Assembly: GCA_964588705.1 (NCBI GenBank)
Contig: CAZPQV010000003.1
Location: 12,926-76,925 of the forward strand
From: an uncultured Chryseobacterium sp.
Lineage (GTDB): Bacteria > Bacteroidota > Bacteroidia > Flavobacteriales > Weeksellaceae
Direction: 5' to 3'
Length of the DNA: 64,000 nucleotides
Below are positions 1-64,000 of this stretch, piece by piece. The notes under the pieces were generated by a model. It was not told the origin of the DNA. It did no database searches and saw only the letters and a program-made list of their open reading frames with translations. Every line of letters begins with the position of its first letter. Positions within the stretch are counted from its first letter, which is position 1. The position numbers and the translations under genes were made by a program.

Positions 1-1651
<1,651 letters not shown>

Positions 1652-1653
<2 letters not shown>

Positions 1654-1686
1654 GGAAGCTGGAAGCTGGAGGCGAGAAGCCCGAAG
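1652..1686. repeat. phased heptamer array, NNNGAAG class
   Basis: AAGGAAG CTGGAAG CTGGAGG CGAGAAG CCCGAAG, starting inside the groL stop codon. Confidence 0.8.
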
Positions 1687-1704
1687 TTTTAACCAATCAT
1701 AATA

Positions 1705-1737
1705 AAATCCGTTCAGAATTTTCTGGACGGATTTTTT
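1705..1737 (+). terminator. intrinsic terminator of groL
   Basis: 12-bp stem AAATCCGTTCAG/CTGGACGGATTT (one G-U pair), 6-nt loop, T-run. Confidence 0.85.
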
Positions 1738-1801
1738 ATTCCCCTCTTTTCAAGAGGTGTTGCCTCGTAACGAAGTGGAGAATACACGGAGTTCAACACT
1801 T

Positions 1802-1857
1802 CTCCCCAACTCTCCAACTCCCCAACTCTCCAACTCTCCAACTCCCCCACTCTCCGA
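1802..1857. repeat. octamer tandem array CTCYCCAA x7
   Basis: CTCCCCAA CTCTCCAA CTCCCCAA CTCTCCAA CTCTCCAA CTCCCCCA CTCTCCGA. Confidence 0.9.
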
Positions 1858-1938
1858 CCAAAAATCGGTCAGGGCTAAAGATTCTGTATTTCAATTTTAA
1901 CTTCCGTCCTGAAAAGACATCTATTAATAAACTCCTTT

Positions 1939-2529
1939 ATGAAAAACTCAAAAATTCTGCATTCAGTATTTGTATTCTCATTATTAATATTATTCAGTTT
2001 TGCAGGAAAAGACGAACCGATTTCGGTAACTGTAAAAATTGAAATGATGCCGGACACCAAGTTCGAACACGGCACTTTAACCATCAAAGAAACCGGACAA
2101 ACATTTGAAATCACCGAAGCAAAAGACTTTACCATTCCTTTAAAAAAAGGAAAATACACTTTCAGATTTACCTCCGAAACACCTCATCTTCTTTCTTATC
2201 CGGGAAAAATAACTGATAAGGAAAACGTTGTAAAAATTGCTTTAGGCACATATAAACTCCATATGCAGGAATACGCCACCGCAGAAAACTGGCAGCAACT
2301 TCTGAAAGAAGAGAAATTAAAATTCGTTCACTTTGGAATTGCTCCGGCCAATGAAAAGGAATTCTTCGAAAAATACAGAATCGGCGTGAAAAGCGAAGGA
2401 TGCGTTATTACACCAACACTATCAACAGCCACAAAAACCAATAATGAAATCGTAGCCGATTATCTTTCTTCAAAATTTGGAGAAAACTGGAAAAAAGAAC
2501 TGAAGTTTACACCTTTCGGATTAGAATAA
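1939..2529 (+). CDS. hypothetical exported protein
   Basis: 196-aa ORF with ATG start. N-terminal hydrophobic signal-like segment SVFVFSLLILFSFAG. No family recognised with confidence. Confidence 0.6.
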   Translation: MKNSKILHSVFVFSLLILFSFAGKDEPISVTVKIEMMPDTKFEHGTLTIKETGQTFEITEAKDFTIPLKKGKYTFRFTSETPHLLSYPGKITDKENVVKIALGTYKLHMQEYATAENWQQLLKEEKLKFVHFGIAPANEKEFFEKYRIGVKSEGCVITPTLSTATKTNNEIVADYLSSKFGENWKKELKFTPFGLE

Positions 2530-2570
2530 AAAAGCACTGGAAGAGTTTATAACCTTACCATTTTTTGGTT

Positions 2571-2786
2571 CTATGAATAGGCCTCTTTGAAACGGGCAAT
2601 CAGTTCATCCAGTTTTTCGATGTGTACATAAACCGTTTTCACTTCGACAAACTTTGGCGATTTGTAATAAACTTCATGGAAATCCATATTTCCATTGCCT
2701 ACTTTTACGATTTTCAGAACTTCAATATTCAGTTTTTTCAATTCGTCTTTCAACACTTGAAATTCATCGTTGATATGCGTTTCCAT
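2571..2786 (-). CDS. small hypothetical protein (71 aa)
   Basis: ORF 12 nt downstream of the ABC exporter on the same strand. Charged helical composition, no recognised family. Confidence 0.4.
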   Translation of the reverse strand: METHINDEFQVLKDELKKLNIEVLKIVKVGNGNMDFHEVYYKSPKFVEVKTVYVHIEKLDELIARFKEAYS

Positions 2787-2797
2787 AGTTTTATTAA

Positions 2798-4549
2798 TTA
2801 GTTTTCTTCGCTTTCTTCCAGTTCGTGTTTCAGCTGTGCTTTATACAGCGTAGCGTAATATCCGTTGCGTTGCAGCAGTTCAGTGTGCTTTCCTTCTTCC
2901 ACAATTTTACCACCATCCATTACGATAATTTTATCAGCTTTTTCAATTGTTGAAAGTCGGTGAGCAATGATAATCGATGTTCGGTTTTGGGTAATTTTTT
3001 CAGTAGCCCTTTGGATCAGTTTTTCACTTTCGTGGTCGATTGAAGATGTTGCTTCATCCAAAATCAATATTTTCGGATTAGAAAGATAAGCGCGAAGGAA
3101 CGACAGTAGCTGTCTTTGTCCCAATGAAATGGAAGAACCTCTTTCACTCACCACATAATCATATTCACCCGGAAGCTGTCTGATAAAATCATCTACTTCG
3201 ATTTCAGCAGCAGCTTTTTTTATTTTATCTAAAGTAATAGTGTCATCACCAAAAGCGAGATTCTCGTAAATACTTCCGTGGAACAGGAAAACATCCTGCA
3301 GCACGACACCAATATGACTTCTTAAGTTGTAAAGTTCGTAATCTTTCAGATTAACATCATCAATTAAAATACTTCCGGAATTGATGTCGTAAAGTCGGGT
3401 AATTAAACTGATAATGGTGGTTTTTCCGGCTCCTGTTGCACCGACAATCGCTACACTTTCACCCGGATTAACTTTGAAACTGATACCTTTCAGCACTTCC
3501 TGCTTCTCATCATAAGAAAAACGCACATCACGAAATTCGATCTTGCCTTCAAATTCATCTTTCATCACTTTCCCCTCATTCGTCATCTGGAAATCTTCAT
3601 CAATTAAGCCAAGAACACGCTCTGCACCAACAATTCCTCGCTGGATGTTGTTGAAACGGTCGGCTATCTGTCTCAACGGACGAATCAGCATTGAAATATA
3701 CTGGATGAAGGCAATTACAACCCCAGCTGTAATCGTGATATACCCTCCATAAAAAAGAATGAATCCGATAAATACAGAAGAAATCAGTTCAACCACCGGA
3801 AAGAAAAGAGAGAAGATGAATACAGTTCTCAACAGCGCACCTTTCAGGGTTATGTTGATTTCATCAAACTTTTTAAATTCCTGTTCTTCCCTGTTGAACA
3901 CCTGAATGATTTGCATCCCTGCTAAACGCTCCTGCACGAAGGAATTCTGATTTGCAGTCCAGGTTCTTTCATCTCCAAATGCTTTTTTCAATCGCTTCTG
4001 GAAAAATCTCGTAATAACCACCATCAGTGGAAGAATCACCAACGAAATATAGGTAAGATTGGCGTCCGTCTGATACATCATAATTAATACAAAAATGATT
4101 CTCAGAACATCTCCAAATACCATCAGAAAACCGTCGGTATAAACCGTGGCAATGGTTTCAACATCGCCAACAGCACGTGTTACCAGTTGACCGATAGGCG
4201 TTTTATCGAAAAAAGAGGTTTTAAAATAAATCAGTTTGTTGTAAAGTCTTTCACGGATGTCGCGGATAACATTCTGCGAAATGAAATTAGAAAACCATAC
4301 GAGGAAAAAGTTTAGAAAAGTTTCCAACACCACCAAACCGATTAGCCAGTAGATGTGCTTCATCATTTGGTTTTTGTCACCCAGTTTAATGATGTCGATA
4401 TCCACAATCTGCATCGTGAGATAAGGTCTGTACGTAGAAACCACCGATAGTAAAATAGAAATTACCAATGCAATGATGAACCACGACCGGAATTTCATCC
4501 CAATCGTGAAAAGTCTTTTGATAATTTGCCAGGTGCTTTGCTTTTTCAT
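2798..4549 (-). CDS. ABC transporter permease/ATP-binding fusion (type I exporter, MsbA-like)
   Basis: 583 aa. N-terminal six-TM-type region, then Walker A GATGAGKTT, signature LSLGQRQ and Walker B ILILDEATS. Confidence 0.9.
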   Translation of the reverse strand: MKKQSTWQIIKRLFTIGMKFRSWFIIALVISILLSVVSTYRPYLTMQIVDIDIIKLGDKNQMMKHIYWLIGLVVLETFLNFFLVWFSNFISQNVIRDIRERLYNKLIYFKTSFFDKTPIGQLVTRAVGDVETIATVYTDGFLMVFGDVLRIIFVLIMMYQTDANLTYISLVILPLMVVITRFFQKRLKKAFGDERTWTANQNSFVQERLAGMQIIQVFNREEQEFKKFDEINITLKGALLRTVFIFSLFFPVVELISSVFIGFILFYGGYITITAGVVIAFIQYISMLIRPLRQIADRFNNIQRGIVGAERVLGLIDEDFQMTNEGKVMKDEFEGKIEFRDVRFSYDEKQEVLKGISFKVNPGESVAIVGATGAGKTTIISLITRLYDINSGSILIDDVNLKDYELYNLRSHIGVVLQDVFLFHGSIYENLAFGDDTITLDKIKKAAAEIEVDDFIRQLPGEYDYVVSERGSSISLGQRQLLSFLRAYLSNPKILILDEATSSIDHESEKLIQRATEKITQNRTSIIIAHRLSTIEKADKIIVMDGGKIVEEGKHTELLQRNGYYATLYKAQLKHELEESEEN

Positions 4550-4561
4550 TCAGAACAGATG

Positions 4562-4569
4562 CAAATTTA
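4562..4569 (-). promoter_or_regulatory. -7 box TAAATTTG (Bacteroidota sigma-A consensus TAnnTTTG)
   Basis: 12 nt upstream of the ABC exporter ATG. Confidence 0.45.
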
Positions 4570-4581
4570 CGAAAAAGAGCG

Positions 4582-4630
4582 GAGTTTTGAATTTCGAGTT
4601 TCGGGTTTCGAGCTTCGAGCTCTTGAATTC
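4582..4630. repeat. phased heptamer array, GAGNTTC class
   Basis: GAGTTTT GAATTTC GAGTTTC GGGTTTC GAGCTTC GAGCTCT TGAATTC. Confidence 0.8.
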
Positions 4631-4682
4631 TAGTCCCAGAAATATCATTTCTAAATAACTTGGTGAGCTTAAATTATGCTAT

Positions 4683-4751
4683 GAAGTCGCGGAGCGACGA
4701 ATATTGGTAGAAAATGTAATGAGAAAAAATGCGAAGCGCCAGAGGCGCGAC
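4683..4751. repeat. REP-like hairpins, left flank of RAYT
   Basis: GTCGC-GGA-GCGAC and GCGCC-AGA-GGCGC, each a 5-bp GC stem with a 3-nt loop. Confidence 0.75.
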
Positions 4752-4768
4752 TTATTGGTTCAGAAAAA

Positions 4769-5236
4769 TTATCGTAATTCTTTAAAAATAAATTTTTCAT
4801 CAAAATCTATTTCAAATGCTTTTAAAAAATCAATATATTCTGATTTAAATGATTTCTTTTGGTGATGCTTTTCCTGATTATTGATATATTTTACTACTGA
4901 ATCAATTTGTGATTTGCTATAAGAAAATGCTCCAAAACTGTCCTGCCATTCAAATCTCGAAGATGTAAAACCTTTTTCATTAATCCATCTTGAAGAATTG
5001 CTTTTGATATCTTTTACTAAATCTGACAGTGATTGAGTCGGTCGCATTCCTATAAGTATATGGATATGATCGGGCATTCCGTTAATTGCAAGAAGTTTAT
5101 GTTTCTTGTTTTGGATTATAGCTGTAATATATTTATACAACTCATCTCTCCATTCAGATTTGATTTGTGAATCTCTGAATTTCACAGCAAAAACAATTTG
5201 GATATGTAATTGTGTATAGGTATTATTTTCAGCCAC
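4769..5236 (-). CDS. REP-associated tyrosine transposase (RAYT; IS200/IS605 TnpA-like Y1 HUH enzyme)
   Basis: 155 aa with GTG start. HUH motif in PDHIHILIG and catalytic Tyr region KYINNQEKHH (Y-x3-Q-x2-HH type). Flanked by inverted GC-rich hairpin repeats. Confidence 0.85.
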   Translation of the reverse strand: MAENNTYTQLHIQIVFAVKFRDSQIKSEWRDELYKYITAIIQNKKHKLLAINGMPDHIHILIGMRPTQSLSDLVKDIKSNSSRWINEKGFTSSRFEWQDSFGAFSYSKSQIDSVVKYINNQEKHHQKKSFKSEYIDFLKAFEIDFDEKFIFKELR

Positions 5237-5294
5237 GAATTTTGGATTTGAGATAAAGATAAGGAAATGAAAACCAAATGATTTTAATCAAGAT

Positions 5295-5363
5295 GTCGCG
5301 CCTCTGGCGCTTCACAATTATAACAACTTGTTTGCTACCGATATTGCGTCGCTCTATGACTAC
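5295..5363. repeat. REP-like hairpins, right flank of RAYT (inverted copies)
   Basis: GCGCC-TCT-GGCGC hairpin plus a degenerate copy of the outer hairpin. Confidence 0.75.
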
Positions 5364-5408
5364 GTCAAAATTGATGTCTCAAACTCACCAATTTTTCATC
5401 TTTCCACT

Positions 5409-6140
5409 CTAAAACTCATACCCAACATCCACCAGAAACAATCCGTGGGCCGGTGCAGAAGTCCCGGCAGAATTGCGGTTTTTATCTTCAATGATTTTCC
5501 GTAAATCTGAAGGCTGAATTTTCCCTGAACCAACTTCAACCATGGTTCCCACAATCGCGCGCACCATATTTCTGAGGAAACGGTTGGCAGAAATGGTAAA
5601 TTTCAGTTCCGATCCATTTTGCTCCCATTCTGCTTTGTAAATTTTGCAGAGATTGGTTTTATTGTCGCCCCCGATTTTTGCAAAACTCTCAAAATCTTCG
5701 TACTCAAACAGGATTTTGCAGGCTTCACTCATTTTTTTAACATCTAAAGGACGTTTCCAATGTTGCCATGCAGAATTTTGTGTAAACGGATTTTTCTCCA
5801 AAGAAATATAATATTCATACGTGCGGAAAGTCGCATCAAACCGGGCGTGAAAATCGTCTTTAACCTGAAAAATTCTTTTAACAGAAATATCTGGTGGTAA
5901 AAAACTGTTGAGCTGTTGAGGAAATTTCTCACTCAAAATTTGTTCGGTATCAAAATGAGCAAACATCTTTTTAGCATGAACTCCGGTATCGGTTCTTCCG
6001 GCGCCGGTAGTTTTAATTTCTTCACGAAGAATGGTTGACATCGCTTTTTCAAGTTCTTCCTGTACCGAAATTTCGTTCGGCTGAATCTGGTAACCGAAAT
6101 AGTTTTGTCCGTTGTAAGAAAATTCGATGAAGTATCTCAA
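5409..6140 (-). CDS. truA: tRNA pseudouridine(38-40) synthase TruA
   Basis: GAGRTDTGVHA catalytic Asp motif. I prefer the TTG start giving M-RYFIEFSYNG (typical TruA N-terminus) over the longer ORF-track start at 6239. Confidence 0.9.
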   Translation of the reverse strand: MRYFIEFSYNGQNYFGYQIQPNEISVQEELEKAMSTILREEIKTTGAGRTDTGVHAKKMFAHFDTEQILSEKFPQQLNSFLPPDISVKRIFQVKDDFHARFDATFRTYEYYISLEKNPFTQNSAWQHWKRPLDVKKMSEACKILFEYEDFESFAKIGGDNKTNLCKIYKAEWEQNGSELKFTISANRFLRNMVRAIVGTMVEVGSGKIQPSDLRKIIEDKNRNSAGTSAPAHGLFLVDVGYEF

Positions 6141-6172
6141 TTTTGTAAATTTGCAGGACAAAAATAAGACTT

Positions 6173-6667
6173 TTGACGAAGATTCTCTTACTTTCCGACA
6201 CACATTCGCATATGGATGACCGCATTCTTGAGTATGCAAAACAGGCTGATGAAATTTGGCATTGCGGAGATTTTGGAAGTATGGAGGTGATTGAAGAACT
6301 TGAAAAAATAAATTCTGTAAAAGGAGTTTATGGAAACATTGATAATGATAAAATCAGAAAATGCTTTTCGGAAGTCAGCCGTTTTAAATGTGAAGGTGTC
6401 GAAGTTCTGATGATTCACATCGGTGGTTATCCCGGAAAATATTCGCCTTTAGCAAGGAAAGAGATTTTAGAAAAACAACCAAAGTTATTTATTTCAGGGC
6501 ATTCACATATTCTGAAAGCGATGTATGACGAGAAAAATCAATTACTTCATCTGAATCCCGGAGCCTGCGGAAAACAGGGATGGCATAAAACTAGAACGAT
6601 GATGCGCTTTGAAATTGATGGCACCGAAATAAAAAATCTTGAAATAATCGAATTGGGAAGCAGATGA
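6173..6667 (+). CDS. metallophosphoesterase (YfcE/MJ0936-type phosphodiesterase)
   Basis: 164 aa with TTG start. Motifs LLLSDTHSH, CGDF, GNID, SGHSH. Confidence 0.85.
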   Translation: MTKILLLSDTHSHMDDRILEYAKQADEIWHCGDFGSMEVIEELEKINSVKGVYGNIDNDKIRKCFSEVSRFKCEGVEVLMIHIGGYPGKYSPLARKEILEKQPKLFISGHSHILKAMYDEKNQLLHLNPGACGKQGWHKTRTMMRFEIDGTEIKNLEIIELGSR

Positions 6668-7158
6668 AAATAGGTGATAAAGTTTCGGTAATTGATGATG
6701 ATTTGGAGGGAACTGTAACTTCTGTACACGGCGAAACGGTTGTATTTGCTGATGAGCACGGCTTTACACACAAACTTTCAAAAGAAAAACTGGTTATCCG
6801 AAATCAGTCTTTATATGAAAACATCAGGGTTGAAAAGAAATACGAGCACAATAAAAAACTTTCAAAAAAACACAGCAAAAACCATATGGTTCTTGATCTT
6901 CATTTCGAAAAATTAGTAGATAATCCTTTGGCTTACGAAAGTTTTGAAAGATTATTCATTCAAAAAGAAAAACTGATTGAAACCCTTGATTTCTGCCGTA
7001 AGAACAATCTTAAAAAAATGGAAATCATTCATGGACTTGGCGACGGAACTTTGCAAAAAATGGTTTACGACGTATTGGAAAGCCAGATTGGATTAGATTT
7101 TCATAATAAGGAAATCCTTCATCATCAGTCCGGTTCCGTGATCGTAAATTTCAAGTGA
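6664..7158 (+). CDS. Smr domain-containing protein
   Basis: 164 aa. ATGA start/stop overlap with the upstream gene. C-terminal Smr-like block LDLHFEKL ... IIHGLGDGTLQKMVYDVL. Confidence 0.7.
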   Translation: MKIGDKVSVIDDDLEGTVTSVHGETVVFADEHGFTHKLSKEKLVIRNQSLYENIRVEKKYEHNKKLSKKHSKNHMVLDLHFEKLVDNPLAYESFERLFIQKEKLIETLDFCRKNNLKKMEIIHGLGDGTLQKMVYDVLESQIGLDFHNKEILHHQSGSVIVNFK

Positions 7159-7485
7159 TTATTTTTTGTCTCTCGCGACAACCGGAAGTAATTGAAAACT
7201 GGTAGCATAAAACTTCCCTTTCCTGATTTCACCCGAAACATTTGCTTTTCTCACCATTTCACAGAATCCATTGGAAGCGTGCGCATCACCGTGGTCATCA
7301 ATTCCGGTGCCTTCCACACTGTAGATTCTTTGATTGATTTTTACATACAAACTGCAGGATTTATCTTTTTTCTTATCGAACTGGCATAAACCACAGGAAG
7401 CATCCACGACTTGATTAACAATATTTTTCTGTCCAAAAGCCAGAAAAGAAAACAGAAACAGGAAGAAAAACAGATATTTTTTCAT
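7159..7485 (-). CDS. hypothetical secreted Cys-containing protein
   Basis: Start moved to the ATG giving MKKYLFFFLFLFSFLAFGQ (signal peptide). Mature part has five Cys. Family not recognised with confidence. Confidence 0.55.
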   Translation of the reverse strand: MKKYLFFFLFLFSFLAFGQKNIVNQVVDASCGLCQFDKKKDKSCSLYVKINQRIYSVEGTGIDDHGDAHASNGFCEMVRKANVSGEIRKGKFYATSFQLLPVVARDKK

Positions 7486-7595
7486 TGACATAATTTTTTT
7501 CACTGATAAAAATACATTTTTTTTAGTAACACAGGTTAAAGCGAACACATATTTTCAAGCGCCAAATTATTTTAATAAATTTGCTCACTTCAATA

Positions 7596-8312
7596 ATGGA
7601 AAAACTCAATTTACTTTTTACAAAAGACGGCCTGCAATATCAGATTACACGCAACAGAAGTATTCTGGAAGAAAACGCTTTTTTTGAAAATGAGGAAACT
7701 CCTACAAACTTTGTTTCAGATAGATTGGACGAAATTCTAACAAAACAATTCGCAGAGATTTCTGTTTTTTCGGCATTGAATCATTTTGCAATGATGCCTG
7801 AAGGTTTTGCAGAACACGATTTGGGTTATGACCTTATTGCATACAACGCTCCGGTAAATAAAGAAATTGAGGAACTCATGCTTTCGGTAAATAAGAAGTT
7901 TGGCGTGCAGTTTTATTATACTTTTCCGAAGGACATCTATCAAAAAATTAAAGCAAAAAATCTTCCGGCAAAGTTCAATTTTTCTGGAGAGAAATTTCTG
8001 AATTCCATCAATGCAAAAGGAGGTAAGGAAATTCACGTGAACCTTTATCATAATCAGTGTGAATTTTTTGCTTTTGAAAATAAAAAAATAGTCCTTTACA
8101 ATAATCTGGATGTAAATTCGGAAGTAGATTTTCTATATTTCGTGATGTTTACCTTAAGCAAAATCGGTTTCGGAATTAACGAAACGAATTTTTATGTGTA
8201 CGGCGAAACCTCTGAAAATGAGACTTTTATTTCTGAACTGAGAAAATTTGTGAAGAATCTGAAAATTGTGTTCGATAATATTCCGGGAAAGAATTTTATT
8301 CTTGTTGGATGA
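7596..8312 (+). CDS. conserved Bacteroidota hypothetical protein (DUF3822-like, assignment tentative)
   Basis: About 238 aa from the ATG at 7596. Sits upstream of rsmD, as I recall for DUF3822 genes in Bacteroidota. No motif-level proof. Confidence 0.55.
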   Translation: MEKLNLLFTKDGLQYQITRNRSILEENAFFENEETPTNFVSDRLDEILTKQFAEISVFSALNHFAMMPEGFAEHDLGYDLIAYNAPVNKEIEELMLSVNKKFGVQFYYTFPKDIYQKIKAKNLPAKFNFSGEKFLNSINAKGGKEIHVNLYHNQCEFFAFENKKIVLYNNLDVNSEVDFLYFVMFTLSKIGFGINETNFYVYGETSENETFISELRKFVKNLKIVFDNIPGKNFILVG

Positions 8313-8338
8313 TGGATGTTGGATGCTCGATGACGTTT
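8304..8338. repeat. phased heptamer array, G-TGGAT class (left arm of an inverted pair)
   Basis: GTTGGAT GATGGAT GTTGGAT GCTCGAT GACGTTT. Overlaps the stop codon of the upstream gene. Confidence 0.8.
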
Positions 8339-8397
8339 TCAAAGGCAATTCACATTCATTTCATAATTCTTAATTTTAAATTCCAAATCTTTTTAAC

Positions 8398-8751
8398 ATG
8401 AGTTTTAAGTTTGAAAAATTATTTATTTGGCAGGACTCAATGGAATTTGCTGAAAAGATTTATGAAATCTCAAAATCATTTCCAAAGGAAGAAACCTATA
8501 ATTTGACATCTCAAATCAGACGAGCTGCAGATTCTATCGCATTAAATACTTCTGAAGGGAGTATTTTGCAAAGTAATCCTGAATTCAGACGATTTCTTAG
8601 TTTTTCTATAAGATCAATTGCGGAAGTTGTTACGTGCTTATATAAAGCTAAAAACCGAAATTATATTTCAAATGAAGATTTCTCATTGAACTATGCTTTT
8701 TGCTACAAATTAATGAATCATATAATCGCCTTCAGAAATAAACTAGACTGA
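8398..8751 (+). CDS. four helix bundle protein (23S rRNA IVS protein / Avd-like family)
   Basis: 117 aa. N-terminus FEKLFIWQDSMEFAEKIYEISKSFPKEETYNLTSQIRRAADSIALNTSEG is typical of this family. Confidence 0.8.
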   Translation: MSFKFEKLFIWQDSMEFAEKIYEISKSFPKEETYNLTSQIRRAADSIALNTSEGSILQSNPEFRRFLSFSIRSIAEVVTCLYKAKNRNYISNEDFSLNYAFCYKLMNHIIAFRNKLD

Positions 8752-8754
8752 TTG

Positions 8755-8789
8755 AAACATCCCGCACCCATCACCTAACACCCAACAAA
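8755..8789. repeat. phased heptamer array, NNNCACC class (right arm of an inverted pair)
   Basis: AAACATC CCGCACC CATCACC TAACACC CAACAAA. The reverse complement of 8758-8786 matches 8304-8332 at 21/29 without gaps. Confidence 0.8.
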
Positions 8790-8792
8790 AAT

Positions 8793-9380
8793 ATGTTTAG
8801 AATTATAAGTGGTAAATGGAAAGCAAAAAAAATTGCTGCCCCAAAAAATTTCGACGTTAGACCTACGACTGATTTTGCAAAAGAAGCACTGTTCAGCATT
8901 ATTGAGCACCGGTACGATATGGAATTTATTTCTGTATTGGACTTGTTTGCCGGAATTGGTTCCATCACTTTAGAGTTTGCATCGCGCGATTGCCCTGACA
9001 TTACTTCAGTTGAAATGAATCCGAAACATTGCAGTTTTATCAATTCCACTGCTGCGGAATTGGACATGTCAATGCAGATTAATGTTCAAAGAGCCGACGT
9101 TTATGATTGGTTGAAGAAAAACAGAAACAAAAAACAATACGACATTGTTTTTGCAGATGCACCGTTTGAGTCCACCGATGAAAAGAAATATCACGAGCTG
9201 ATTTCTTTAGTTCTGAACAATAATTACGTGAAGGAAAACGGGGTTTTCATTATGGAACATCAGAGCCGACTGAAATTTCAGCATCCTCACCTTCTCGAAA
9301 CCAGAAAATATGGCAACGTGAGTTTCTCCTTTTTCAGAAAAGATGAAGAGGAAGTAGAAAGTATTGAAGAGCAGGCTTAA
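8793..9380 (+). CDS. rsmD: 16S rRNA (guanine966-N2)-methyltransferase RsmD
   Basis: MFRIISGKWKAKKI, RPTTDFAKEALFSII, SAM-binding VLDLFAGIGS, and the catalytic-loop equivalent FADAPF. Confidence 0.88.
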   Translation: MFRIISGKWKAKKIAAPKNFDVRPTTDFAKEALFSIIEHRYDMEFISVLDLFAGIGSITLEFASRDCPDITSVEMNPKHCSFINSTAAELDMSMQINVQRADVYDWLKKNRNKKQYDIVFADAPFESTDEKKYHELISLVLNNNYVKENGVFIMEHQSRLKFQHPHLLETRKYGNVSFSFFRKDEEEVESIEEQA

Positions 9381-10207
9381 AGAACCATCAGTTCCAATTC
9401 AATTGCTTTACCAAAAATCTTTTTAGAAATTTTCTCGAAATTCTTTGTCAGATCCGATACGTAGAAATGGTAAGTTGGTTTCGGATTCTCGGTATTTAAC
9501 AGATGATGCTGTTCCAAAACCATTCTCAATTGGTTGGCAACAATACTCGGCGAATCAATCACTCGAACACGGTTTCCGTAATATTGCTTGATTTCATCAA
9601 TCAGAAGCGGATAATGCGTGCAACCGAGAATAAGCGTTTCAATATTTTTTAACTTGCTGTTACTCAAATAATTAAAAATAATAGCATGAGTAATCGGATG
9701 ATTTTTGAATCCCTCCTCAATTGCCGGAACCAAAAGTGGTGTTGCCAATTCATCCACCTTAATAAACTTATTATGTTTGCGGATGCTTTTCTTGTAAAGT
9801 CCGGAATTCACCGTTGCTTTCGTGGCAATTACACCGACGTTATTATGTATTTCGTAAGAAACTTTTTCGGCCACGGGATTAATGACATCAATCACCGGAA
9901 TTCGGTTGCCAACCAATTCAAGAACCTCTTTTAAAGCATTAGCAGTCGCAGAATTACATGCAATCACAATCGCTTTACAGTTTTTTTCTAAAAGAAACTG
10001 CGTGATTTTGGTAACATATCCGATAATGGCTTCCTGAGATTTTTCACCGTACGGAAGATGTTTTGTGTCGCCAAAATAGATTAGATCTTCGTGAGGAAGA
10101 AGGCGTTTGATTTCTTTTGCAACCGTCAAACCACCAACGCCGGAATCGAAAATTCCGATGGGTTGTTTTGGTTGTAAATGCGAATAATCCGGTTTTTTTG
10201 TTTTCAA
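9377..10207 (-). CDS. murI: glutamate racemase
   Basis: GIFDSGVGGLTV, ACNSATA and GCTHYPLL motifs. TTG start. Confidence 0.92.
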   Translation of the reverse strand: MKTKKPDYSHLQPKQPIGIFDSGVGGLTVAKEIKRLLPHEDLIYFGDTKHLPYGEKSQEAIIGYVTKITQFLLEKNCKAIVIACNSATANALKEVLELVGNRIPVIDVINPVAEKVSYEIHNNVGVIATKATVNSGLYKKSIRKHNKFIKVDELATPLLVPAIEEGFKNHPITHAIIFNYLSNSKLKNIETLILGCTHYPLLIDEIKQYYGNRVRVIDSPSIVANQLRMVLEQHHLLNTENPKPTYHFYVSDLTKNFEKISKKIFGKAIELELMVL

Positions 10208-10224
10208 ACTGAGTTTATTTAGTG

Positions 10225-10232
10225 CAAAAATA
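10225..10232 (-). promoter_or_regulatory. -7 box TATTTTTG
   Basis: 17 nt upstream of the murI TTG start. Confidence 0.4.
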
Positions 10233-10242
10233 CTTAAAATTC

Positions 10243-10270
10243 GATATTTGAAATCTGAAATCTACCTTTC
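10243..10270. repeat. phased heptamer array, GAAATCT class
   Basis: GATATTT GAAATCT GAAATCT ACCTTTC, between the hemW stop and the murI start. Confidence 0.7.
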
Positions 10271-10273
10271 GGA

Positions 10274-11398
10274 TTATAAAATAAATAAATCCGAAGCGAT
10301 TCCATCAGCCAGAAACCAGTGTTTTTCAGGAATTTTCAGGTAATTATTTTCAATAATCAGAAATCCTTCCGACAGTTTTGATGCTGTTTCTTTATTATAA
10401 TGCTCCAATATTTCTTCTGAAAAATTTTCTTTCAGTTTATTTAAATCAACACCCCAAATGGTGCGCAGACCAATCATCAGCATTTCGTTGAAACGGTCTT
10501 TTTCACTTAGAATTTCGGTCTCTTTTGGAAGTTTATTTTCGGCAAGATTCTTAATGTATATGGTGTTATTGGCGATATTCCAACTTCGTTCATTTAGTCC
10601 GTTGTAGGAGTGTGCCGAAGGTCCAATTCCCAGATATTCCTGATATTTCCAATACGCGGAATTGTGCTTGGACTCAAAACCCGGTTTTGCAAAATTTGAG
10701 ATTTCATAATGCAGAAAACCGTGATATTTCAGAAAATCAGACATATAATAAAACTCCTTATTCTGCTCTGCCTCTTTCGGTGGCTGAATTTTATTTTTTT
10801 TAATCCAGTCGCTTAAAGCTGTTTTTGGCTCAACGGTTAACGCATAGGACGATACGTGTGGAACTTCAAGCTCAACAGTTTTATTTAAATTCTCTTTCCA
10901 AATATTGACATCTGAAGTTGGTGAACCATAAATTAGATCGATACTGATATTTTCAAACCCAAAATCCTGCGAACGTTTAATGGAACTTTCTGCTTCCGAG
11001 GCGTTGTGAGCGCGGTTCATCAGTTCTAAATCTTCATCAAAAAAACTCTGTGTTCCAATGGAAAGACGATTGATTTCTGTTTTAGATAACTCTTTCAGAA
11101 AGGCTCCGTTCAAATCATCGGGATTGGATTCTAAAGTGATTTCAATTTTTTCATCAAAATCAAAATATTTCAGGGTTTCATCAATCAGAGATTTTATTTC
11201 ATCAACAGTTAATACTGAGGGTGTTCCTCCTCCGAAATAAAGGGACTTAAGGGTTTTATTTTCCAGTTCGTTTTTACGCAGAAAAATCTCTTTTTTAATC
11301 GCCGAAACCATTTCATCTTTCAACTTAAAAGAAGTCGAAAAATGAAAATTACAGTAACTGCATTTCTGTTTGCAAAAAGGAATATGGATGTAAATCAT
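10274..11398 (-). CDS. hemW: radical SAM heme chaperone HemW (oxygen-independent coproporphyrinogen oxidase-like)
   Basis: Start set at the ATG giving MIYIHIPFCKQKCSYCNF (CxxxCxxC radical SAM cluster). The longer track ORF would run through a heptamer array and overlap the upstream gene. Confidence 0.88.
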   Translation of the reverse strand: MIYIHIPFCKQKCSYCNFHFSTSFKLKDEMVSAIKKEIFLRKNELENKTLKSLYFGGGTPSVLTVDEIKSLIDETLKYFDFDEKIEITLESNPDDLNGAFLKELSKTEINRLSIGTQSFFDEDLELMNRAHNASEAESSIKRSQDFGFENISIDLIYGSPTSDVNIWKENLNKTVELEVPHVSSYALTVEPKTALSDWIKKNKIQPPKEAEQNKEFYYMSDFLKYHGFLHYEISNFAKPGFESKHNSAYWKYQEYLGIGPSAHSYNGLNERSWNIANNTIYIKNLAENKLPKETEILSEKDRFNEMLMIGLRTIWGVDLNKLKENFSEEILEHYNKETASKLSEGFLIIENNYLKIPEKHWFLADGIASDLFIL

Positions 11399-11400
11399 TC

Positions 11401-11449
11401 GAGATTCGAGATTCGAGATTCGAGATTCAGGATACGAGTTTCGAGTTTT
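11401..11449. repeat. phased heptamer array, GAGATTC class
   Basis: GAGATTC x4, AGGATAC, GAGTTTC, GAGTTTT. Fills the gap between the PorP/SprF stop and the hemW start. Confidence 0.9.
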
Positions 11450-11456
11450 AAATTTA

Positions 11457-12401
11457 TCAGTATCTGAAACCTCGTGAGTTGATGAAGTTTTCGAAATTAT
11501 AACCAATGCTGAGCATGAAACTGTTTCCGCCGTACGATTGAATATCGGATAAGCCGAGATTATAAGCCGCACCAAAAGTAAAACGGTCGAGTTTTCCTTT
11601 AATAATCGGGGAAAGACTCAATTGCTGGCTGCCGACATTATCTTTTGCTGTTCGGAAGCTGACACCTGCCGCAAAAAGATTGGTATCACTGAAAACTTTT
11701 GCTAAAAGGTTGAAATCCATCATTCTGGCGGAATTGGTATTGAGATTTACCAATACTGAAGGTTCAACAGAAATACCGTCAGAAACCACCCAATCGTATC
11801 CGGCATTAATAATAAATTTTGTTGGAGAAGGTTCGATTCCGTTCACAATCGGTCTGTCGTTTGAAAGCGGAATATCCGAAACCGAAACGCTTCCGAAGAA
11901 ATTCTGATAAGTGGCCTGTGCTCCTAAATTGGCATAAACCATAAAAATATCATCGGTGTTTTCTCCCAAAACGGGATCCGGTTGTGTATAATTCAGCATC
12001 GTATAATCGATGTTCATATTATAGAAATTCGCCGAAGTACCGAATGAAAACTGATCTTTTCTGTCGCCATCGTCACTCAACGGAATAAAATAGGATGCAC
12101 CGGCAGAAATTCCGTTTGCAGAAATCGGTCCGTTTTGATCCCGGAAAAATGAAACGCCCGCCGCAAGCCTGTCCACAACATTGGCGTGCAAACCAATCGT
12201 CTGAACATTCGGTGATTCATCAAACTTCGAAAACTGTTTCTGGTAAGTTCCGTGAAGAACAATATCATCCGTCTCGCCATAAAAAGCCGGATTTATTAGA
12301 AACTTTCCATCCAAAAGATATTGCTGATATACAGGAAGTGTCTCCTGAGCCATGGCCTGGAAACCTAAGAATGATAATATTAAAAGTGTAAATTTCTTCA
12401 C
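11457..12401 (-). CDS. type IX secretion system membrane protein, PorP/SprF family
   Basis: 314 aa. Signal peptide MKKFTLLILSFLGFQAMAQ, then YQQYLLDGKFLINPAFYG, which is typical of PorP/SprF beta-barrels. Confidence 0.8.
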   Translation of the reverse strand: MKKFTLLILSFLGFQAMAQETLPVYQQYLLDGKFLINPAFYGETDDIVLHGTYQKQFSKFDESPNVQTIGLHANVVDRLAAGVSFFRDQNGPISANGISAGASYFIPLSDDGDRKDQFSFGTSANFYNMNIDYTMLNYTQPDPVLGENTDDIFMVYANLGAQATYQNFFGSVSVSDIPLSNDRPIVNGIEPSPTKFIINAGYDWVVSDGISVEPSVLVNLNTNSARMMDFNLLAKVFSDTNLFAAGVSFRTAKDNVGSQQLSLSPIIKGKLDRFTFGAAYNLGLSDIQSYGGNSFMLSIGYNFENFINSRGFRY

Positions 12402-12433
12402 GTTAATCTAAACAAATATATAAAATTATCGGT

Positions 12434-13498
12434 TTAATTATTACTTAAATAATTTCTCCACTTATCAACCGCCTGCTGCATATCTTCGGGCATCGGCCTT
12501 TCGAAATACATTTCTTTTTTTGTCACCGGATGCATAAATCCAAGCGTGTGCGCATGTAATGCATGTCTTGGCAGAATTTCAAAAACATTTTGGATAAACT
12601 GCTTGTATTTTGGAAGATTTTGTCCACGTAAAGGAATATGCCCTTCATATCTTTCATCATTAAACAAAGTGTGCCCAATATGTCTGAAATGTGCTCTGAT
12701 CTGATGGGTTCTGCCCGTTTCAAGTTTACATTCAACCCAAGTCATATAGCGGAAACGTTCCAAAACTTTGTAATGGGTTACCGCATGTTTTCCCAGGCTA
12801 CCGTCTTCGTAAACTGCCATCTGCATTCTGTTCTTCTGATGTCTTCCGATGTGACCGCGAATAGTTCCTTCATCCTCTTCCATATTGCCCCAAACAAATG
12901 CCCAATACAATCGCTTTGTCCTACGGTCAAAAAACTGTTTTGCAAGATGACTTAAAGCGTACTCATTCTTGGCAATAACGACTAATCCTGAGGTATCTTT
13001 ATCAATCCTGTGAACGAGCCCTACTCTGTCAAGGTCAGTTTTCAAACCATTTTTTTCGAAATGAAAAGCCAGTGCATTTACTAATGTTCCGTCCCAATTT
13101 CCGTGTCCGGGATGCACAACCATTCCTGCAGCTTTATCTACCACCAAAACATCTTCATCTTCATAAACGATATTTATCGGAATATCTTGTGGAATGATGA
13201 CATTTTCTCTTGGAGGCCGTGTTAATAGAACCGAAATTTTATCATTCGGTTTTACTTTGTAATTCTGTTTTACGACTACACCATTTACGACAACGTTTCC
13301 GGCTCTGCAGGTTTGTGAGATTTTATTTCTTGAAGAATTCTGTCTGAAAATCTGAAGATATTTATCAATACGAAGCGGTTCCTGCCCTTTGTCCACCGTT
13401 ATACTGAGGTGTTCATAGAGGCCGGAATTTTCATCTTCACCGGAGTTTTCCTGCTCCAGTAATTCATCATCTAAAAATTCTTCGTTGTAATCTTCCAT
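12434..13498 (-). CDS. rluD: RluA/RluD-family 23S rRNA pseudouridine synthase
   Basis: S4-like domain (RIDKYL), catalytic HRIDKDTSGLVV and C-terminal GRTHQIRAH. ATG at 13498 preferred to the TTG at 13525. Confidence 0.88.
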   Translation of the reverse strand: MEDYNEEFLDDELLEQENSGEDENSGLYEHLSITVDKGQEPLRIDKYLQIFRQNSSRNKISQTCRAGNVVVNGVVVKQNYKVKPNDKISVLLTRPPRENVIIPQDIPINIVYEDEDVLVVDKAAGMVVHPGHGNWDGTLVNALAFHFEKNGLKTDLDRVGLVHRIDKDTSGLVVIAKNEYALSHLAKQFFDRRTKRLYWAFVWGNMEEDEGTIRGHIGRHQKNRMQMAVYEDGSLGKHAVTHYKVLERFRYMTWVECKLETGRTHQIRAHFRHIGHTLFNDERYEGHIPLRGQNLPKYKQFIQNVFEILPRHALHAHTLGFMHPVTKKEMYFERPMPEDMQQAVDKWRNYLSNN

Positions 13499-13514
13499 CT
13501 TAAATTTAAAAAAA

Positions 13515-13537
13515 GCTTCAACCAAATTCGTTGAAGC
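13515..13537 (-). terminator. hairpin plus T-run downstream of the PASTA gene, just upstream of the rluD start
   Basis: 8-bp stem GCTTCAAC/GTTGAAGC. On the minus strand it is followed by TTTTTT. Confidence 0.5.
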
Positions 13538-13545
13538 CTTTTATA

Positions 13546-14574
13546 TTATTCTACAATTACTTTTCTTGCTTTTGGCGGTTCTTCCGTTTTAGGTTTTTCC
13601 GTTGGTGCCGGTGTTGGCGTGGTTGTTTTCGGAGTTGTAGAAGTTGTTGCCTTTGGCTGTTCTGCAGGCTTTGGCGCTTCCTGTCTTGGCTGTGTTCTTA
13701 CCGGTTCCGGAATCGGTTCCGGTTCACGATAAACAGGTACATCTTCATACCTGATTCTTGGAATAGTGGTATCGATTTTCACTCGGTACAGCGAGTTCAG
13801 CTCACGTATTTTTGCCGTCATTTGAGCAGGAATTTTCTTACTTGCCCAGAGGTCAATCTGCATTCCCTGATCCCGGATTGCACCACCTTCAGGATTCTGA
13901 TAATATACAATATCGGAATCGTCCTGCTTACCGTCTTCGTGATCAACAAGTCCTACTTCAAAAAGGTTATTTGTAATAATTGCTTTTGCCTCCTGAACAG
14001 TCAGTCCAACAAGATTAGGAACGGTAACATTTCTTTTTGGACCTGAACCAATGACCAGATCAATGGTTGAAAATCTTGGCAAAAGAGCTCCCGGTTTCAG
14101 AATTGTTCCTCCAAGCTGCATTCTAATTACCGCATCTCGCTGAATACTTGGCTCATAAATAGTATCGCCTACTTTCAAGCCAACCTGTTCCAACTGACGG
14201 AATGCCAAACCTTTATACCTGTCTAAAATATCAGGCACCTGTACTGGTGCATACGTCCTTGGATTTACTTTCATTAATACAGTTCTACCTCCTTTTACAC
14301 GTGACCCCGGAGAAGGAAATATCTGTAAAACCTGAAACGGTTTATATTTTGGATTAAAATTAAAACTGTCTACTTCATATTCCAAACCGGCGTCATCTAA
14401 AGCTTTTATAGCGTTGTGCACCGTCATATTTACAACGTTCGGCACAGGGATTTCCTTCCCATGATTGGTATGAAGTTCCAACCAACGGAATGTAAGCCAA
14501 ACCAAGCCCGTAAAAACAACTGCTGCAAGTATTAAGTTCAATAAAACCTTCCAGTGGAAAAGCGATTTAAGCAT
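13546..14574 (-). CDS. PASTA domain-containing membrane protein
   Basis: N-terminal TM segment, three PASTA-like repeats each starting VPNVVNMT / VPDILDRY / VPNLVGLT, and a Pro/Thr/Lys-rich low-complexity C-terminal tail. Confidence 0.8.
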   Translation of the reverse strand: MLKSLFHWKVLLNLILAAVVFTGLVWLTFRWLELHTNHGKEIPVPNVVNMTVHNAIKALDDAGLEYEVDSFNFNPKYKPFQVLQIFPSPGSRVKGGRTVLMKVNPRTYAPVQVPDILDRYKGLAFRQLEQVGLKVGDTIYEPSIQRDAVIRMQLGGTILKPGALLPRFSTIDLVIGSGPKRNVTVPNLVGLTVQEAKAIITNNLFEVGLVDHEDGKQDDSDIVYYQNPEGGAIRDQGMQIDLWASKKIPAQMTAKIRELNSLYRVKIDTTIPRIRYEDVPVYREPEPIPEPVRTQPRQEAPKPAEQPKATTSTTPKTTTPTPAPTEKPKTEEPPKARKVIVE

Positions 14575-14601
14575 AGGTTTTCTTCTGTATTAAAATAATG
14601 G

Positions 14602-14609
14602 CAAATATA
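14602..14609 (-). promoter_or_regulatory. -7 box TATATTTG
   Basis: 27 nt upstream of the PASTA gene ATG. Confidence 0.45.
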
Positions 14610-14712
14610 ATTAATAATTTTAGAAATCGGTTTTTTGGGTTTCTAATTGTTTCCTAAACGAAGGTTTTGCACAGAAATTATTGTTTCAGCCAAATACATT
14701 CAACAAAATCAT

Positions 14713-14720
14713 TAAATTTG
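14713..14720 (+). promoter_or_regulatory. -7 box TAAATTTG
   Basis: 21 nt upstream of the ddl ATG at 14742, supporting that start. Confidence 0.5.
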
Positions 14721-14741
14721 CCTTATCCGACAGATAAAATT

Positions 14742-15725
14742 ATGAACAAAAAAAACGTAGCCGTAGTGATGGGCGGCTATTCCGACGAGTATGTCGTTTC
14801 TCTTAAAAGCGGTCAGCTGATCTATGATTCTCTGGATCGTGAAAAATACAACGTATATAAAGTTATCATTTTGAAAGACGAATGGTCGTTTTTGGATGAC
14901 CACGGACAAAAAATCCCTATAGATAAAGCAGATTTTTCTGCAGAAATGGAAAGCGGCTACAAAGTAAAATTCGATGTCTGCTTCAATATCATCCATGGGA
15001 GACCTGGTGAAAACGGTGAACTTCAGGCATATTGGGACACCATCGGACAAAAATATACCGGATGTAATTTCTATCAAAGTGCTCTTACTTTCAATAAAAA
15101 AGATACGCTTGCAGTGCTTTCAAAATATGGAATTCCTTCTGCGAAAAGTATTTATTTAAGAAAAGGGGAAGCTATAGATGTTGAAAAAATTGTTGATGAA
15201 TTAGGTTTACCATGTTTTGTAAAACCAAACCAAAGCGGTTCTTCTCTTGGAATTTCGAAAGTCAAAGACAGAGCAGATTTCGATAAAGCTTTTGAACTGG
15301 CTTTTGCTGAGGATAATGAAATCCTGATTGAAAGTTTCCTCGATGGAATGGAAGTTTCCGTAGGTGTTGTAGATTTTGAAGGCGAAACCATCGTGCTTGG
15401 AATTACTGAAATCGTTCCAACCAAAGAATTCTTCGACTATGAAGCCAAATACGAAGGTGCTTCCGAAGAAATTACACCCGCAAGAATTGATGAAGAAACC
15501 AAAAAACGTGTTGAAGAAATTGCTAAAAAGGCCTATAATTCGTTAGGAATGAGCGGTTTTTCGAGAAGCGAATATATCATTATGAACGGTATTCCTTATA
15601 TGCTTGAAATGAATACCAATCCTGGATTTTCGCCGGCATCAATACTGCCTCAACAGGCCAAAAATTACGGAATTTCAATAAAAGACCTTTGTGGAAATGA
15701 GGTTGAAAAAGCATTGAAAAAATAA
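14742..15725 (+). CDS. ddl: D-alanine--D-alanine ligase
   Basis: ATG at 14742 gives MNKKNVAVVMGGYSDEY. ATP-grasp blocks FVKPNQSGSSLGISKV and LEMNTNPGFS. A -7 box lies 21 nt upstream. Confidence 0.93.
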   Translation: MNKKNVAVVMGGYSDEYVVSLKSGQLIYDSLDREKYNVYKVIILKDEWSFLDDHGQKIPIDKADFSAEMESGYKVKFDVCFNIIHGRPGENGELQAYWDTIGQKYTGCNFYQSALTFNKKDTLAVLSKYGIPSAKSIYLRKGEAIDVEKIVDELGLPCFVKPNQSGSSLGISKVKDRADFDKAFELAFAEDNEILIESFLDGMEVSVGVVDFEGETIVLGITEIVPTKEFFDYEAKYEGASEEITPARIDEETKKRVEEIAKKAYNSLGMSGFSRSEYIIMNGIPYMLEMNTNPGFSPASILPQQAKNYGISIKDLCGNEVEKALKK

Positions 15726-15742
15726 TATCAGAAGACAAAATT

Positions 15743-16204
15743 ATGAAAATTGCTGTTTTTCCGGGCTCTTTCGATCCCATTACTTTAGGACATTACGATA
15801 TTGTGGAACGTGCTGCTCCGCTTTTCGATAAAATCATCATTGCAATCGGGCAGAACTCACAGAAAAAATATATGTTTTCGCTGGATCAAAGAAAAGAATT
15901 TATTGAAAAAACTTTTGAAAACTTCCCCAATGTGGAAGTCGATCACTTCGAAGGACTTACAATTGACTATTGTCTTGCTAAAAATGTAAAATTCATTCTC
16001 CGCGGCCTTAGAAATCCTGCCGACTTCGAATTTGAAAAAGCCATTGCACAAACCAATCGTGAGCTTACAAAAGAAAACCAGTTAGAAACCATCTTCCTAC
16101 TTACTTCTGCCGGTAAATCGTTCATCAGCAGCAGTATTGTTCGTGAGATTATCAGCTTTAAAGGAAATTATGAACTTTTAGTCCCTGATTCTGTGCGAGT
16201 GTAA
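15743..16204 (+). CDS. coaD: pantetheine-phosphate adenylyltransferase
   Basis: MKIAVFPGSFDPITLGHYDIVERA (T/HxGH motif) and ISSSIVRE. Confidence 0.95.
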   Translation: MKIAVFPGSFDPITLGHYDIVERAAPLFDKIIIAIGQNSQKKYMFSLDQRKEFIEKTFENFPNVEVDHFEGLTIDYCLAKNVKFILRGLRNPADFEFEKAIAQTNRELTKENQLETIFLLTSAGKSFISSSIVREIISFKGNYELLVPDSVRV

Positions 16205-16206
16205 AA

Positions 16207-16241
16207 TCATTTATCGCTCATCACTTATCGCTTATAAAAAT
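16207..16241. repeat. phased heptamer array, ATCNNNN class
   Basis: ATCATTT ATCGCTC ATCACTT ATCGCTT ATAAAAA, between coaD and the next gene. Confidence 0.7.
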
Positions 16242-16889
16242 ATGGAAGTCGTCGAAATACAACAGAATTTCAACCTTGTAATAGAAGTGCTCGGAACCGT
16301 TGCCTTTGCAATGTCGGGTGCTTTTGCGGCGATGCACAAACGCTTCGATCCTTTTGGAGTGCTGATTATTGCCTTTGTAACTTCTGTTGGCGGAGGAACG
16401 GTGCGTGATGTTCTGCTGGATGTTCCCGTTTTCTGGATGAGAGACATGCTGATGGTAGCAGCCATTTTCATGGGAACGGTTCTCGCATTTATTGTAAAAT
16501 ATTTTGAGAAAAACTTTAGAGTTACACTTTTTATTTTCGACAGTCTTGGTTTGGGATTATTTACGATTATCGGTGTTCAGAAAGGTTTGAATGCCAATCT
16601 CCATCCGGTAATCTGTCTGACTTTAGGAACCATTACCGGTTGCTTCGGAGGGATTATCAGAGATATTTTCCTGAACCGTATTCCACTGATTTTCAGAAAA
16701 GAAATTTATGCAACCGCATGCATTATCGGTGGAACATTGTATTTGCTTCTTTCAAAACTTACTGAATCCTCATATGCTTTCGTTCAGATTTCTACCATTG
16801 CACTGATTGTAATCATCAGAACGCTGGCTGTAAAATACCATTGGCAAATGCCAAAATTCTACGGTGCAGACAATAATGCCGAAATGTAA
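16242..16889 (+). CDS. trimeric intracellular cation channel family protein (UPF0126/YicG-like)
   Basis: 215 aa, polytopic. Duplicated glycine motifs GGGTVRDVLL and GGIIRDIFL. Confidence 0.85.
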   Translation: MEVVEIQQNFNLVIEVLGTVAFAMSGAFAAMHKRFDPFGVLIIAFVTSVGGGTVRDVLLDVPVFWMRDMLMVAAIFMGTVLAFIVKYFEKNFRVTLFIFDSLGLGLFTIIGVQKGLNANLHPVICLTLGTITGCFGGIIRDIFLNRIPLIFRKEIYATACIIGGTLYLLLSKLTESSYAFVQISTIALIVIIRTLAVKYHWQMPKFYGADNNAEM

Positions 16890-17248
16890 TGACAGATTCT
16901 ATTTTTGAAAATACACTTTTCGGAATCCTGTTTTCTACAGGAGCTGTCATCCTTTTTATCGGTTTTATTTTCAAATATTTCCCACCAAAGAAGATTAATG
17001 TATTTTACGGCCACCGAACGCCAAGAGCCATGCGAAATCAGGAAAACTGGGATTTTGCTCAAAAACATTCGGCGATGCAGTTCATTTATGCCGGAATCAC
17101 CATGCTGATTTTCTCTGCGATTGCATTCGTCCTAAACTTCAATCCGGAGCTTAAATGGTTCGGACTTATTGTTGTGCTGTCAACCCTCCTGTTTTTTGTG
17201 TTGAGAACAGAACGTGCCTTAAAAGAATTTGAAAACAAAAAATCCTGA
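16889..17248 (+). CDS. SdpI/YhfL family membrane protein
   Basis: 119 aa with start/stop overlap. YGHRTPRAMRNQENWDFAQK motif between TM segments. Confidence 0.7.
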   Translation: MTDSIFENTLFGILFSTGAVILFIGFIFKYFPPKKINVFYGHRTPRAMRNQENWDFAQKHSAMQFIYAGITMLIFSAIAFVLNFNPELKWFGLIVVLSTLLFFVLRTERALKEFENKKS

Positions 17249-17264
17249 AGATAATTTCAGGATT
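17241..17264. terminator. bidirectional hairpin between convergent genes
   Basis: 9-bp stem AATCCTGAA/TTCAGGATT. Includes the stop codon of the SdpI-like gene. Confidence 0.6.
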
Positions 17265-17278
17265 TCATTTTGATATTT

Positions 17279-17848
17279 TTAGAAAAATTTTCCGCGGTGT
17301 CTCATGTGAGGATTGTGCATATGCTTCTGCATTGATGGCATTTTCAGCTGATCCTTCATCATTTTTATTTGGTCCGTAAGCATTCCTGCTGAATCCAGTC
17401 TTTTGGCTTCTTCAAGAAGTTTTTGTCCTTCCTGTTTTCTTCCTCTCGAAAGTGCTGTTGCCGCAAGATTTAGGTTTGCCATGGCACGGTCCTGCTTCAT
17501 GTTCAGCCCGTATTCAAGAGCTTTTTTCATATAAGATTCTACTTTTTGCGGCGAATCCTGTGCTAATGTTAAACCAATCAGATAGTGGTAATATCCATAC
17601 TGAGATTTATGCAGTTGCGATTTATAATCCGTGATTTTTGAAAGCCATTTTGATGCTTTATCCATTTTCTGATTTCTCAGTTGCCAAAACGCCAATAGGA
17701 TGAATTCATTTTTGAAAAATAGGAAAATCGGGAAAGCAGAAAGCAAGAATACCACGATTCCCCAGCCTGTTTCTCTGGTAAAAAACATCATATAAATTCC
17801 CAAACCGATTAAAACCGCTGCGAGAACTAATTTTATATATTTATTCAT
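17279..17848 (-). CDS. hypothetical membrane protein with TPR-like C-terminal region
   Basis: 189 aa. Two N-terminal TM segments, then a helical repeat-like soluble part and a His/Met-rich tail. No family recognised. Confidence 0.55.
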   Translation of the reverse strand: MNKYIKLVLAAVLIGLGIYMMFFTRETGWGIVVFLLSAFPIFLFFKNEFILLAFWQLRNQKMDKASKWLSKITDYKSQLHKSQYGYYHYLIGLTLAQDSPQKVESYMKKALEYGLNMKQDRAMANLNLAATALSRGRKQEGQKLLEEAKRLDSAGMLTDQIKMMKDQLKMPSMQKHMHNPHMRHRGKFF

Positions 17849-17866
17849 TATTAAATTTTAGAAATG

Positions 17867-17874
17867 CAAAGATA
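17867..17874 (-). promoter_or_regulatory. -7 box TATCTTTG within the 12-mer ATTATCTTTGCA
   Basis: 18 nt upstream of the ATG at 17848. Confidence 0.45.
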
Positions 17875-17885
17875 ATATTTTTTTG

Positions 17886-17913
17886 TAGGAAGAGGGAAGC
17901 AGGAAGCGCGAAG
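17886..17913. repeat. phased heptamer array, NNNGAAG class
   Basis: TAGGAAG AGGGAAG CAGGAAG CGCGAAG. Confidence 0.8.
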
Positions 17914-17926
17914 TTTTATGATGAAA

Positions 17927-18424
17927 CTATTCCGATTTCGTAATCTTTTCATAGGTCTGAAAGCAGAAATCATATTGATTTTTTTCGTCCTTCTCATGAC
18001 AGATTTCATCAGTTTTCCTCCAGATTTTTTCATCAATTTTCGGAAAGAATGTATCTGCATCGAGTTTAGCTTTCACTAAAGTAACTTCTAATTTATCGGT
18101 AATATCCATCGTCTGTTCGTAGATATTTCCACCTCCGATGATGAAAATATTTTCATCAATTTTTTTGGCAAATTTTACAGCTTCTTTTAAACTTCCAACG
18201 ATAAGGATACCTTCTTCGAACCAATCTTTCCGTCTGCTTACCACGATGTTAGTACGGTTTGGTAAAGGCCTTCCGATACTTTCGTAGGTTTTGCGTCCCA
18301 TGATAATCGGATGTCCCGAAGTCAGCTCTTTAAAATGTTTCAAATCTTTGGGAAGATGCCATAGCAACTGATTATCATTGCCAATTTCATTACCCAAACC
18401 CATCGCTACGACGATTGTAGTCAT
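17927..18424 (-). CDS. folA: dihydrofolate reductase
   Basis: LLWHLPKDLKHFKELTSGHPIIMGRKTYESIGRPLPNRTNIVVS and IIGGGNIY. Confidence 0.93.
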   Translation of the reverse strand: MTTIVVAMGLGNEIGNDNQLLWHLPKDLKHFKELTSGHPIIMGRKTYESIGRPLPNRTNIVVSRRKDWFEEGILIVGSLKEAVKFAKKIDENIFIIGGGNIYEQTMDITDKLEVTLVKAKLDADTFFPKIDEKIWRKTDEICHEKDEKNQYDFCFQTYEKITKSE

Positions 18425-18441
18425 TTAATATTTATTTCTTA

Positions 18442-18449
18442 CAAAAATA
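18442..18449 (-). promoter_or_regulatory. -7 box TATTTTTG
   Basis: 17 nt upstream of the folA ATG. Confidence 0.45.
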
Positions 18450-18461
18450 GCACATTATTTG

Positions 18462-18469
18462 TATATTTG
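18462..18469 (+). promoter_or_regulatory. -7 box TATATTTG
   Basis: 33 nt upstream of the lemA ATG. Confidence 0.45.
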
Positions 18470-18502
18470 GTTTGCATTAAACATTAAAACAAATTTTAAA
18501 CT

Positions 18503-19108
18503 ATGAAAAATAGAGGTTGTATGAGTGCCGGCACCATCGGCATTGCACTACTTGTTATTGGGGCAGTTTTATTCTTTTGGGGTAAAAACGCTTACAACAG
18601 TTTCGTTGTTGGGGAACAGAAAGTAAACTCAAAATGGAGTAACGTGGAAACCGTTTATCAGAAGCGTGCAAACCTGATTCCTAATCTTGAAAGAACCGTG
18701 AAGTCTTACTCACAGTTTGAACAGGAAACTTTAACTAAAGTTATTGAGGCCCGTTCCAAAGCAACTTCCATCACTATTGATCCTACGAATATGACGGAAG
18801 CAGATATGGCAAGATACCAAGCTGCACAGGGAGAACTTACAGGAGCATTAAGCAGATTAATGGCAGTAGTAGAACAGTATCCGAATCTGAAAGCAGACCA
18901 GCAGTATATGAACTTCCAGAGAGAATATATTGCGATTGAAAACAGCATCAGAGCGGAAACCGTAAACTACAACGGTTCTGTAGAAGAGTATAACAACCTT
19001 GTGAAAACCTTCCCAAACAATCTATTGGCAGGAGTTTTCAATAAATCTGAGAAACCTTACTTCAAAGCTGAAGCTGGTGCAGCACAGGCACCGGAAGTTT
19101 TTAAATAA
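18503..19108 (+). CDS. lemA: LemA family protein
   Basis: 201 aa. N-terminal TM segment, then NVETVYQKRANLIPNLERTVK ... VEQYPNLKADQQYMNFQREYIAIENSI. Confidence 0.88.
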   Translation: MKNRGCMSAGTIGIALLVIGAVLFFWGKNAYNSFVVGEQKVNSKWSNVETVYQKRANLIPNLERTVKSYSQFEQETLTKVIEARSKATSITIDPTNMTEADMARYQAAQGELTGALSRLMAVVEQYPNLKADQQYMNFQREYIAIENSIRAETVNYNGSVEEYNNLVKTFPNNLLAGVFNKSEKPYFKAEAGAAQAPEVFK

Positions 19109-19112
19109 CTGA

Positions 19113-19544
19113 ATGAGCAATTATCTCACAGATAAAGAAATGGCTTCCCTTGTGGAAGCCATTCAAACAGCAGAAGACCATTCTACCGGAGAAATAAGAA
19201 TCCATATCGATTCCAATACGGAGACCGATAATGCTGAAATGGCATTTGAAGTTTTCAAAACCCTCTGCAAGGACAAAACTGCTGAAAGAAATGCTGTGCT
19301 TTTTCATGTAAATTTCGAACAGAAATATCTTACCATTATTGGTGACGAAGGTATTCACGAAAAAGTGCATCAGGATTTTTGGGATAAAATGCATGACGAT
19401 ATTACTTCAGAATTTGCAAAAGGCAAATACTACGACGCACTGAAAAACGCCGTGCTCGATACCGGACAGGAACTGAAAAAATTCTTCCCGATTTCCGACG
19501 GCCATAATCCAAACGAGTTACCTAATGAGATTACATTCTCTTAA
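19113..19544 (+). CDS. TPM domain-containing protein (soluble)
   Basis: 143 aa. AIQTAEDHSTGEIRIHIDS ... NAVLFHVNFEQKYLTIIGDEGIH, a TPM/DUF477-type fold signature. Directly follows lemA. Confidence 0.8.
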   Translation: MSNYLTDKEMASLVEAIQTAEDHSTGEIRIHIDSNTETDNAEMAFEVFKTLCKDKTAERNAVLFHVNFEQKYLTIIGDEGIHEKVHQDFWDKMHDDITSEFAKGKYYDALKNAVLDTGQELKKFFPISDGHNPNELPNEITFS

Positions 19545-20334
19545 AACTTTTTTCGTTCTTTTTTTGGTTTGCAGTTATGCAATGCTTTCGGCACAATATA
19601 CCGTTCCGAAGAAGCCAGCCGTGCTTTATCCTGTTTACGATGAAGTAGGGTTGCTCACTGAGGCCGAAAAAACCGAACTGAACAATAAACTCATCAAGTT
19701 TGCAGATTCCACTTCTACGGAAATTGAGGTAATCATTATCCCAACAACCAACGGAGAAGACATCAATTTCGTGGCTTGGCAATTCGGTGAACAGTGGAAA
19801 ATTGGCAAGAAAGAAGTTGATAACGGAATCGTTTTTCTTATTGCTTCCGAAGACCGAAAAATGTCGATTCAGCAGGGACGTGCCGTTGAGAAATATCTTA
19901 CTGCATCGGTTGCCGGACAAATCATCGATTATATAGTTGCGCCAAATTTCAAGCAGGGACTTTGGTATGAAGGCATCAACCGTGGAACGACAGCTCTGAT
20001 GGAAACCGTTCAGGGAAAATTTAAACCAATTGAACGGGAATACGAAGGCGAGGGTCCGGGATTGGCAGAAATCATCGTCATTTTATTAGTTATTATGCTG
20101 TTCCTTTATTTACTGTCTAAAAGTAACGGCGGCGGTGGTGGAAGAGGATATTATGATGACGAAGATGTTATCATTTCAAGACGCGGACGCAGAACATATC
20201 CGGGAGGTTTCTTCCCGTTCCCACCAATGGGTGGTGGATTTGGAGGCGGTGGCTTCGGAGGCGGCGGAGGTGGTTTCGGCGGCTTTGGCGGCGGAGGAAG
20301 TTTTGGCGGCGGCGGTGCATCCGGAGGTTGGTAA
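19525..20334 (+). CDS. TPM domain-containing protein, YgcG-like with TM and Gly-rich tail
   Basis: Signal peptide, TPM domain (VYDEVGLLTEAEKTELNNKL ... NGIVFLIASEDRKMSIQQG), TM segment and a GGFGGGG repeat tail. Confidence 0.8.
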   Translation: MRLHSLKTFFVLFLVCSYAMLSAQYTVPKKPAVLYPVYDEVGLLTEAEKTELNNKLIKFADSTSTEIEVIIIPTTNGEDINFVAWQFGEQWKIGKKEVDNGIVFLIASEDRKMSIQQGRAVEKYLTASVAGQIIDYIVAPNFKQGLWYEGINRGTTALMETVQGKFKPIEREYEGEGPGLAEIIVILLVIMLFLYLLSKSNGGGGGRGYYDDEDVIISRRGRRTYPGGFFPFPPMGGGFGGGGFGGGGGGFGGFGGGGSFGGGGASGGW

Positions 20335-20352
20335 TTTTTTATTTAGTTAATT

Positions 20353-20688
20353 ATGAAAAATACATTCTTAATTATTCTAAGAGTCTTGATGATTGCAATT
20401 CTGCTTGCAAAAGTCTCCAGTTGGTTTATAGATTACAGCGAAAACATTGAAAACCTAATTAATACAGCAATGTTTTCACTCATTGGAATTTACTTTATCG
20501 TAATGGGAATTGTGTTTGACAAAAAACTTCTGAAAGCTATTTTCCTCATAAGCGGTGCTATTTTAATCATCTTTAATTTTATTGCATTAAACGGATTTCT
20601 TGAATTCATTAAATTAATCGCCTTAGTTGTTCCAATTGCTTTAGGCTACTTTTCTAAAGAAGTAAAACTTACTAAACAAAAAATTTAA
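20353..20688 (+). CDS. small hypothetical membrane protein
   Basis: 111 aa with about 4 hydrophobic segments. No family recognised. Confidence 0.5.
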   Translation: MKNTFLIILRVLMIAILLAKVSSWFIDYSENIENLINTAMFSLIGIYFIVMGIVFDKKLLKAIFLISGAILIIFNFIALNGFLEFIKLIALVVPIALGYFSKEVKLTKQKI

Positions 20689-20790
20689 AGCATACTTAAA
20701 AAAAATCAGTCACACGTTGCCTGATTTTTTTCTTGATATACTGTTTCAAAAAACCTCATTTTTCAGTATATTTGAAGAAAGTCATTCTGC

Positions 20791-21318
20791 TTGAAAAATA
20801 CACTTGTACTTTTCGCCCATCCTTATCTGGAACACTCGAAATCAAACCGGGAGTTAATCAACTTCTATGTGCGGCATCAGCACTACGATTTTCGAGATTT
20901 GTATGAGGAATATCCGGATTTTCACATTCCTGCATTCCGCGAACGGAAACGAATTGGCAATTACGACCGCATTATTTTTCATTTCCCTTTGATTTGGTTC
21001 GGGATTCCGCCTTTATTAAAACTTTGGATGGATGAAGTTTTTGATGTGAAATGGCAGAAGGAAGACATCAATAATCCAATGGAAGGACAGGAAGCTATCA
21101 TTTTGGTTACCACCAACTTCCGCGAGCAGCATTTTACAAAAGAAGGTCAGTTTGGTCATACGATGGATGAACTTCTGTCAGGGCTTTTTATAGCACTCAA
21201 TCAGAATAATATTACAATTACCGACGTGCTGTACATCTACAATGTCGATGGACTCAGCAAAAAGGAAATCATTAATTATAAACAGAATTTCCAAAAAATT
21301 CTAAAAGAAAACGAATAA
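20791..21318 (+). CDS. kefF: flavodoxin-like NAD(P)H oxidoreductase, KefF/KefG-like ancillary protein
   Basis: TTG start giving MKNTLVLFAHPYLEHSKSN. FHFPLIWFGIPPLLKLWMDEV matches the Flavodoxin_2 family. TAATG overlap with the downstream CPA2 antiporter. Confidence 0.7.
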   Translation: MKNTLVLFAHPYLEHSKSNRELINFYVRHQHYDFRDLYEEYPDFHIPAFRERKRIGNYDRIIFHFPLIWFGIPPLLKLWMDEVFDVKWQKEDINNPMEGQEAIILVTTNFREQHFTKEGQFGHTMDELLSGLFIALNQNNITITDVLYIYNVDGLSKKEIINYKQNFQKILKENE

Positions 21319-23183
21319 TGGAAGGCAGTTTCGCAACAACGATACTTATTTTTCTTGGTGCTGCCATCATTATGGCACCACTGGTGAAACGGCTGGGACT
21401 GAGTTCAGTAATCGGATATATTCTTGGAGGTATTATCATTGGGCCTTTCGTTCTGAAACTTACCGGCCACGAAACCGACGACATTATGCATACTACAGAA
21501 TTTGGTGTGGTAATGCTTTTATTTCTGGTCGGCCTCGAACTGGAGCCAAGAAAGTTTTGGGCAATGCGGAAGAAAATCATTGGTTTGGGATTAAGCCAAA
21601 TGCTCCTCACCATTGCGATCCTCTTCCCTATTTTCTATTATTCGGGTTGGCGGCCAAACCAGGGATTGGCGGTGGCGATATGTTTTGCCATGTCTTCAAC
21701 GGCGATTGTATTGCAGTTTCTTCAGGAAAAAAATCTGTTCAGAACTTCTGCAGGTGAAGCATCTTTTGCCACACTTCTTTTTCAGGATATTGCAGTAATC
21801 CCAATTCTCGCAATTCTCCCTCTTATTGCCGGTTACAATCCGCCGGAAGAGGAAACGGCGGTTACACTTCTCATTCAGGAATTGCCAAAATGGTTGCAGC
21901 CTTTTTCAGTATTATTTGGAGTTGCAGCGCTGATACTTTTAGGAAGGTTCGTATTTGTTCCGTTCCTGAGATATGTTTCGAAGTCGAACATGAGTGAGTT
22001 GCTCACAGCTTCTTCCCTGTTCCTGGTTTTAGGCGTTTCGGAGCTTATGATTGCTGTTGGGCTTTCTCCTGCACTTGGTGCATTTATCGCCGGTGTAATG
22101 TTGGCCAACAGTGAGTTCAGGCATGAACTGGAAGCACAGGTTGATCCTTTCAAAGGTCTTCTTCTCGCTGTGTTTTTTGTAAGCGTTGGCGCGACAATTA
22201 ATTTCAATGTTATTGAAAGAGACCCACTGTTTATTTTCAGTACGGTAGCAGTGGTTCTGATCGTAAAATTCCTTGTGCTTTTTGCAATCGGTAAATTTTT
22301 CAAACTTTTTAATGAACAGAATTTCCTTTACGCATTTGCACTATCACAAGTTGGTGAATTTGCTTTTGTTTTAATTAATTATTCTTCAAAATTATATTTA
22401 ATAGACCGCGAGCTCAATGCGCAAATGATGGCAGTTACTGCAATTACGATGTGCGTAACGCCTCTATTACTTTTATTTAATTCGAATTTTATTACGCCGA
22501 GATATGTTCGGAAAGACTCTGAGGATGATGAGTTGAAAATTCCTGATAATGTTGAACAGCAGAATGTAATCATTGTTGGTTTCGGGCATTTTGGAAGTAC
22601 CGTCGGCAGACTTCTAAGAGCCAATAAAATCAGTGCGACGGTTTTGGATCACGATTCGGACAGGGTGCGACTTTTAAGAAGCTACGGGTTTAAAGTTTAT
22701 TATGGTGACGCGACGAGACTGCAGGTTTTACGGACTGCCGGCGCCGACAACGCCAAAATTCTTGTGCTATGCCTTGACAGTTCAGAAGACAATATGTTTA
22801 TCGCAGAACTGGTGCGAAAGCACTTTCCTCAAATAAAGGTTTTTGTCCGGGCGAAAAATCGTCTTGATGCTTATTCTTTCCTCAATAACGGGATTGATAA
22901 AATTTACCGTGAAACTTTGGGAACGGCTGTGGATATGGCAATTGATGTTCTTCAGGAAACCGGAATGAGAAAATATTCTGCCCGAAGAATGGGTAAACGA
23001 TTTGAAATGATCGACAAAACTTCTGTAAGAAAACTCGCACAGGAACTTCTGAAAGACGAGATGACTTTCACCGTGAGAGAAGAAATGCAACGCGAAGCCG
23101 AAATGCTTGCAATGGACAGCTTATCCCTTGAAAACCAGGAATATCTTGCAGAAAATGATGATGAAAATTCAGATAAAGCTTAA
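21318..23183 (+). CDS. kefC: CPA2 monovalent cation:proton antiporter, KefB/KefC-type K+ efflux system with C-terminal RCK/TrkA-N domain
   Basis: 621 aa. Na_H exchanger membrane domain, then VIIVGFGHFGSTVGRLL (Rossmann GxGxxG). Confidence 0.85.
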   Translation: MEGSFATTILIFLGAAIIMAPLVKRLGLSSVIGYILGGIIIGPFVLKLTGHETDDIMHTTEFGVVMLLFLVGLELEPRKFWAMRKKIIGLGLSQMLLTIAILFPIFYYSGWRPNQGLAVAICFAMSSTAIVLQFLQEKNLFRTSAGEASFATLLFQDIAVIPILAILPLIAGYNPPEEETAVTLLIQELPKWLQPFSVLFGVAALILLGRFVFVPFLRYVSKSNMSELLTASSLFLVLGVSELMIAVGLSPALGAFIAGVMLANSEFRHELEAQVDPFKGLLLAVFFVSVGATINFNVIERDPLFIFSTVAVVLIVKFLVLFAIGKFFKLFNEQNFLYAFALSQVGEFAFVLINYSSKLYLIDRELNAQMMAVTAITMCVTPLLLLFNSNFITPRYVRKDSEDDELKIPDNVEQQNVIIVGFGHFGSTVGRLLRANKISATVLDHDSDRVRLLRSYGFKVYYGDATRLQVLRTAGADNAKILVLCLDSSEDNMFIAELVRKHFPQIKVFVRAKNRLDAYSFLNNGIDKIYRETLGTAVDMAIDVLQETGMRKYSARRMGKRFEMIDKTSVRKLAQELLKDEMTFTVREEMQREAEMLAMDSLSLENQEYLAENDDENSDKA

Positions 23184-23974
23184 TCTACTGAAACCGTTCC
23201 GGAGCTGCTTTCTGTTTTTGAAATAATGTTTAAAGCACCTTTTCTGTAAACTTTTATGCTTCCGCTGGAGCTTGCTGAAGCCGAAAGTTTATCCGTCACA
23301 GAAACATCCACATCGCCACTGCTTGAAGCATGAAGCTCAGCAACCTGCACCACAAGTTCTTTTGCGTCGATAGAACCGGAGGAAGACGCCTGCATTTTCG
23401 CATTGGTCGCTTTTCCTGTAACATCCATATCTCCGGATGACGACGCCTGCGCATTGAGATTGATTGCCCAGATTCTACCTTTAAAATCACCGCTGCTTGA
23501 TGCGCTGATGCTCATTTCGTTGGCCTCAAGATTACCTTCAACCGTTCCTGAACTTCCAACATTGACCGTCATTTTTTCCTGAACAAATTTATCCCTGATT
23601 TTAATTTCAGCAGAAGAATCTGCGGTAACTGAATGAAAATCTTTAGCATAAATTTTTGCGGTCACATTATTTGAAGAAATATTGAGTTTGGGACGGAATT
23701 TGATATGAATTCCATCACCATTTTTTTCAACCAAAACATCATCTAAAATATCAGCAGGAGCAGAAATCACCACACGTTCTTCATTGGATTTAACAACCTC
23801 AGCATCAATGCCCTGAGATACTTTTATGACATCAAAATCCATTTTATATTCTCTGTCGGCAACGGGTAATTTTCCTTCTTTCTGATTAAAGAAAAACGCT
23901 GCGCCTTCACTTTTAATATTACAGGATGTTAAAAGAATTGCAGCAAATACGGCGGAAATAATTGGTGTTTTCAT
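23180..23974 (-). CDS. DUF2807 / head GIN domain lipoprotein (putative beta-helical adhesin-like)
   Basis: ATG at 23974 gives MKTPIISAVFAAILLTSC (lipobox). Repeated SSSGD/SSSGS beta-strand repeats. The TTG at 23998 falls inside the predicted -7 box. Confidence 0.7.
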   Translation of the reverse strand: MKTPIISAVFAAILLTSCNIKSEGAAFFFNQKEGKLPVADREYKMDFDVIKVSQGIDAEVVKSNEERVVISAPADILDDVLVEKNGDGIHIKFRPKLNISSNNVTAKIYAKDFHSVTADSSAEIKIRDKFVQEKMTVNVGSSGTVEGNLEANEMSISASSSGDFKGRIWAINLNAQASSSGDMDVTGKATNAKMQASSSGSIDAKELVVQVAELHASSSGDVDVSVTDKLSASASSSGSIKVYRKGALNIISKTESSSGTVSVD

Positions 23975-23995
23975 AGCAGTAGGATATAAATTTTT

Positions 23996-24003
23996 CAAAT
24001 TTA
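23996..24003 (-). promoter_or_regulatory. -7 box TAAATTTG
   Basis: 21 nt upstream of the ATG at 23974. Confidence 0.45.
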
Positions 24004-24048
24004 AAAAAAGAAAGTATCTTTATGCATTAATTTTATAACAATTAACGT

Positions 24049-26199
24049 ATGAGAAATATTACATCACTCTTTTTAATTTCTTCATTGGCGGTGACGACTG
24101 CCTGCACAACGATGAATACAGTAACAGACAACAAAACGCCACAGGAAATTCCTGCTCCGGATGCGTCAATGAACGGAAACCCTTTCCTTACAAAAAGTAC
24201 GCTTCAGTATCAGACACCGGAATTTGACAAAATCAGAAATGAGCATTTTAAACCGGCTTTTGATTACGGATTAAAGGTCCAATCTGCTGAAATTGAAAAT
24301 ATAATTAACAATCCGGCCGCTCCGACTTTCGAAAATACAGTTTTGGCACTTGAAACAAGCGGTGAAGTTCTGAGCAGAGCAAGAACGGTATTCTTCACAT
24401 TAACCGGTGCAAACACCAATCCTGAACTGCAAAAAATAAATAAGGAATATGCTCCGATTTTCTCAGCACATTCTGATAAAATTTATCTTAATGATAAGCT
24501 TTGGGAAAGAATTAAAGCAGTAAACACGGATGGATTAGACAGCGAAAGCAAAAAACTGGTTGAATATTACAGACAGAATTTCAGTCTTGCAGGTGCAGAT
24601 ATCGCTGCCGATAAAAAAGACGAACTGAAAAAAATAAACTCGGAAACGGCTACATTACAAACCAATTTCACGAACCAACTTCTTGATGCAAGAAAAAATT
24701 CAGCATTGGTTTTTGATAATGTAAAAGATTTAGACGGACTTTCTGCTGACGATCTTGCCATTGCTGCTGCTGATGCGAAAGCTGCCGGACAAGAGGGAAA
24801 ATATTTGCTGAACATCACCAATACAACTCAGCAGCCGCTTCTTCAGAAATTGAAAAACAGAGCGACAAGAGAAAAACTCTTCAAAGCATCTTGGTACAGG
24901 GCTGAAAAAGGTGATAATGCCGATACAAGACAAACTATTGAAAGACTTGCAAACCTAAGACTTCAAAAAGCGAAACTGTTAGGTTTCAATTCATTCTCCG
25001 ATTGGAAACTTCAGGATCAGATGGCGCAAACTCCAACAAAAGCAATGGATTTGTTGCACCAGCTTGCAAAACCTGCAATTGAAACTGCAAAAAGAGAGCA
25101 AACAGAAATTCAGAATCTTATTGATGCTCAAAAAGGAGGTTTCGTAGTAGAACCTTGGGACTGGAATTTCTATGCAGAACAGGTAAGAAAAGCAAAATAC
25201 GATTTGGATGAAAACGAACTGATGCCTTACTTCGAAGCAACAACCGTTCTTGAAAAAGGTGTTTTCTATGCTGCTGAAAAATTCTTCGGAGTAACGTTCA
25301 AGAAGAGAACCGATCTTCCGGTATATCACCCTGAAGTTTTGGTTTACGAAATTTTCGACAACGACGGATCGTCAATGGCTTTATTCTATGTTGACCTGTT
25401 CTCGAGAGACAGCAAAAGAGGTGGCGCATGGATGAGTAACTTCGTTCGCCAATCGCATTTATTGGGTCAAAAACCTGTAATTACCAATGTTTTAAACAAT
25501 CAAAAACCGGCAGAAGGAAATCCTGCGCTGATTACTTTTGACAATGTTATCACAATGTTCCACGAATTTGGACATGCATCGCACGGATTATTCGCCAATC
25601 AAAAATACAGTTCACTTTCAGGAACTGCGGTTCCGAGAGACTTTGTGGAGCTTCCTTCTCAGTTGTTCGAGTTCTTCGCATTAGAACCTGCGGTATTTAA
25701 AAACTACGCTGTTCACCACAAAACCAAGCAGCCAATGCCACAATCTTTGGTAGATAAAATTAAAAAGGCAGGAACTTTCAATCAGGGATATTCTACAACA
25801 GAATTGGTTTCTGCAGCGATGATTGATATGAGCTGGCACGCTGTAACCGACGAATCTCAGTTAAAACCGGCACTGGAGTTCGAGAAAAATGTGCTGAACA
25901 AATATGGTTTCACGCTTAATGCAGTTCCGCCAAGATACCACTCTCCTTACTTCGCGCACGTTTTCGGCGGAGGATATTCGGCAGGATATTACGCTTATAT
26001 GTGGGCTGATGTTCTTAATGCTTCTGCTTGGGATTATATCGTAAAGAGCGGTGGAATGACAAGAGAAAACGGAGACCGTTACAGACAATACATTCTGTCT
26101 GTAGGTAATTCTGTCGATCTGAATAAGGCATTTAAAGATTACACAGGAAACGACCCGGATATCAAGCCACTTTTAAGAAATAAAGGATTTATTAAATAA
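24049..26199 (+). CDS. dcp: M3 family peptidyl-dipeptidase Dcp (lipoprotein form)
   Basis: 716 aa. Lipoprotein signal SSLAVTTAC and zinc motif HEFGHASH. Confidence 0.9.
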   Translation: MRNITSLFLISSLAVTTACTTMNTVTDNKTPQEIPAPDASMNGNPFLTKSTLQYQTPEFDKIRNEHFKPAFDYGLKVQSAEIENIINNPAAPTFENTVLALETSGEVLSRARTVFFTLTGANTNPELQKINKEYAPIFSAHSDKIYLNDKLWERIKAVNTDGLDSESKKLVEYYRQNFSLAGADIAADKKDELKKINSETATLQTNFTNQLLDARKNSALVFDNVKDLDGLSADDLAIAAADAKAAGQEGKYLLNITNTTQQPLLQKLKNRATREKLFKASWYRAEKGDNADTRQTIERLANLRLQKAKLLGFNSFSDWKLQDQMAQTPTKAMDLLHQLAKPAIETAKREQTEIQNLIDAQKGGFVVEPWDWNFYAEQVRKAKYDLDENELMPYFEATTVLEKGVFYAAEKFFGVTFKKRTDLPVYHPEVLVYEIFDNDGSSMALFYVDLFSRDSKRGGAWMSNFVRQSHLLGQKPVITNVLNNQKPAEGNPALITFDNVITMFHEFGHASHGLFANQKYSSLSGTAVPRDFVELPSQLFEFFALEPAVFKNYAVHHKTKQPMPQSLVDKIKKAGTFNQGYSTTELVSAAMIDMSWHAVTDESQLKPALEFEKNVLNKYGFTLNAVPPRYHSPYFAHVFGGGYSAGYYAYMWADVLNASAWDYIVKSGGMTRENGDRYRQYILSVGNSVDLNKAFKDYTGNDPDIKPLLRNKGFIK

Positions 26200-26217
26200 T
26201 AAAAATCTTAATTTTGC

Positions 26218-26247
26218 AACCGTCCAAATAATTTTGGACGGTTTTTT
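26218..26247 (+). terminator. intrinsic terminator of dcp copy 1
   Basis: 11-bp stem AACCGTCCAAA/TTTGGACGGTT, 4-nt loop, T-run. Confidence 0.85.
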
Positions 26248-26300
26248 GTATATCAGATTGAGATTATCAAGAAGATACCTGCTGATTATAAACGGTTTAT

Positions 26301-28430
26301 ATGAAAAAAATAGCTTTACTTTTTTTTATTTTTTCATTCATTGCACTGAGTTCACAAACCAACAATGGAGTTTATCCGCAGGCAATCCCGCAGCCTGATA
26401 AGGAGCTCTCTGCCAATCCGTTGATTTCTGGAAGTAAATTGCCTTATGGAGCACCTGATTTTACCAAAATAAGAGATTACCATTACAAACCTGCATTTGA
26501 ATACGGACTGAAAGTTCAGAAAATTGAAATTGAAAATATCGTCAATAATCCCGATAAACCAAATTTCGAAAACACAGTCTTAGCTCTTGAAAAGAGCGGT
26601 AAAATTCTAAAAAACGCTCAGTCTGTTTTCTTCAATATCACGGGAATTAATAATGATTACAGAATTCAACAACTGATAGAAGAATATTCCAGAACATTTG
26701 CCAAGCACAACGATGAGATTTACATGAATCAGAAACTTTATCAGAGGATAAAACTGATAAATCCAAACGGACTGGACTTTGAAGACCGTAAACTGATTGA
26801 ATTCTACAGAAATAATTTTGCACTTGCCGGCGCTGATGTAAAAAGCAATAAAAAAGAAAGACTGAAAACCATTAATACTGAATTGGCTTCACTTTCTTCA
26901 CAGTATCAAAACAAGCTCATCCGTGCCAGAAGAAAAGCAGGAGTGGTTATTTCTAATGTTGACCTTCTTGACGGATTAACAAAAGCTGAAATTGCTCACG
27001 CTGCCAACGATGCAAAAAATGCAAGTTTGGCCGGTAAATATCTGCTGACACTTTCCGAAACCACTCAGCAAACTTATCTGCGAAATTTAAACAACCGAAA
27101 ATTAAGAGAACAAATCTATAATGCTTCGAGATATCGTGCGGAGCAAAATGACGAAAATGATACGAGAGCAACTTTGGAGAAAATTGCAAAATTAAGACTT
27201 GAAAAAGCACGACTTCTCGGTCATAAAACTTTTGCCGACTGGAAGCTTCAGAACCAAATGATCAAATCACCTTCCAAAGCACTTTCGATTTTATCGCAAA
27301 TTGCAGGTCCTGCAATGAACACTGCTGAAAAAGAGAGACAGGAACTTCAGCAAATCATAGACCGTGAAAGAAGTTTTAAGATTGAACCATGGGATTGGGC
27401 ATATTATTCTGAAAAACTGCGAAAAGAAAAATTTGGCATTAATGAAGACGAACTGAAAGAATATTTCAGTCTCAATAATGTTCTTGAAAAAGGTATTTTC
27501 TACGCGGCAAACAAATATTACGGCATCACGCTAAAACAGAGAAAAGACATTCCTGTTTATCATTCCGACGTTTCCGTTTATGAGATTTTCGACCGCGAAG
27601 GAAAATCTATTGCTTTATACTATCTCGATCTATATAATAGAAGTACCAAGGCAGAAGGTGCATGGATGAGCAACTTTGTAGAGCAGTCCCATATATATGA
27701 GCAAAAACCGGTGGTCATTAATGTTTTTAATTATCCGAAACCGATAGCCGGAAAACCAACATTATTGAGTTTGGACGATGTAAGAAAACTTTTCCACGAA
27801 TTCGGACATGCACTGCACGGATTTTTTGCAGATCAAAAATATGCTTCACTTTCCGGAACAAACACACCGAAAGATTTTGTGGAGTTCCCTTCACAATTCA
27901 ATGAATTTTTCGCTTACGAACCAGAAATCCTGAAGAATTATGCAAAAAGCTATAAAAGCGGTGCTTCCATTTCTGATGAAAAAATAAAAACCATTAAAGA
28001 GCTTGAAAATTTCAATATCGGTTACAGAACTACAGAACTTGTGGCTGCCGCAACCCTTGATTTGAAATGGCATTCCGTTAAAAGAGAAAAGCAGATAAAG
28101 CCAACGGAAGAATTTGAAAAAGCCGCGCTCAAAAAATCCGGTTTTGGAAATTCTCAAGTTCCGTTAAGATACTACAGTCCGTATTTTGCACATATTTGGG
28201 GCGACGGATATTCGGCAGGATATTATGCCTATATTTGGTCAGACATCCTTAGTTATTCGGCTTGGGATAAAGTTCAGAACTCAGGCGGAATTACTAAAGA
28301 GAATGGTGAACAGTTTAGAACAAAAATTCTTTCTGTTGGAAATTCAAGAGATTTAAATCAGGCGTTCAGAAGTTTTACAGGAAAAGATCCCGACATCAAA
28401 CCGCTCTTGCGAAGCAAAGGTTTCAGATAA
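26301..28430 (+). CDS. dcp: M3 family peptidyl-dipeptidase Dcp, tandem paralog
   Basis: 709 aa. Sec signal FIALSSQ and zinc motif HEFGHALH. Collinear with the upstream paralog along its full length. Confidence 0.9.
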   Translation: MKKIALLFFIFSFIALSSQTNNGVYPQAIPQPDKELSANPLISGSKLPYGAPDFTKIRDYHYKPAFEYGLKVQKIEIENIVNNPDKPNFENTVLALEKSGKILKNAQSVFFNITGINNDYRIQQLIEEYSRTFAKHNDEIYMNQKLYQRIKLINPNGLDFEDRKLIEFYRNNFALAGADVKSNKKERLKTINTELASLSSQYQNKLIRARRKAGVVISNVDLLDGLTKAEIAHAANDAKNASLAGKYLLTLSETTQQTYLRNLNNRKLREQIYNASRYRAEQNDENDTRATLEKIAKLRLEKARLLGHKTFADWKLQNQMIKSPSKALSILSQIAGPAMNTAEKERQELQQIIDRERSFKIEPWDWAYYSEKLRKEKFGINEDELKEYFSLNNVLEKGIFYAANKYYGITLKQRKDIPVYHSDVSVYEIFDREGKSIALYYLDLYNRSTKAEGAWMSNFVEQSHIYEQKPVVINVFNYPKPIAGKPTLLSLDDVRKLFHEFGHALHGFFADQKYASLSGTNTPKDFVEFPSQFNEFFAYEPEILKNYAKSYKSGASISDEKIKTIKELENFNIGYRTTELVAAATLDLKWHSVKREKQIKPTEEFEKAALKKSGFGNSQVPLRYYSPYFAHIWGDGYSAGYYAYIWSDILSYSAWDKVQNSGGITKENGEQFRTKILSVGNSRDLNQAFRSFTGKDPDIKPLLRSKGFR

Positions 28431-28436
28431 AATAAA

Positions 28437-28462
28437 AACCGTCCGAACATTCGGACGGTTTT
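28437..28462 (+). terminator. intrinsic terminator of dcp copy 2
   Basis: 10-bp stem AACCGTCCGA/TCGGACGGTT, 4-nt loop, short T-run. The stem is nearly identical to the copy 1 terminator. Confidence 0.8.
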
Positions 28463-28520
28463 CTATTCTGTGAATAACAGTTCATTGCCGATGAACAGGT
28501 TAAATCTTTAACTTTACGGC

Positions 28521-28973
28521 ATGAATAATATTTCCAAATACAATCTCTATCTGCTGAAAAGCATTCCTATTTCAAGAATTGCAGGTGTAAAAGTTTCAAA
28601 ACTGAATGATTCGGAATGTGAGACCACTGTAAAACATGGTTGGTTTAATCAAAATCCGTTTAAATCGATGTTTTGGGCAGTTCAGGGAATGGCCGCAGAA
28701 TTTTCTACCGGAATCATGTGTGCTGATAAAATCAGGAAATCGGGGAAGAAAGTTTCAATGCTTGTGATACAGAACAATGCGGAGTTTTCGAAAAAAGCAA
28801 CCGGAAAAATTGTTTTCAGCTGCAGCCAGGGAAAGGAGATTGATGAGGTGATAAAACGAGCGGTAGAAACCGGCGAAGGACAAACACTGACGCTCTCTTC
28901 CGAAGGAAAAGATGAGAAAGGTGATACCGTTTCGAAATTCAATTTCGTTTGGAGTTTTAAGGTGAAAAACTAA
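28521..28973 (+). CDS. DUF4442-like hotdog-fold protein (tentative)
   Basis: 150 aa. GWFNQNPFKSMFWAVQGMAAEFSTG resembles DUF4442 family members as I remember them. Confidence 0.55.
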   Translation: MNNISKYNLYLLKSIPISRIAGVKVSKLNDSECETTVKHGWFNQNPFKSMFWAVQGMAAEFSTGIMCADKIRKSGKKVSMLVIQNNAEFSKKATGKIVFSCSQGKEIDEVIKRAVETGEGQTLTLSSEGKDEKGDTVSKFNFVWSFKVKN

Positions 28974-29011
28974 TTTTATAGTTTACAAAAATTTAGAAAA
29001 CAGGAAATAAA

Positions 29012-29053
29012 AATGCCACGAATGAACGAATAAATCCGTGCATTCGTGGCATT
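29012..29053 (+). repeat. CACGAAT hairpin element, complete copy
   Basis: AATGCCACGAATG - 16 nt loop - CATTCGTGGCATT, a 13-bp perfect stem between convergent genes. Confidence 0.85.
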
Positions 29054-29065
29054 ACCTTTTTCTTT

Positions 29066-31207
29066 TTAATCCTTCAGATACAAATCAAAATAATCCGTCA
29101 CTTTCTGCATCAGATGAACACGGTCTTTTCCAAGAACGTTGTGCGCATGTCCCGGATAAATAAAATAATCCATCTGAACACCGTTATCCACCGCTGCTTT
29201 CAAAAACTTCACCGAATGCTGCCAAACCACCACATCGTCCTGCGCTCCGTGAATGATTAAAAGTTTACCTTTCAGATTCTGAGTTTTATCCAAAAGACTC
29301 GTGCGCTTAAATCCTTCAGGATTGGTTTGCGGCGAATCCATATACCTTTCGGTATACATTATTTCATACATATTCCAGTCGATTACAGGGCCTCCGGCAA
29401 CACCAACTTTGAAAACGTCGGGATGTTTCAGCATCAGACTTGTGGTCATAAATCCACCGTAACTCCAACCGTGAACGCCCATCTTTGCGGCATCAACAAA
29501 AGGAAGTGATTTTAAATATTCTACACCTTTCAATTGGTCGTTCATTTCAACCGTTCCCATATCTCTGAAAACCGCCTGCTCAAACTTCAAACCGCGGTTG
29601 CTTGAACCTCGCCCATCCATTGAGAACACCACATATCCGTTCTGCGCAAGATATTCATACCAAAGATTTCCGGAAGCCGGGAACCCGTTGGTAATCAGCT
29701 GTAAATGCGGCCCATTATACAAATAAACAATTACCGGATACTTCTTAGAAGCATCAAAATCTGTTGGTAAAATCAGTTTTCCATAAAGTGGTGTACCGTC
29801 GTCTGCTTTCAGAGTAATATTCTGTATTTCAGGACGCTCGTAATTTTTAAGAGTATTTGCTGCTTCATGAATCTTCACTGTTTTCAGCGAATGTGTATTA
29901 ATAAGATTCACCACTCTTGGCGTCGTTGCATTGCTGTAAGAATCGTAAAGCCAGTTTCCGTCTTTGCTCAAAGTTCCGCTGTGCATTCCGGCAGTATTGT
30001 CCAAACGCTGCATTTTAAAATTGTTCCAGTTTACACGGTAAAGATGTCTTTCAAGTGGTGTTTCTTTCGTTGAAGAAAAATAAATTTCTTTTCTTTTTTC
30101 ATTAAAACCGATAAAATCAGTTACCAGCCAATCCCCTTTCGTCAGTTGAGAAATCAATCCTTTTTCAAGATTATAATGGAACAGATGATTATATCCCGTT
30201 CTCTGACTTTGCCAGATAAAATCGGTATTTGAATTCGGGAAGAATATTAACGGATGCTGAGGCTCAACATATTTATCGTGTTTCTCTTCAAAAAGCGTTT
30301 TTAAATATTGTCCTGAAACCGCATCATACTGATTCATTTTCATATGATTCTGGTCGCGGTTAAGCACACCCACAAAAATATATTTAGAATCCGGACTCCA
30401 GGTTACGGCAGTTAAATACTGCTCTTTATCGCCTTCAATATTTAAGAATTTCGTAGAATTCGATTTCACGTCGAAAACACCAAGCGTTACTTCGTGAGAT
30501 TTACTTCCTGCCATCGGATATTTCACATTGGTATTTTTGGCAGGCGTTACCGACCAGTCGATGACCGGATAATCCGAAACCATCGTTTGATCCATTCTGT
30601 AAAATGCTACTTTTTCCTTATTTGGTGCAATGAAAGTTCCTCCATCAATGCCAAATTCATTTCTATGAACCGACTGTCCGTTAACGATATTTTCATCAGC
30701 GTCATTGGTTATCTGCAAGGTTTTCGCAGCATCTTTATAGTAAAGATTGTTTTTAATGGTGTAAACCAACGCATTTTTTGAAGTGTTGAAATTGATGTTT
30801 TCCGCATCTTCAGGAACTTCAAGCCATTTCTTCACATTCCAGTCGGTCTTACCTTTTTCAAGTTTATAATAAGTATTTCCTTCTTTAAACCAGGCTGATT
30901 TACTATTAAGAAAAGTAACCTGCGGAACTCTTTTCAGCTTATTTTCTGCTGATAAATTTTTATTGATTTGATAAAGAGAAACCAGCGTATCAGCTTTTAG
31001 TGAATGGATATCAGTGGCCAGATAACCGTTCTTCACGGCCTGAACGTAGGTTTTACCATCATCTGAAAAAGAGAATTGAGAAATGTTTTTTACGGCAAGA
31101 TTACTGCGAAGTCCGTTAACGGCTTCGGCCATCGTAAATTTCTGTTTCTGAGCAATTAAAAGATTCCCAACTAAAAGGAATAAAAGAGAAAAACGAAATA
31201 TTTTCAT
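29066..31207 (-). CDS. S9B dipeptidyl-peptidase IV family serine peptidase
   Basis: 713 aa. Signal peptide, beta-propeller region, catalytic GWSYGG, then D and H (PGHAHN) in the C-terminal hydrolase fold. Confidence 0.88.
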   Translation of the reverse strand: MKIFRFSLLFLLVGNLLIAQKQKFTMAEAVNGLRSNLAVKNISQFSFSDDGKTYVQAVKNGYLATDIHSLKADTLVSLYQINKNLSAENKLKRVPQVTFLNSKSAWFKEGNTYYKLEKGKTDWNVKKWLEVPEDAENINFNTSKNALVYTIKNNLYYKDAAKTLQITNDADENIVNGQSVHRNEFGIDGGTFIAPNKEKVAFYRMDQTMVSDYPVIDWSVTPAKNTNVKYPMAGSKSHEVTLGVFDVKSNSTKFLNIEGDKEQYLTAVTWSPDSKYIFVGVLNRDQNHMKMNQYDAVSGQYLKTLFEEKHDKYVEPQHPLIFFPNSNTDFIWQSQRTGYNHLFHYNLEKGLISQLTKGDWLVTDFIGFNEKRKEIYFSSTKETPLERHLYRVNWNNFKMQRLDNTAGMHSGTLSKDGNWLYDSYSNATTPRVVNLINTHSLKTVKIHEAANTLKNYERPEIQNITLKADDGTPLYGKLILPTDFDASKKYPVIVYLYNGPHLQLITNGFPASGNLWYEYLAQNGYVVFSMDGRGSSNRGLKFEQAVFRDMGTVEMNDQLKGVEYLKSLPFVDAAKMGVHGWSYGGFMTTSLMLKHPDVFKVGVAGGPVIDWNMYEIMYTERYMDSPQTNPEGFKRTSLLDKTQNLKGKLLIIHGAQDDVVVWQHSVKFLKAAVDNGVQMDYFIYPGHAHNVLGKDRVHLMQKVTDYFDLYLKD

Positions 31208-31269
31208 TGGTAGGTTTTGAGGTTACCAAATTTAGAAAAATAATTCGAATGTTAAGATATGTTAATATT

Positions 31270-31980
31270 TTATTTGATGCTGCTGAGTGTGTGCTGGTTA
31301 TAAATCGCATTGAAGACATTAAAATCAGCATTCTTTTTTCCCCATTTATACTGATGCGTCCAATACGCAGCTTTCATTGTGAGAATTCCCAAACCTGCGC
31401 CGAAAACAACATCGCTCCAGTAATGTTTATTGTGAGAAAAACGCAATGCACCAACTCCGGCTGCAATTCCGTAAGCGGCGTAAGGTACCCATTTATAGCG
31501 CTCGCCGTATTCAATCGTGAGGAAAGTTGCACCGGCAAAAGCGTTGGCAGTATGTCCTGAAGGAAAACCAAATTCGTTACTTCCGTCCGGTCTTGGCTGC
31601 TTAAAAATATATTTCAAACCGGTAACCGCCACAAAAGTGATAATTTCTCCTTTCGCGAGAATGGCGCTTCGGTTCCAGAAATCGGTTCGCGGTTTCATCC
31701 CACCAAGTTCAAAGGCGTAGGCTGCAGCGTGCGGTGCAAACTGTGCATAATCTTCAAAATATCCTCCGAACGCCAGAAAATCTTTATTGGTATCTACAGG
31801 AACATCTCTTTTTTCGGTTAAGAGAATTCCGGTTCCGGCTGCCATTAAAGTTGCGGGAATAATTAACTGCTTTGCCTGAAAACGGTAAGGTTCGTTTTGG
31901 ATGTAAACCGAGTCTTTTTGCTGTCCTTTAACCAAAATAATGGAAACAAAAAGAAATATGATGAAATGAAACTTTTGCAT
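31270..31980 (-). CDS. PAP2 family phosphatase
   Basis: KYIFKQPRPDG, PSGHT and SHNKHYWSDV correspond to the three PAP2 motifs. Confidence 0.85.
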   Translation of the reverse strand: MQKFHFIIFLFVSIILVKGQQKDSVYIQNEPYRFQAKQLIIPATLMAAGTGILLTEKRDVPVDTNKDFLAFGGYFEDYAQFAPHAAAYAFELGGMKPRTDFWNRSAILAKGEIITFVAVTGLKYIFKQPRPDGSNEFGFPSGHTANAFAGATFLTIEYGERYKWVPYAAYGIAAGVGALRFSHNKHYWSDVVFGAGLGILTMKAAYWTHQYKWGKKNADFNVFNAIYNQHTLSSIK

Positions 31981-32092
31981 TTTAAGAAAAATTGTATTGG
32001 AAGATTATTGAGCCTTCGAAAGCCTCAGGCTGATATCTTTAATTCAGCAGTAACACATTTAGAAGACTAATGCTAATTAAAATATCATAAAT

Positions 32093-32125
32093 AAATGCAC
32101 TAATTTATTCGTGAATTCGTGGCAA
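32093..32125 (-). repeat. CACGAAT element, copy lacking the distal arm
   Basis: Minus-strand reading TTGCCACGAATTCACGAATAAATTAGTGCATTT, 4 nt after the ABC-F stop codon. Confidence 0.75.
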
Positions 32126-32129
32126 AATT

Positions 32130-34076
32130 TTACTCAATCTGCATTGCAATTTCTTCCCAAGTCTGCATCGTTTCCTCAAGTTCTTTTTTCAGCTGTTCAT
32201 ACTTAGCAAGTTCGGCTTCACTTGGATTGGTTTTACTAAAAATCTCTTCCAAGCTTTTAATTTCCTTCTCGTAATCCGCAATTTTTTCTTCGGTTTTCTT
32301 CAATTTATTCTGAAGCTGCTTCTGCTCTTTCGTAATGAAAGTATTTGTCTCAGTTTGTTTCGGTTTGGTATCATTGGATGACGTTTGAACTTCCGTCGTT
32401 TTCACATCAGAATCCGACTTTTTCTCGTCCAGTTTTGCTTTCTCCATCGAAATTTCCCGGATGCTTTCTTTCTGTCGGTATTCCAGATACTCATCGATGT
32501 TTCCAAGGAATTCTTTCATTTTACCGTCGCGGAATTCGAAAATTTTATCGGCTAATCCCTGCAAAAATTCACGGTCGTGAGAGATGACGATTAACGTTCC
32601 TTCAAACTTATTAAGTGCCAGTTTTATAATTTCTTTCGACTGAATATCCAGGTGGTTTGTAGGTTCGTCCATAATCAGGGTATTGAACGGGCGCAACAAT
32701 AATTTACACATAGCCAAACGGTTACGCTCTCCTCCCGAAAGCACCTGAGTTTTCTTCTGCACATCATCGCCAGAAAACAAAAAGCTTCCCAAAAGATCAC
32801 GAACTCTTGAGCGCGTTTCTTCCGTGGCCGCATCTTCGGCTTCCTGAAGAACAGTTTTTCCCGGCGTAAGAACCTCTTCCTGATTCTGCGCAAAGTATCC
32901 AATATTTACATTGTGACCAAGATTCCAACTTCCGGAGTAATCTTTAATCTGCCCTGTAAGAATTTTTGCTAAAGTGGTTTTTCCTTGCCCGTTTTGCCCG
33001 AGAAGTGCAATTCTGTCGCCACGTTCCACAAAGAAATCTACATGATCAAAAACCTGTTTTTCGCCATATGCTTTACCAAGATTTTCTGCTTCAAAAATCA
33101 CTTTTCCGGGAACTACCGACTGCACGAAACGGATATTGAATTTGGAAACATCTTCGTTATCAATTTCAATCCTCTCGATTTTTTCCAGTTTTTTGATAAG
33201 TGACTGAGCGAAAGACGCCTTGGTTGCAGAAGCTCGGAACCGGTTGATATTATCTTCCATCTGCTTAATCTCCACATCCTGATTCTTTTTTGCCTGTTCC
33301 AGTTTCTCCCTGCGTTCTTTTCTCAGCTCAAGATATTTGGTATAATTGGCTTTGTAATCGTCTACTTTCTTGTTGTTTACGTCAAAAGTTCTGTTGCACA
33401 CCGAGGTCATAAACTGCTTGTCGTGCGAAACCAAAACAATCGCGCCGTTATAATCCTTCAGAAAATTTTCAAGCCAGATGATACTTTCCATATCCAAATG
33501 GTTCGTAGGCTCATCGAGAAGGAGTAAATCATTATTCTGAAGGAGCAGTTTTGCAAGTTCAATTCTCATGCGCCAACCGCCGGAAAATGTATCGGTGATT
33601 CTTTCAAAATCGGCGGCTTTAAATCCTAAACCAAGAAGTACTTTCTCCATATCACCTTCGAGATTATATGCATCGTGATGATGAAGAATATCGTTCAGAT
33701 CCGTCATTCGATGAATCAGATTATGGTAGTCGTCGCTTTCATAATCGGTTCTTGTAGCCAACTGATGATTAACTTCATCAAGCTCATTTTTCCAGGCATT
33801 AATCTGTTCAAATGCTTGCTTTGTTTCTTCCCAAACGGTTCTCCCTTTTACAAATTCCAAATCCTGCTTCAGAAAACCAATGGTAATATTTCCTTCAGGC
33901 ACCACATTTCCTTCATAGAAATTAATCTCCCCTGAAAGAATTTTTAACAGCGTTGATTTTCCGGCTCCGTTCTTGCCAACCAAACCGATTTTATCATCTT
34001 TTTTGATGGTAAAATTGACATCTCTGAACAAATAATTTCCGGCATGATGAAGACCAAGTCCCTGAACTGATAACAT
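32130..34076 (-). CDS. ABC-F family ATPase (translation/ribosome-associated type)
   Basis: 648 aa, no TM segments. Two NBDs (GKNGAGKST/LSGGWRMR/LLLLDEPTNHLD and GQNGQGKTT/LSGGERNR/LIMDEPTNHLD) and a charged coiled C-terminal extension. Confidence 0.92.
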   Translation of the reverse strand: MLSVQGLGLHHAGNYLFRDVNFTIKKDDKIGLVGKNGAGKSTLLKILSGEINFYEGNVVPEGNITIGFLKQDLEFVKGRTVWEETKQAFEQINAWKNELDEVNHQLATRTDYESDDYHNLIHRMTDLNDILHHHDAYNLEGDMEKVLLGLGFKAADFERITDTFSGGWRMRIELAKLLLQNNDLLLLDEPTNHLDMESIIWLENFLKDYNGAIVLVSHDKQFMTSVCNRTFDVNNKKVDDYKANYTKYLELRKERREKLEQAKKNQDVEIKQMEDNINRFRASATKASFAQSLIKKLEKIERIEIDNEDVSKFNIRFVQSVVPGKVIFEAENLGKAYGEKQVFDHVDFFVERGDRIALLGQNGQGKTTLAKILTGQIKDYSGSWNLGHNVNIGYFAQNQEEVLTPGKTVLQEAEDAATEETRSRVRDLLGSFLFSGDDVQKKTQVLSGGERNRLAMCKLLLRPFNTLIMDEPTNHLDIQSKEIIKLALNKFEGTLIVISHDREFLQGLADKIFEFRDGKMKEFLGNIDEYLEYRQKESIREISMEKAKLDEKKSDSDVKTTEVQTSSNDTKPKQTETNTFITKEQKQLQNKLKKTEEKIADYEKEIKSLEEIFSKTNPSEAELAKYEQLKKELEETMQTWEEIAMQIE

Positions 34077-34112
34077 AAAGAATGACTATAGATTGTGAAT
34101 AATTTTCGGGTG

Positions 34113-34120
34113 CAAAAGTA
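34113..34120 (-). promoter_or_regulatory. -7 box TACTTTTG
   Basis: 36 nt upstream of the ABC-F ATG. Confidence 0.45.
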
Positions 34121-34236
34121 CGGATTTTGAAATTGATGGCTGAAGATTTATTGACACGGAGATCCGAATGGTTTTGCTCTCGAAGATCGAGCGAATTTAG
34201 CAGATTCTTGTGCTTTTCCAAGCTATACTGAACTTG

Positions 34237-34276
34237 TCAAACGAAATCAAACAATTTCAAACCACTTCAAACAATT
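34237..34276. repeat. 10-bp phased array TCAAACNNNN x4
   Basis: TCAAAC begins at 34237, 34247, 34257 and 34267, with exact 10-bp spacing. Confidence 0.75.
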
Positions 34277-34292
34277 CCCATTTTACGGTCAC

Positions 34293-34327
34293 AAATGCAG
34301 CAATCCTTATTCGTGAATTCGTGGCAA
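34293..34327 (-). repeat. CACGAAT element, copy lacking the distal arm
   Basis: Minus-strand reading TTGCCACGAATTCACGAATAAGGATTGCTGCATTT, 30 nt after the DUF4230-like stop. Near-identical to the 32093-32125 copy. Confidence 0.75.
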
Positions 34328-34357
34328 CAAGAAAAAGGTAATGCAGAACGGAAAAAT

Positions 34358-35101
34358 TTATGCCGAAGCATTCCCATTAAAACTCCCCGGCTTCATCTCA
34401 AGCTGTTTCTGCGAATCAGAAATCACAGAAGGGTTTTCGAGTAAAAAGTTCTTAGAATTCAACAGTTCCGTCATCAAAGTTCTCATCTGTTCTGCAGCAA
34501 CTTCCGGTAGATGCGACTGTTTTGCAGCCTCAATCACCTGTTGTTTACTGTTTTGCTGAATTTTAGCCAAATCTTCTTTACTGAAAAGATTGAACAGCTG
34601 CTCCTCGATATTGTAGTATTTATAATCGGTTTCGGTTGAAAGAATTTCCGGCGCCGGAAATTCAGTCAGTTTCACTTTACGGTTAACTTCGTCGATCTCC
34701 CATTTCAGTTTTTCAAAATCATAACCTACCAAAACTTTAGCCTGAACTATAACCAATGCTTTCTTTTTCTGTGGAATAAACTTCCACAATTTCGAACTTT
34801 CTTCGTAATTATAAATTTCCTGAAAATGACCTTCCGCAGAAACTATTTTAAAAACTTTCCGCATACTTTCCGCAATCGTGTGCGAACTTTCTCGCACTAC
34901 AGGCGGTTCCGCTTTCAGCTTGCCTGATGCCAAAAAAGCAATTGTTCCGCCAAGAAGCAATCCCAGTATCAGCATTACCAAAATCATCATTCCGCTTCCC
35001 ATTGCATTGGGCTGCATGAGTTGGTAAACGAAAAATCCGAGAATTAAAACACCGAGAATGCCGAGAGACCAAAGAACAATTTTAATTTTTTTTGAGGTCA
35101 T
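34358..35101 (-). CDS. DUF4230-like membrane-anchored protein (tentative)
   Basis: 247 aa. Two N-terminal TM segments, then AKVLVGYDFEKLKWEIDEVNRKVKLTEFPAPEIL, typical of DUF4230 as I recall it. Confidence 0.55.
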   Translation of the reverse strand: MTSKKIKIVLWSLGILGVLILGFFVYQLMQPNAMGSGMMILVMLILGLLLGGTIAFLASGKLKAEPPVVRESSHTIAESMRKVFKIVSAEGHFQEIYNYEESSKLWKFIPQKKKALVIVQAKVLVGYDFEKLKWEIDEVNRKVKLTEFPAPEILSTETDYKYYNIEEQLFNLFSKEDLAKIQQNSKQQVIEAAKQSHLPEVAAEQMRTLMTELLNSKNFLLENPSVISDSQKQLEMKPGSFNGNASA

Positions 35102-35224
35102 TTTTTAATATTTAAGCAAATTTACTGAAATATAAATTCTTGCAAACAATTCAACAAATAGTATGCAAAATTCGGTATAATCTAAAATTAACCAAGAAAA
35201 TTATCTTAATATTAAATATTCTGC

Positions 35225-35232
35225 TAAATTTG
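35225..35232 (+). promoter_or_regulatory. -7 box TAAATTTG
   Basis: 23 nt upstream of the aqpZ ATG. Confidence 0.5.
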
Positions 35233-35255
35233 AATAACTAAAAAACATTTAAACT

Positions 35256-35972
35256 ATGGTAAAAAAATTAGCAGCCGAGTTTTTCGGCACGTTTTGGTTG
35301 GTATTTGGAGGTTGTGGTGCTGCTGTTTTTGCAGCAGGTGTTCCTTATATCGGAATCGGACTGTTAGGTGTTGCACTGGCTTTTGGTCTTACGGTGGTAA
35401 CGATGGCTTATGCCGTTGGTCACATTTCTGGAGGACATTTCAATCCGGCGGTTACGTTCGGGTTATTGGCAGGCGGACGATTTTCTGCAAAAGAACTACT
35501 TCCTTACATTGTGGCACAGGTTGTTGGCGCAACTGCGGCAGCTGCCTGTCTGTACATCATCCTGAATGGCGCTGGAGCATTTTCTGCTGAAGGTCCCGGT
35601 GCATTTGCTACCAACTTCTACGAAATGCCGGGCTATTACGACCGAAGCTACTCTATGATGGCAGCATTCCTGGCCGAATTTCTGCTTACAGCTTTCTTCC
35701 TGATCATCATTATGGGAGCTACTGATAAGTGGGCGAACGGAAAATTTGCCGGGCTTGCAATCGGTTTGGCACTTACTCTGATTCACCTGATTTCTATCCC
35801 AATCACCAACACTTCTGTAAATCCTGCGAGATCAACTTCACAGGCGCTGTTTGTAGGTGGTGCGGCGCTGTCGCAGTTGTGGCTGTTTTGGGTTGCCCCT
35901 ATTTTAGGTGGTATTGCAGGCGGTATTATTTACAAATATCTGATGCAGAGAACCGATGCCGAAGTAGCATAA
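35256..35972 (+). CDS. aqpZ: aquaporin Z
   Basis: 238 aa with two NPA boxes (HFNPAVT and VNPARS). Confidence 0.93.
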
Positions 35973-35994
35973 ACAATTAGAAAATAATCAAAAG

Positions 35995-36021
35995 ATTCCT
36001 CGATTCGCTCGGGGAATTTTT
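35995..36021 (+). terminator. intrinsic terminator of aqpZ
   Basis: 9-bp stem ATTCCTCGA/TCGGGGAAT (one G-U pair), loop TTCGC, T-run. Confidence 0.7.
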
Positions 36022-36025
36022 ATTT

Positions 36026-36145
36026 GGGCGTATCCCTCTCCCACGCTTTTGCAGCACCTTGGGTCGCGCTTTCCGTTCATACTCCTCACGCAGCGGCAAA
36101 CACAACTTTTGTTGCGGGGTAACCACTGCAATCGCTTACGCAGCG
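36026..36145 (+). repeat. GCTTTCCG...CTGCAATC element, copy A
   Basis: 36068-36085 GCTTTCCGTTCATACTCC and 36116-36135 GGGGTAACCACTGCAATCGC flank a variable centre. Both arms resemble the reverse complement of copy B. Confidence 0.6.
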
Positions 36146-37210
36146 TTACGTCACCAAAAGACTGCAACCACGAATATCAGAATGATCAATCCTTCCCAAG
36201 ACCTGAAACTTTGGCGGAAAAGTCCCATAGTCATTCCGAGCATCGCAAGGAACCTCAAAATCGGTCACCATTTTGCCCAAATCCTGCGTCGCAATAAACG
36301 CGCAAGAATGCCGGTTTGCCAAATCAATGATATTTATCGCGCCGGTTCTTCCATTTTCGACATATGAAAAGGGATCTTCCGTATTTCGAATCAAAATATG
36401 CATCCAGTTTGGAGTTTCATATATATTATCACCCAAAGAATACGCCTGGGAAAGCAGTTCCGTCATCGAATACTCTGAGAAAATCCTTTCTGTTCCGAAA
36501 CCATTCTTTAGAATTCTCAACAGTTCATCTTTTGTCATTTCTTCCTTTCTTCCTTTCATGCCGCCAGTCTCTATTATTGTAAGGGATTGAGTGGAAGAGT
36601 GGTTTAGTGGTGCAGGAAATGAGTCGAGGAAATCTAACAATGCGAAAGAAACCCCAAATAGAATGACTTTCTTATCTTCTGTCACGCTGAGGCTCTCGAA
36701 GCGTTTCAATAATTCAAAAAGTTCAGAATGATTATAAAGGAAATATCCGTTCTCCGGTTTACCCGATTTTTTCATCAGAAAATCAACCATATAAATCAGC
36801 GAAGAATGCGGATTTTCGGAATAATTGGGCAACAATCCAAGGAAAATAAAATCTTCCGGCTGTCCAATAAATTGTTCGAAACTTCTATAAATACTCTCTT
36901 CGTAAAGCGAAAAATCTGCAATATAATGTTTGGATCGGTTCAGCATTTGTGTTGTTCCGGAACTTTGGAAATACCGAACATTGTCATTGTGAGCGAAGTC
37001 GAACCGCTTGTCTAAAACCTGATGATTTTTAAACATTTCAATCGGCAGAAAAGGAATTTTCGCAACCTCATTCACTTCCTCAGGATCGATGTTTAAGTAA
37101 TCTACAAACTTTCTGTAAACCTCGACATTTTCATACTGATGACGGAATGTTTCCAAGCAGGCAGCCTGGAAATCAGATTCTGTTTTTATATTGAAAATAT
37201 CCGGTTTCAC
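36146..37210 (-). CDS. LuxE/PaaK-type acyl-protein synthetase (adenylate-forming) family protein
   Basis: 354 aa with GTG start. FQSSGTT (AMP-binding P-loop-like), IIETGGMKGR and C-terminal LGRIDHSDIRGCSL resemble Bacteroidota LuxE-like proteins. Confidence 0.65.
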   Translation of the reverse strand: MKPDIFNIKTESDFQAACLETFRHQYENVEVYRKFVDYLNIDPEEVNEVAKIPFLPIEMFKNHQVLDKRFDFAHNDNVRYFQSSGTTQMLNRSKHYIADFSLYEESIYRSFEQFIGQPEDFIFLGLLPNYSENPHSSLIYMVDFLMKKSGKPENGYFLYNHSELFELLKRFESLSVTEDKKVILFGVSFALLDFLDSFPAPLNHSSTQSLTIIETGGMKGRKEEMTKDELLRILKNGFGTERIFSEYSMTELLSQAYSLGDNIYETPNWMHILIRNTEDPFSYVENGRTGAINIIDLANRHSCAFIATQDLGKMVTDFEVPCDARNDYGTFPPKFQVLGRIDHSDIRGCSLLVT

Positions 37211-37306
37211 GGTGTTTCTCAGAGTTTTAACCAGAGTTTCTTTGAGTTCGAAGTAACAATTGCGCCTGCCACTCTGTGAGAACTCTTTTTACTCAGTGAA
37301 ATTATT

Positions 37307-38077
37307 TTATTTATAGGTTTTCAGTTCAAATTCCGTTTGAAATACACCATACGTAAAATAAGAAATCCAGTCGCCAAGGTTAATATATTTTGCAGAATTT
37401 TCTCCCGATTTCAAATCCAAAACCATAGGCAAATGGCGGTGACCGTAAATGAAATAATCAATTTTCTCATTTTTCAGTTTTTCTTTAGAGTAAATAATGA
37501 GAAACTCTTTGTCTTCACCCAAAAATTCTTTATCCTCTTCTCCGGAAATCATTTTATTCTTCAGAGAAAAGTAGAAAGCAATTTTCATCGCAATATCCGG
37601 ATGCAACCATTTGAAGGCCCATTGTGCCAACGGATTGGTAAAGAGTTTTTTCATTCTCTTATAACCTTTGTCGCCCGGACCAAGTCCATCGCCGTGAGCC
37701 AGTAAAAACTGTTTGCCGTTGATTTCAAAAAACTGCTTTTCAAAGAAAACAGTGGCTCCGATTTCTTTTTCAAAATAATCTTTCATCCACAAATCGTGAT
37801 TTCCGATGAAGAAATAAATCTCAATTCCCGAGTCTTTTATTTCTGCCAGTTTTCCCAAAACCCTTACAAATCCTTTCGGAACCACATGATTCCACTCGTG
37901 CCAGAAATCGAACAAATCACCCATCAGAAACAGCACCTGCGCATCCTGCTTTATTTCATCGAGCCAACGGATGAATTTAGCCTCGCGCTCCTTACTTGCA
38001 GCAGGATTCGGCGCACCAAAATGCTGGTCCGATGCAAAGTAGATCTTCTTGTTGGGTTGTAAATTTATCTGTTTCAA
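37307..38077 (-). CDS. lpxH: UDP-2,3-diacylglucosamine diphosphatase
   Basis: KKIYFASDQHFG, GDLFDFW, GNHD, GHRH metallophosphatase motifs. The only in-frame start is a TTG inside the first GTTTCAA repeat unit, so the exact start is uncertain. Confidence 0.85.
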   Translation of the reverse strand: MKQINLQPNKKIYFASDQHFGAPNPAASKEREAKFIRWLDEIKQDAQVLFLMGDLFDFWHEWNHVVPKGFVRVLGKLAEIKDSGIEIYFFIGNHDLWMKDYFEKEIGATVFFEKQFFEINGKQFLLAHGDGLGPGDKGYKRMKKLFTNPLAQWAFKWLHPDIAMKIAFYFSLKNKMISGEEDKEFLGEDKEFLIIYSKEKLKNEKIDYFIYGHRHLPMVLDLKSGENSAKYINLGDWISYFTYGVFQTEFELKTYK

Positions 38078-38098
38078 GTTTCAGGTTTCTAGTTTCAT
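38071..38098. repeat. phased heptamer array, GTTTCNN class
   Basis: GTTTCAA GTTTCAG GTTTCTA GTTTCAT. The first unit contains the putative TTG start of lpxH (minus strand). Confidence 0.85.
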
Positions 38099-38153
38099 CC
38101 GAATTTTCGGAATAGAGGTTTCAAATTTCATATTGCTTGTTTCTTCGTGCTGC

Positions 38154-38174
38154 GAGCTTCAAACTTCGAGCTTT
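38154..38174. repeat. phased heptamer array, CTTC on plus strand
   Basis: GAGCTTC AAACTTC GAGCTTT, ending at the queD stop codon. Confidence 0.75.
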
Positions 38175-38618
38175 CTAATTTTCTTCGGCAAACCATTCAC
38201 CGTAAGAGTTCTCGGTTTCATGAAGTTTCAGATAAGCCAACTGAACATGATCTGGCAGCCTCTTTTTAATCTTTTCAGCAATGTCGTAAAGCATATTTTC
38301 GCAGGTCGGTTGGTAATTACAGTAAATTACTTTATGACCTTGATTTTCCAGGTTTTCACCCAAATCTTTATGTGGAGACAGTGCATTAATTAATACTGCG
38401 TGATCCCAAACACCCATAATTTCTTCTTTTACAATCGTCTTGATATCCCCAAAATCCACCACCATTCCGTTTTTCGGATGGTCTAAATCATTGATGGGCG
38501 TTCCTTTCACCGTTACAAAAAGTTTATAGGAATGTCCGTGCATATTTTTGCATTTCCCGTCGTAATTGTAAAGAACGTGGGCGGTTTCGAAAGTGAAAAT
38601 TTTGGTGATGCGTATCAT
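38175..38618 (-). CDS. queD: 6-carboxy-5,6,7,8-tetrahydropterin synthase
   Basis: ATG at 38618 gives MIRITKIFTFETAHVL. CKNMHGHSYK zinc/catalytic motif. Confidence 0.88.
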   Translation of the reverse strand: MIRITKIFTFETAHVLYNYDGKCKNMHGHSYKLFVTVKGTPINDLDHPKNGMVVDFGDIKTIVKEEIMGVWDHAVLINALSPHKDLGENLENQGHKVIYCNYQPTCENMLYDIAEKIKKRLPDHVQLAYLKLHETENSYGEWFAEEN

Positions 38619-38622
38619 TTTG

Positions 38623-38630
38623 CAAAGATA
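38623..38630 (-). promoter_or_regulatory. -7 box TATCTTTG within the 12-mer ATTATCTTTGCA
   Basis: Only 4 nt upstream of the queD ATG, implying a leaderless or near-leaderless mRNA. Confidence 0.4.
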
Positions 38631-38639
38631 ATGAAAGTT

Positions 38640-38674
38640 GGTGAAGCGCGAAGTTGGAAGATGGAAGCCCGAAG
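38640..38674. repeat. phased heptamer array, NNNGAAG class
   Basis: GGTGAAG CGCGAAG TTGGAAG ATGGAAG CCCGAAG, upstream of queD. Confidence 0.85.
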
Positions 38675-38854
38675 TAAAAAAAACGACATAAGTCACATTA
38701 GAAAGTCTTAAATGTGTGAAAAAAAGTTCAAAAAGGTCTTCATCAAAGATGAAAAGAAATAATGTCTCTAAAAAATTGATGTTGAATCTTGAAAAATCCG
38801 CAGGAGTGCTCCCTCGTTTTTCCTATCTTTACAGTTAGTTTTAAACCTATTTAA

Positions 38855-41230
38855 ATGAAAAAATATTTCACCATATTTTATGTGTTTTTCATCAGTATTT
38901 CATTAACTGCGCAAAACAGCAACCGTATTTTCAAAAGTTTCTCTGAAGAAAATCAGGTTTCAAAAATTGAAGTAAACGACGGAACGTATTTCCTGAAATT
39001 CTATGATGATGAAATTGTAGAAACAGCATTTATTCCAACAGGAGAAACCTACAACCCTACTTCTCATGCTGTGGTTTTAAACAAAAAAAATATTGATTTA
39101 TCCGTTACGGAAAAGCCTGATTTTATCAATATTTCTTCAGAAGATTTAACCGTGAAAATTCAGAAAAATCCTTTTCAAATTTCTTACTATAAAGACGGTG
39201 AACTCCTGATTTCGGAGAAAAACGGGTATCAGAAAAATGAACTCGAAACTATTGATTTCAACCTCACTTCGGATGAAGTTCTTTATGGTGCAGGTTCAAG
39301 AGCGGTTGGAATGAACCGCCGAGGAAAACGCTATCAGCTCTACAACCGTGCACATTATGGTTACGGCGACTACAGCGAGCTGCTGAATTTCACCATGCCT
39401 ATTGTGCTTTCGAGCAAGCAATATCTGCTTCATTTCGATAATGCACCTATCGGATATTTGGATTTTGACAGTAAAAAAGATAATACATTGGCATACGAAA
39501 CCATTTTCGGAAGGAAAGTTTATCAGGTCGTAACCGGAAAAAACTGGGAAAAACTCATTGAAAATTATACCGACCTCACCGGAAAACAGCCGATGCTTCC
39601 TCGCTGGGCGCTCGGAAATTTCTCGAGCAGATTTGGTTACCGTTCGCAGAAAGAAACAGTAGAGACCATTCAGAAATTCAGGGATGAAAAAATTCCTGTG
39701 GATGCGGTGATTATCGATTTATATTGGTTTGGGAAAGAAATTCAGGGAACCTTAGGAAATTTTGAATTTGATAAAGAAACCTTTCCACAACCTCAAAAAA
39801 TGGTGGATGACCTCCGTAAAAATAATGTCGAAACCATTTTGATTACAGAGCCTTTCGTGCTGAAAACTTCTAAAAAATGGGATGAAGCCATTCAAAAAAG
39901 AATATTAGGAAAGAATGATAAAGGCGAAGCACACACGTTTGATTTCTATTTCGGAACCGGAGGGATTATCGACATCTACGACCCTAAAGGATACAGTTGG
40001 TTTAAAGATATTTACACCGATCTTCTGAAAATGAACGTTACCGGAATTTGGGGCGATCTCGGCGAACCGGAAGCACATCCTTCTACAGTCGTTCACGCCA
40101 ATGGAACGGCCGACGAAGTGCATAATATTTACGGCCACGATTGGGCGCGACTGGTGCAGGATGCTTTTCATTCATTCAACTCAAAACTTCGTCCGTTTAT
40201 TCTGATGCGCGCGGGTTATTCCGGTTCTCAGCGTTACGGAATTGTGCCTTGGACAGGAGATGTTGGCCGAAGTTGGGGCGGACTGAAATCGCAACCTGAA
40301 ATTTCACTACAAATGGGAATGCAGGGAATTGCATTCATGGGAAGTGATTTGGGTGGTTTTGCCGGAGACCATTTTGATGACGAACTGTATGTGCGTTGGC
40401 TGCAATACGGTGTTTTCCAACCAATTTACCGTCCGCACGCCGGAGATGCCGTTCCAAGCGAACCGGTTTTTAGAAATGAAAAAACAAAACAATTATCCAA
40501 GAAAGCGATTGAGCTGCGCTATCAGATGCTGCCATATAATTATCAGTTAATTTATGAAAATTCTGACGACGGAACACCTCTGATGAAGCCACTTTTCTTT
40601 GAAGAACCGGATAATAAAGAACTTTTCGCCTATGCCGATTCCTATTTATGGGGCAACGATTTCTTGGTTTCACCAATCGTGGAAGCAGGTAAGAAAGAAC
40701 AGAACGTTTATTTTCCTGCCAAATCCAACTGGTATGATTTCTATACCGGAGAAAAATATTCCGGAGGAAATTTCAAAACAGTAAAAACACACGAAGAATA
40801 CATTCCGACTTTTGTAAGAGGCGGTGCCATTATTCCTTTAGCCAAACCAATGCAGAGCACTAAGGAATACACCGGAAACGATTTAATTCTGAATTATTAC
40901 TACGATTCATCAGTAAACAAATCCAAAGCAAAACTGTATAATGACGACGGATTGCTGAACAATGCGGAGAAAGCAGAACAATACGAAGAAATGGAATTTG
41001 AAGCTGAATTCGTGAAAAACAGAGTTATTTTCGAAATGGAATCAGAACTTGGAGATCTTTTTTCAGCTTCCGATAAAACTATAGAACTGAATATTCTTCA
41101 TCTTCCAAAACAACCAAAATCGGTAAAAACGGGTTGGAAACGTTTAAAATACACCTACCAAAACGGAAAAGTAAAAATACCGGTAAAATGGAACAGCGGA
41201 AAAGAAAAGAAAATTAAAATCAAATTATAA
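38855..41230 (+). CDS. glycoside hydrolase family 31 protein (alpha-glucosidase/alpha-xylosidase-like)
   Basis: 791 aa with signal peptide. DAVIIDLYWFG, GIWGDLGEPE and GSDLGGF blocks are typical of Bacteroidota GH31. Confidence 0.8.
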   Translation: MKKYFTIFYVFFISISLTAQNSNRIFKSFSEENQVSKIEVNDGTYFLKFYDDEIVETAFIPTGETYNPTSHAVVLNKKNIDLSVTEKPDFINISSEDLTVKIQKNPFQISYYKDGELLISEKNGYQKNELETIDFNLTSDEVLYGAGSRAVGMNRRGKRYQLYNRAHYGYGDYSELLNFTMPIVLSSKQYLLHFDNAPIGYLDFDSKKDNTLAYETIFGRKVYQVVTGKNWEKLIENYTDLTGKQPMLPRWALGNFSSRFGYRSQKETVETIQKFRDEKIPVDAVIIDLYWFGKEIQGTLGNFEFDKETFPQPQKMVDDLRKNNVETILITEPFVLKTSKKWDEAIQKRILGKNDKGEAHTFDFYFGTGGIIDIYDPKGYSWFKDIYTDLLKMNVTGIWGDLGEPEAHPSTVVHANGTADEVHNIYGHDWARLVQDAFHSFNSKLRPFILMRAGYSGSQRYGIVPWTGDVGRSWGGLKSQPEISLQMGMQGIAFMGSDLGGFAGDHFDDELYVRWLQYGVFQPIYRPHAGDAVPSEPVFRNEKTKQLSKKAIELRYQMLPYNYQLIYENSDDGTPLMKPLFFEEPDNKELFAYADSYLWGNDFLVSPIVEAGKKEQNVYFPAKSNWYDFYTGEKYSGGNFKTVKTHEEYIPTFVRGGAIIPLAKPMQSTKEYTGNDLILNYYYDSSVNKSKAKLYNDDGLLNNAEKAEQYEEMEFEAEFVKNRVIFEMESELGDLFSASDKTIELNILHLPKQPKSVKTGWKRLKYTYQNGKVKIPVKWNSGKEKKIKIKL

Positions 41231-41234
41231 TCAC

Positions 41235-41260
41235 AGGCCTCGCAAATGCGGGGCTTTTTT
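41235..41260 (+). terminator. intrinsic terminator of the GH31 gene
   Basis: Stem GCCTCGC/GCGGGGC (one G-U pair), loop AAAT, TTTTTT. Confidence 0.75.
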
Positions 41261-41304
41261 CTTTTTAAAATATTTATATTTGGTTCTTCCGAAAAATTTT
41301 ATCT

Positions 41305-43662
41305 ATGAAAAAAATTCTGTCTTTTGCTACGATTCTGTTTACCACTTTAATTCTTGCCCAAACTTCCGTCTTAAAACTTGAGGATATTATGAAAGGGGAA
41401 GAGTTCGTGGGATTTCAACCGGAAAATGCAGTCTGGGGTTTTGACAATGAAACCGTTTATTTCGACTGGAATCCGAAAAACGAACCCGGAAAAACCATGC
41501 ATTACTGGAAAAAGGGAATGAAAGAACCGCTTCCTGCAACGCCGGAAGACGAGCAGTTTTACAGCAGCAGGTTTCAAACCAACGACTACCAAACCTACTA
41601 TTATATTTCGGGAGGGGCAGTTTGGTCTTATCATCCAAAAACCAATATTAAGAAAAGAATTTTTCAGAATGCTTTTCCGGTTATGAATCTTCAGTTGGGA
41701 AAAACACCGGGAGTCATTTTCTTTGAGCAGAGCGGAAATATTTTTAAACTAAATTCTTCGGAAGGAAGTTTGTTGCAACTGACCAATTTTTCGAAAACAA
41801 AAAATGAAGAAAAACCAAAACCGGAAGACGACTTTTTAAAAACTCAACAAAAAGAGTTATTCGAATATATTCAGGATCAGGAAACCCGAAAAAACTGGCG
41901 CGAAGCAAGAGCAAAAAAGGTGAAGAAAACTTTACCAAAACCATTCGGAACAGGAAAAGATTTCTTCAATCTTTCGGCAAATCCGAATGAAAAATTTGTA
42001 ACGTTCGTAGAAGGCACACGACCGAAAGCCAAAAACGAGCTGATGCCGGTTTTCATTACCAACGACGGTTACAACGAATCGAGAACCATTAAACAGAAAG
42101 TTTCAGTAAAGAATCTTTTCCCAACAAGACTTGGTATTTATAATGCTGAAAAAGACACCGTTTATTTTGCTGATTTCAAGAATTTAAGTGGATTGAATGT
42201 TCAACCAAGACATTTTGAAGAAAATAAAAAAGATGAAAAAGCAGATGACAAATCCAAAAAAGATGAGCGTTATCTGTCATTTGGGCGCACCGTTTACAGC
42301 AAAGACGGAAATTTTGCGGTTGTAGATATTAGAACTCAGGATAATAAAGACCGTTGGCTGATTTCTTTAAATCTGAATGACGGAAGTTTTGAAGAAATCG
42401 ATCATCAGCACGACGAAGCTTGGATTGGCGGCCCCGGAATTCCTTCGTGGTCTTTCGGAACGGGAAACATCGGATTTTTGGCAGATGAAGCAACACTTTA
42501 TTATCAGTCTGAAAAAACAGGACATTCACATCTTTACACCTATAATCTGAAAACAAAAGCCAGAAATACTTTAACTTCAGGGAACTGGGAGGTTCGTTCG
42601 GCTGAACTTTCCAAGGACAAAAAAACCTTCTATCTCACTACCAACACTACACATCCCGGAAACCGTGAGTTTTATAAGATTGCGGCAAGTGGCGGTAAAA
42701 TGATTCCATTACTGACGGACGCAGGCTCACACGAAGTCAGTCTGTCGCCTGATGAGAAGAAACTTTTGGTTCGTTATTCTTTCAAAAATAAACCTTGGGA
42801 ACTTTATATTGCCGAAAATTCTTCAAAACCAAAACTTCAACAGATTACACAATCAACAACCGGCGATTTTAAGAATTATCAGTGGCGCGAACCGGAAGTC
42901 ATCACTTTTAATGCTCAGGACGGACAGAAAGTTTATGCAAGAATCTATCAGCCAAAATCTGAAGTAAAAAATTCTGCTGCGGTTATTTTCGTTCACGGAG
43001 CCGGATATCTGCAAAATGCCCATAATTGGTGGAGCAATTACCACCGCGAATATATGTTCCATAACATGCTTACAGATTTGGGATACACGGTTTTGGATAT
43101 CGATTATCGGGCAAGTGACGGCTACGGAAGAGATGTAAGAACCGGAATTTACAGATTTATGGGCGGAAAAGATCTTTCGGATCATATCGACGGGAAGAAT
43201 CTTTTAGTAAATAATTATGGAATAAATCCTGATAAAGTTGGTATATATGGTGGCAGTTATGGCGGTTTTATCACACTGATGGCACTACTTACAGAACCGG
43301 GAGAATTTAAGGCCGGCGCTGCACTGCGTTCCGTTACCGATTGGGCGCATTACAACCACGGCTATACCGGAAACATTCTTAACTTTCCGGAAACCGATCC
43401 CGAAGCTTACAAAAAATCTTCGCCTATTTATTTTGCTGCTAATTTGAAAGACAACCTTTTGATGCTTCACGGAATTGTGGATGATAATGTGGAATACAAA
43501 GATATTGTGAGACTGCAGCAGCGTTTTATTGAATTAGGAAAAACCAATTGGGATTTGGCTTCTTACCCTGTTGAAGCGCACGGTTTTAGAGAAAATTATT
43601 CGTGGGTGGATGAATACCGGAGAATTCTGGAGCATTTTAATAAATATTTATTGGGGAAATAA
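41305..43662 (+). CDS. S9 family (prolyl oligopeptidase/DPP-type) serine peptidase
   Basis: 785 aa with signal peptide. GGSYGGF nucleophile elbow, LMLHGIVDDNV and AHGF in the C-terminal hydrolase domain. Confidence 0.85.
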   Translation: MKKILSFATILFTTLILAQTSVLKLEDIMKGEEFVGFQPENAVWGFDNETVYFDWNPKNEPGKTMHYWKKGMKEPLPATPEDEQFYSSRFQTNDYQTYYYISGGAVWSYHPKTNIKKRIFQNAFPVMNLQLGKTPGVIFFEQSGNIFKLNSSEGSLLQLTNFSKTKNEEKPKPEDDFLKTQQKELFEYIQDQETRKNWREARAKKVKKTLPKPFGTGKDFFNLSANPNEKFVTFVEGTRPKAKNELMPVFITNDGYNESRTIKQKVSVKNLFPTRLGIYNAEKDTVYFADFKNLSGLNVQPRHFEENKKDEKADDKSKKDERYLSFGRTVYSKDGNFAVVDIRTQDNKDRWLISLNLNDGSFEEIDHQHDEAWIGGPGIPSWSFGTGNIGFLADEATLYYQSEKTGHSHLYTYNLKTKARNTLTSGNWEVRSAELSKDKKTFYLTTNTTHPGNREFYKIAASGGKMIPLLTDAGSHEVSLSPDEKKLLVRYSFKNKPWELYIAENSSKPKLQQITQSTTGDFKNYQWREPEVITFNAQDGQKVYARIYQPKSEVKNSAAVIFVHGAGYLQNAHNWWSNYHREYMFHNMLTDLGYTVLDIDYRASDGYGRDVRTGIYRFMGGKDLSDHIDGKNLLVNNYGINPDKVGIYGGSYGGFITLMALLTEPGEFKAGAALRSVTDWAHYNHGYTGNILNFPETDPEAYKKSSPIYFAANLKDNLLMLHGIVDDNVEYKDIVRLQQRFIELGKTNWDLASYPVEAHGFRENYSWVDEYRRILEHFNKYLLGK

Positions 43663-43680
43663 TCCCTAAAAATTATTATT

Positions 43681-43934
43681 AAACCTGTTGTGCATTTAGG
43701 CATCATCAATCACATTTAATATAAATAGTTAGTAACAACTGTTTTATATTTTTAAAACGCAAAGTTTCTAAATTGAATCTAAAATTTTTAGAAAGCAAAG
43801 AAATAATTCGCTAGCGAATTTGACCAAGCGAATGCTTCGCGACGAATTTATTCGTCATCTTTGCTAGCTTAAAGATTAAATAAATCATTTAAAATCTTTG
43901 CGTCTCAAAAAAATCCTAAATGCACAACTGGTTT
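43681..43934. repeat. 254-bp palindromic element with 20-bp terminal inverted repeats (MITE-like)
   Basis: 43681-43700 AAACCTGTTGTGCATTTAGG versus 43915-43934 CCTAAATGCACAACTGGTTT (19/20 as a reverse complement). The interior also has nested imperfect symmetry (AACGCAAAG/CTTTGCGTC, AGCAAAGA/TCTTTGCT, AATTCGCTAGCGAATT). Confidence 0.75.
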
Positions 43935-43944
43935 ATTAAATAAA

Positions 43945-43972
43945 AAGCCTTTCCGAAAATTCGGAAAGGCTT
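43945..43972. terminator. bidirectional intrinsic terminator (aceA on minus strand, S9 peptidase on plus strand)
   Basis: 12-bp perfect stem AAGCCTTTCCGA/TCGGAAAGGCTT, loop AAAT, T-rich on both sides. Confidence 0.85.
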
Positions 43973-44007
43973 TCTTTCAAACAACAAATTAAAAATATGG
44001 ATTAGAA

Positions 44008-45294
44008 TTAATGGAATTGCTCCTCTTCCGTAGAACCTGCCAACGCCGTTGTAGAAGCATTTCCTGAAGTTACTACGGTCTGAACTGTATCGAAATATCC
44101 GGTTCCTACGAAGCTTTGGTGTTTCACTGCGCGGAAACCTTTTGCCTGTAACGCAAATTCTCTTTCCTGAAGTTCGCTGTAACCTGCCATTCCTCTTTCT
44201 TTGTAAGCAGAAGCCAATTCGAACATCGAAGTGTTCAGTGCGTGGAATCCTGCCAGTGTGATGAATTGGAATTTGTAACCCATTTTCGCCAACTCTTCAC
44301 GGAATGTTTCCATTTCAGCAACAGAAAGTTTTGCTGCCCAGTTGAACGATGGAGAACAGTTATATGCCAACATTTTTCCAGGATATTTCGCGTGGATGCC
44401 TTCAGCAAATTTTCTTGCATAATCCAAATCAGGATTTGAAGTTTCCATCCAGATCAAATCTGCGTAAGGTGCGTAAGAAAGACCTCTGTCGATGCCCTGT
44501 TCAACGCCGTTGTTCACATAATAGAAGCCTTCGGAAGTTCTCTCTCCTTTAATGAATTTATGATCTCTTTCATCAATATCAGAAGTTAATAAATCTGCTG
44601 CATCTGCATCGGTTCTTGCTACCAAAACCGTTGGAACTCCACAAACGTCAGCCGCCAAACGAGCCGCAATCAGTTTGTTGATCGCCTCCTGAGTCGGAAC
44701 CAAAACTTTACCTCCAAGGTGACCGCATTTTTTAGCAGAAGACAACTGATCTTCGAAGTGAACCCCTGCTGCACCACTTTCAATCATCTGCTTCATCAGT
44801 TCGAACGCATTAAGATTTCCTCCGAAACCTGCTTCTGCATCGGCAACGATTGGAACCAGATAATTCTTTCTGTTCACCTCATCCACTTCATTTACCGACT
44901 GAATTTGGTCTGCTCTAAGAAGTGCATTGTTAATTCTTTTTACCACTGCAGGAACCGAGTTTGCAGGATATAATGATTGATCCGGATACATTTCGCCGGA
45001 AAGATTGGCATCTGCCGCAACCTGCCATCCTGAAAGATAAATCGCCTCAAGTCCGGCATCCACTTCCTGCACTGCCTGGTTTCCTGTTAATGCACCAAGT
45101 CCGGCCACGAAATCCTGATTGTTCAGTTTATTCCAAAGGGTTTCAGACATCATTCTGGCGATGCTGTAGTCTAGTTTATAGCTTCCGCGAAGTTTTAAAA
45201 CGTCTTCTGCGGTATAAGGTCTTGTAACACCTTTCCATCTTGGGTTTTCTGCCCATTCCTGTTCCAGTTGCTGGATTTGTTCTTTTTTGCTCAT
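44008..45294 (-). CDS. aceA: isocitrate lyase
   Basis: 428 aa. KKCGHLGGK active-site motif and PNSFNW-type block SPSFNW. Confidence 0.95.
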
Positions 45295-45327
45295 GATATT
45301 TTGGATTTTGAATTATTTTTTTTGATT

Positions 45328-45383
45328 CGAGATTCGTGGTGCGGGATACGAGATACTCCGAAACCCGTATCCCGTAACTCGAT
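45328..45383. repeat. phased heptamer array (CGAGATT class) containing a 9-bp hairpin
   Basis: CGAGATT CGTGGTG CGGGATA CGAGATA CTCCGAA ACCCGTA TCCCGTA ACTCGAT. CGGGATACG (45342-45350) pairs with CGTATCCCG (45366-45374). Confidence 0.75.
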
Positions 45384-46960
45384 TAAATGTAATTGTATGC
45401 TTTTAAGGTTAAAAATTCCTGGAAGTTTTCATCGAAAACCAGTTCTTCAAACAGTTCCGTTGCCAGTTCGAATCTGCCGTTTTCGTAGCGGTCTGCACCC
45501 ACATATTCTTTTATGTTTTCAAGTTCTTCTTTCTGCCATTCCAAAACTAAATCTTTAGTTATGATTCTGCCATCATCCAATTTTGCTTTGTTTTTAAGCC
45601 ATTGCCAAACCTGAGTTCGTGAAATTTCTGCTGTTGCCGCATCTTCCATCAAATTATAAAGTGCTGCTGCTCCGGTGCCCATCAACCACGATTCGATATA
45701 CAGGATTCCAACATTGATGTTTTTTCTAACCCCTTTTTCAGTGATGGTTCCTTTCGGGATTTCAAGAAGATCGGCTTCAGAAATTTGATATTCTTCGAAT
45801 TTTTTATCAATCTGATTCGGCGTTGGCATAAACTCATTGAAAATCTGCATTGCTACAGGCACCAATCCCGGATGCGCAACCCAAGTTCCGTCGTGACCAT
45901 TTTTTACTTCACGTTCTTTATCAGCACGCACTTTTGCGTAAGCAATTTCATTTTCTTCCTCATTATTTTTCACAGGAATTTGCGCTGCCATTCCTCCCAT
46001 TGCGTGAACGCCTCTTCTGTGACACGCCTGAATTACTCTCTTGGAATAAGCACTCATAAACGGCGAAGTCATCGTTACCTGATCTCTGTCCGGAACCAAA
46101 AACTCAGGAAGATTTCTGAATTTTTTGATGTAGGAGAAGATATAATCCCAACGTCCGCAATTCAGTCCGGAACTGTGTTCTTTCAGTTCATACAAGATTT
46201 CATCCAGCTGAAAAGATGCCGTAATGGTTTCGATAAGCACTGTTGCTTTGATGGTTCCCTGTGGAATTCCAAGATATTTTTGTGAAAACACAAACACATC
46301 GTTCCACCATCTTGCTTCCGTATAATGCTCCAATTTTGGCAAATAAAAATACGGACCGTGACCATTTTCAATCAGTTGTTTTGCATTTCTGAAGAAATAA
46401 ATTCCAAAATCAACCAACGATCCGGATGCTCTTTGGCCATCAAATTCAATATTTTTTTCATCCAGATGCAAACCTCTTGGGCGAACCAAAAGCACCGCAG
46501 TTTTATCATTCAGCTGATATTTTTTACCCACTTCATTTTCGAAAGAAATGGTTTTATTAATGGCATCTGTAAGGTTGATTTGCCCTTCCATACAGTTTTC
46601 CCAAGTTGGTGAATTACTGTCTTCAAAATCCGCCATAAAAGTTGATGATCCTGAATTCAGTGCATTAATCACCATTTTTCTGTCCACCGGTCCAGTGATT
46701 TCCACGCGTCTGTCTAATAAATCCTTCGGAAGAGGATTACAAACCCAAGTCCCGTTTCTTACATCTGCTGTTTCTGCGGGAAAAGTTGGGAGATTACCTT
46801 TATTGAATTCCTCCTGAACTTTGGTTCTGTTTTCTAAAAGTTCCAACCTTCTTGCATTGAAATTCTGGTGAAGTTCCGTAAGAAATGCGACCAACTCCGG
46901 AGTAAATACTTCGGGATGCTGGTTCAGCGCTGTAATTTTCATTTGAGTAACCGTTTCCAT
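45383..46960 (-). CDS. aceB: malate synthase A
   Basis: ATG at 46960 (METVTQMKI). RVEITGPVDRKMVINALNSG, DFEDSNSPTW and LVRPRGLHL are characteristic. Confidence 0.93.
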   Translation of the reverse strand: METVTQMKITALNQHPEVFTPELVAFLTELHQNFNARRLELLENRTKVQEEFNKGNLPTFPAETADVRNGTWVCNPLPKDLLDRRVEITGPVDRKMVINALNSGSSTFMADFEDSNSPTWENCMEGQINLTDAINKTISFENEVGKKYQLNDKTAVLLVRPRGLHLDEKNIEFDGQRASGSLVDFGIYFFRNAKQLIENGHGPYFYLPKLEHYTEARWWNDVFVFSQKYLGIPQGTIKATVLIETITASFQLDEILYELKEHSSGLNCGRWDYIFSYIKKFRNLPEFLVPDRDQVTMTSPFMSAYSKRVIQACHRRGVHAMGGMAAQIPVKNNEEENEIAYAKVRADKEREVKNGHDGTWVAHPGLVPVAMQIFNEFMPTPNQIDKKFEEYQISEADLLEIPKGTITEKGVRKNINVGILYIESWLMGTGAAALYNLMEDAATAEISRTQVWQWLKNKAKLDDGRIITKDLVLEWQKEELENIKEYVGADRYENGRFELATELFEELVFDENFQEFLTLKAYNYI

Positions 46961-46984
46961 ATTATATTTTGTGATTTGACATGA

Positions 46985-46992
46985 CAAACTTA
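46985..46992 (-). promoter_or_regulatory. -7 box TAAGTTTG
   Basis: 24 nt upstream of the aceB ATG at 46960. Confidence 0.5.
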
Positions 46993-47012
46993 CAAAAAAT
47001 ATTTTCACTATG

Positions 47013-47026
47013 AGCGAACGTTCGCT
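47013..47026. promoter_or_regulatory. perfect 14-bp palindrome AGCGAACGTTCGCT (candidate operator)
   Basis: Lies 20-34 nt upstream of the aceB -7 box, where a -33 element would sit, in the divergent aceB/regulator intergenic region. Confidence 0.5.
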
Positions 47027-47048
47027 AATTATTTTTAATAATTATTAT

Positions 47049-47060
47049 GCGAACAATCGC
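47049..47060. promoter_or_regulatory. imperfect second copy GCGAACAATCGC (candidate operator)
   Basis: Shares the GCGAAC half-site. Centre-to-centre distance to the first palindrome is about 35 bp. Confidence 0.35.
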
Positions 47061-47115
47061 TATTTTTTATTTACATTTGTATTCATCGGAAGTTTCGGGT
47101 TATTTAGAATGATTT

Positions 47116-47123
47116 TAAATTTG
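47116..47123 (+). promoter_or_regulatory. -7 box TAAATTTG
   Basis: 72 nt upstream of the regulator ATG. Confidence 0.4.
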
Positions 47124-47195
47124 TTCAATGTGCGGAAAAAGAAATCTAAATCCTCTAACACGCCGCAAATCCGAAACTCATAACAAGTATCTCTA

Positions 47196-48671
47196 ATGAC
47201 ATCAGAAAGCGATTATATTAAAACCGTCTTCGGACTGAAACTGAAACAGCAGCGACAAAAGAAAAACTGGTCACTGCAGGAATTGGCCAATAAAACCGGA
47301 CTTTCAAAGTCATATTTAAATGAAATTGAAAACGGAAAAAAATATCCAAAACACGACAAGATCCTTCAGCTTTCAGAAATTCTGGAATGTAAATTCGACG
47401 ATCTGGTTTCAACAAAACTGGACAAGAGTCTCGCTCCTGTTTCAGAGATTTTGAAATCGGATTTCTTTAAAGAAATTCCTTTGGAGCTTTTTGGAATTAA
47501 CAGAAACAACCTCATCTCCATCATCAGTGATGCGCCGAAAAAGGTAACCGCTTTTATCAATGCACTGATTGAAATTTCGCAAAACTATAACCTTGGAAAA
47601 GACCATTTTTATTTTGCGGTATTGCGCTCATTTCAGGAACTGCAGGATAATTACTTTCCGGATATTGAAGAAAGCGCAAAATCTTTTGCAGAAGAACACC
47701 GTCTTTTTCACGGCAAGGAAATCACACATCCCGATTTAGAAAAAATTCTTTTAGAAAAATTTGAATACACGATCGTTTCAGAAGATTTTGAAAAATTCGG
47801 AGCACTCAAAAAATTACGTTCATTGTTTATTCCGGAGAACAAAACACTGGTTTTAAATCAATTATTAGACGATAATCAGAAGGTTTTTATCCTGGCAAAA
47901 GAAATTGGTTTTAACGTTTTAGAAACCAACTCAAGACCGAACACCTATTCGTGGTTGGATTTTTCAAGTTTTGAGGAATTGGTAAACAATTATTACGCCT
48001 CTTATTTTGCAGGCTGCCTACTGATACAAAAAGAAGAACTTACTGAAGAAGTTCAGGATTTCTTCCAGAAAACTGATTGGAAAGCTTCGCATTTTGAAAA
48101 ACTGATCGACCAGTTCACCAATTCCCCGGAGACATTTTACTACCGTTTAACCAATATTCTTCCTCAGGAATTTGGCTTGAAAGACTTATTTTATCTATGC
48201 TTTACCAAAAAGAAAAATTCAGATAAAATACAGATTATTAAGGAATTGCACCTCAATCAACAACAGGCGCCTCACGCCAATTCAACCAACGAACATTATT
48301 GCAGACGCTGGATTGCAGTGAAAAATCTCGTAAATCTGAAAGAAAATGAGAAGATTACTGGAGCACAAATTTCACATTATAAGGATAGCGGACTTTCTTA
48401 TCTGGTGATTTCCACGTCGCATAAAAATCCTTTTTCAGACGGAACCAACCGAAGCTATTGCCTTGGCATTCAACTGAATCCAAACTCATTAAAGAAAATA
48501 AAATTTGCTAAAAGCGAAAGCGTTGAAACGGTAAATGTTGGTGTAACCTGCGAAACCTGCAGCATCAGTGATTGCGAAGTGAGAATTGCACCTCCGGTGA
48601 GGATTGAGAAAGAAAACTCCAATGAGGAAATGAAACGTTTGATTGAAAAAATCAGAAAAAAATTCATATAA
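47196..48671 (+). CDS. XRE-family transcriptional regulator, RamB/PrpR (short-chain acyl-CoA regulator)-like architecture
   Basis: 491 aa. N-terminal HTH (WSLQELANKTGLSKSYLNEIENGKKYP), a long central domain and a C-terminal Cys cluster (HYCRRW, SYCLG, TCETCSISDC). Divergent from aceB-aceA. Confidence 0.7.
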   Translation: MTSESDYIKTVFGLKLKQQRQKKNWSLQELANKTGLSKSYLNEIENGKKYPKHDKILQLSEILECKFDDLVSTKLDKSLAPVSEILKSDFFKEIPLELFGINRNNLISIISDAPKKVTAFINALIEISQNYNLGKDHFYFAVLRSFQELQDNYFPDIEESAKSFAEEHRLFHGKEITHPDLEKILLEKFEYTIVSEDFEKFGALKKLRSLFIPENKTLVLNQLLDDNQKVFILAKEIGFNVLETNSRPNTYSWLDFSSFEELVNNYYASYFAGCLLIQKEELTEEVQDFFQKTDWKASHFEKLIDQFTNSPETFYYRLTNILPQEFGLKDLFYLCFTKKKNSDKIQIIKELHLNQQQAPHANSTNEHYCRRWIAVKNLVNLKENEKITGAQISHYKDSGLSYLVISTSHKNPFSDGTNRSYCLGIQLNPNSLKKIKFAKSESVETVNVGVTCETCSISDCEVRIAPPVRIEKENSNEEMKRLIEKIRKKFI

Positions 48672-48694
48672 AAATGTTTCAGTATCTTTAAAAG

Positions 48695-49345
48695 ATGCTG
48701 CTCGATGTACTTTTTCCGGAACGATGTTTAAACTGCAACACCATGATTCCAAATCACAATGTAGTTTGTGAGCCTTGTTTTGAGCAAATTCATTTCACAC
48801 ATTGGAATTTTGACGAAGAGCATTTGATGAAGCAAAAATGCAACCTTCTTTTCCCTACCGAAAACGCTTATGCATTAATGCAGTTTGAGAAGGAAAGCTT
48901 AGCCAGAAAAATTGTTCACGACCTTAAATACAGAGGAAGAGAAAAGATTGGAAAGATTCTTTCTGAGTGGATTATCAACAGATTAGACTTCAAAAACAGT
49001 AAACCGGATTTGCTGGTTTCTATTCCGCTTCATCCCAAAAAGCAGAGAAAAAGAGGTTACAATCAGCTGCATTTATTTACAGAAAAACTTTCGGAACATT
49101 TTTATATTCCTTACGAACACGATTTACTGGAACAGAATTACTATAAAAAGGCACAAGCGCTAAAAGACCGTGAAGACCGCGCAAAAGTTCAGAATCAGTT
49201 TTCTTTAAACAGAAAAATCGAGAACCAACATATACTTTTAATCGATGATGTTTTTACCACAGGAAGCACAATGAGCTCCGCAGCGTGGGAAATTTTGAAA
49301 TCTGGGAATAATAAAGTGAGCGTGTTGGTAATGGCTGTAGACTAA
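48695..49345 (+). CDS. comF: ComF family phosphoribosyltransferase-domain protein
   Basis: N-terminal Cys pairs (CLNC ... CEPC) and PRTase motif LLIDDVFTTGST. Confidence 0.85.
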   Translation: MLLDVLFPERCLNCNTMIPNHNVVCEPCFEQIHFTHWNFDEEHLMKQKCNLLFPTENAYALMQFEKESLARKIVHDLKYRGREKIGKILSEWIINRLDFKNSKPDLLVSIPLHPKKQRKRGYNQLHLFTEKLSEHFYIPYEHDLLEQNYYKKAQALKDREDRAKVQNQFSLNRKIENQHILLIDDVFTTGSTMSSAAWEILKSGNNKVSVLVMAVD

Positions 49346-49501
49346 TCTTGCTTTTTCCCAAAATAAAAAAGTGCAGCAATCACTATGAAACCAATGCCGG
49401 TAACCGTTGGCGGCTGTATTCCACCTTTTACGCCAAGGTAAATCATATAAACACCCTACAAAACCAATATTACCGAAAGTATATTCTTCATTTTAATAAA
49501 A

Positions 49502-50152
49502 TTACCGTTGAAGTTTTTCACCATAACTTAAATCACCGGCATCGCCTAAACCGGGCGTGATATACCCTTTTGAAGTCAGGTTTTCGTCCACAGCACCAAT
49601 CCAGATATGCGCTTCCGGATAAGCATTTTGCAATGTTTCCACTCCGATTTTTGATGCAATGGCCGCAACAATATGAAGTTGAGTTGGCTTTCCGTGATTT
49701 AATAAATCTTTCAAAGCTTCAATTAAACTCGCACCGGTGGCCATCATCGGATCTGCTACGATTAAAGGTCTGCTATCGATATTCGGGCAGGTTAAATAAT
49801 CCTGCTTGATGGAAAAATAATCGTTGGCATCGTGCTTTCTGTAAGCAGCAACGAATCCGCAATCGGCTTTATCAAAATAATTTAAAATCCCTTGAAACAA
49901 AGGAACTCCTGCACGTAAAATCGTAGTAATCACCGGCTGCACCGCAATTTCTTTAACTCTGATTTTATCTAAAGGCGACTGAATTTCCAATTCTTTCTGA
50001 TCCAAACCTTTAGAGATTTCAAAAGCTGCAATTTCGCCAATCCGTTCCATATTTCTGCGAAACTTCATGCGGTCCTGCTGAACTTCAATATTTCTTAAAT
50101 CGTTGATCCAAGAATTAACGAGCGAGAATTGGTTGGAAAGAATTGTTACCAT
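49502..50152 (-). CDS. upp: uracil phosphoribosyltransferase
   Basis: ATG at 50152 (MVTILSNQ). ILRAG, VADPMMATGAS and YITPGLGDAGD. Confidence 0.92.
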   Translation of the reverse strand: MVTILSNQFSLVNSWINDLRNIEVQQDRMKFRRNMERIGEIAAFEISKGLDQKELEIQSPLDKIRVKEIAVQPVITTILRAGVPLFQGILNYFDKADCGFVAAYRKHDANDYFSIKQDYLTCPNIDSRPLIVADPMMATGASLIEALKDLLNHGKPTQLHIVAAIASKIGVETLQNAYPEAHIWIGAVDENLTSKGYITPGLGDAGDLSYGEKLQR

Positions 50153-50219
50153 ATTGTTTATGCTTCTAAGCAAATTTACTAATAAACTTGAAAATTTTTG
50201 CCGGCTTTTACAGTTTAAA

Positions 50220-51530
50220 CTATTTCTGTCTGAAATAAATTTCAATAGGAACTCCCGTAAATCCAAAATGCTTTCTCAATTGGTTTTCTGTAAAGCGTTT
50301 GTACGGATCTTTCACATATTGTGGAAGGTTACAGAAAAATACGAACTGCGGTGAAGGCGTTCCCAACTGTACACAGTATTTTATTTTGATATATTTCCCT
50401 TTGAGAGCAGGTGGCGGACTGTTTTCGAAAATCGGCAACATCACTTCATTCAGTTTAGAAGTTTTGATTTTTTTCTTTCTGTTTTCGTAAACCTCCATTG
50501 CGCTATCTACGGCTTTCAGGATTCTTTGCTTCGTTAAAGCCGAGACAAAAAGCACGGGAATATCGGTAAACATTCCGATTTTGTTTTTAATGGCAGCTTC
50601 GAAATCACGCATGGTATTGGTTTTCTTGTCTTCCACCAAATCCCATTTATTGACAAGAATTACAATTCCTTTTCTGTTTTTTTGTGCAATTCCAAAAATA
50701 TTCATGTCCTGAGATTCCCAACCCTGCGTAGCATCAACCATGATAATCACCACATCGGAATTTTCAATCGCACGAACAGAACGCATTACCGAGTAAAACT
50801 CCAAATCTTCACTCACACGGGATTTACGGCGCATTCCGGCAGTATCTACCAACACAAATTCGTGCCCGAATTTATTGTAAAGCGTTTCGATGGAATCCCT
50901 GGTTGTTCCGGCGATATCGGTCACGATATTTCTCTCGTTATCCAGAAGTGCATTGGTTAAAGTTGATTTCCCAACATTTGGTCTTCCGGCGATAGTTATT
51001 CTTGGCAGTCCTTCGAATGGATCTTTGTATTCTTTATTAGGGAAGTCTTTTACAATATCATCCAGCAATTCTCCTGTTCCGGAACCGGTAGCCGAAGACA
51101 TGGTGTAATACTTTTCAATTCCTAATGAATAAAATTCGGTAGCTGCAAGTTCTTCTTTAGCAGAATCCACTTTATTAACCACTATATACGTTGGTTTTTG
51201 TGAACGGCGAAGCATCTCGTACATTTCCTTATCGGTGTCTGTAAGTCCTTCTTCTACATTCAGCATGAAGATGATGGAAGTGGCCTCATCAATAGCCAAC
51301 TGTACCTGTTTGGAGATTTCCTCCTGAAAAATATCTTCTGTGTTTACTTCGTAACCTCCGGTGTCGATAACGGTGAACTCTACGCCATTCCAGTCCGATT
51401 TCCCGTAATGACGGTCGCGGGTAACTCCGGCGGTTGAATCTACGATAGCCTCTCTTTTCTCGAGAAGTCTGTTAAAAAGTGTTGATTTTCCTACGTTGGG
51501 ACGCCCAACGATTGCGACAATATTGCTCAT
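50220..51530 (-). CDS. der: ribosome biogenesis GTPase Der (EngA)
   Basis: Two GTPase domains (GRPNVGKST twice, DTGG/DTAG, NKVD/NKWD) plus a KH-like C-terminus. Confidence 0.95.
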
Positions 51531-51638
51531 AAATTTTCTCTTCGATTCCGCTCAGAGTGGTAAAACACTGCTAAAATCTGACGGAATCCTTTAGTTAAGA
51601 ATGGGTTACCCGGACTTTCCGAGCCCAAAAAATTTTTG

Positions 51639-51646
51639 CAAAGATA
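51639..51646 (-). promoter_or_regulatory. -7 box TATCTTTG within the 12-mer ATTATCTTTGCA
   Basis: 108 nt upstream of the der ATG. Confidence 0.4.
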
Positions 51647-51704
51647 ATATTTTGAAAATTAGCTAAATGTTTTTTTGTAAATTCACACTGTTAAAAAAAA
51701 TGCT

Positions 51705-52178
51705 ATGAAAAAAATCCTCATCATTTTAGCAGTATTATTCGTCATCATTCAGTTTTTTAGAATTGACAAAACTAATCCGCCGGTAAATGAGGGAATGGAT
51801 TTCCTAACCATAAAAAATACTCCGGAAAATGTGGCTTCGAAAATCAGAGCGTCCTGCTACGATTGCCACAGCAACGAAACGAAATATCCCTGGTATTCAA
51901 ATGTTCAGCCGGTTGCGTGGTTCCTGAAAAGCCATATCGACGAAGGTCGAACAAAACTCAATTTCTCAACTTTTGCAACTTATGAACCGAAAAGACAGGC
52001 CCACAAACTGGCAGAAGCGGTTGAAATGGTTGAAACCGGAGAAATGCCGATGGAATCATATCTTTTGGCACATCCTGAAGCTAAACTTACACAGGAAGAA
52101 AGACAGATGATTATCGATTATTTCAGAAAAATAGAATCTGAAACCCGCGCATCACACAATCTTCCTACAGAAAATTAA
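51705..52178 (+). CDS. heme-binding domain-containing protein
   Basis: 157 aa with N-terminal TM segment. SCYDCHSNETKYPWYSNVQPVAWFLKSHIDEGRTKLNFS matches the Haem_bd-type domain. Confidence 0.75.
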   Translation: MKKILIILAVLFVIIQFFRIDKTNPPVNEGMDFLTIKNTPENVASKIRASCYDCHSNETKYPWYSNVQPVAWFLKSHIDEGRTKLNFSTFATYEPKRQAHKLAEAVEMVETGEMPMESYLLAHPEAKLTQEERQMIIDYFRKIESETRASHNLPTEN

Positions 52179-52187
52179 TACATAATT

Positions 52188-52592
52188 TTGACAGACGAAA
52201 CCAAATATTACGTTTTTTACGACGGCGACTGTGGTTTTTGCAACTACTGGGTGAAATGGATTATTAAAAACGATAAAAAAGATCAGTTCAGATTTTCTGC
52301 TTTGCAATCTAATTTCGGACAACAGTTTTTATGGCAGAGAAATCTGGACCGCAATCAGTTCAATACGCTTTATCTTTGGAAGCCAAATTCTTTTTACCTC
52401 GTAAAATCGGAGGCAGTTTCAAAAATTGCAAAAATTCTTGGAGGTAAGCATGCGCTTTTGGCTAATTTGAATATTCTTCCAAGATTTCTATCGGATTCGA
52501 TTTATGATAAAATTGCTAAAAACAGAGACAAACTGAGTTCTCAAAAATGTTTTGTTCCTACGGAAAAAGAACGCAAGAAATTCGTCGATTAA
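52188..52592 (+). CDS. thiol-disulfide oxidoreductase DCC family protein (DUF393)
   Basis: TTG start. YDGDCGFCN motif. Confidence 0.8.
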   Translation: MTDETKYYVFYDGDCGFCNYWVKWIIKNDKKDQFRFSALQSNFGQQFLWQRNLDRNQFNTLYLWKPNSFYLVKSEAVSKIAKILGGKHALLANLNILPRFLSDSIYDKIAKNRDKLSSQKCFVPTEKERKKFVD

Positions 52593-52613
52593 CTTTTTAA
52601 TAATAAAGAAACA

Positions 52614-53282
52614 ATGCCCAAATCCACTATATTTGCAGATATGGAATACAATACAGAAAGAAATCCTCTATATATGCCGGAATACGGCCGCATCATACAG
52701 CAGTTGGTAGAGCGTTGCCGCGAACTTCCAACCAAGGAAGAACGTAATGAAATGGCGCATGCAATCATCGATTTTATGGGGCAGCGCAATCCGCAACTTC
52801 GGGATGAGGACAACTATAAACACAAACTTTGGGACCATCTTTTTATACTCGCCGATTTCGATTTGGATGTAGATTCTCCGTATCCGATTCCGCCAAAAGG
52901 AGAAAGAATGATTAAGCCAAAGAAAATGGAATATCCTAAACTTCAGGGCGATTTTAAATTCTATGGCAAGAGTATTCTTCAGCTGATTGAACTTGCAATA
53001 CAGCAGGAAGATGGCGAAGAAAAGGAAGCGCTGATTGAAGTGATTGCCAACAACATGAAGAAATCCTACAACATCTACAACAAAGAACACGTTACGGATG
53101 ATGTGATTTTCAGACATTTAAAGGAGCTTTCAGAAGACCGTTTAGATCTTACCAGTATCGATTCGCTTGAAAAAAGTAAAATTTATCACGTCAATAAAAA
53201 CAAAGGTCAGCAGAAAAATCAAAGCCAAAATCAGAACAGAAACAGGCAGAGAAACAATCAAAATAAAAACCGCAGAAAATAA
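52614..53282 (+). CDS. DUF4290 domain-containing protein
   Basis: MEYNTERNPLYMPEYGRIIQQLV block and a Gln/Asn/Arg-rich tail. Sits directly upstream of murA, as is usual in Bacteroidota. The start could instead be the ATG at 52641. Confidence 0.7.
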   Translation: MPKSTIFADMEYNTERNPLYMPEYGRIIQQLVERCRELPTKEERNEMAHAIIDFMGQRNPQLRDEDNYKHKLWDHLFILADFDLDVDSPYPIPPKGERMIKPKKMEYPKLQGDFKFYGKSILQLIELAIQQEDGEEKEALIEVIANNMKKSYNIYNKEHVTDDVIFRHLKELSEDRLDLTSIDSLEKSKIYHVNKNKGQQKNQSQNQNRNRQRNNQNKNRRK

Positions 53283-54589
53283 TGAGTGGAATATTCCAAA
53301 TCAGAGGAGGAAAAAGACTTCACGGCGACATTACGCCACAGGGAGCAAAAAATGAAGCATTACAGATTTTATGTGCGGTGCTGCTAACCGGCGAGGAAGT
53401 GCGGGTAAAAAACATTCCCGATATCCACGATGTGAACCGCCTGATAGAAATCCTTGGAGATTTCGGGGTGAAAATTACGAAAAACGGACACGGCGATTAT
53501 ACTTTTAAGGCGGATGATATCAATTTCGATTATATAAAATCTAAAGAATTTAAGAAAGACGGCGCGAAACTGAGAGGTTCCATCATGCTGCTCGGCCCGA
53601 TGCTGGCAAGATTTGGGGAGGCATGTATGCCAACACCGGGAGGCGATAAAATCGGAAGAAGAAGGTTGGATACTCATTTCCAAGGGTTTGTAGAATTAGG
53701 CGCAGAGTTTTCGTATGATGAAGAAGAGCATTTCTATTCGCTGAAAGCCAAGGAGCTTACAGGTAAATTTATTCTGCTGGAAGAAGCATCTGTAACCGGA
53801 ACCGCCAACATCGTGATGGCAGCAGTTTTGGCCAAAGGAAAAACCAGAATTTACAACGCCGCATGTGAACCTTATCTGCAGCAACTGTGTAAAATGCTGA
53901 ACCGAATGGGTGCACAGATTTCCGGAATCGGTTCGAATTTACTGACTATTGAAGGCGTTACAGAACTTCACGGAACAGAACATATGATGCTGCCGGACAT
54001 GGTGGAAATCGGTTCGTGGATTGGAATGGCAGCCATGACGAAATCCGAAATCACCATCAAAAATGTCAACTGGAATCAGTTGGGTGTTATTCCAAATACA
54101 TTCAGAAAATTGGGAATTCAGCTTGAACAAAGCGGAGACGATATTTATATTCCGGCACAGGAAAATTATAAAATTCAGAAGTTTATCGACGGTTCCATTC
54201 TCACGGTTTCCGATGCGCCGTGGCCGGGCTTCACTCCGGATTTGCTTTCCATCGTTTTGGTGGTGGCAACACAGGCAAAAGGAACAGTTCTGATTCATCA
54301 AAAAATGTTTGAATCGAGATTATTTTTCGTGGATAAACTGATTGATATGGGAGCACAGATTATTCTTTGCGATCCGCACAGAGCAACAGTTGTTGGATTG
54401 AATCACGAATTCCCGCTTCGCGGAACAACGATGACTTCAACTGACATCAGAGCCGGAAACGCTTTGCTGATTGCCGCACTTTCTGCCGAAGGAAAATCCA
54501 TCATTCATAATATTGAACAGATCGACCGTGGTTACGAAAATATCGATGGCCGACTACGAGCTTTAGGTGCCGATATTGAAAGAATATAG
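53282..54589 (+). CDS. murA: UDP-N-acetylglucosamine 1-carboxyvinyltransferase
   Basis: 435 aa. GAKNEALQILCAVLL and PGGDKIGRRRLDTH (Asp in place of the fosfomycin-target Cys, by eye). Confidence 0.95.
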   Translation: MSGIFQIRGGKRLHGDITPQGAKNEALQILCAVLLTGEEVRVKNIPDIHDVNRLIEILGDFGVKITKNGHGDYTFKADDINFDYIKSKEFKKDGAKLRGSIMLLGPMLARFGEACMPTPGGDKIGRRRLDTHFQGFVELGAEFSYDEEEHFYSLKAKELTGKFILLEEASVTGTANIVMAAVLAKGKTRIYNAACEPYLQQLCKMLNRMGAQISGIGSNLLTIEGVTELHGTEHMMLPDMVEIGSWIGMAAMTKSEITIKNVNWNQLGVIPNTFRKLGIQLEQSGDDIYIPAQENYKIQKFIDGSILTVSDAPWPGFTPDLLSIVLVVATQAKGTVLIHQKMFESRLFFVDKLIDMGAQIILCDPHRATVVGLNHEFPLRGTTMTSTDIRAGNALLIAALSAEGKSIIHNIEQIDRGYENIDGRLRALGADIERI

Positions 54590-54591
54590 TG

Positions 54592-54619
54592 CTGGAAGCC
54601 GGAGACACGAAGCTTGAAG
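54592..54619. repeat. phased heptamer array, NNNGAAG class
   Basis: CTGGAAG CCGGAGA CACGAAG CTTGAAG, starting 3 nt after the murA stop. Confidence 0.8.
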
Positions 54620-54647
54620 CCATTTATTAATAAAATGAAAAAAAAAC

Positions 54648-54679
54648 GAAGGCATTTAGAATTCTAGATGCTTTCTTTA
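54648..54679 (+). terminator. probable terminator downstream of murA
   Basis: Imperfect 13-bp stem GAAGGCATTTAGA/TCTAGATGCTTTC followed by TTT. Confidence 0.5.
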
Positions 54680-54683
54680 TAAA

Positions 54684-55697
54684 ATGACCAACCAAAAAAA
54701 CATATCGAGCAGCAATCTCATCACCAAACTCACGGCTCTTTGGGCGGTCAGCGAAAGTGGTTTGGGCGGAATTTTTCACGCAATGAAACTGCCTTTCACC
54801 GGGCTTATTCTCGGCAGTTTTGCCGTGATGATTGTAAGTTTTATTGCTCTTAATTCAGAAAAAAAATTCAGAGCCATACTTCAGGCAACGCTGATTGTCA
54901 TTCTGATTAAAGCCATCGCAAGTCCGCACTCGCCTTTCACCGCGTATGTTGCGGTGATGTTTCAGGGGGTAATTGGCGGAGTGATTTATTCCTTGTTTAA
55001 AGTCAGTAATTTTTCGGCGGTTCTATACGGAATCATCGCGCTGCTTGAAAGCGCTTTACAGAAACTTCTGATGATGGTTCTGATTTTCGGAGTGAATATT
55101 TGGGAAGCTTTTCAGGAATTTTTTCAGGGCTTGGCAAAGCAGTTCAATATGCAAAGTCTCGTTCATTTGCCGTGGCTGATTGTCGGCATCTACTGCTTCG
55201 CATACCTCATCGGTGGAATTTTGGCGGGAATTTCGGCTGTAAAACTTCCGGAAGCCATTCAGAAAGAAGCGTTGCAAATTCGTGATGAAACTATAGATTT
55301 TGACGAAACCAACAGCACTCCCAAAAAACGGAAAAGCAAAACCAGATTTATCGGATTGGCTTTTATTCTGTTTTTCATTGTGACGGTTTTCGTATTTTCG
55401 GGTTCGCTCAATAAGGCAATGTATGCGCTGCTCCGGACTTTAGGAGCCATTGCACTGTTATTTTTCGTTGTAAATCCCTTATTCAAATATCTTCTGGGAA
55501 GATGGAAAGATTCGCAGAAACTGAAAAAACAAAAGCAACTCAACAATGTTCTGGAATTTGTGCCGGAATTTAAAAGCTATGCCGGAAAAGCAAGAATAAT
55601 TGCCTCGCAAGAAACTTCAAACTACAGAAAACTCAGAAAATTTGTGCTTACCTGGATGGCGCTGGCGCTTTATCATCAAAATGAATCCAAGCTGTAA
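54684..55697 (+). CDS. hypothetical polytopic membrane protein
   Basis: 337 aa with about 7 hydrophobic segments and a basic loop KKRKSKTR. No family recognised. First gene of a same-strand cluster with the MobA-like and FdhD genes. Confidence 0.6.
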   Translation: MTNQKNISSSNLITKLTALWAVSESGLGGIFHAMKLPFTGLILGSFAVMIVSFIALNSEKKFRAILQATLIVILIKAIASPHSPFTAYVAVMFQGVIGGVIYSLFKVSNFSAVLYGIIALLESALQKLLMMVLIFGVNIWEAFQEFFQGLAKQFNMQSLVHLPWLIVGIYCFAYLIGGILAGISAVKLPEAIQKEALQIRDETIDFDETNSTPKKRKSKTRFIGLAFILFFIVTVFVFSGSLNKAMYALLRTLGAIALLFFVVNPLFKYLLGRWKDSQKLKKQKQLNNVLEFVPEFKSYAGKARIIASQETSNYRKLRKFVLTWMALALYHQNESKL

Positions 55698-55712
55698 ATC
55701 AGAAATTTATCA

Positions 55713-56762
55713 ATGAAAAGTATCTTCATATTCTCGGATGAAATCGGCATCGGCAAAACGACCACACTCAAAGAATGGGTGAAGCATAACGTCGGAATTA
55801 CAGGATTTTTATCTCCATTAATTAATAGTGAACGCCATTTTCAGAATATTGAAACCGGAGAAACTCAACCGATGGAAACGAAGAATGAAGGTCTTGAAAT
55901 CGGCAAACATAATTTCAATCCGAAAGTTTTTGAATGGGCTGAAATTGAAATTTACAGACAGTTTCAATCAGATAAGAAATGGTTGGTTATTGATGAAATC
56001 GGTCCTTTGGAAATCAGGAAAGAAAAAGGGTTTCACCAGTTGTTATTGAAACTTTTCAAAGAATATTCTGATGAAAAACCAAATCTGCTTTTTGTGCTCA
56101 GAGATTTTATGGTGGAAGAATTCATTGAAAAATATGACCTGAAAAAAGTGAAAATTCTTCCTAAGAATTTCTTCAAAAACCAAGAGCTGCAACCGTTGAA
56201 AGGTCTTGTTCTGTGCGGTGGTAGAAGCAAACGCATGGAATCCGACAAAGCCTTGCTGAAATATTCCAACGAAATTCAGTGGAAGAAAATCAGAAGAATG
56301 CTTGATCCGTTTTGTAATGAAGTTGCTGTTTCCGTCAATAATGTACAGTGGAAAAACTGGGCTTCAAAGGAAGAAGGGAGTTTCATTTTGGATGCAGGGC
56401 GTTTCAAAAACAATGGTCCGTTTACCGGACTGATGAGTGCCAATGAAAAATTTTCAAACACCGGATTTTTTGTCCTAGGCATCGATTATCCTTATTTGGA
56501 AACCCGACATTTGGTGACACTTTTTAATGCCAGAGAAGAAAACTTTGATGCGGTTTGTTTTGAAAAAAACGGATTTACAGAGCCTCTGATTTCCATTATT
56601 GAAGAAAATGCAACGGCTAAACTTCAGGATTTTTTTAAAAACGGTGGAAATTCGATCAATCAATTTCTGAAGCAGATTAATACAAAGAAGGTAAGAGTAT
56701 CTAACACCGATTTTCTTACCAATATCAATCATAAAGAAGATTTCCTTAAATTTAACTCGTGA
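55713..56762 (+). CDS. fusion protein: THEP1/DUF2478-like P-loop NTPase + MobA-like molybdenum cofactor guanylyltransferase domain
   Basis: N-terminal half has Walker A DEIGIGKTT and Walker B WLVIDEIGPLE. C-terminal half starts LKGLVLCGGRSKRMESDKALL, a MobA/NTP-transferase signature. Confidence 0.7.
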   Translation: MKSIFIFSDEIGIGKTTTLKEWVKHNVGITGFLSPLINSERHFQNIETGETQPMETKNEGLEIGKHNFNPKVFEWAEIEIYRQFQSDKKWLVIDEIGPLEIRKEKGFHQLLLKLFKEYSDEKPNLLFVLRDFMVEEFIEKYDLKKVKILPKNFFKNQELQPLKGLVLCGGRSKRMESDKALLKYSNEIQWKKIRRMLDPFCNEVAVSVNNVQWKNWASKEEGSFILDAGRFKNNGPFTGLMSANEKFSNTGFFVLGIDYPYLETRHLVTLFNAREENFDAVCFEKNGFTEPLISIIEENATAKLQDFFKNGGNSINQFLKQINTKKVRVSNTDFLTNINHKEDFLKFNS

Positions 56763-56798
56763 TTATTTATGGCAAATGATTGAAGGTGATTTCTTAAT

Positions 56799-57626
56799 AT
56801 GATTAAAGAAGTTCAAATAAAGAAGGTAAAGGATTTTGGGAGCGACAGTTTCCACAAAAGTGATGTGCTCGCCATTGAAGAACCGCTTGAAATTTCACTG
56901 AAATCAGGTCAAGACGGACAAACTTCTCCGGTCTCCGTAACGATGAGAACCCCGGGAAACGATGAGGAACTCGCCGTTGGATTTCTGTTTACAGAAGGAA
57001 TCATTCATTCACGACAAAATCTTGCTGAAAAGGCATCTTCGAGCTTTCTGGACAATAAAATCACCGTCAACTTACATCCAGATTTTAATGCAGACCTTGA
57101 AAAACTGAAACGCAATTTCTACACCACCAGCAGTTGCGGCGTTTGCGGAAAAGAAAGCATTGAAGCGATTAAGCAGGTTTGTAAAATCCCATTAAAAAAG
57201 GAGAAAATCTCAGTGGATATCAAACACATTTTTGGATTGCCGGATCAACTCCGTGTCGCGCAAAAAACATTTGAATCTACCGGTGGAATTCACGCTTCTG
57301 CCCTTTTTGATACCGAAGGAAATCTGCTCGAACTTCGTGAAGATGTCGGTAGACATAACGCACTGGACAAACTAATTGGTGCAGAACTTCTGAAATCCCA
57401 AAACGAAGACTTTAGTTTAGAAAATAAAATCCTGCTTTTGAGCGGCAGAGCGAGTTTCGAACTCATTCAGAAATCTGCAATGGCGGGAATTCAGATTGTA
57501 TGCGCAATTGGCGCTCCAAGTTCGCTTGCCGTAGAAACCGCCGAAGATTTTGGAATGACTTTGATCGGTTTCCTGAAAAACGGAAGCTGCAATATCTATT
57601 GTGGAGAAGAAAGAGTGATAGTTTAG
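56799..57626 (+). CDS. fdhD: formate dehydrogenase accessory sulfurtransferase FdhD
   Basis: SSCGVCGKESI, GGIHASALF, VGRHNALDKLIG and SGRASFELIQKSAMAGI. Confidence 0.9.
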   Translation: MIKEVQIKKVKDFGSDSFHKSDVLAIEEPLEISLKSGQDGQTSPVSVTMRTPGNDEELAVGFLFTEGIIHSRQNLAEKASSSFLDNKITVNLHPDFNADLEKLKRNFYTTSSCGVCGKESIEAIKQVCKIPLKKEKISVDIKHIFGLPDQLRVAQKTFESTGGIHASALFDTEGNLLELREDVGRHNALDKLIGAELLKSQNEDFSLENKILLLSGRASFELIQKSAMAGIQIVCAIGAPSSLAVETAEDFGMTLIGFLKNGSCNIYCGEERVIV

Positions 57627-57654
57627 ATGGAAGTTCGAAGCTCGAAGCACGGAG
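57627..57654. repeat. phased heptamer array, NNNGAAG class
   Basis: ATGGAAG TTCGAAG CTCGAAG CACGGAG, starting right after the fdhD stop. Confidence 0.8.
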
Positions 57655-57695
57655 AAAACACAAGTAACTATAAACCAGAAACAAGCAACAAGATT

Positions 57696-58067
57696 ATGAA
57701 AATAAGAATAAAAGGAAACAGCATCCGACTCAGACTGACGAAAACCGACGTAAGAAACCTGAAAGAAACCGGAAGAGTGGATGAAAAAACCGTTTTGGGA
57801 AATGAGCAACTCTTCTCCTACTCCCTGTTGAAAGATGAAAATGCAGATGCTATTTCAGCATCGTTTGTCAATGGAAGCATTACAGTTGTTCTTCCAAAAA
57901 ATGAATCAGAAACACTTACGGAAACCGATGAAATTACGGTAAAAGATTATCAGAACAACGGAGAAGAAGGGGATCTATTCCTGTTGATTGAAAAGGACTT
58001 ACAATGTCTGGACGACACTTTTGAAGACCAAAGCGACATGTACGAAAATCCCAATACGACGTGCTAG
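57696..58067 (+). CDS. hypothetical acidic protein
   Basis: 123 aa from the ATG at 57696 (MKIRIKGNSIRLRLTK). The track start at 57627 lies inside a GAAG heptamer array and is unlikely. Confidence 0.55.
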   Translation: MKIRIKGNSIRLRLTKTDVRNLKETGRVDEKTVLGNEQLFSYSLLKDENADAISASFVNGSITVVLPKNESETLTETDEITVKDYQNNGEEGDLFLLIEKDLQCLDDTFEDQSDMYENPNTTC

Positions 58068-58084
58068 GTTAATATTTCGGGAAT

Positions 58085-58540
58085 TTATTTTTTTAGATTA
58101 CTTTCATAAATTTCTACCCATTCTTCCGGCGACATCTTCTGCACCAATTCACCAATCAGGTCGAATGGAATTTCCTCCGGTTTTTTGAAACGGATGCAGG
58201 ATTTCCCTATATCCAGTTTTCTTTTGCAGTGTTTGGGATATTCGGCCACAAACCAATCGTGGAGGTCCGGTTTCGCATACATCCCCATATGATACAGGTT
58301 GATGGAATTTTTCTGCGACGCCATACCCAAAAAAGGTAACGGCTGTCCCGGAGTACAGTGATAACCAGCAGGATACATGGAAAGCGGAACATCCCAACCC
58401 ATCATTCCGTAGCTGACGCCTTCTTCAAAACCTTTCGGAAGATTTTTGGAAATGGTTTCGTAAAGTTTGTTCATCGCTGATTTTCGATCTTCAGGGATTT
58501 TATCAAGATAATCTTTTACGTTTTCGGCTTCGATTCTCAT
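58085..58540 (-). CDS. DUF1801 (YdhG-like) domain-containing protein
   Basis: 151 aa. VKDYLDKIPEDRKSAMNKLYETI ... FLGMASQKNSINLYHMG is typical of DUF1801. Confidence 0.7.
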   Translation of the reverse strand: MRIEAENVKDYLDKIPEDRKSAMNKLYETISKNLPKGFEEGVSYGMMGWDVPLSMYPAGYHCTPGQPLPFLGMASQKNSINLYHMGMYAKPDLHDWFVAEYPKHCKRKLDIGKSCIRFKKPEEIPFDLIGELVQKMSPEEWVEIYESNLKK

Positions 58541-58622
58541 TTTTGAAATTTACTTTAAATGTAGGATTTTTCTTTTAGAAACAGATTTTATTTTGAAGGA
58601 CAAATCTTTCCGACAACTGAAG

Positions 58623-58702
58623 GACTGACCGAAATCCTAGCCCGGATTGCAGCGGCATCCCCCGAAACTTCGGGGATATAGCGGAAAGCCGGTAGAAAAC
58701 TT
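58623..58702 (-). repeat. GCTTTCCG...CTGCAATC element, copy B (inverted relative to A)
   Basis: The reverse complement contains GCTTTCCGCTATATCCCC (14/18 to A) and GGGGATGCCGCTGCAATCCG (14/20 to A). Flanked by 9-bp direct repeats CAACTGAAG at 58614-58622 and 58703-58711. Confidence 0.65.
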
Positions 58703-58740
58703 CAACTGAAGCACATGGCGTAATGCTCCTAAAAAATTTG

Positions 58741-58748
58741 TATTTTTG
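58741..58748 (+). promoter_or_regulatory. -7 box TATTTTTG
   Basis: 18 nt upstream of the aminotransferase ATG. Confidence 0.45.
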
Positions 58749-58766
58749 TGAAAAATAGAAAGTAAA

Positions 58767-59972
58767 ATGCCAAGAATTTCAGAAAGAGCGCAGCACATGC
58801 CTGCTTCACCGGTTCGAAAACTGGTTCCGTACGCTTTACAAGCGAAACAGAAAGGGATAAAAGTATATCATCTAAACATCGGACAGCCCGATATTGAAAC
58901 TCCGGAAACCGCTTTAAATGCAATTAAAAATATTGATTTGAAAGTACTGGATTATGCACTTTCTGAAGGAAATCTGGAGTACAGAAAAGCGTTGGAAACC
59001 TATTACCACGGTCTTGGTTTTACCGATCTTACAACAAACAATTTTATTGTTACTAATGGTGGTTCGGAAGCCCTAAATTTTGCTATTTCAACACTTTGTG
59101 ATGATGGCGACGAAGTGATTATTCCGGAGCCCTATTATGCAAATTACAATGGCTTTGCAAGCACTTTCAATGTGAATGTCGTTGCAGTTCCTTCGTCTAT
59201 TGATACGGGGTTTGCGCTGCCTTCGATTGAAGAATTCGAAAAGAAAATTACCAATAAAACAAGAGCAATTCTTATTTGTAATCCGGGAAATCCAACCGGT
59301 TATCTTTACACCAAAGAAGAGTTGGCAAAACTGGCTGACATTGCTCTGAAACATGATATTGCTATTATTTCTGATGAAGTGTACCGCGAATATGTTTACG
59401 ACGGAAAAACACCGCATTCTATTCTTGAGTTTCCTGAACTCAAAGAACATGCGATTGTAATTGATTCAGAATCAAAAAGATATTCCATGTGTGGCGTAAG
59501 AATCGGCTGTTTGATTACGCGTTCCGAAAAAATAAGAAATGCTGCTATTCTTTTCGCTCAGGCAAGATTGAGCCCGGTGCTTTTAGGACAGATTGCAGCA
59601 ACTGCAGCACACGTAAACGACACCGATTACATCCTGAGCGTTCGTGAAGAATACACAAAAAGAAGAAACCTTTTGGTGGACTTGCTGAATGCAATTCCGG
59701 GTGTGATTTGCCCAAAACCTAGCGGTGCTTTCTATTGTGGAGTTGAGCTTCCGATCGACGATTCGGATAAATTTGCACAATGGCTTCTTGAAAAATATTC
59801 TCTGAATAACGAAACGATTATGGTTGCACCAATGACCGGTTTCTACAGTAATCCTGAACTGGGCAGAAAACAGGTGCGTATTGCCTACGTGCTGAAAGAA
59901 GATGATTTAAAACGCAGTGCTGAAATCCTAAGCGATGCGCTGCAGAAGTATAAGGAAGAGTTTGGTTTGTAA
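58767..59972 (+). CDS. pyridoxal phosphate-dependent aminotransferase (class I, aspartate aminotransferase-like)
   Basis: 401 aa. NPGNPTG and the PLP-lysine region DSESKRYSMCGVRIG. Confidence 0.9.
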   Translation: MPRISERAQHMPASPVRKLVPYALQAKQKGIKVYHLNIGQPDIETPETALNAIKNIDLKVLDYALSEGNLEYRKALETYYHGLGFTDLTTNNFIVTNGGSEALNFAISTLCDDGDEVIIPEPYYANYNGFASTFNVNVVAVPSSIDTGFALPSIEEFEKKITNKTRAILICNPGNPTGYLYTKEELAKLADIALKHDIAIISDEVYREYVYDGKTPHSILEFPELKEHAIVIDSESKRYSMCGVRIGCLITRSEKIRNAAILFAQARLSPVLLGQIAATAAHVNDTDYILSVREEYTKRRNLLVDLLNAIPGVICPKPSGAFYCGVELPIDDSDKFAQWLLEKYSLNNETIMVAPMTGFYSNPELGRKQVRIAYVLKEDDLKRSAEILSDALQKYKEEFGL

Positions 59973-59976
59973 AATT

Positions 59977-60121
59977 TTAAACCACAAAAGTTTCTTCTTT
60001 TGAAGATTTTTAAAGTTACTTTGTAAAGAAGAAAACAGGTGTTTTCCACTTATTTAAACTTTAAAACGTAATATTTGGAAACATTTACACAAGTAGATTT
60101 TTTTAATCTTTTGTGGTTTAA
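59977..60121. repeat. 145-bp element bounded by a perfect 14-bp inverted repeat
   Basis: 59977-59990 TTAAACCACAAAAG and 60108-60121 CTTTTGTGGTTTAA. The element starts 5 nt after the aminotransferase stop. Confidence 0.75.
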
Positions 60122-60150
60122 GCAGAAAAATAAATTCTACTAAAAATCAT

Positions 60151-60184
60151 TGCCACGAATTCACAGATATAGTGCATTCGTGGC
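60151..60184 (+). repeat. CACGAAT hairpin element, complete copy
   Basis: TGCCACGAAT - TCACAGATATAGTGC - ATTCGTGGC, followed by a T-run. Confidence 0.85.
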
Positions 60185-60198
60185 TTTTATTTTTTTTA
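60152..60198 (+). terminator. intrinsic terminator formed by the CACGAAT hairpin
   Basis: 9-bp stem GCCACGAAT/ATTCGTGGC, then TTTTATTTTTTTT. Confidence 0.7.
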
Positions 60199-60222
60199 AA
60201 TTAGCATTTATAATTTCACATT

Positions 60223-61296
60223 ATGATTCTACAGGAAAATATCTCGCTGAAACCGTACAATACTTTCGGCGTTGATGCTAAAGCTAAATATTTCGCAGAA
60301 GTAAAAAATGAAGAAGAACTTTTTGAAATCCTCAGGGAATTCAACAAGCTGAACGAGCCTGCGACACAATCCTTACCTGAATTTAAAACTTTGCCGATAA
60401 TGTTTTTGGGTGGTGGAAGCAATGTACTTTTCACCAAAGATTTTGAAGGTTTGGTTGTGAAACTTGATCTGAAAGGTATTTCCGAAGAAATGATGAGCGA
60501 AGATGAAATGCTGGTTACCGCTAAATCCGGAGAAAACTGGCATCAGTTTGTGATGTATTGTCTGGATAAAAATTATGGCGGACTTGAAAATCTGTCACTG
60601 ATTCCGGGAAATGTCGGCACCTCACCAATGCAGAATATCGGTGCCTACGGAACAGAAATAAAAGACACTTTCGTAAACTGCCGGGTTCTGAATCTTGAGA
60701 AACTTCGTGACCAGACCGCAAATCCTGTTGAAACTTTTGATAAAGAAGAATGTCGTTTCGGTTATCGCGATTCCATTTTCAAACAGGAAGGCAAAGACAA
60801 ATATGTGATTTTGGATGTGACATTCTGTTTAACCACACGCAGACATAAAATAAAAACCGATTACGGCGCCATAAAATCTGAACTGGAAAAATTGGGTATT
60901 GAAAATCCCACGATTCAGGATGTTTCGAAAGCCGTGGTTGCCATCAGACAAAGCAAACTTCCAGATCCTAACGACATTGGCAATGCCGGAAGTTTCTTCA
61001 AAAATCCAACAATACCAAAACAGCAGTTTGATGAGCTTCAGAATAAATTTCCCGAAATTCCATCTTATCCGGCAGGAGAATTGGTTAAAGTTCCTGCAGG
61101 ATGGCTAATTGAACACGCAGGATGGAAAGGAAAACAAATCGGAAATGTAGCTTCACACGAAAAACAGGCATTAGTAATTATTAATAAAACCGGAAATGCC
61201 ACAGGAAAAGAAATCTTTGATTTTTCTGCGATGATTATTGACTCTGTGAAGGAAAAATTTGGGATTGAACTGGAGCGCGAAGTGAATATTATTTAA
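60223..61296 (+). CDS. murB: UDP-N-acetylmuramate dehydrogenase
   Basis: LKPYNTFGV, FLGGGSNVLF, IPGNVGTSPMQNIGAYG, GSFFKNP and PAGWLIE. Confidence 0.92.
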   Translation: MILQENISLKPYNTFGVDAKAKYFAEVKNEEELFEILREFNKLNEPATQSLPEFKTLPIMFLGGGSNVLFTKDFEGLVVKLDLKGISEEMMSEDEMLVTAKSGENWHQFVMYCLDKNYGGLENLSLIPGNVGTSPMQNIGAYGTEIKDTFVNCRVLNLEKLRDQTANPVETFDKEECRFGYRDSIFKQEGKDKYVILDVTFCLTTRRHKIKTDYGAIKSELEKLGIENPTIQDVSKAVVAIRQSKLPDPNDIGNAGSFFKNPTIPKQQFDELQNKFPEIPSYPAGELVKVPAGWLIEHAGWKGKQIGNVASHEKQALVIINKTGNATGKEIFDFSAMIIDSVKEKFGIELEREVNII

Positions 61297-61304
61297 GCTC
61301 GATG

Positions 61305-61736
61305 TTACAAGACTGAAGTTGGAAGTTTCTGAATAATTATTTTATAAAGCCAAAACCCAATACACACGCCAAGCGTATTTAATAAAAGATCATCCACATC
61401 AAAAACGCCCATTCGCGAAAAATATTGAACGGCTTCGACAACAATTAATACCGACAGAAAACTCATAAGCAAGACTTTCAGATTGTTGAACTTTGGAAAA
61501 ATCCATCCTAAAAATCCAAAAGGAACAAAAAGCAGAATATTTCCAAAAATATTAATCAGCAAACTTTGCTCATTATTCCAAAGTAGACTTTGTTTTGCAA
61601 AAAGCCAAGTCGAGAATAGCGGACTAAATCTTACAATATGATCATCATATTGCTCCCTTCCAAAACCTAAAAGCATCAGATAGAGAAGCACCAACGTATA
61701 TGGCAGAATAAGCAATCGGTAAGACTTTCGTAACAT
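61305..61736 (-). CDS. VanZ family membrane protein
   Basis: About 143 aa from the ATG at 61736 with four TM segments. GNILLFVPFGF and DVDDLLLNTLGVCIG are VanZ-like. Confidence 0.75.
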   Translation of the reverse strand: MLRKSYRLLILPYTLVLLYLMLLGFGREQYDDHIVRFSPLFSTWLFAKQSLLWNNEQSLLINIFGNILLFVPFGFLGWIFPKFNNLKVLLMSFLSVLIVVEAVQYFSRMGVFDVDDLLLNTLGVCIGFWLYKIIIQKLPTSVL

Positions 61737-61742
61737 TCTGTG

Positions 61743-61750
61743 CAAATCTA
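61743..61750 (-). promoter_or_regulatory. -7 box TAGATTTG
   Basis: 6 nt upstream of the vanZ-like ATG at 61736. The alternative TTG at 61745 lies inside the box. Confidence 0.4.
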
Positions 61751-61766
61751 ATCCATTTTAAAACAT

Positions 61767-61774
61767 TAAATTTG
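61767..61774 (+). promoter_or_regulatory. -7 box TAAATTTG
   Basis: 43 nt upstream of the lnt ATG. Confidence 0.45.
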
Positions 61775-61817
61775 TGTTTTTGTAAAATCAGAAATCGTCC
61801 CAAAAGGACTGTGCCTT

Positions 61818-63461
61818 ATGAAATACATTATACTTGCGCTGATTTCGGCATTGCTGCTATCCATATCCTGGCCCACTTACGGCATCCCGTTTTTCATTTT
61901 TATTGCATTGGTTCCGCTTTTGATGGTGGAACACGAGATTACAAAGTTCTCGAAAATCAAAAGAAAAGGATTGGCGGTTTTTGGCATTTCATATCTGGTT
62001 TTCATCATTTGGAATATTGTCACCACCGGTTGGCTTTATGGATCTCAAAACCCGGACGGAAGTCCTGCATTGCTTGCTGTGGTCATTCCGGTTTTGGCGA
62101 ATTCAATGCTGTATTCCATCGTTTTTATGCTGTATCATTGGTATAAAAGAATTCAGGGAACGTATTGGGGGCTGGTTTTTTTCGTGGCAATTTGGATGGC
62201 TTTCGAAAAATTTCATTTGAGCTGGGAACTGACCTGGCCTTGGCTGAATCTCGGAAATGTGTTCTCCGAATATCCGAAAGTCATCCAGTGGTATGACACA
62301 CTTGGTGCAACCGGAGGAAGTTTCTGGATATTATTGATTAACGTATATGTTTTTTACACTGTAAGAATTTTTGAAGCCGGCAGAAAAAGAAAACCTTTAA
62401 TCATCAATTCCGTAGTGGTTCTTCTCGGGATTGCTTTGCCGATAATTATTTCTTTAATAAAGTATAGTTCTTTTGATGAAAAACCGTCCGGACAAGTAAA
62501 TGTTCTACTGCTTCAGCCTGACTTGGATCCTTACAACGAAAAATATCAGAAAGACAGCATTCAGATTCTCACCGAAATGTTGAATCTTGCCGAACAAAAT
62601 TCTCCTAAAGACGGAAGCGTAAAGATTGATTATTATATCGGTCCTGAAACTTCGGTTCCGGGGAGCGGTTCCATTTCAGAATCCGGATTTGAACATAGCT
62701 TATTATTAAATACGATTAAAAATTTTCTTTCCACAAAACCGAATTCTGTTTTTGCCACCGGAATTTCATCGCACCGCTTCTTTATGGACGGAAATAATGT
62801 TCCGAAAAACGCCTATCAAACAGCACAGGGATATTGGGTTGAAAGCTATAACTCAGCAGTTCAGTTAATTCCAAACCAGAACGTAGAAATTTATCACAAA
62901 GGGAAACTCGTTCCGGGAGTGGAAATTTTCCCATACATGAACACTTTAAAACCTCTTCTGGGAGATGCCATGCTCAATTTTGGCGGAACCATCGCATCTT
63001 TGGGAATCGATGAAGAAAGAAAAGTTTTTAGCAATCCGTATAACAAAGGAAAACTTGCGCCCATCATTTGTTACGAAAGCGTCTATGGCGAATTCACAAC
63101 CGAATATGTAAAGAAAGGCGCAAACTTTTTGGCCATCATGACCAATGACAGTTGGTGGGGTGTTACGCAGGGACACAAACAGTTGCTGTCTTACGCCAGA
63201 TTACGCGCCATCGAAACGCGCAGAGAAATTGCAAGATCTGCCAACAGCGGAATATCGGCACATATTAATGCCAAAGGCGATATAGAAAGTGATACTTTAT
63301 ATGGTGACGAAACTGCACTTTTCGCAAAAATAAATCTCTACGAAGGAGAAACCTTTTATGTGCAAGCCGGTGATTTACTCACTCGAATTTCGGTTTTCGT
63401 CTTAGGTTTTCTTATATTTTATACGTTGATCAAAAAGATTCAGAACAGAAGAAAGAAATAG
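61818..63461 (+). CDS. lnt: apolipoprotein N-acyltransferase
   Basis: 547 aa. Polytopic N-terminus, then a CN-hydrolase domain with PIICYES (catalytic Cys) and ARSANSGIS. Confidence 0.9.
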   Translation: MKYIILALISALLLSISWPTYGIPFFIFIALVPLLMVEHEITKFSKIKRKGLAVFGISYLVFIIWNIVTTGWLYGSQNPDGSPALLAVVIPVLANSMLYSIVFMLYHWYKRIQGTYWGLVFFVAIWMAFEKFHLSWELTWPWLNLGNVFSEYPKVIQWYDTLGATGGSFWILLINVYVFYTVRIFEAGRKRKPLIINSVVVLLGIALPIIISLIKYSSFDEKPSGQVNVLLLQPDLDPYNEKYQKDSIQILTEMLNLAEQNSPKDGSVKIDYYIGPETSVPGSGSISESGFEHSLLLNTIKNFLSTKPNSVFATGISSHRFFMDGNNVPKNAYQTAQGYWVESYNSAVQLIPNQNVEIYHKGKLVPGVEIFPYMNTLKPLLGDAMLNFGGTIASLGIDEERKVFSNPYNKGKLAPIICYESVYGEFTTEYVKKGANFLAIMTNDSWWGVTQGHKQLLSYARLRAIETRREIARSANSGISAHINAKGDIESDTLYGDETALFAKINLYEGETFYVQAGDLLTRISVFVLGFLIFYTLIKKIQNRRKK

Positions 63462-63471
63462 TTTTTTTTGA

Positions 63472-63513
63472 GCACGGAGTGCACAGAGTTCTACACAGAG
63501 GACACAGCGTTTA
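63472..63513. repeat. phased heptamer array, CACAG class
   Basis: GCACGGA GTGCACA GAGTTCT ACACAGA GGACACA GCGTTTA, after the lnt stop. Confidence 0.65.
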
Positions 63514-63553
63514 AGTAAATTAGTGCTGACAAATTATTGTGCAAAGAAAATAA

Positions 63554-63582
63554 TTGATTTTAAGAACCCTCTTTTCTTCGGA
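63554..63582 (+). repeat. direct repeat copy 1 (29 bp) preceding a CTTC array
   Basis: TTGATTTTAAGAACCCTCTTTTCTTCGGA. 27/29 identical to 63645-63673. Confidence 0.85.
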
Positions 63583-63631
63583 TATTCAACTTCGTGCTTC
63601 GTACTCCGTGCTTCCATCTTCTCGCTTCCCG
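63576..63631. repeat. phased heptamer array, CTTCNNN class (8 units)
   Basis: CTTCGGA TATTCAA CTTCGTG CTTCGTA CTCCGTG CTTCCAT CTTCTCG CTTCCCG. Confidence 0.9.
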
Positions 63632-63644
63632 CAAAATAAAATCA

Positions 63645-63673
63645 CTGATTTTCAGAACCCTCTTTTCTTCGGA
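63645..63673 (+). repeat. direct repeat copy 2 (29 bp) preceding a CTTC array
   Basis: CTGATTTTCAGAACCCTCTTTTCTTCGGA, offset 91 bp from copy 1. Confidence 0.85.
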
Positions 63674-63701
63674 CTTCGGACTCCCGTCTTCCAACTTTTC
63701 A
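63667..63701. repeat. phased heptamer array, CTTCNNN class (5 units)
   Basis: CTTCGGA CTTCGGA CTCCCGT CTTCCAA CTTTTCA. Confidence 0.85.
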
Positions 63702-63720
63702 GAAATCTTTTCTAAAAACA

Positions 63721-63752
63721 TTTGTCAAAACAAAAAATTCTTACTACTTTTG
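63721..63752 (+). promoter_or_regulatory. full Bacteroidota-type promoter of rpmB: -33 TTTG and -7 TACTTTTG
   Basis: TTTG at 63721-63724, 20-nt spacer, TACTTTTG at 63745-63752, 39 nt before the ATG. Confidence 0.6.
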
Positions 63753-63791
63753 CACACTCAAATAATTAAGTCGTAAAAAGAACATCGAGAT

Positions 63792-64000
63792 ATGTCAAGA
63801 ATTTGCCAAATAACAGGAAAGCGTGCAATGGTTGGTAACAACGTTTCTCACGCTAATAACAAAACGAAGCGTCGTTTTGAAATTAACTTATTGGAGAAGA
63901 AATTTTACCTTCCGGAAACAGACGAAAACATCACGCTTAAGGTTTCTGCACACGGATTGAGGATTATCAACAGAGTTGGTATCGAGGAAGCAATTGAAAG
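63792..64000 (+). CDS. rpmB: 50S ribosomal protein L28 (3' end beyond window)
   Basis: Not in the ORF track because there is no stop in the window. ATG at 63792 translates to [42 protein letters not shown]..., canonical L28. Confidence 0.9.

Follow-up and report, generated by a model that had tools for sequence, protein, structure and literature searches.

The 64-kb window analysed here (the whole stretch of DNA, 64,000 nucleotides) carries, between truA and an ABC exporter gene, a small Y1 transposase homologue bracketed by hairpin-bearing repeats. What kind of enzyme is encoded at this locus, and how is it related to the repeats around it? The preliminary description read the gene as a RAYT (REP-associated tyrosine transposase) with its cognate REPs. 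RAYT/REP is the textbook case of a transposase retained by its host alongside a population of tiny non-autonomous repeats, and its firm examples so far are class-2 enzymes, mostly from Proteobacteria.

Sequence, fold and class of the Y1 protein

4769-5236, minus strand: Y1 HUH tyrosine transposase homologue, 155 aa, GTG start; H57/H59, W97-Q98, Y117, H124-H125

The HUH and tyrosine motifs recognised earlier in the 155-aa open reading frame proved to be those of a Y1 transposase. The protein matched Pfam Y1_Tnp (PF01797) with an E-value of 3.5e-31 (108 bits, cut-off 23), and all its catalytic motifs are intact (D56-H57-I58-H59, EWQDS and Y117-INNQEKHH). In an alignment of 31 homologues, H57-I-H59 and Y117 were invariant or nearly so, and residues 126-155, which follow the Y motif, formed a conserved C-terminal tail with F130, E133, L138, F141 and F151 invariant. 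An AF2 model of the protein (pLDDT 87, pTM 0.82) was compared with known structures using Foldseek, and the top 30 PDB matches were all Y1 transposases (ISDra2, IS608, IS200, Sulfolobus TnpA and E. coli RAYT 4ER8). The nearest solved structures were the TnpAs of ISDra2 and IS608, while 4ER8 came at rank 30 with a TM of 0.61 and was not matched at E ≤ 0.01 in a sequence search.

Family models were then compared. The protein passed the NCBIfam IS200 model NF033573 (80.3 bits, cut-off 55) and failed the RAYT model NF047646, REP_Tyr_transpos (39.1 bits, cut-off 80). Its Y motif reads YINNQEKHH where the aligned E. coli RayT reads YI-NPVKHG, the Y---NP signature being absent here. In the tree, the TnpB-linked IS605 TnpAs formed a clade (support 100/99) that did not include the protein, and RayT was also distant, the E. 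coli protein standing apart on a very long branch. Motif, family model and tree thus all speak against a RAYT in the strict sense, and membership of class 2 was refuted by the motif and HMM tests.

The survey of Quentin, Siguier, Chandler & Fichant (2018, PMC6006769) defines a TnpAY1 subclass 1.2 of about 148 aa with DH[IV]H, WQ and Y---Q--HH motifs and a specific C-terminal tail of about 30 aa. Judged from its sequence, our protein matches this subclass (class 1, IS200-like) by motifs, length and its tail of about 30 aa, as given in Table 1 of PMC6006769. It has WQ and Y..NQ..HH in place of the W[ST] and YxENQ / Y[IV]ENQ of subclass 1.1. The paralogs recovered from related genomes all carried the Y...Q...H motif (one ends in YH, not HH) and, in all but two cases, WQ. 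Homologues are named 'IS200/IS605 family transposase' by NCBI and 'REP element-mobilizing transposase RayT' by JGI; neither name is quite right.

Copy number and inheritance of the gene

A tblastn and a six-frame HMM search found a single copy of Y1_Tnp in the 2.5 Mb of the genome. The gene sits between truA and the ABC exporter gene, and its insertion there, already proposed, was borne out when the junction was compared in relatives: those without the gene have an empty truA-ABC gap of 7-120 nt, and the adjacency was found across the order. This adjacency appears to be the ancestral state, and the gene cassette is clearly an insertion into a conserved junction. An ortholog in another genus, 82% identical, occupies the same truA-ABC slot between the same inverted modules, and the gene lies at the same locus in 10 of 10 metagenome-assembled contigs that encode a 99%-identical protein (P0001) and that we took as strains of the same species. 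The open reading frame is intact in relatives. We measured a dN/dS of about 0.04 with saturated synonymous sites (pS 0.74), for comparison with 0.05 for truA. The gene is under strong purifying selection, and its position and flanking modules have been kept across two genera. All 368 plasmid records matched were below 60% identity; one reached 56%, and the other 24 plasmid rows among the matches listed, spread over the ranking, showed 24-31%. These results support vertical inheritance of a Y1 transposase homologue that is present in one copy.

Two-hairpin modules on both sides of the gene

4683-4762, minus strand: downstream (ABC-side) 81-nt module; CM R1 94.2 bits; both hairpins fold as single-stranded DNA
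4736-4748, minus strand: hairpin 1 of the downstream module, GCGCC-NNN-GGCGC, by direct reading
4686-4698, minus strand: hairpin 2 of the downstream module, read as GTCGC-TCC-GCGAC on that strand
5284-5363, plus strand: upstream (truA-side) 81-nt module, inverted with respect to the downstream one; CM R1 80.9 bits
5298-5310, plus strand: hairpin 1 of the upstream module, GCGCC TCT GGCGC, intact
5348-5360, plus strand: degenerate hairpin 2 of the upstream module, GTCGC TCT ATGAC

The flanks of the gene had been described as two nested pairs of inverted repeats. The pairs themselves were recovered: the inner one is perfect over 19 nt, as reported, but its left arm starts at 4733 and not at 4731 (4733-4751 / 5295-5313), and the outer one (4683-4710 / 5335-5363), estimated at about 22/28, matches at 23 of 29 positions with one gap. 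When the flanks were shuffled 500 times, the longest inverted match never exceeded 13 nt. The nesting, on the other hand, did not hold. What had been read as an inner and an outer pair is a single 81-nt module with two hairpin units; one copy lies on each side of the gene, and the two copies are inverted with respect to each other. Within a module of about 81 nt, the units follow each other head-to-tail at a spacing of about 52 nt, and each is built of a conserved ACCAAYA leader, 2-3 nt and a 5-bp GC stem that carries a TCY loop. On the minus strand, the downstream module reads AACCAATAA-GTC[GCGCC TCT GGCGC]...CTACCAATATTC[GTCGC TCC GCGAC]T. The sequence of unit 1 is AACCAATAAGTC-GCGCC TCT GGCGC-TTCGCA and that of unit 2 is CTACCAATATTC-GTCGC TCC GCGAC-TTC.

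The two gene-flanking modules agree at 62 of 83 aligned positions. Their GC content (44-46%; gene 28%, genome 37.7%) agrees with the earlier remark that the repeats are richer in GC than their surroundings. Stems of 5 bp with 3-nt loops, which had been assigned to every arm, were found, but the upstream module keeps only hairpin 1 intact; its hairpin 2 is decayed, as judged by single-stranded DNA folding, and GTGAC is read there in other strains of the species.

Conservation of the hairpins was then assessed across module copies. The stem of hairpin 1 pairs in 99% of cells (22 module copies), and compensatory changes among copies were seen in 4 of the 5 pairs of hairpin 2. Such changes affect 7 of the 10 stem pairs, and 97% of cells pair, compared to 24-52% when the 3' partners were slid. 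Hairpin 1 and the leader are near-identical between genera despite the saturation of synonymous sites. An Rfam search of positions 4300-5700 returned no match and no intrinsic terminator was found, indicating that the hairpins are neither terminators nor known RNAs.

Dispersed copies and their link to the gene

The 64-kb window holds no further copy of the module, in keeping with what had been noted for its hairpins, and the copies suspected to lie elsewhere were found by searching the genome. Taking 58 bits or more as the definition of a strong copy, we counted five, two of which adjoin the gene while three are solo modules away from it (contigs C9, C17 and C49). The hairpins are hence not unique to this locus, and the chance of two of five strong copies abutting the gene is about 1e-7. 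Divergent genes flank two of the solo copies, which places these two in promoter regions. The genome of the other genus with the syntenic ortholog contains at least 16 strong copies, tandem arrays among them, and strong copies were seen only in these two genomes (5 and 16). Weaker relatives of the module were detected in 7 of 16 Y1-positive genomes and in 1 of 25 Y1-negative ones (p = 0.003), and the hairpin family GCTCCGTAGGAGC in 10 of 16 and 1 of 25, respectively (p = 6e-5). The occurrence of the module family is linked to that of the Y1 gene. The association of gene and repeats is nevertheless not universal among orthologs, since in the complete genome G017 the hairpin occurs only in a local 3 x 188-nt array and a search with the G017 hairpin gave no dispersed copies. 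The flanking repeats of some orthologs in relatives are direct and not inverted. A second module family, with four copies and without a cognate gene, is also present in this genome.

Turnover of module sites

At three module sites of the other genus, the flanks are collinear in this genome and the module is absent; conversely, the module is missing from the other genus at two sites where this genome has one. No position shared by the two genera was seen except the gene flanks. Between the two genera the set of occupied sites has turned over, and the differences could be deletions rather than insertions. In an alignment of filled and empty sites, comparing this genome with G013, the module was absent and the intergenic DNA was too diverged to define exact ends or a target. 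Within the species, we looked for presence/absence polymorphism by exact-protein look-ups, for one solo site (about 10 strains) and for the two modules beside the gene (a different set of about 10). None was detected: the purA-hpt module and both gene-flanking modules were present in every strain contig recovered, which gives no evidence of recent movement in the species.

Discussion

On this basis, we propose that the gene probably encodes a domesticated, immobile IS200-like Y1 enzyme of subclass 1.2, accompanied by a small population of cognate REP-like, gene-less mini-IS200 modules. The module has the appearance of an IS200/IS605-type element that consists of its left and right ends only, and we infer that it is mobilised by the Y1 enzyme. 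The enzyme would bind the hairpins as a dimer on single-stranded DNA and use the ACCAAYA leader to choose a nearby cleavage site; cutting and rejoining would proceed via a 5'-phosphotyrosine at Y117, and modules would be excised and re-inserted in trans by 'peel and paste'. The enzyme would be unable to move its own gene, since the gene-side modules face each other and neither strand offers an interval from hairpin 1 to hairpin 2 that holds the gene. Several points count against this proposal: low copy number, with 5 strong copies compared to the hundreds of classical REPs; the uniform presence of modules at the sites compared between strains; the direct flanking repeats of some orthologs and the purely local hairpin array of G017; the second module family, which has no cognate gene; and the listing of subclass 1.2 as free of REPs in PMC6006769.

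The very low copy number would also fit a protein domesticated for some other single-strand DNA task, or modules that are inert relics or structural or regulatory sites used by the host, bound by the protein and no longer mobilised. We consider this rather unlikely, although several observations agree with it: the modules are fixed in about 10 strains per site checked (one solo site and the two gene-flanking modules), two solo copies occupy promoter regions between divergent genes, hairpin 2 of the upstream module is decaying, G017 has no dispersed copies, and varied roles for TnpAY1 subclasses have been suggested (PMC6006769). It does not readily account for module positions that are wholly different between the two genera save at the gene, nor for at least 16 strong copies, tandem arrays included, in the other genus. 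Compensatory changes in the stems and conservation of the leader are consistent with modules that a hairpin-binding enzyme still recognises, and the lack of terminator features and of an Rfam match also argues against host sites or relics.

Should the gene be an ordinary autonomous IS200-type IS, the flanking hairpins would be its ends and the solo modules MITE-like derivatives. The ends of IS200/IS605 elements such as IS608 and ISDra2 are two different hairpins on one strand with the gene between them, whereas the flanks here are inverted copies of one module. The gene is single-copy and without duplicates, at a locus common to two genera and 10 strains (dS saturated, dN/dS 0.04); the protein lies outside the TnpB-linked TnpA clade and has WQ and Y..NQ..HH, not W[ST] and YxENQ; and close homologues are almost absent from plasmids (368 records, all < 60%). 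These features make an autonomous IS very improbable, even with a score over the cut-off of the NCBIfam IS200/IS605 equivalog (80 vs 55 bits), IS transposases as the nearest solved structures and a cassette that was clearly inserted into the conserved truA-ABC junction. The canonical class-2 RAYT (TnpAREP) with REPIN doublets that was first proposed is hardly tenable. It would explain a single-copy gene with inverted palindromic flanking repeats and dispersed copies, and can call on the JGI annotation of homologues as RayT and on the fold match to 4ER8 (TM 0.61), yet the repeats are neither REPINs nor canonical REPs: they have no GT[AG]G, their stems are of 5 bp and the hairpins of a doublet stand head-to-tail, not inverted. 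The protein, for its part, has no Y---NP, scores 39 bits with the RAYT HMM against a cut-off of 80, has no sequence-level match to 4ER8 at E ≤ 0.01, and is remote in the tree from the long branch of E. coli RayT.

How does a domesticated subclass 1.2 enzyme with its own modules compare with known systems? Subclass 1.2 is described in PMC6006769 as low copy, without IS features, distributed in Bacteroidetes/Cyanobacteria and 'REP: no'. Our protein is alike in motifs, length, C-terminal tail, low copy number, absent IS features and distribution; the difference is that here the gene is bracketed by short-stem, GTAG-less modules that are dispersed in the genome. The automatic REP search of PMC6006769 accepted only repeats with a GT[AG]G foot and a stem of 7 bp or more. 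With the RAYT/REP 'REPtron' (E. coli RayT/YafM with REP/BIME; Pseudomonas RAYT with REPINs), the locus shares a single-copy, vertically inherited Y1 gene, inverted palindromic flanks of the same geometry, scattered intergenic copies and a separate repeat family for each paralog. It departs from it by a class 1-like protein without Y---NP, 5-bp stems, the absence of GTAG, head-to-tail instead of inverted doublets, and populations of a few to about 20 instead of hundreds. IS200/IS605 elements (IS608, ISDra2) and their gene-less derivatives (PATEs) are the closest in sequence and fold, and the module resembles their left and right ends without cargo; here, however, the gene does not lie between ends, lacks both duplicates and a TnpB partner, and falls outside the bona fide TnpA clade.

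Two further groups resemble parts of this system. Bertels, Gallie & Rainey's 'RAYT-like IS200 Group 3' (2017, PMC5581495) has no duplicates, none on plasmids and several divergent copies per replicon, and is like this gene by its behaviour, in a text that gives no taxonomy or motifs to equate the group with subclass 1.2; abundant flanking 16-mers (21 occurrences) are reported, the structure of the repeat not being described there. The CGTC-tagged REPs (Di Nocera et al. 2013, PMC3733652), listed in Bacteroidetes and reported without an associated transposase, have stems of 8-9 bp, loops of 4-5 nt and mostly head-to-head dimers. Hairpin 2 starts with CGTC-GC, as these do, and hairpin 1 is without the tag; the super-family was rejected for our modules on stem length, loop length and dimer type. 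A literature search for follow-up work on subclass 1.2 or for REPs in Flavobacteria found nothing relevant.

What is new here is a RAYT/REP-like lifestyle for subclass 1.2, listed as repeat-free in PMC6006769, the most detailed survey. More tentatively, and with slightly less than even confidence, we suggest that subclass 1.2 may be a separate Bacteroidota domestication of an IS200-type transposase, distinct from the RAYTs, in which each paralog keeps its own family of short-stem, GTAG-less, head-to-tail two-hairpin modules. Such modules would have been missed by earlier surveys because the searches wanted GTAG-footed hairpins with stems of at least 7 bp. If this is true, REP-like 'replicator plus keeper' systems arose at least twice, from both Y1 branches. 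If confirmed, the locus would be a compact and tractable model, with 5 to about 20 elements, modules of 81 nt and an enzyme of 155 aa, for studying the recognition of minimal hairpins by Y1 enzymes and the origin of such partnerships.

Sequences adjoining the cassette

4582-4619, no strand assigned: GAGTTTC heptamer array; TRF, 5.4 copies, 80% matches
4562-4569, minus strand: TAAATTTG box upstream of the ABC exporter start, outside the inserted cassette; direct reading

Heptamer arrays had been noticed outside both flanks. The left one is real and comprises 3-5 units, varying by strain; the right one, described as inverted and weaker at 5365-5408, was not found there by TRF. The left array was rejected as a part of the element because the solo modules are without it and such arrays are common across the genome, where 267 period-7 arrays form a genome-wide intergenic feature. 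The box at 4562-4569 fits TAnnTTTG, the Bacteroidota -7 promoter consensus, and a TATTTTTG box is found at the same position in relatives with an empty truA-ABC junction.

A Y1 transposase homologue of subclass 1.2 between truA and an ABC exporter

The window corresponds to C3:12926-76925 of a draft genome (2.50 Mb, 175 contigs, 37.7% GC), in which tblastn and a six-frame HMM search found only one Y1_Tnp gene, in the order truA, 155-aa ORF, ABC exporter:

2798-4549, minus strand: ABC exporter, last of three same-strand genes
4769-5236, minus strand: Y1 transposase homologue, 155 aa, GTG start (Pfam Y1_Tnp, full length, 3.5e-31)
5409-6239, minus strand: truA

The preliminary description took this protein for a RAYT, an identification that we abandoned: the protein passed the NCBIfam IS200/IS605 model (80 bits, cut-off 55), missed the RAYT model (39 bits, cut-off 80) and lacks the Y---NP motif of class 2 (RAYT). 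The best sequence matches among solved structures were ISDra2 TnpA (4e-8) and IS608 TnpA, and no sequence match to the E. coli RAYT structure was found at E <= 0.01. The AF2 model was confident (pLDDT 87, pTM 0.82) and its top 30 PDB fold matches were all Y1 transposases, led by IS200/IS605 enzymes, with RAYT 4ER8 at rank 30. A tree was built from the Y1 protein, four TnpAs (three adjoining tnpB), E. coli RayT and a further 20 homologues, of which 19 came from related genomes; in it, the TnpAs formed their own clade (support 100/99) and RayT stood very far off. The motifs (D56-H-I-H59, W97-Q98, Y117-INNQEKH124-H125), the length and the conserved tail of about 30 aa coincide with the TnpAY1 subclass 1.2 signature (DH[IV]H, WQ, YIKNQKEHH, median 148 aa), a low-copy group of Cyanobacteria and Bacteroidetes; in subclass 1.1 the corresponding motifs are W[TS] and Y[IV]ENQ (Quentin et al. 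2018, PMC6006769). The family is already described. Y...Q...H is present in every related-genome homologue (one ends in YH, not HH), and WQ in all except two. Close homologues number in the thousands in the public collection; those with a named source are all from Bacteroidota, and the names given are 'IS200/IS605 family transposase' at NCBI and 'RayT' at JGI.

The longest truA ORF uses a TTG at 6239 as its start (276 aa). Other assemblies call the gene, and alignments to relatives begin, some 23-26 codons further in (250-253 aa); the real start therefore probably lies near 6158-6170.

Two inverted copies of a two-hairpin module flank the gene

Inverted repeats around the gene, reported from the first reading, were confirmed: the core GAAGCGCCAGAGGCGCGAC at 4733-4751 pairs without mismatch with 5295-5313, and the longest inverted match in 500 flank shuffles was 13 nt. 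Aligned with one gap, the outer pair agreed at 23 of its 29 positions. Inner and outer pairs had been regarded as separate repeats; alignment with other copies merged them into one module of about 81 nt:

4683-4762, read on the minus strand: downstream module, 3' of the Y1 gene
5284-5363, inverted relative to the former: upstream module, 5' of the Y1 gene

The layout is AACCAATAA-GTC[GCGCC TCT GGCGC]TYCGCA...~30 nt...CTACCAATATT-C[GTCGC TCC GCGAC]T, that is, two head-to-tail units, each with a leader ACCAAYA, 2-3 nt, a 5-bp GC stem and a TCY loop. Both modules turn their hairpin-1 end toward the gene, and their GC content is 44-46%, compared to 28% for the gene. Folding of single-stranded DNA produced both hairpins of the downstream module, whichever strand was taken. 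Hairpin 2 is lost from the upstream module; in other strains it is less decayed by one mutation. The flanking hairpin region neither matched Rfam nor showed a terminator-like site.

Module copies are dispersed and associated with the gene

A covariance model built from six module copies (R1) retrieved five strong copies in this genome, every one intergenic. Two are the gene flanks; the chance of two out of five lying within 150 nt of the single Y1 gene in 2.5 Mb is about 1e-7. The other three, on separate contigs, form the cognate repeat population that had been expected outside the window:

C9:7685-7765: solo module, strong R1 match
C17:18892-18972: solo module, strong R1 match
C49:699-779: solo module, strong R1 match

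Strong R1 matches (at least 58 bits) occurred only in the two genomes with a syntenic ortholog, five here and 16 in a relative from another genus (G013). Weaker matches were present in 7/16 Y1-positive and 1/25 Y1-negative genomes (p = 0.003). Orthologs at about 57% identity are flanked by different GC hairpins; one of these, GCTCCGTAGGAGC, was found in 10 of the 16 Y1-positive versus 1 of the 25 Y1-negative genomes (p = 6e-5), and its reversed pattern, used as a control, matched once over all 41. Across 22 module copies from two genera, 97% of stem cells were paired, compared to 24-52% with the 3' partners slid; the alignment was fitted to the model and is thus biased toward pairing, the stems being nonetheless plain to read. 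Both sides had changed in seven of ten stem pairs, hairpin 2 occurring as GTCGC/GCGAC, GCCGC/GCGGC, GCACC/GGTGC and ACGCC/GGCGT. Hairpin 1 and its leader are almost unchanged between this genome and G013, though synonymous sites are saturated. In another relative (G011), an inverted module stands on either side of the gene and further copies are dispersed, some as inverted pairs; units in a relative also form a 51-nt tandem array.

The inverted-module pattern is not universal: some orthologs are flanked by direct, not inverted, repeats. In the complete genome G017, three tandem units of 188 nt come after the Y1 ortholog (G017:C1:1422288-1422678, locus L006), each holding hairpin GATTCCGAAGGAATC, which was found nowhere else in that genome. 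G007 carries a Y1 match of 36% identity broken by a stop codon (G007:C1:3030939-3031376) and seven intermediate-scoring module-like elements, one about 4 kb from it; it may represent a decaying system. In G013 there are six diverged paralogs, which are 34-82% identical to the window protein. Five of them were retrieved and an ORF was recovered for four, each of which carries Y..NQ..HH. G013 also gave the highest counts for every hairpin family tested (16-35 module matches, 9 GCTCCGTAGGAGC, 19 ATTCCGAAGGAAT-type).

A second two-hairpin family in this genome, with AAAGAGGTC-GCTCC TAC GGAGC twice per module about 50 nt apart, has the architecture of the gene-flanking module, a different sequence and four copies, all outside the window:

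C37:14423-14501: second-family copy
C11:28213-28291: second-family copy
C41:3224-3301: second-family copy
C22:23390-23437: second-family copy

No second Y1 gene cognate to it was found in the draft assembly; these copies are either orphans of a lost paralog or served by the single Y1 enzyme.

The gene is a resident of its locus

Across the order, truA is commonly followed directly by the ABC exporter. The gap measures 7-120 nt in the five relatives whose junctions are shortest, which include the three closest by truA identity (G012, G014, G016). Among the genomes compared, only this one and G013 hold a cassette of about 860-1010 nt there, in the same layout (reverse-complemented module, gene, module), and the TAnnTTTG box of the ABC gene is intact beside it. 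This comparison bears out the proposed insertion between truA and the exporter. The two orthologs share 82% protein and 77% DNA identity, with a saturated pS of 0.74, dN of 0.12 and dN/dS of about 0.04 (truA, 0.05). Ten metagenome-assembled contigs encode protein P0001, at 99% identity, and were treated as strains of the species; all carry the gene at this locus with both modules. On plasmids, one record held a 56%-identity homologue, and the other matches listed, spread over the ranking, were at 24-31%. The locus shared across genera and strains, the low dN/dS and the near-absence from plasmids show that the gene behaves as a resident host gene, not as an insertion sequence. Its GC content remains 28% against 37.7% for the genome, despite residence long enough to saturate synonymous sites relative to the other-genus ortholog.

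Module turnover and a possible mechanism

At three module sites of G013, the flanks are collinear with this genome, but the module is absent here:

C2:38976-41637: empty counterpart
C12:~17138-17210: empty counterpart
C54:9479-9528: empty counterpart

Conversely, the purA-hpt and C9 modules of this genome are absent in G013, and only the gene-flanking copies are common to both. Judged from these site differences, module positions have undergone turnover since the divergence of the two genera. No presence/absence polymorphism was found within the species, among strain contigs recovered by protein look-up. At G013:C45:28480-29830 (L023 2480-3830), direct copies of a composite repeat (module plus hairpins AAAGGGCTACACCCTTTG and GATGTCGCGCCTTCGGCGC) bracket an ORF of 234 aa that is very AT-rich and has no match in Pfam; the counterpart of this site here (C54:9479-9528) is empty, about 50 nt long. 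The ORF may represent cargo borne between arrays of modules.

By analogy with IS608, ISDra2 and the E. coli RAYT, a Y1 dimer would bind the module hairpins on single-stranded DNA, choose its cleavage site via the bases 5' of the stem, and cut and rejoin through Y117, with a metal held by H57/H59. A module with two same-strand hairpins resembles a left and a right end without cargo, so that its excision and pasting in trans would be possible. Since the modules at the gene are turned toward one another, neither strand has a hairpin-1 to hairpin-2 interval that takes in the gene, which would explain why it does not move.

The lifestyle of gene and modules is that of RAYT/REP systems. The modules differ from canonical REPs in their 5-bp stems, ACCAAYA leader, head-to-tail doublets and small numbers. 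Quentin et al. (PMC6006769), who in screening for REPs demanded GT[AG]G and a stem of 7 bp or more, listed subclass 1.2 without REPs; the association of a subclass 1.2 gene with repeats is what differs here from the literature consulted. Bertels and colleagues' 2017 'RAYT-like IS200 Group 3' (PMC5581495), which lacks duplicates, is absent from plasmids and has plentiful flanking 16-mers, may coincide with subclass 1.2. We found no later literature on subclass 1.2, nor any relevant to REPs in Flavobacteria.

A heptamer array beside the ABC promoter

Heptamer arrays had been described outside both flanks. TRF found nothing on the right and recovered the left one:

4582-4619: GAGTTTC heptamer array, 5.4 copies

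It adjoins the ABC promoter and comprises 3 to 5 units depending on the strain; in other assemblies, the unit number displaces the start of the ABC gene by 6-13 nt. Genome-wide, TRF reported 267 period-7 arrays (score of at least 30), many with the related units GAAACTC, ATTCGAG and AGTTTCA.

Follow-up and report, generated by a model that had tools for sequence, protein, structure and literature searches.

A gene for a small four-helix-bundle (4HB) protein lies between a DUF3822 gene and an rsmD-type gene in the window, which is the whole 64,000-nt stretch of DNA analysed, and is enclosed by two oppositely oriented arrays of heptamers:

7596..8312, + strand: DUF3822 gene, the upstream host gene (PF12864, E = 1.5e-18)
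8304..8332, + strand: left (5') arm, four G-rich heptamers (tandem and inverted repeat detection)
8333..8397, + strand: AT-rich leader of 65 nt, from the left arm to the ATG
8398..8751, + strand: four-helix-bundle gene, 117 aa (PF05635 / TIGR02436)
8758..8786, + strand: right (3') arm, four C-rich heptamers (inverted repeat with the left arm)
8793..9380, + strand: rsmD-type 16S rRNA methyltransferase gene, the downstream host (PF03602, E = 2.1e-37)

The left arm (8304-8332: GTTGGATGATGGATGTTGGATGCTCGATG) consists of the units GTTGGAT, GATGGAT, GTTGGAT, and GCTCGAT followed by a last G, and contains a match to the pattern SGRWG x3; the right arm consists of CATCCCG, CACCCAT, CACCTAA, and CACCCAA followed by a last C (reverse complement of 8758-8786: GTTGGGTGTTAGGTGATGGGTGCGGGATG). 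The first left-array units supply the final two codons and the stop of the DUF3822 gene (GTT GGA TGA), its stop codon (TGA, 8310-8312) being covered by the left arm; the gene is called as 238 aa in other assemblies, and in relatives, where the array is absent, the protein ends in ...NFIL-x-stop. The right arm begins 6 nt past the 4HB stop codon and finishes 6 nt ahead of the rsmD ATG (8793). These coordinates agree with the preliminary description, which had placed the left arm over the DUF3822 stop and the right arm 6 nt before the rsmD ATG, and profile matches to PF05635, DUF3822, and PF03602 bear out its statement that the repeat encloses only the 4HB gene between those two genes. The rsmD product scores slightly below the cut-off of TIGR00095 (111.5 vs. 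117.5 bits). The called neighbours comprise Metallophos_2, Smr, DUF6370, DUF3822, RsmD, Asp_Glu_race, HemN-like, and PorP_SprF genes. No Rfam family was detected in the region, and promoter and terminator signals in the leader (8333..8397) are no more than expected by chance.

Ungapped alignment of the left arm with the reverse complement of the right arm gives 21 matches in 29 positions, with four 7-nt units in each arm, which confirms the imperfect 29-bp inverted repeat of heptamer arrays reported around the 117-aa gene; a repeat search lengthens the pair to 36-nt arms (8297-8332 / 8758-8793; 75% complementary). The local alignment score between the two flanks (28) is reached by 0.16% of random pairs, the background being 4,956 flank pairs of identical geometry drawn from the same genome. 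Because identity between the arms (72%) is not above that of neighbouring units inside one arm (about 71-81%), the term "inverted repeat" here denotes two oppositely oriented arrays of one heptamer family rather than a position-specific palindrome. It had been allowed at the outset that the 21/29 match might be no better than two arrays of the same core would give: the figure is indeed about what such arrays give, but their mirror orientation exactly around the gene is non-random. Across 55 loci, identity is 0.84 between arms in the best register, 0.81 within arms, and 0.78 after a shift of one or two units; register-specific (compensatory) complementarity was not found, with a unique register in only one of these loci. 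Among arm mismatches, G·U-compatible types on the sense strand show no excess (42 vs. 57), and three of the eight arm mismatches in the DUF3822-rsmD copy are of the A·C type in the sense RNA. RNA folding, which had been proposed as a check, predicts pairing of the arms in the minimum-energy structure as well as in the centroid (z = -2.3), with an arm duplex energy of about -30 kcal/mol for arms of 29-36 nt; the antisense strand folds at least equally well (z = -2.8). Mirrored arrays of one unit account for the complementarity without selection for pairing, and hairpin thermodynamics does not predict the strict G-rich-5' polarity.

The 4HB protein matches PF05635 at 108.2 bits (cut-off 33.8) and TIGR02436 at 104.7 bits (cut-off 24), a family originally discovered within rRNA intervening sequences. 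Residues 42-53 (RAADSIALNTSE) carry the family motif RxxxSxxxNxxE; the leading G of the conserved motif GxxRxxxSxxxNxxE, as given for PF05635 in the passages of PMC3936711 that deal with the family, is S here. The closest solved structure is 2GSC (XCC0516; E = 5.4e-18), and this similarity suggests that the protein may form a homopentameric ring of four-helix bundles. Nonsynonymous divergence (dN) is 0.18-0.21 between this copy and its orthologues; overall it is 0.16-0.21 for the 4HB gene (0.04 in the closest pair) and 0.13-0.25 for its neighbours, and dS is saturated. Where the site is filled, the rate of protein evolution is as low as that of the neighbours, with clear purifying selection, and both protein and arms are conserved over a span long enough to saturate synonymous sites. 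The DGR accessory protein Avd has a related four-helix-bundle pentamer fold; DGR membership was rejected, given a bAvd profile score of 17.9 bits (cut-off 40) and the absence of a reverse-transcriptase Pfam domain among the called neighbour genes.

The arrangement is shared by all seven PF05635 genes of the genome, which answers the question put earlier about the flanks of the paralogues: each is flanked by mirrored heptamer arrays whose unit sequence differs per copy (other paralogues use units such as GTTTCAA and GTGAAT), each scores among the highest 2.4%, or better, when set against random flank pairs, and each sits between protein genes, not in rRNA. For close homologues across Bacteroidota, 51 of the 77 subfamily loci score at least 24, vs. 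0.8% of displaced controls, and 18 of 27 diverse family members in relatives are armed, giving 69 of 104 relatives with mirrored arrays vs. <1% of controls. A period of 7 or 14 occurs in 75 of 168 flank segments, vs. two control segments. The 5' arm is G-rich at 68 of 71 loci (p = 5e-17), the number of units per arm has a mode of 4-5, and the upstream neighbour is co-oriented at 50 of the 53 scored loci; in the median, the arms start 7 nt past the upstream stop and end 14 nt ahead of the next ATG. Arm similarity follows protein identity (Mantel test: 0 of 2000 permutations reach the observed value), and the type of arm unit goes along with the protein subfamily, also when different orders are compared. 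Since the unit type does so, derivation of the arms from a pre-existing host hairpin at every site was rejected as a general rule.

Arrays also occur apart from the gene. The genome contains 43 strict period-7 arrays, vs. one in shuffled sequence, and numerous array hairpins without an ORF, as well as solo arrays, occur at its junctions between co-oriented genes and have the same unit types. The gene-less hairpins of the genome hold no 4HB remnants; two of them (C152 and C146) contain PDDEXK_3, which, like DUF559, is unrelated cargo between similar inverted arrays. Coupling of the 4HB subfamily to SGRWG arrays at the level of whole genomes was not found: one genome (G010) matches the SGRWG pattern 146 times and lacks a subfamily member (best hit 36%), another (G004) has a 72% homologue and zero matches, and the source genome has 57 SGRWG arrays vs. 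only two subfamily genes, one of which bears an in-frame TAG.

DUF3822 and rsmD are usually adjacent, as the preliminary description stated: in an initial survey of 16 related genera, 13 have the two genes next to each other at a distance of 5-84 nt, and a 4HB gene is absent from the junction in all 16. The genus is represented by the source genome alone in the collection, and the comparison drew on the wider family. Here, the junction is filled in the source genome, in L160, in L038-41, and in 7 of 20 species of genus g53, and has gaps of 11-17 nt or other content in some members; its states within this one family are clean, filled, recently deleted with retention of the arms, and decayed to an ORF-less hairpin. 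It had been asked whether an empty site carries a single array; instead, empty sites are of four kinds, namely clean, with both arrays minus the ORF, with the C-rich remnant alone, and with another gene without arrays, as in L182 (GNAT gene) and L021 (lipoprotein-like ORF). The arms are still present in the deletion derivatives L203 and L161, and L161 also has part of the AT-rich leader. The median inverted-repeat score is 27 at filled sites and 14 (equal to background) at ORF-less sites. A single unit, made up of the ORF with its two arms, has been inserted at the stop/start junction of co-oriented genes, and deletion of the ORF leaves the arms, which then lose their complementarity. An ORF-less hairpin is kept at the junction in many species of genus g47, different genera have hairpins of different unit types at this same junction, and the tandem forms L201 and L192 resemble products of unequal recombination between arrays.

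All 12 junction-covering contigs with identical RsmD or 4HB protein contain the cassette; among them, 10 of 580 columns are variable, with unit number unchanged and no compensatory pair. By these data and the divergence values, the DUF3822-rsmD copy is old and fixed in the species. The cassette family also appears to move horizontally, with 4HB relatives in other orders 61-69% identical and RsmD merely 40-47% identical between families of one order. No recent movement was seen among the sampled strains and no enzyme was found: there is no transposase within the cassette, comparison by eye with clean junctions revealed no target-site duplication, and the Y1 transposase at 4769-5236 of the window has its own, unrelated REP-like flanks. 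A transposon or MITE with terminal inverted repeats was rejected on the grounds that the arms differ among the seven copies, no direct repeat was seen, and the cassette has no transposase. The "small mobile cassette" of the preliminary description thus holds in part: it is a cassette, with the arms inside the inserted segment, but neither movement, nor an enzyme, nor a target duplication was seen. Three grounds had been named on which the finding might fall (the state of the junction in relatives, the flanks of the paralogues, and a chance match), and none removes it.

The closest known system is the ORF-bearing 23S rRNA intervening sequence (IVS) of Coxiella and Leptospira. The S23p IVS of Coxiella burnetii has a PF05635 protein, a 28-bp stem, tandem heptamers (GACAGAT, x2-3), and a mapped RNase III cut (PMC4990558); the distribution of ORF-bearing IVSs is sporadic, and a horizontal origin has been proposed (as discussed in sections of PMC4990558; Ralph & McClelland 1993, cited there). 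Common to both are the PF05635 ORF, a length of about 430-480 nt, complementary termini that can form a stem of about 28 bp containing tandem heptamers (variable in number in the 5' arm), and an ORF that is sometimes decaying. However, the cassette has two protein genes of an operon as its neighbours, whereas the IVS lies in rRNA helix 25 or 45; the protein here is under clear purifying selection, whereas the Coxiella ORF is decaying; and RNase III cutting, demonstrated in the Coxiella IVS, is putative for the cassette.

Intergenic heptamers have been described as GGGAATC in Xanthomonas and GGGGAYT in Nostoc (PMC4692102), and as TAACTGA in Beggiatoaceae, Cyanobacteria, and Bacteroidetes (PMC4679880). 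These resemble the arms in their period of 7, preference for four units, location at co-oriented ORF junctions, and convergent inverted pairs, with the G-rich strand past a stop and the C-rich strand ahead of a start, and in length shifts between relatives. In contrast to the cassette, a four-helix-bundle gene goes unmentioned in PMC4692102 and PMC4679880, and the repeats of the former have four GGG tracts with G-quadruplex potential, whereas the units here are of GGAT/GGGT types with GGG scattered at most. PF05635 genes are also found in cas operons, with one family member between cmr3 and cmr2, and are read as CRISPR-associated by the authors in the relevant passages of PMC3936711; they share with the gene here a position wedged between operon genes and the RxxxSxxxNxxE motif, and those passages do not mention flanking repeats. 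In the literature, no paper was found that links non-rRNA PF05635 genes to flanking heptamer arrays. REP/RAYT (REPIN) systems likewise have short intergenic repeats and inverted pairs of them, and there, too, a small gene is bracketed by repeats of its own. REP units are palindromes recognised by a Y1 transposase; unlike these, the arms are tandem arrays that differ between copies, and the protein is a helical bundle without a known catalytic motif. A REP/RAYT-type unit is also present in the window, at 4727-5319.

The interpretation that we favour, with a probability of about 0.5, is that the DUF3822-rsmD insert is old, has been inherited vertically, and belongs to a horizontally mobile cassette family, with arms that pair and loop out the ORF; at the same odds, the cassette, a PF05635 ORF between inverted 7-nt arrays, would be the operon-borne counterpart of the ORF-bearing 23S rRNA IVS. 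Pairing of the arms in the transcript, with looping out of the ORF, is the most likely mechanism. The cassette, apparently without a promoter of its own, would be transcribed together with DUF3822 and rsmD, and in the transcript the G-rich 5' array and the C-rich 3' array could form a stem of about 28 bp, whatever the register in which they pair. This stem would loop out the ORF and leave no more than about 10 nt between the DUF3822 stop and the rsmD start, and the operon would therefore tolerate the insert. By analogy with the homologous Coxiella element, the stem is a putative substrate of RNase III, for which the genome encodes a gene (174.6 bits vs. 166.25). The 4HB protein would have a function of its own under selection, probably on nucleic acid and possibly on the arrays themselves.

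A separate explanation we regard as doubtful: the heptamers would be putative cognate RNA or DNA sites of the pentameric 4HB protein, used for example in autoregulation or maintenance, and the complementarity of the arms would be a by-product of mirror-oriented identical sites. It accords with complementarity that is independent of register, with a unit type that tracks the protein subfamily even across orders, and with the decay of arrays and complementarity after ORF loss; the modal 4-5 units per arm can be set beside a homopentameric fold (PDB 2GSC; Lin et al., as reported in sections of PMC4990558), and the G-rich-first polarity points to strand-specific reading. However, the abundance of the units across genomes does not follow the subfamily gene (G010, G004), and within the source genome the SGRWG arrays far outnumber the two subfamily genes, including the one interrupted by TAG. 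Moreover, co-inheritance by itself explains the link between unit and protein, and similar inverted arrays also enclose the unrelated PDDEXK_3 and DUF559.

It is unlikely that the arrays act at the DNA level, as recombination handles or ssDNA hairpin ends, with the ORF entering existing junction hairpins by array recombination or via an enzyme encoded elsewhere (cf. REP/RAYT, IS200/IS605). Neither an enzyme nor a target duplication nor a polymorphic new insertion was found; the sole nearby Y1 transposase belongs to its own REP-like flanks, the ORF-less hairpins of the genome lack 4HB remnants, and, given a loop of about 425 nt, a DNA cruciform is not likely to form. The observations that keep this explanation in view are the excess of ORF-less hairpins and solo arrays at co-oriented junctions (43 arrays vs. 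1 shuffled), the different unit types of the hairpins found across genera at one junction, the recombinant appearance of the tandem forms L201 and L192, and the absence of a sense-strand wobble-pair bias.

Improbable, in turn, is a host regulatory hairpin, in which the arrays would be operon signals (translational coupling, mRNA stability, or G-quadruplex formation) and the 4HB gene a passenger in the loop. Position and polarity do match those of the published intergenic repeats (PMC4692102, PMC4679880), and the ORF-less hairpin is conserved in many g47 species, but the unit type goes with the ORF rather than with the host junction, and the arms belong to the inserted segment, clean junctions of 11-17 nt functioning without them. 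G-quadruplexes are not general, because the G tracts of the units here are GG rather than GGG and GTTTCAA-like units occur at other paralogues. That two ordinary low-complexity arrays flank an ordinary small gene by coincidence is extremely improbable: although heptamer arrays are common in the genome and 21/29 is expected from two arrays of one core, the controls already contradict it, with mirrored arrays at 7/7 paralogues and 69/104 relatives and with the polarity test.

On the favoured reading of an operon-borne IVS counterpart, what is new is the IVS build outside rRNA, with a protein clearly under selection; the uncharacterised PF05635 family is thereby tied to the unexplained intergenic 7-base repeats. 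A wider proposal, which we offer tentatively and consider rather doubtful, is that 4HB genes and intergenic heptamer arrays belong to a single system. The 7-nt unit would be recognised by the pentamer, array-guided recombination would carry the ORF from one hairpin to another, gene-less arrays would be fossils and perhaps landing sites, and rRNA IVSs would be copies that landed in rRNA helices. The first half of this proposal derives from the series seen at a single junction (filled, ORF deleted with arms kept, decayed hairpin, and clean). If it is true, the gene-less hairpins and solo arrays at operon junctions here and in Xanthomonas, cyanobacteria, and Beggiatoaceae would be such fossils. 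Three decades-old puzzles, the nature of rRNA IVSs, the function of the very widespread PF05635 proteins, and the accumulation of 7-nt tandem repeats between co-oriented genes, may be facets of one element. Because the graded series of filled, deleted, and decayed sites occurs within one family, these questions can be addressed by ordinary genetics in Flavobacteriia that grow in culture. In annotation, short operon-splitting inserts labelled "hypothetical" can be identified as cassettes, and heptamer hairpins that lack a gene as what may be left of them.

The supply of stop codons in all frames was dropped as a general explanation of the arrays, because other unit types contain no stop codon; in the DUF3822-rsmD copy, the TGA-containing units do give stops in all three frames.

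The cassette consists of a single open reading frame (ORF), a PF05635 four-helix-bundle gene, enclosed by mirrored arrays of heptamers, as a preliminary description of this DNA had proposed:

8304–8332, left (5') arm, GTTGGAT GATGGAT GTTGGAT GCTCGAT G (read from the sequence)
8398–8751, four-helix-bundle ORF (PF05635, 108 bits; TIGR02436, 105 bits)
8758–8786, right (3') arm, reverse complement GTTGGGT GTTAGGT GATGGGT GCGGGAT G (read from the sequence)

The arm sequences and their ungapped 21/29 match (8304–8332 against the reverse complement of 8758–8786) were reproduced, and in a repeat search the pair grows to 36-nt arms with 75% complementarity. When 4,956 flank pairs with this geometry were drawn at random from the same genome, 0.16% were as complementary as these; the finding is real and non-random. 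The neighbors are a DUF3822 gene upstream and an RsmD-type methyltransferase gene downstream, and the arms abut both as described: the left arm overlaps the DUF3822 stop codon, and 6 nt lie between the right arm and the rsmD ATG. The left arm provides the TGA together with the two codons that precede it.

The same genome (2.5 Mb, 37.7% GC) encodes seven PF05635 genes, and the suggested check of the paralogs found inverted arrays of short tandem units around all seven, each with co-oriented genes on both sides. The unit varies among the copies (e.g., GTTTCAA/TTGAAAC, GTTTGAT, CGAAGAC/TCTTCGG, GGTGCAG/CTGCACC, and GTGAAT), and, compared with flank pairs taken at random, each copy ranks in the top 2.4% or higher. 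Across several orders of Bacteroidota, a flank score (local alignment between the two flanks of one gene) of at least 24 was obtained at 51 of 77 scorable loci encoding proteins 59–76% identical to that of the window, vs. 0.8% of displaced controls; 18 of 27 diverse PF05635 family members from related genera are also armed, with other unit types. A period of 7 (or 14) dominates in 75/168 flank segments (vs. 2 control segments), and arm length has its mode at 4–5 units. The 5' arm is richer in G than C at 68 of 71 loci and the 3' arm richer in C than G at 70 of 72, with the same polarity on either strand. Wherever the protein subfamily of the window occurs, units are of GGAWG, GGGTG or CGAAG type, and the more alike two proteins are, the more alike are their arms (Mantel test; observed value reached in 0/2000 permutations). 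Mirrored arrays are a characteristic of the PF05635 gene family rather than a peculiarity of this locus. The paralog closest to the gene in the window (L005; G000:C13:2150-2464; 58% identity) has well-formed CGAAGAC arms despite an in-frame TAG at codon 14, and is either a young pseudogene or a gene in which the TAG is read through.

DUF3822 and rsmD are usually adjacent, as noted in the preliminary description: a first survey took in 16 related genera, of which 13 have the two genes 5–84 nt apart and none has a four-helix-bundle gene at this junction. The junction is filled by such a gene in four named species (three Kaistella and one MAG labeled Chryseobacterium aquaticum; L038–L041), in one further sampled locus (L160), and in 7/20 species of g53, a sampled genus of the same family. 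Filled junctions are spread over an RsmD tree, with different states in close sisters. L203, sister to the filled L201, retains both arms and, of the ORF, only the last codons (MNHIIAFRNK); L161 retains some of the leader as well as both arms; and L188, sister to the filled L192, retains about one unit on each side. Two kinds of ORF-less junction are read as older states: those with heptamer hairpins of other unit types, in many species of g47, another sampled genus, and in L197/L202, and clean ones with gaps of 11–17 nt. The median inverted-repeat score is 27 at filled junctions and 14, equal to background, at ORF-less ones, with 22–25 in two fresh deletion derivatives; arm complementarity decays once the ORF is lost. 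In other genera the junction holds other inserts without inverted arrays, namely a GNAT-like ORF identified by eye (L182; gap 452 nt) and a lipoprotein-like ORF (L021; gap 606 nt). L201 and L192 are tandem forms: behind the left arm comes a first C-rich array (in L201 a C-terminal ORF fragment separates the two), and immediately after it a complete ORF and then another C-rich array. They look like the result of arrays recombining unequally, or of decay in a first cassette.

Between filled species, synonymous sites are saturated (dS >1.3 or undefined), and dN of the four-helix-bundle gene is 0.16–0.21 in most pairs (0.04 in the closest), vs. 0.13–0.25 for DUF3822 and rsmD. This similarity to the neighboring genes at saturated dS shows that the protein is under purifying selection. 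The arms in these species retain period 7, the GGRTG core and mirror symmetry, features that neutral sequence would have lost over the same time. Within the species of the window, the cassette is present in every sampled assembly that has an identical RsmD or four-helix-bundle protein and spans the junction, with 10/580 variable columns and unchanged unit number, so this copy is old and fixed. Relatives of its protein in Bacteroidales, Cytophagales and Chitinophagales are 61–69% identical, while RsmD identity between families of one order is 40–47%; these protein identities point to horizontal spread of the family. At genus level, in contrast, divergence is equally fast in the two proteins.

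The closest characterized element is the Coxiella burnetii 23S rRNA intervening sequence (IVS), in which an S23p (PF05635) ORF lies between termini that form a 28-bp stem; its 5' arm carries tandem GACAGAT heptamers, varying in number between strains, and the stem is cut by RNase III, as mapped by RACE (PMC4990558). The cassette is an IVS-type cassette located in an mRNA operon. Most likely, the arms would pair within a DUF3822–four-helix-bundle–rsmD transcript and loop out the ORF, which would bring the upstream stop codon beside the downstream start codon. Folding of 8290–8800, as had been proposed, pairs the arms in both minimum-energy and centroid structures (z = −2.3), RNase III is encoded in the genome, and the cassette region shows no outstanding promoter, terminator or Rfam signal. 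Against selection on sense-RNA pairing, G·U-compatible mismatches between the arms show no excess, the antisense strand folds as well, and arm complementarity is independent of register; strict arm polarity is also unexplained by such pairing. These four observations keep alive both binding of the repeats by the cognate protein and array-guided DNA recombination.

Already in print are PF05635 ORFs within rRNA intervening sequences that are bounded by a stem and bear heptamers, heptamer arrays of the same polarity between genes, and operon-wedged PF05635 genes (PMC3936711). Our literature search found neither a statement that inverted heptamer arrays generally enclose the PF05635 genes located outside rRNA nor a filled/deleted/decayed series linking gene-less hairpins to these genes.

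Arrays also occur apart from the cassettes. The genome contains 43 strict period-7 arrays (vs. 1 in locally shuffled sequence) and 57 arrays of SGRWG type (a pattern that the left arm of the cassette matches), far more than its seven PF05635 genes have arms. Most lie in short spacers between co-oriented genes, G-rich directly after a stop codon or C-rich directly before a start codon, as solo arrays or gene-less hairpins. This picture agrees with published accounts of the GGGAATC and GGGGAYT repeats of Xanthomonas and Nostoc, which form convergent pairs and prefer four units (PMC4692102), and the TAACTGA repeats of Beggiatoaceae, Cyanobacteria and some Bacteroidetes (PMC4679880); a text search of these two papers returned no mention of the four-helix-bundle gene. 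SGRWG abundance is lineage-specific and does not track the protein subfamily: the pattern is matched 146 times in genome G010, which lacks a member of the subfamily, and conversely G004 has a 72% homolog and zero matches. G010, from a related genus, also carries a giant tandem array of GGATGAT/GGGTGAT/GGAAGAT units (>200 nt; G010:C1:169966-170173). Within the window, the following were found:

11394–11433, five GAGATTC units (sense strand, GAATCTC) in a solo array, adjoining the ATG of a minus-strand HemN-like radical-SAM gene; no inverted partner within 1.2 kb
17888–17913, gene-less SGRWG-type array, intergenic spacer
38649–38674, the same
57629–57654, the same
63590–63692, the same, upstream of an rpmB-like gene; two C-rich arrays, each after a repeated ~30-nt module (…TTTTMAGAACCCTCTTTTCTTCGGA)

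Other genes also lie between inverted repeats, in the window and elsewhere in the genome:

4769–5236, minus strand, Y1 transposase ORF of IS200/RAYT type (PF01797, E 1.2e-18)
G000:C9:21138-21595, DUF559 endonuclease domain (PF04480, E 2.2e-32), outside the window
G000:C146:1281-1759, PDDEXK_3 (GxxExxY) cassette (PF13366 confirmed)
G000:C152:600-1025, PDDEXK_3 (GxxExxY) cassette (read by eye only)

The transposase ORF is flanked by 34-nt inverted repeats (4727–4760/5286–5319; 85% complementary) with a GCGCCAGAGGCGC palindrome, and 4727–5319 forms a unit of REP/RAYT-like kind that lies a few kb away from the cassette. The DUF559 domain has on either side an array of an 8-nt unit, the two arrays being inverted (TTTCCCCC/GGGGGAAA), and appears to lie in frame within a leucyl-tRNA synthetase gene, with …FTTRPDTIFGATF directly after it. 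PDDEXK_3 is a second cargo family with flanks of the same kind, inverted arrays of ~9-nt units (CGCGGATTT/CACAGATTTT); both of its ORFs look disrupted.
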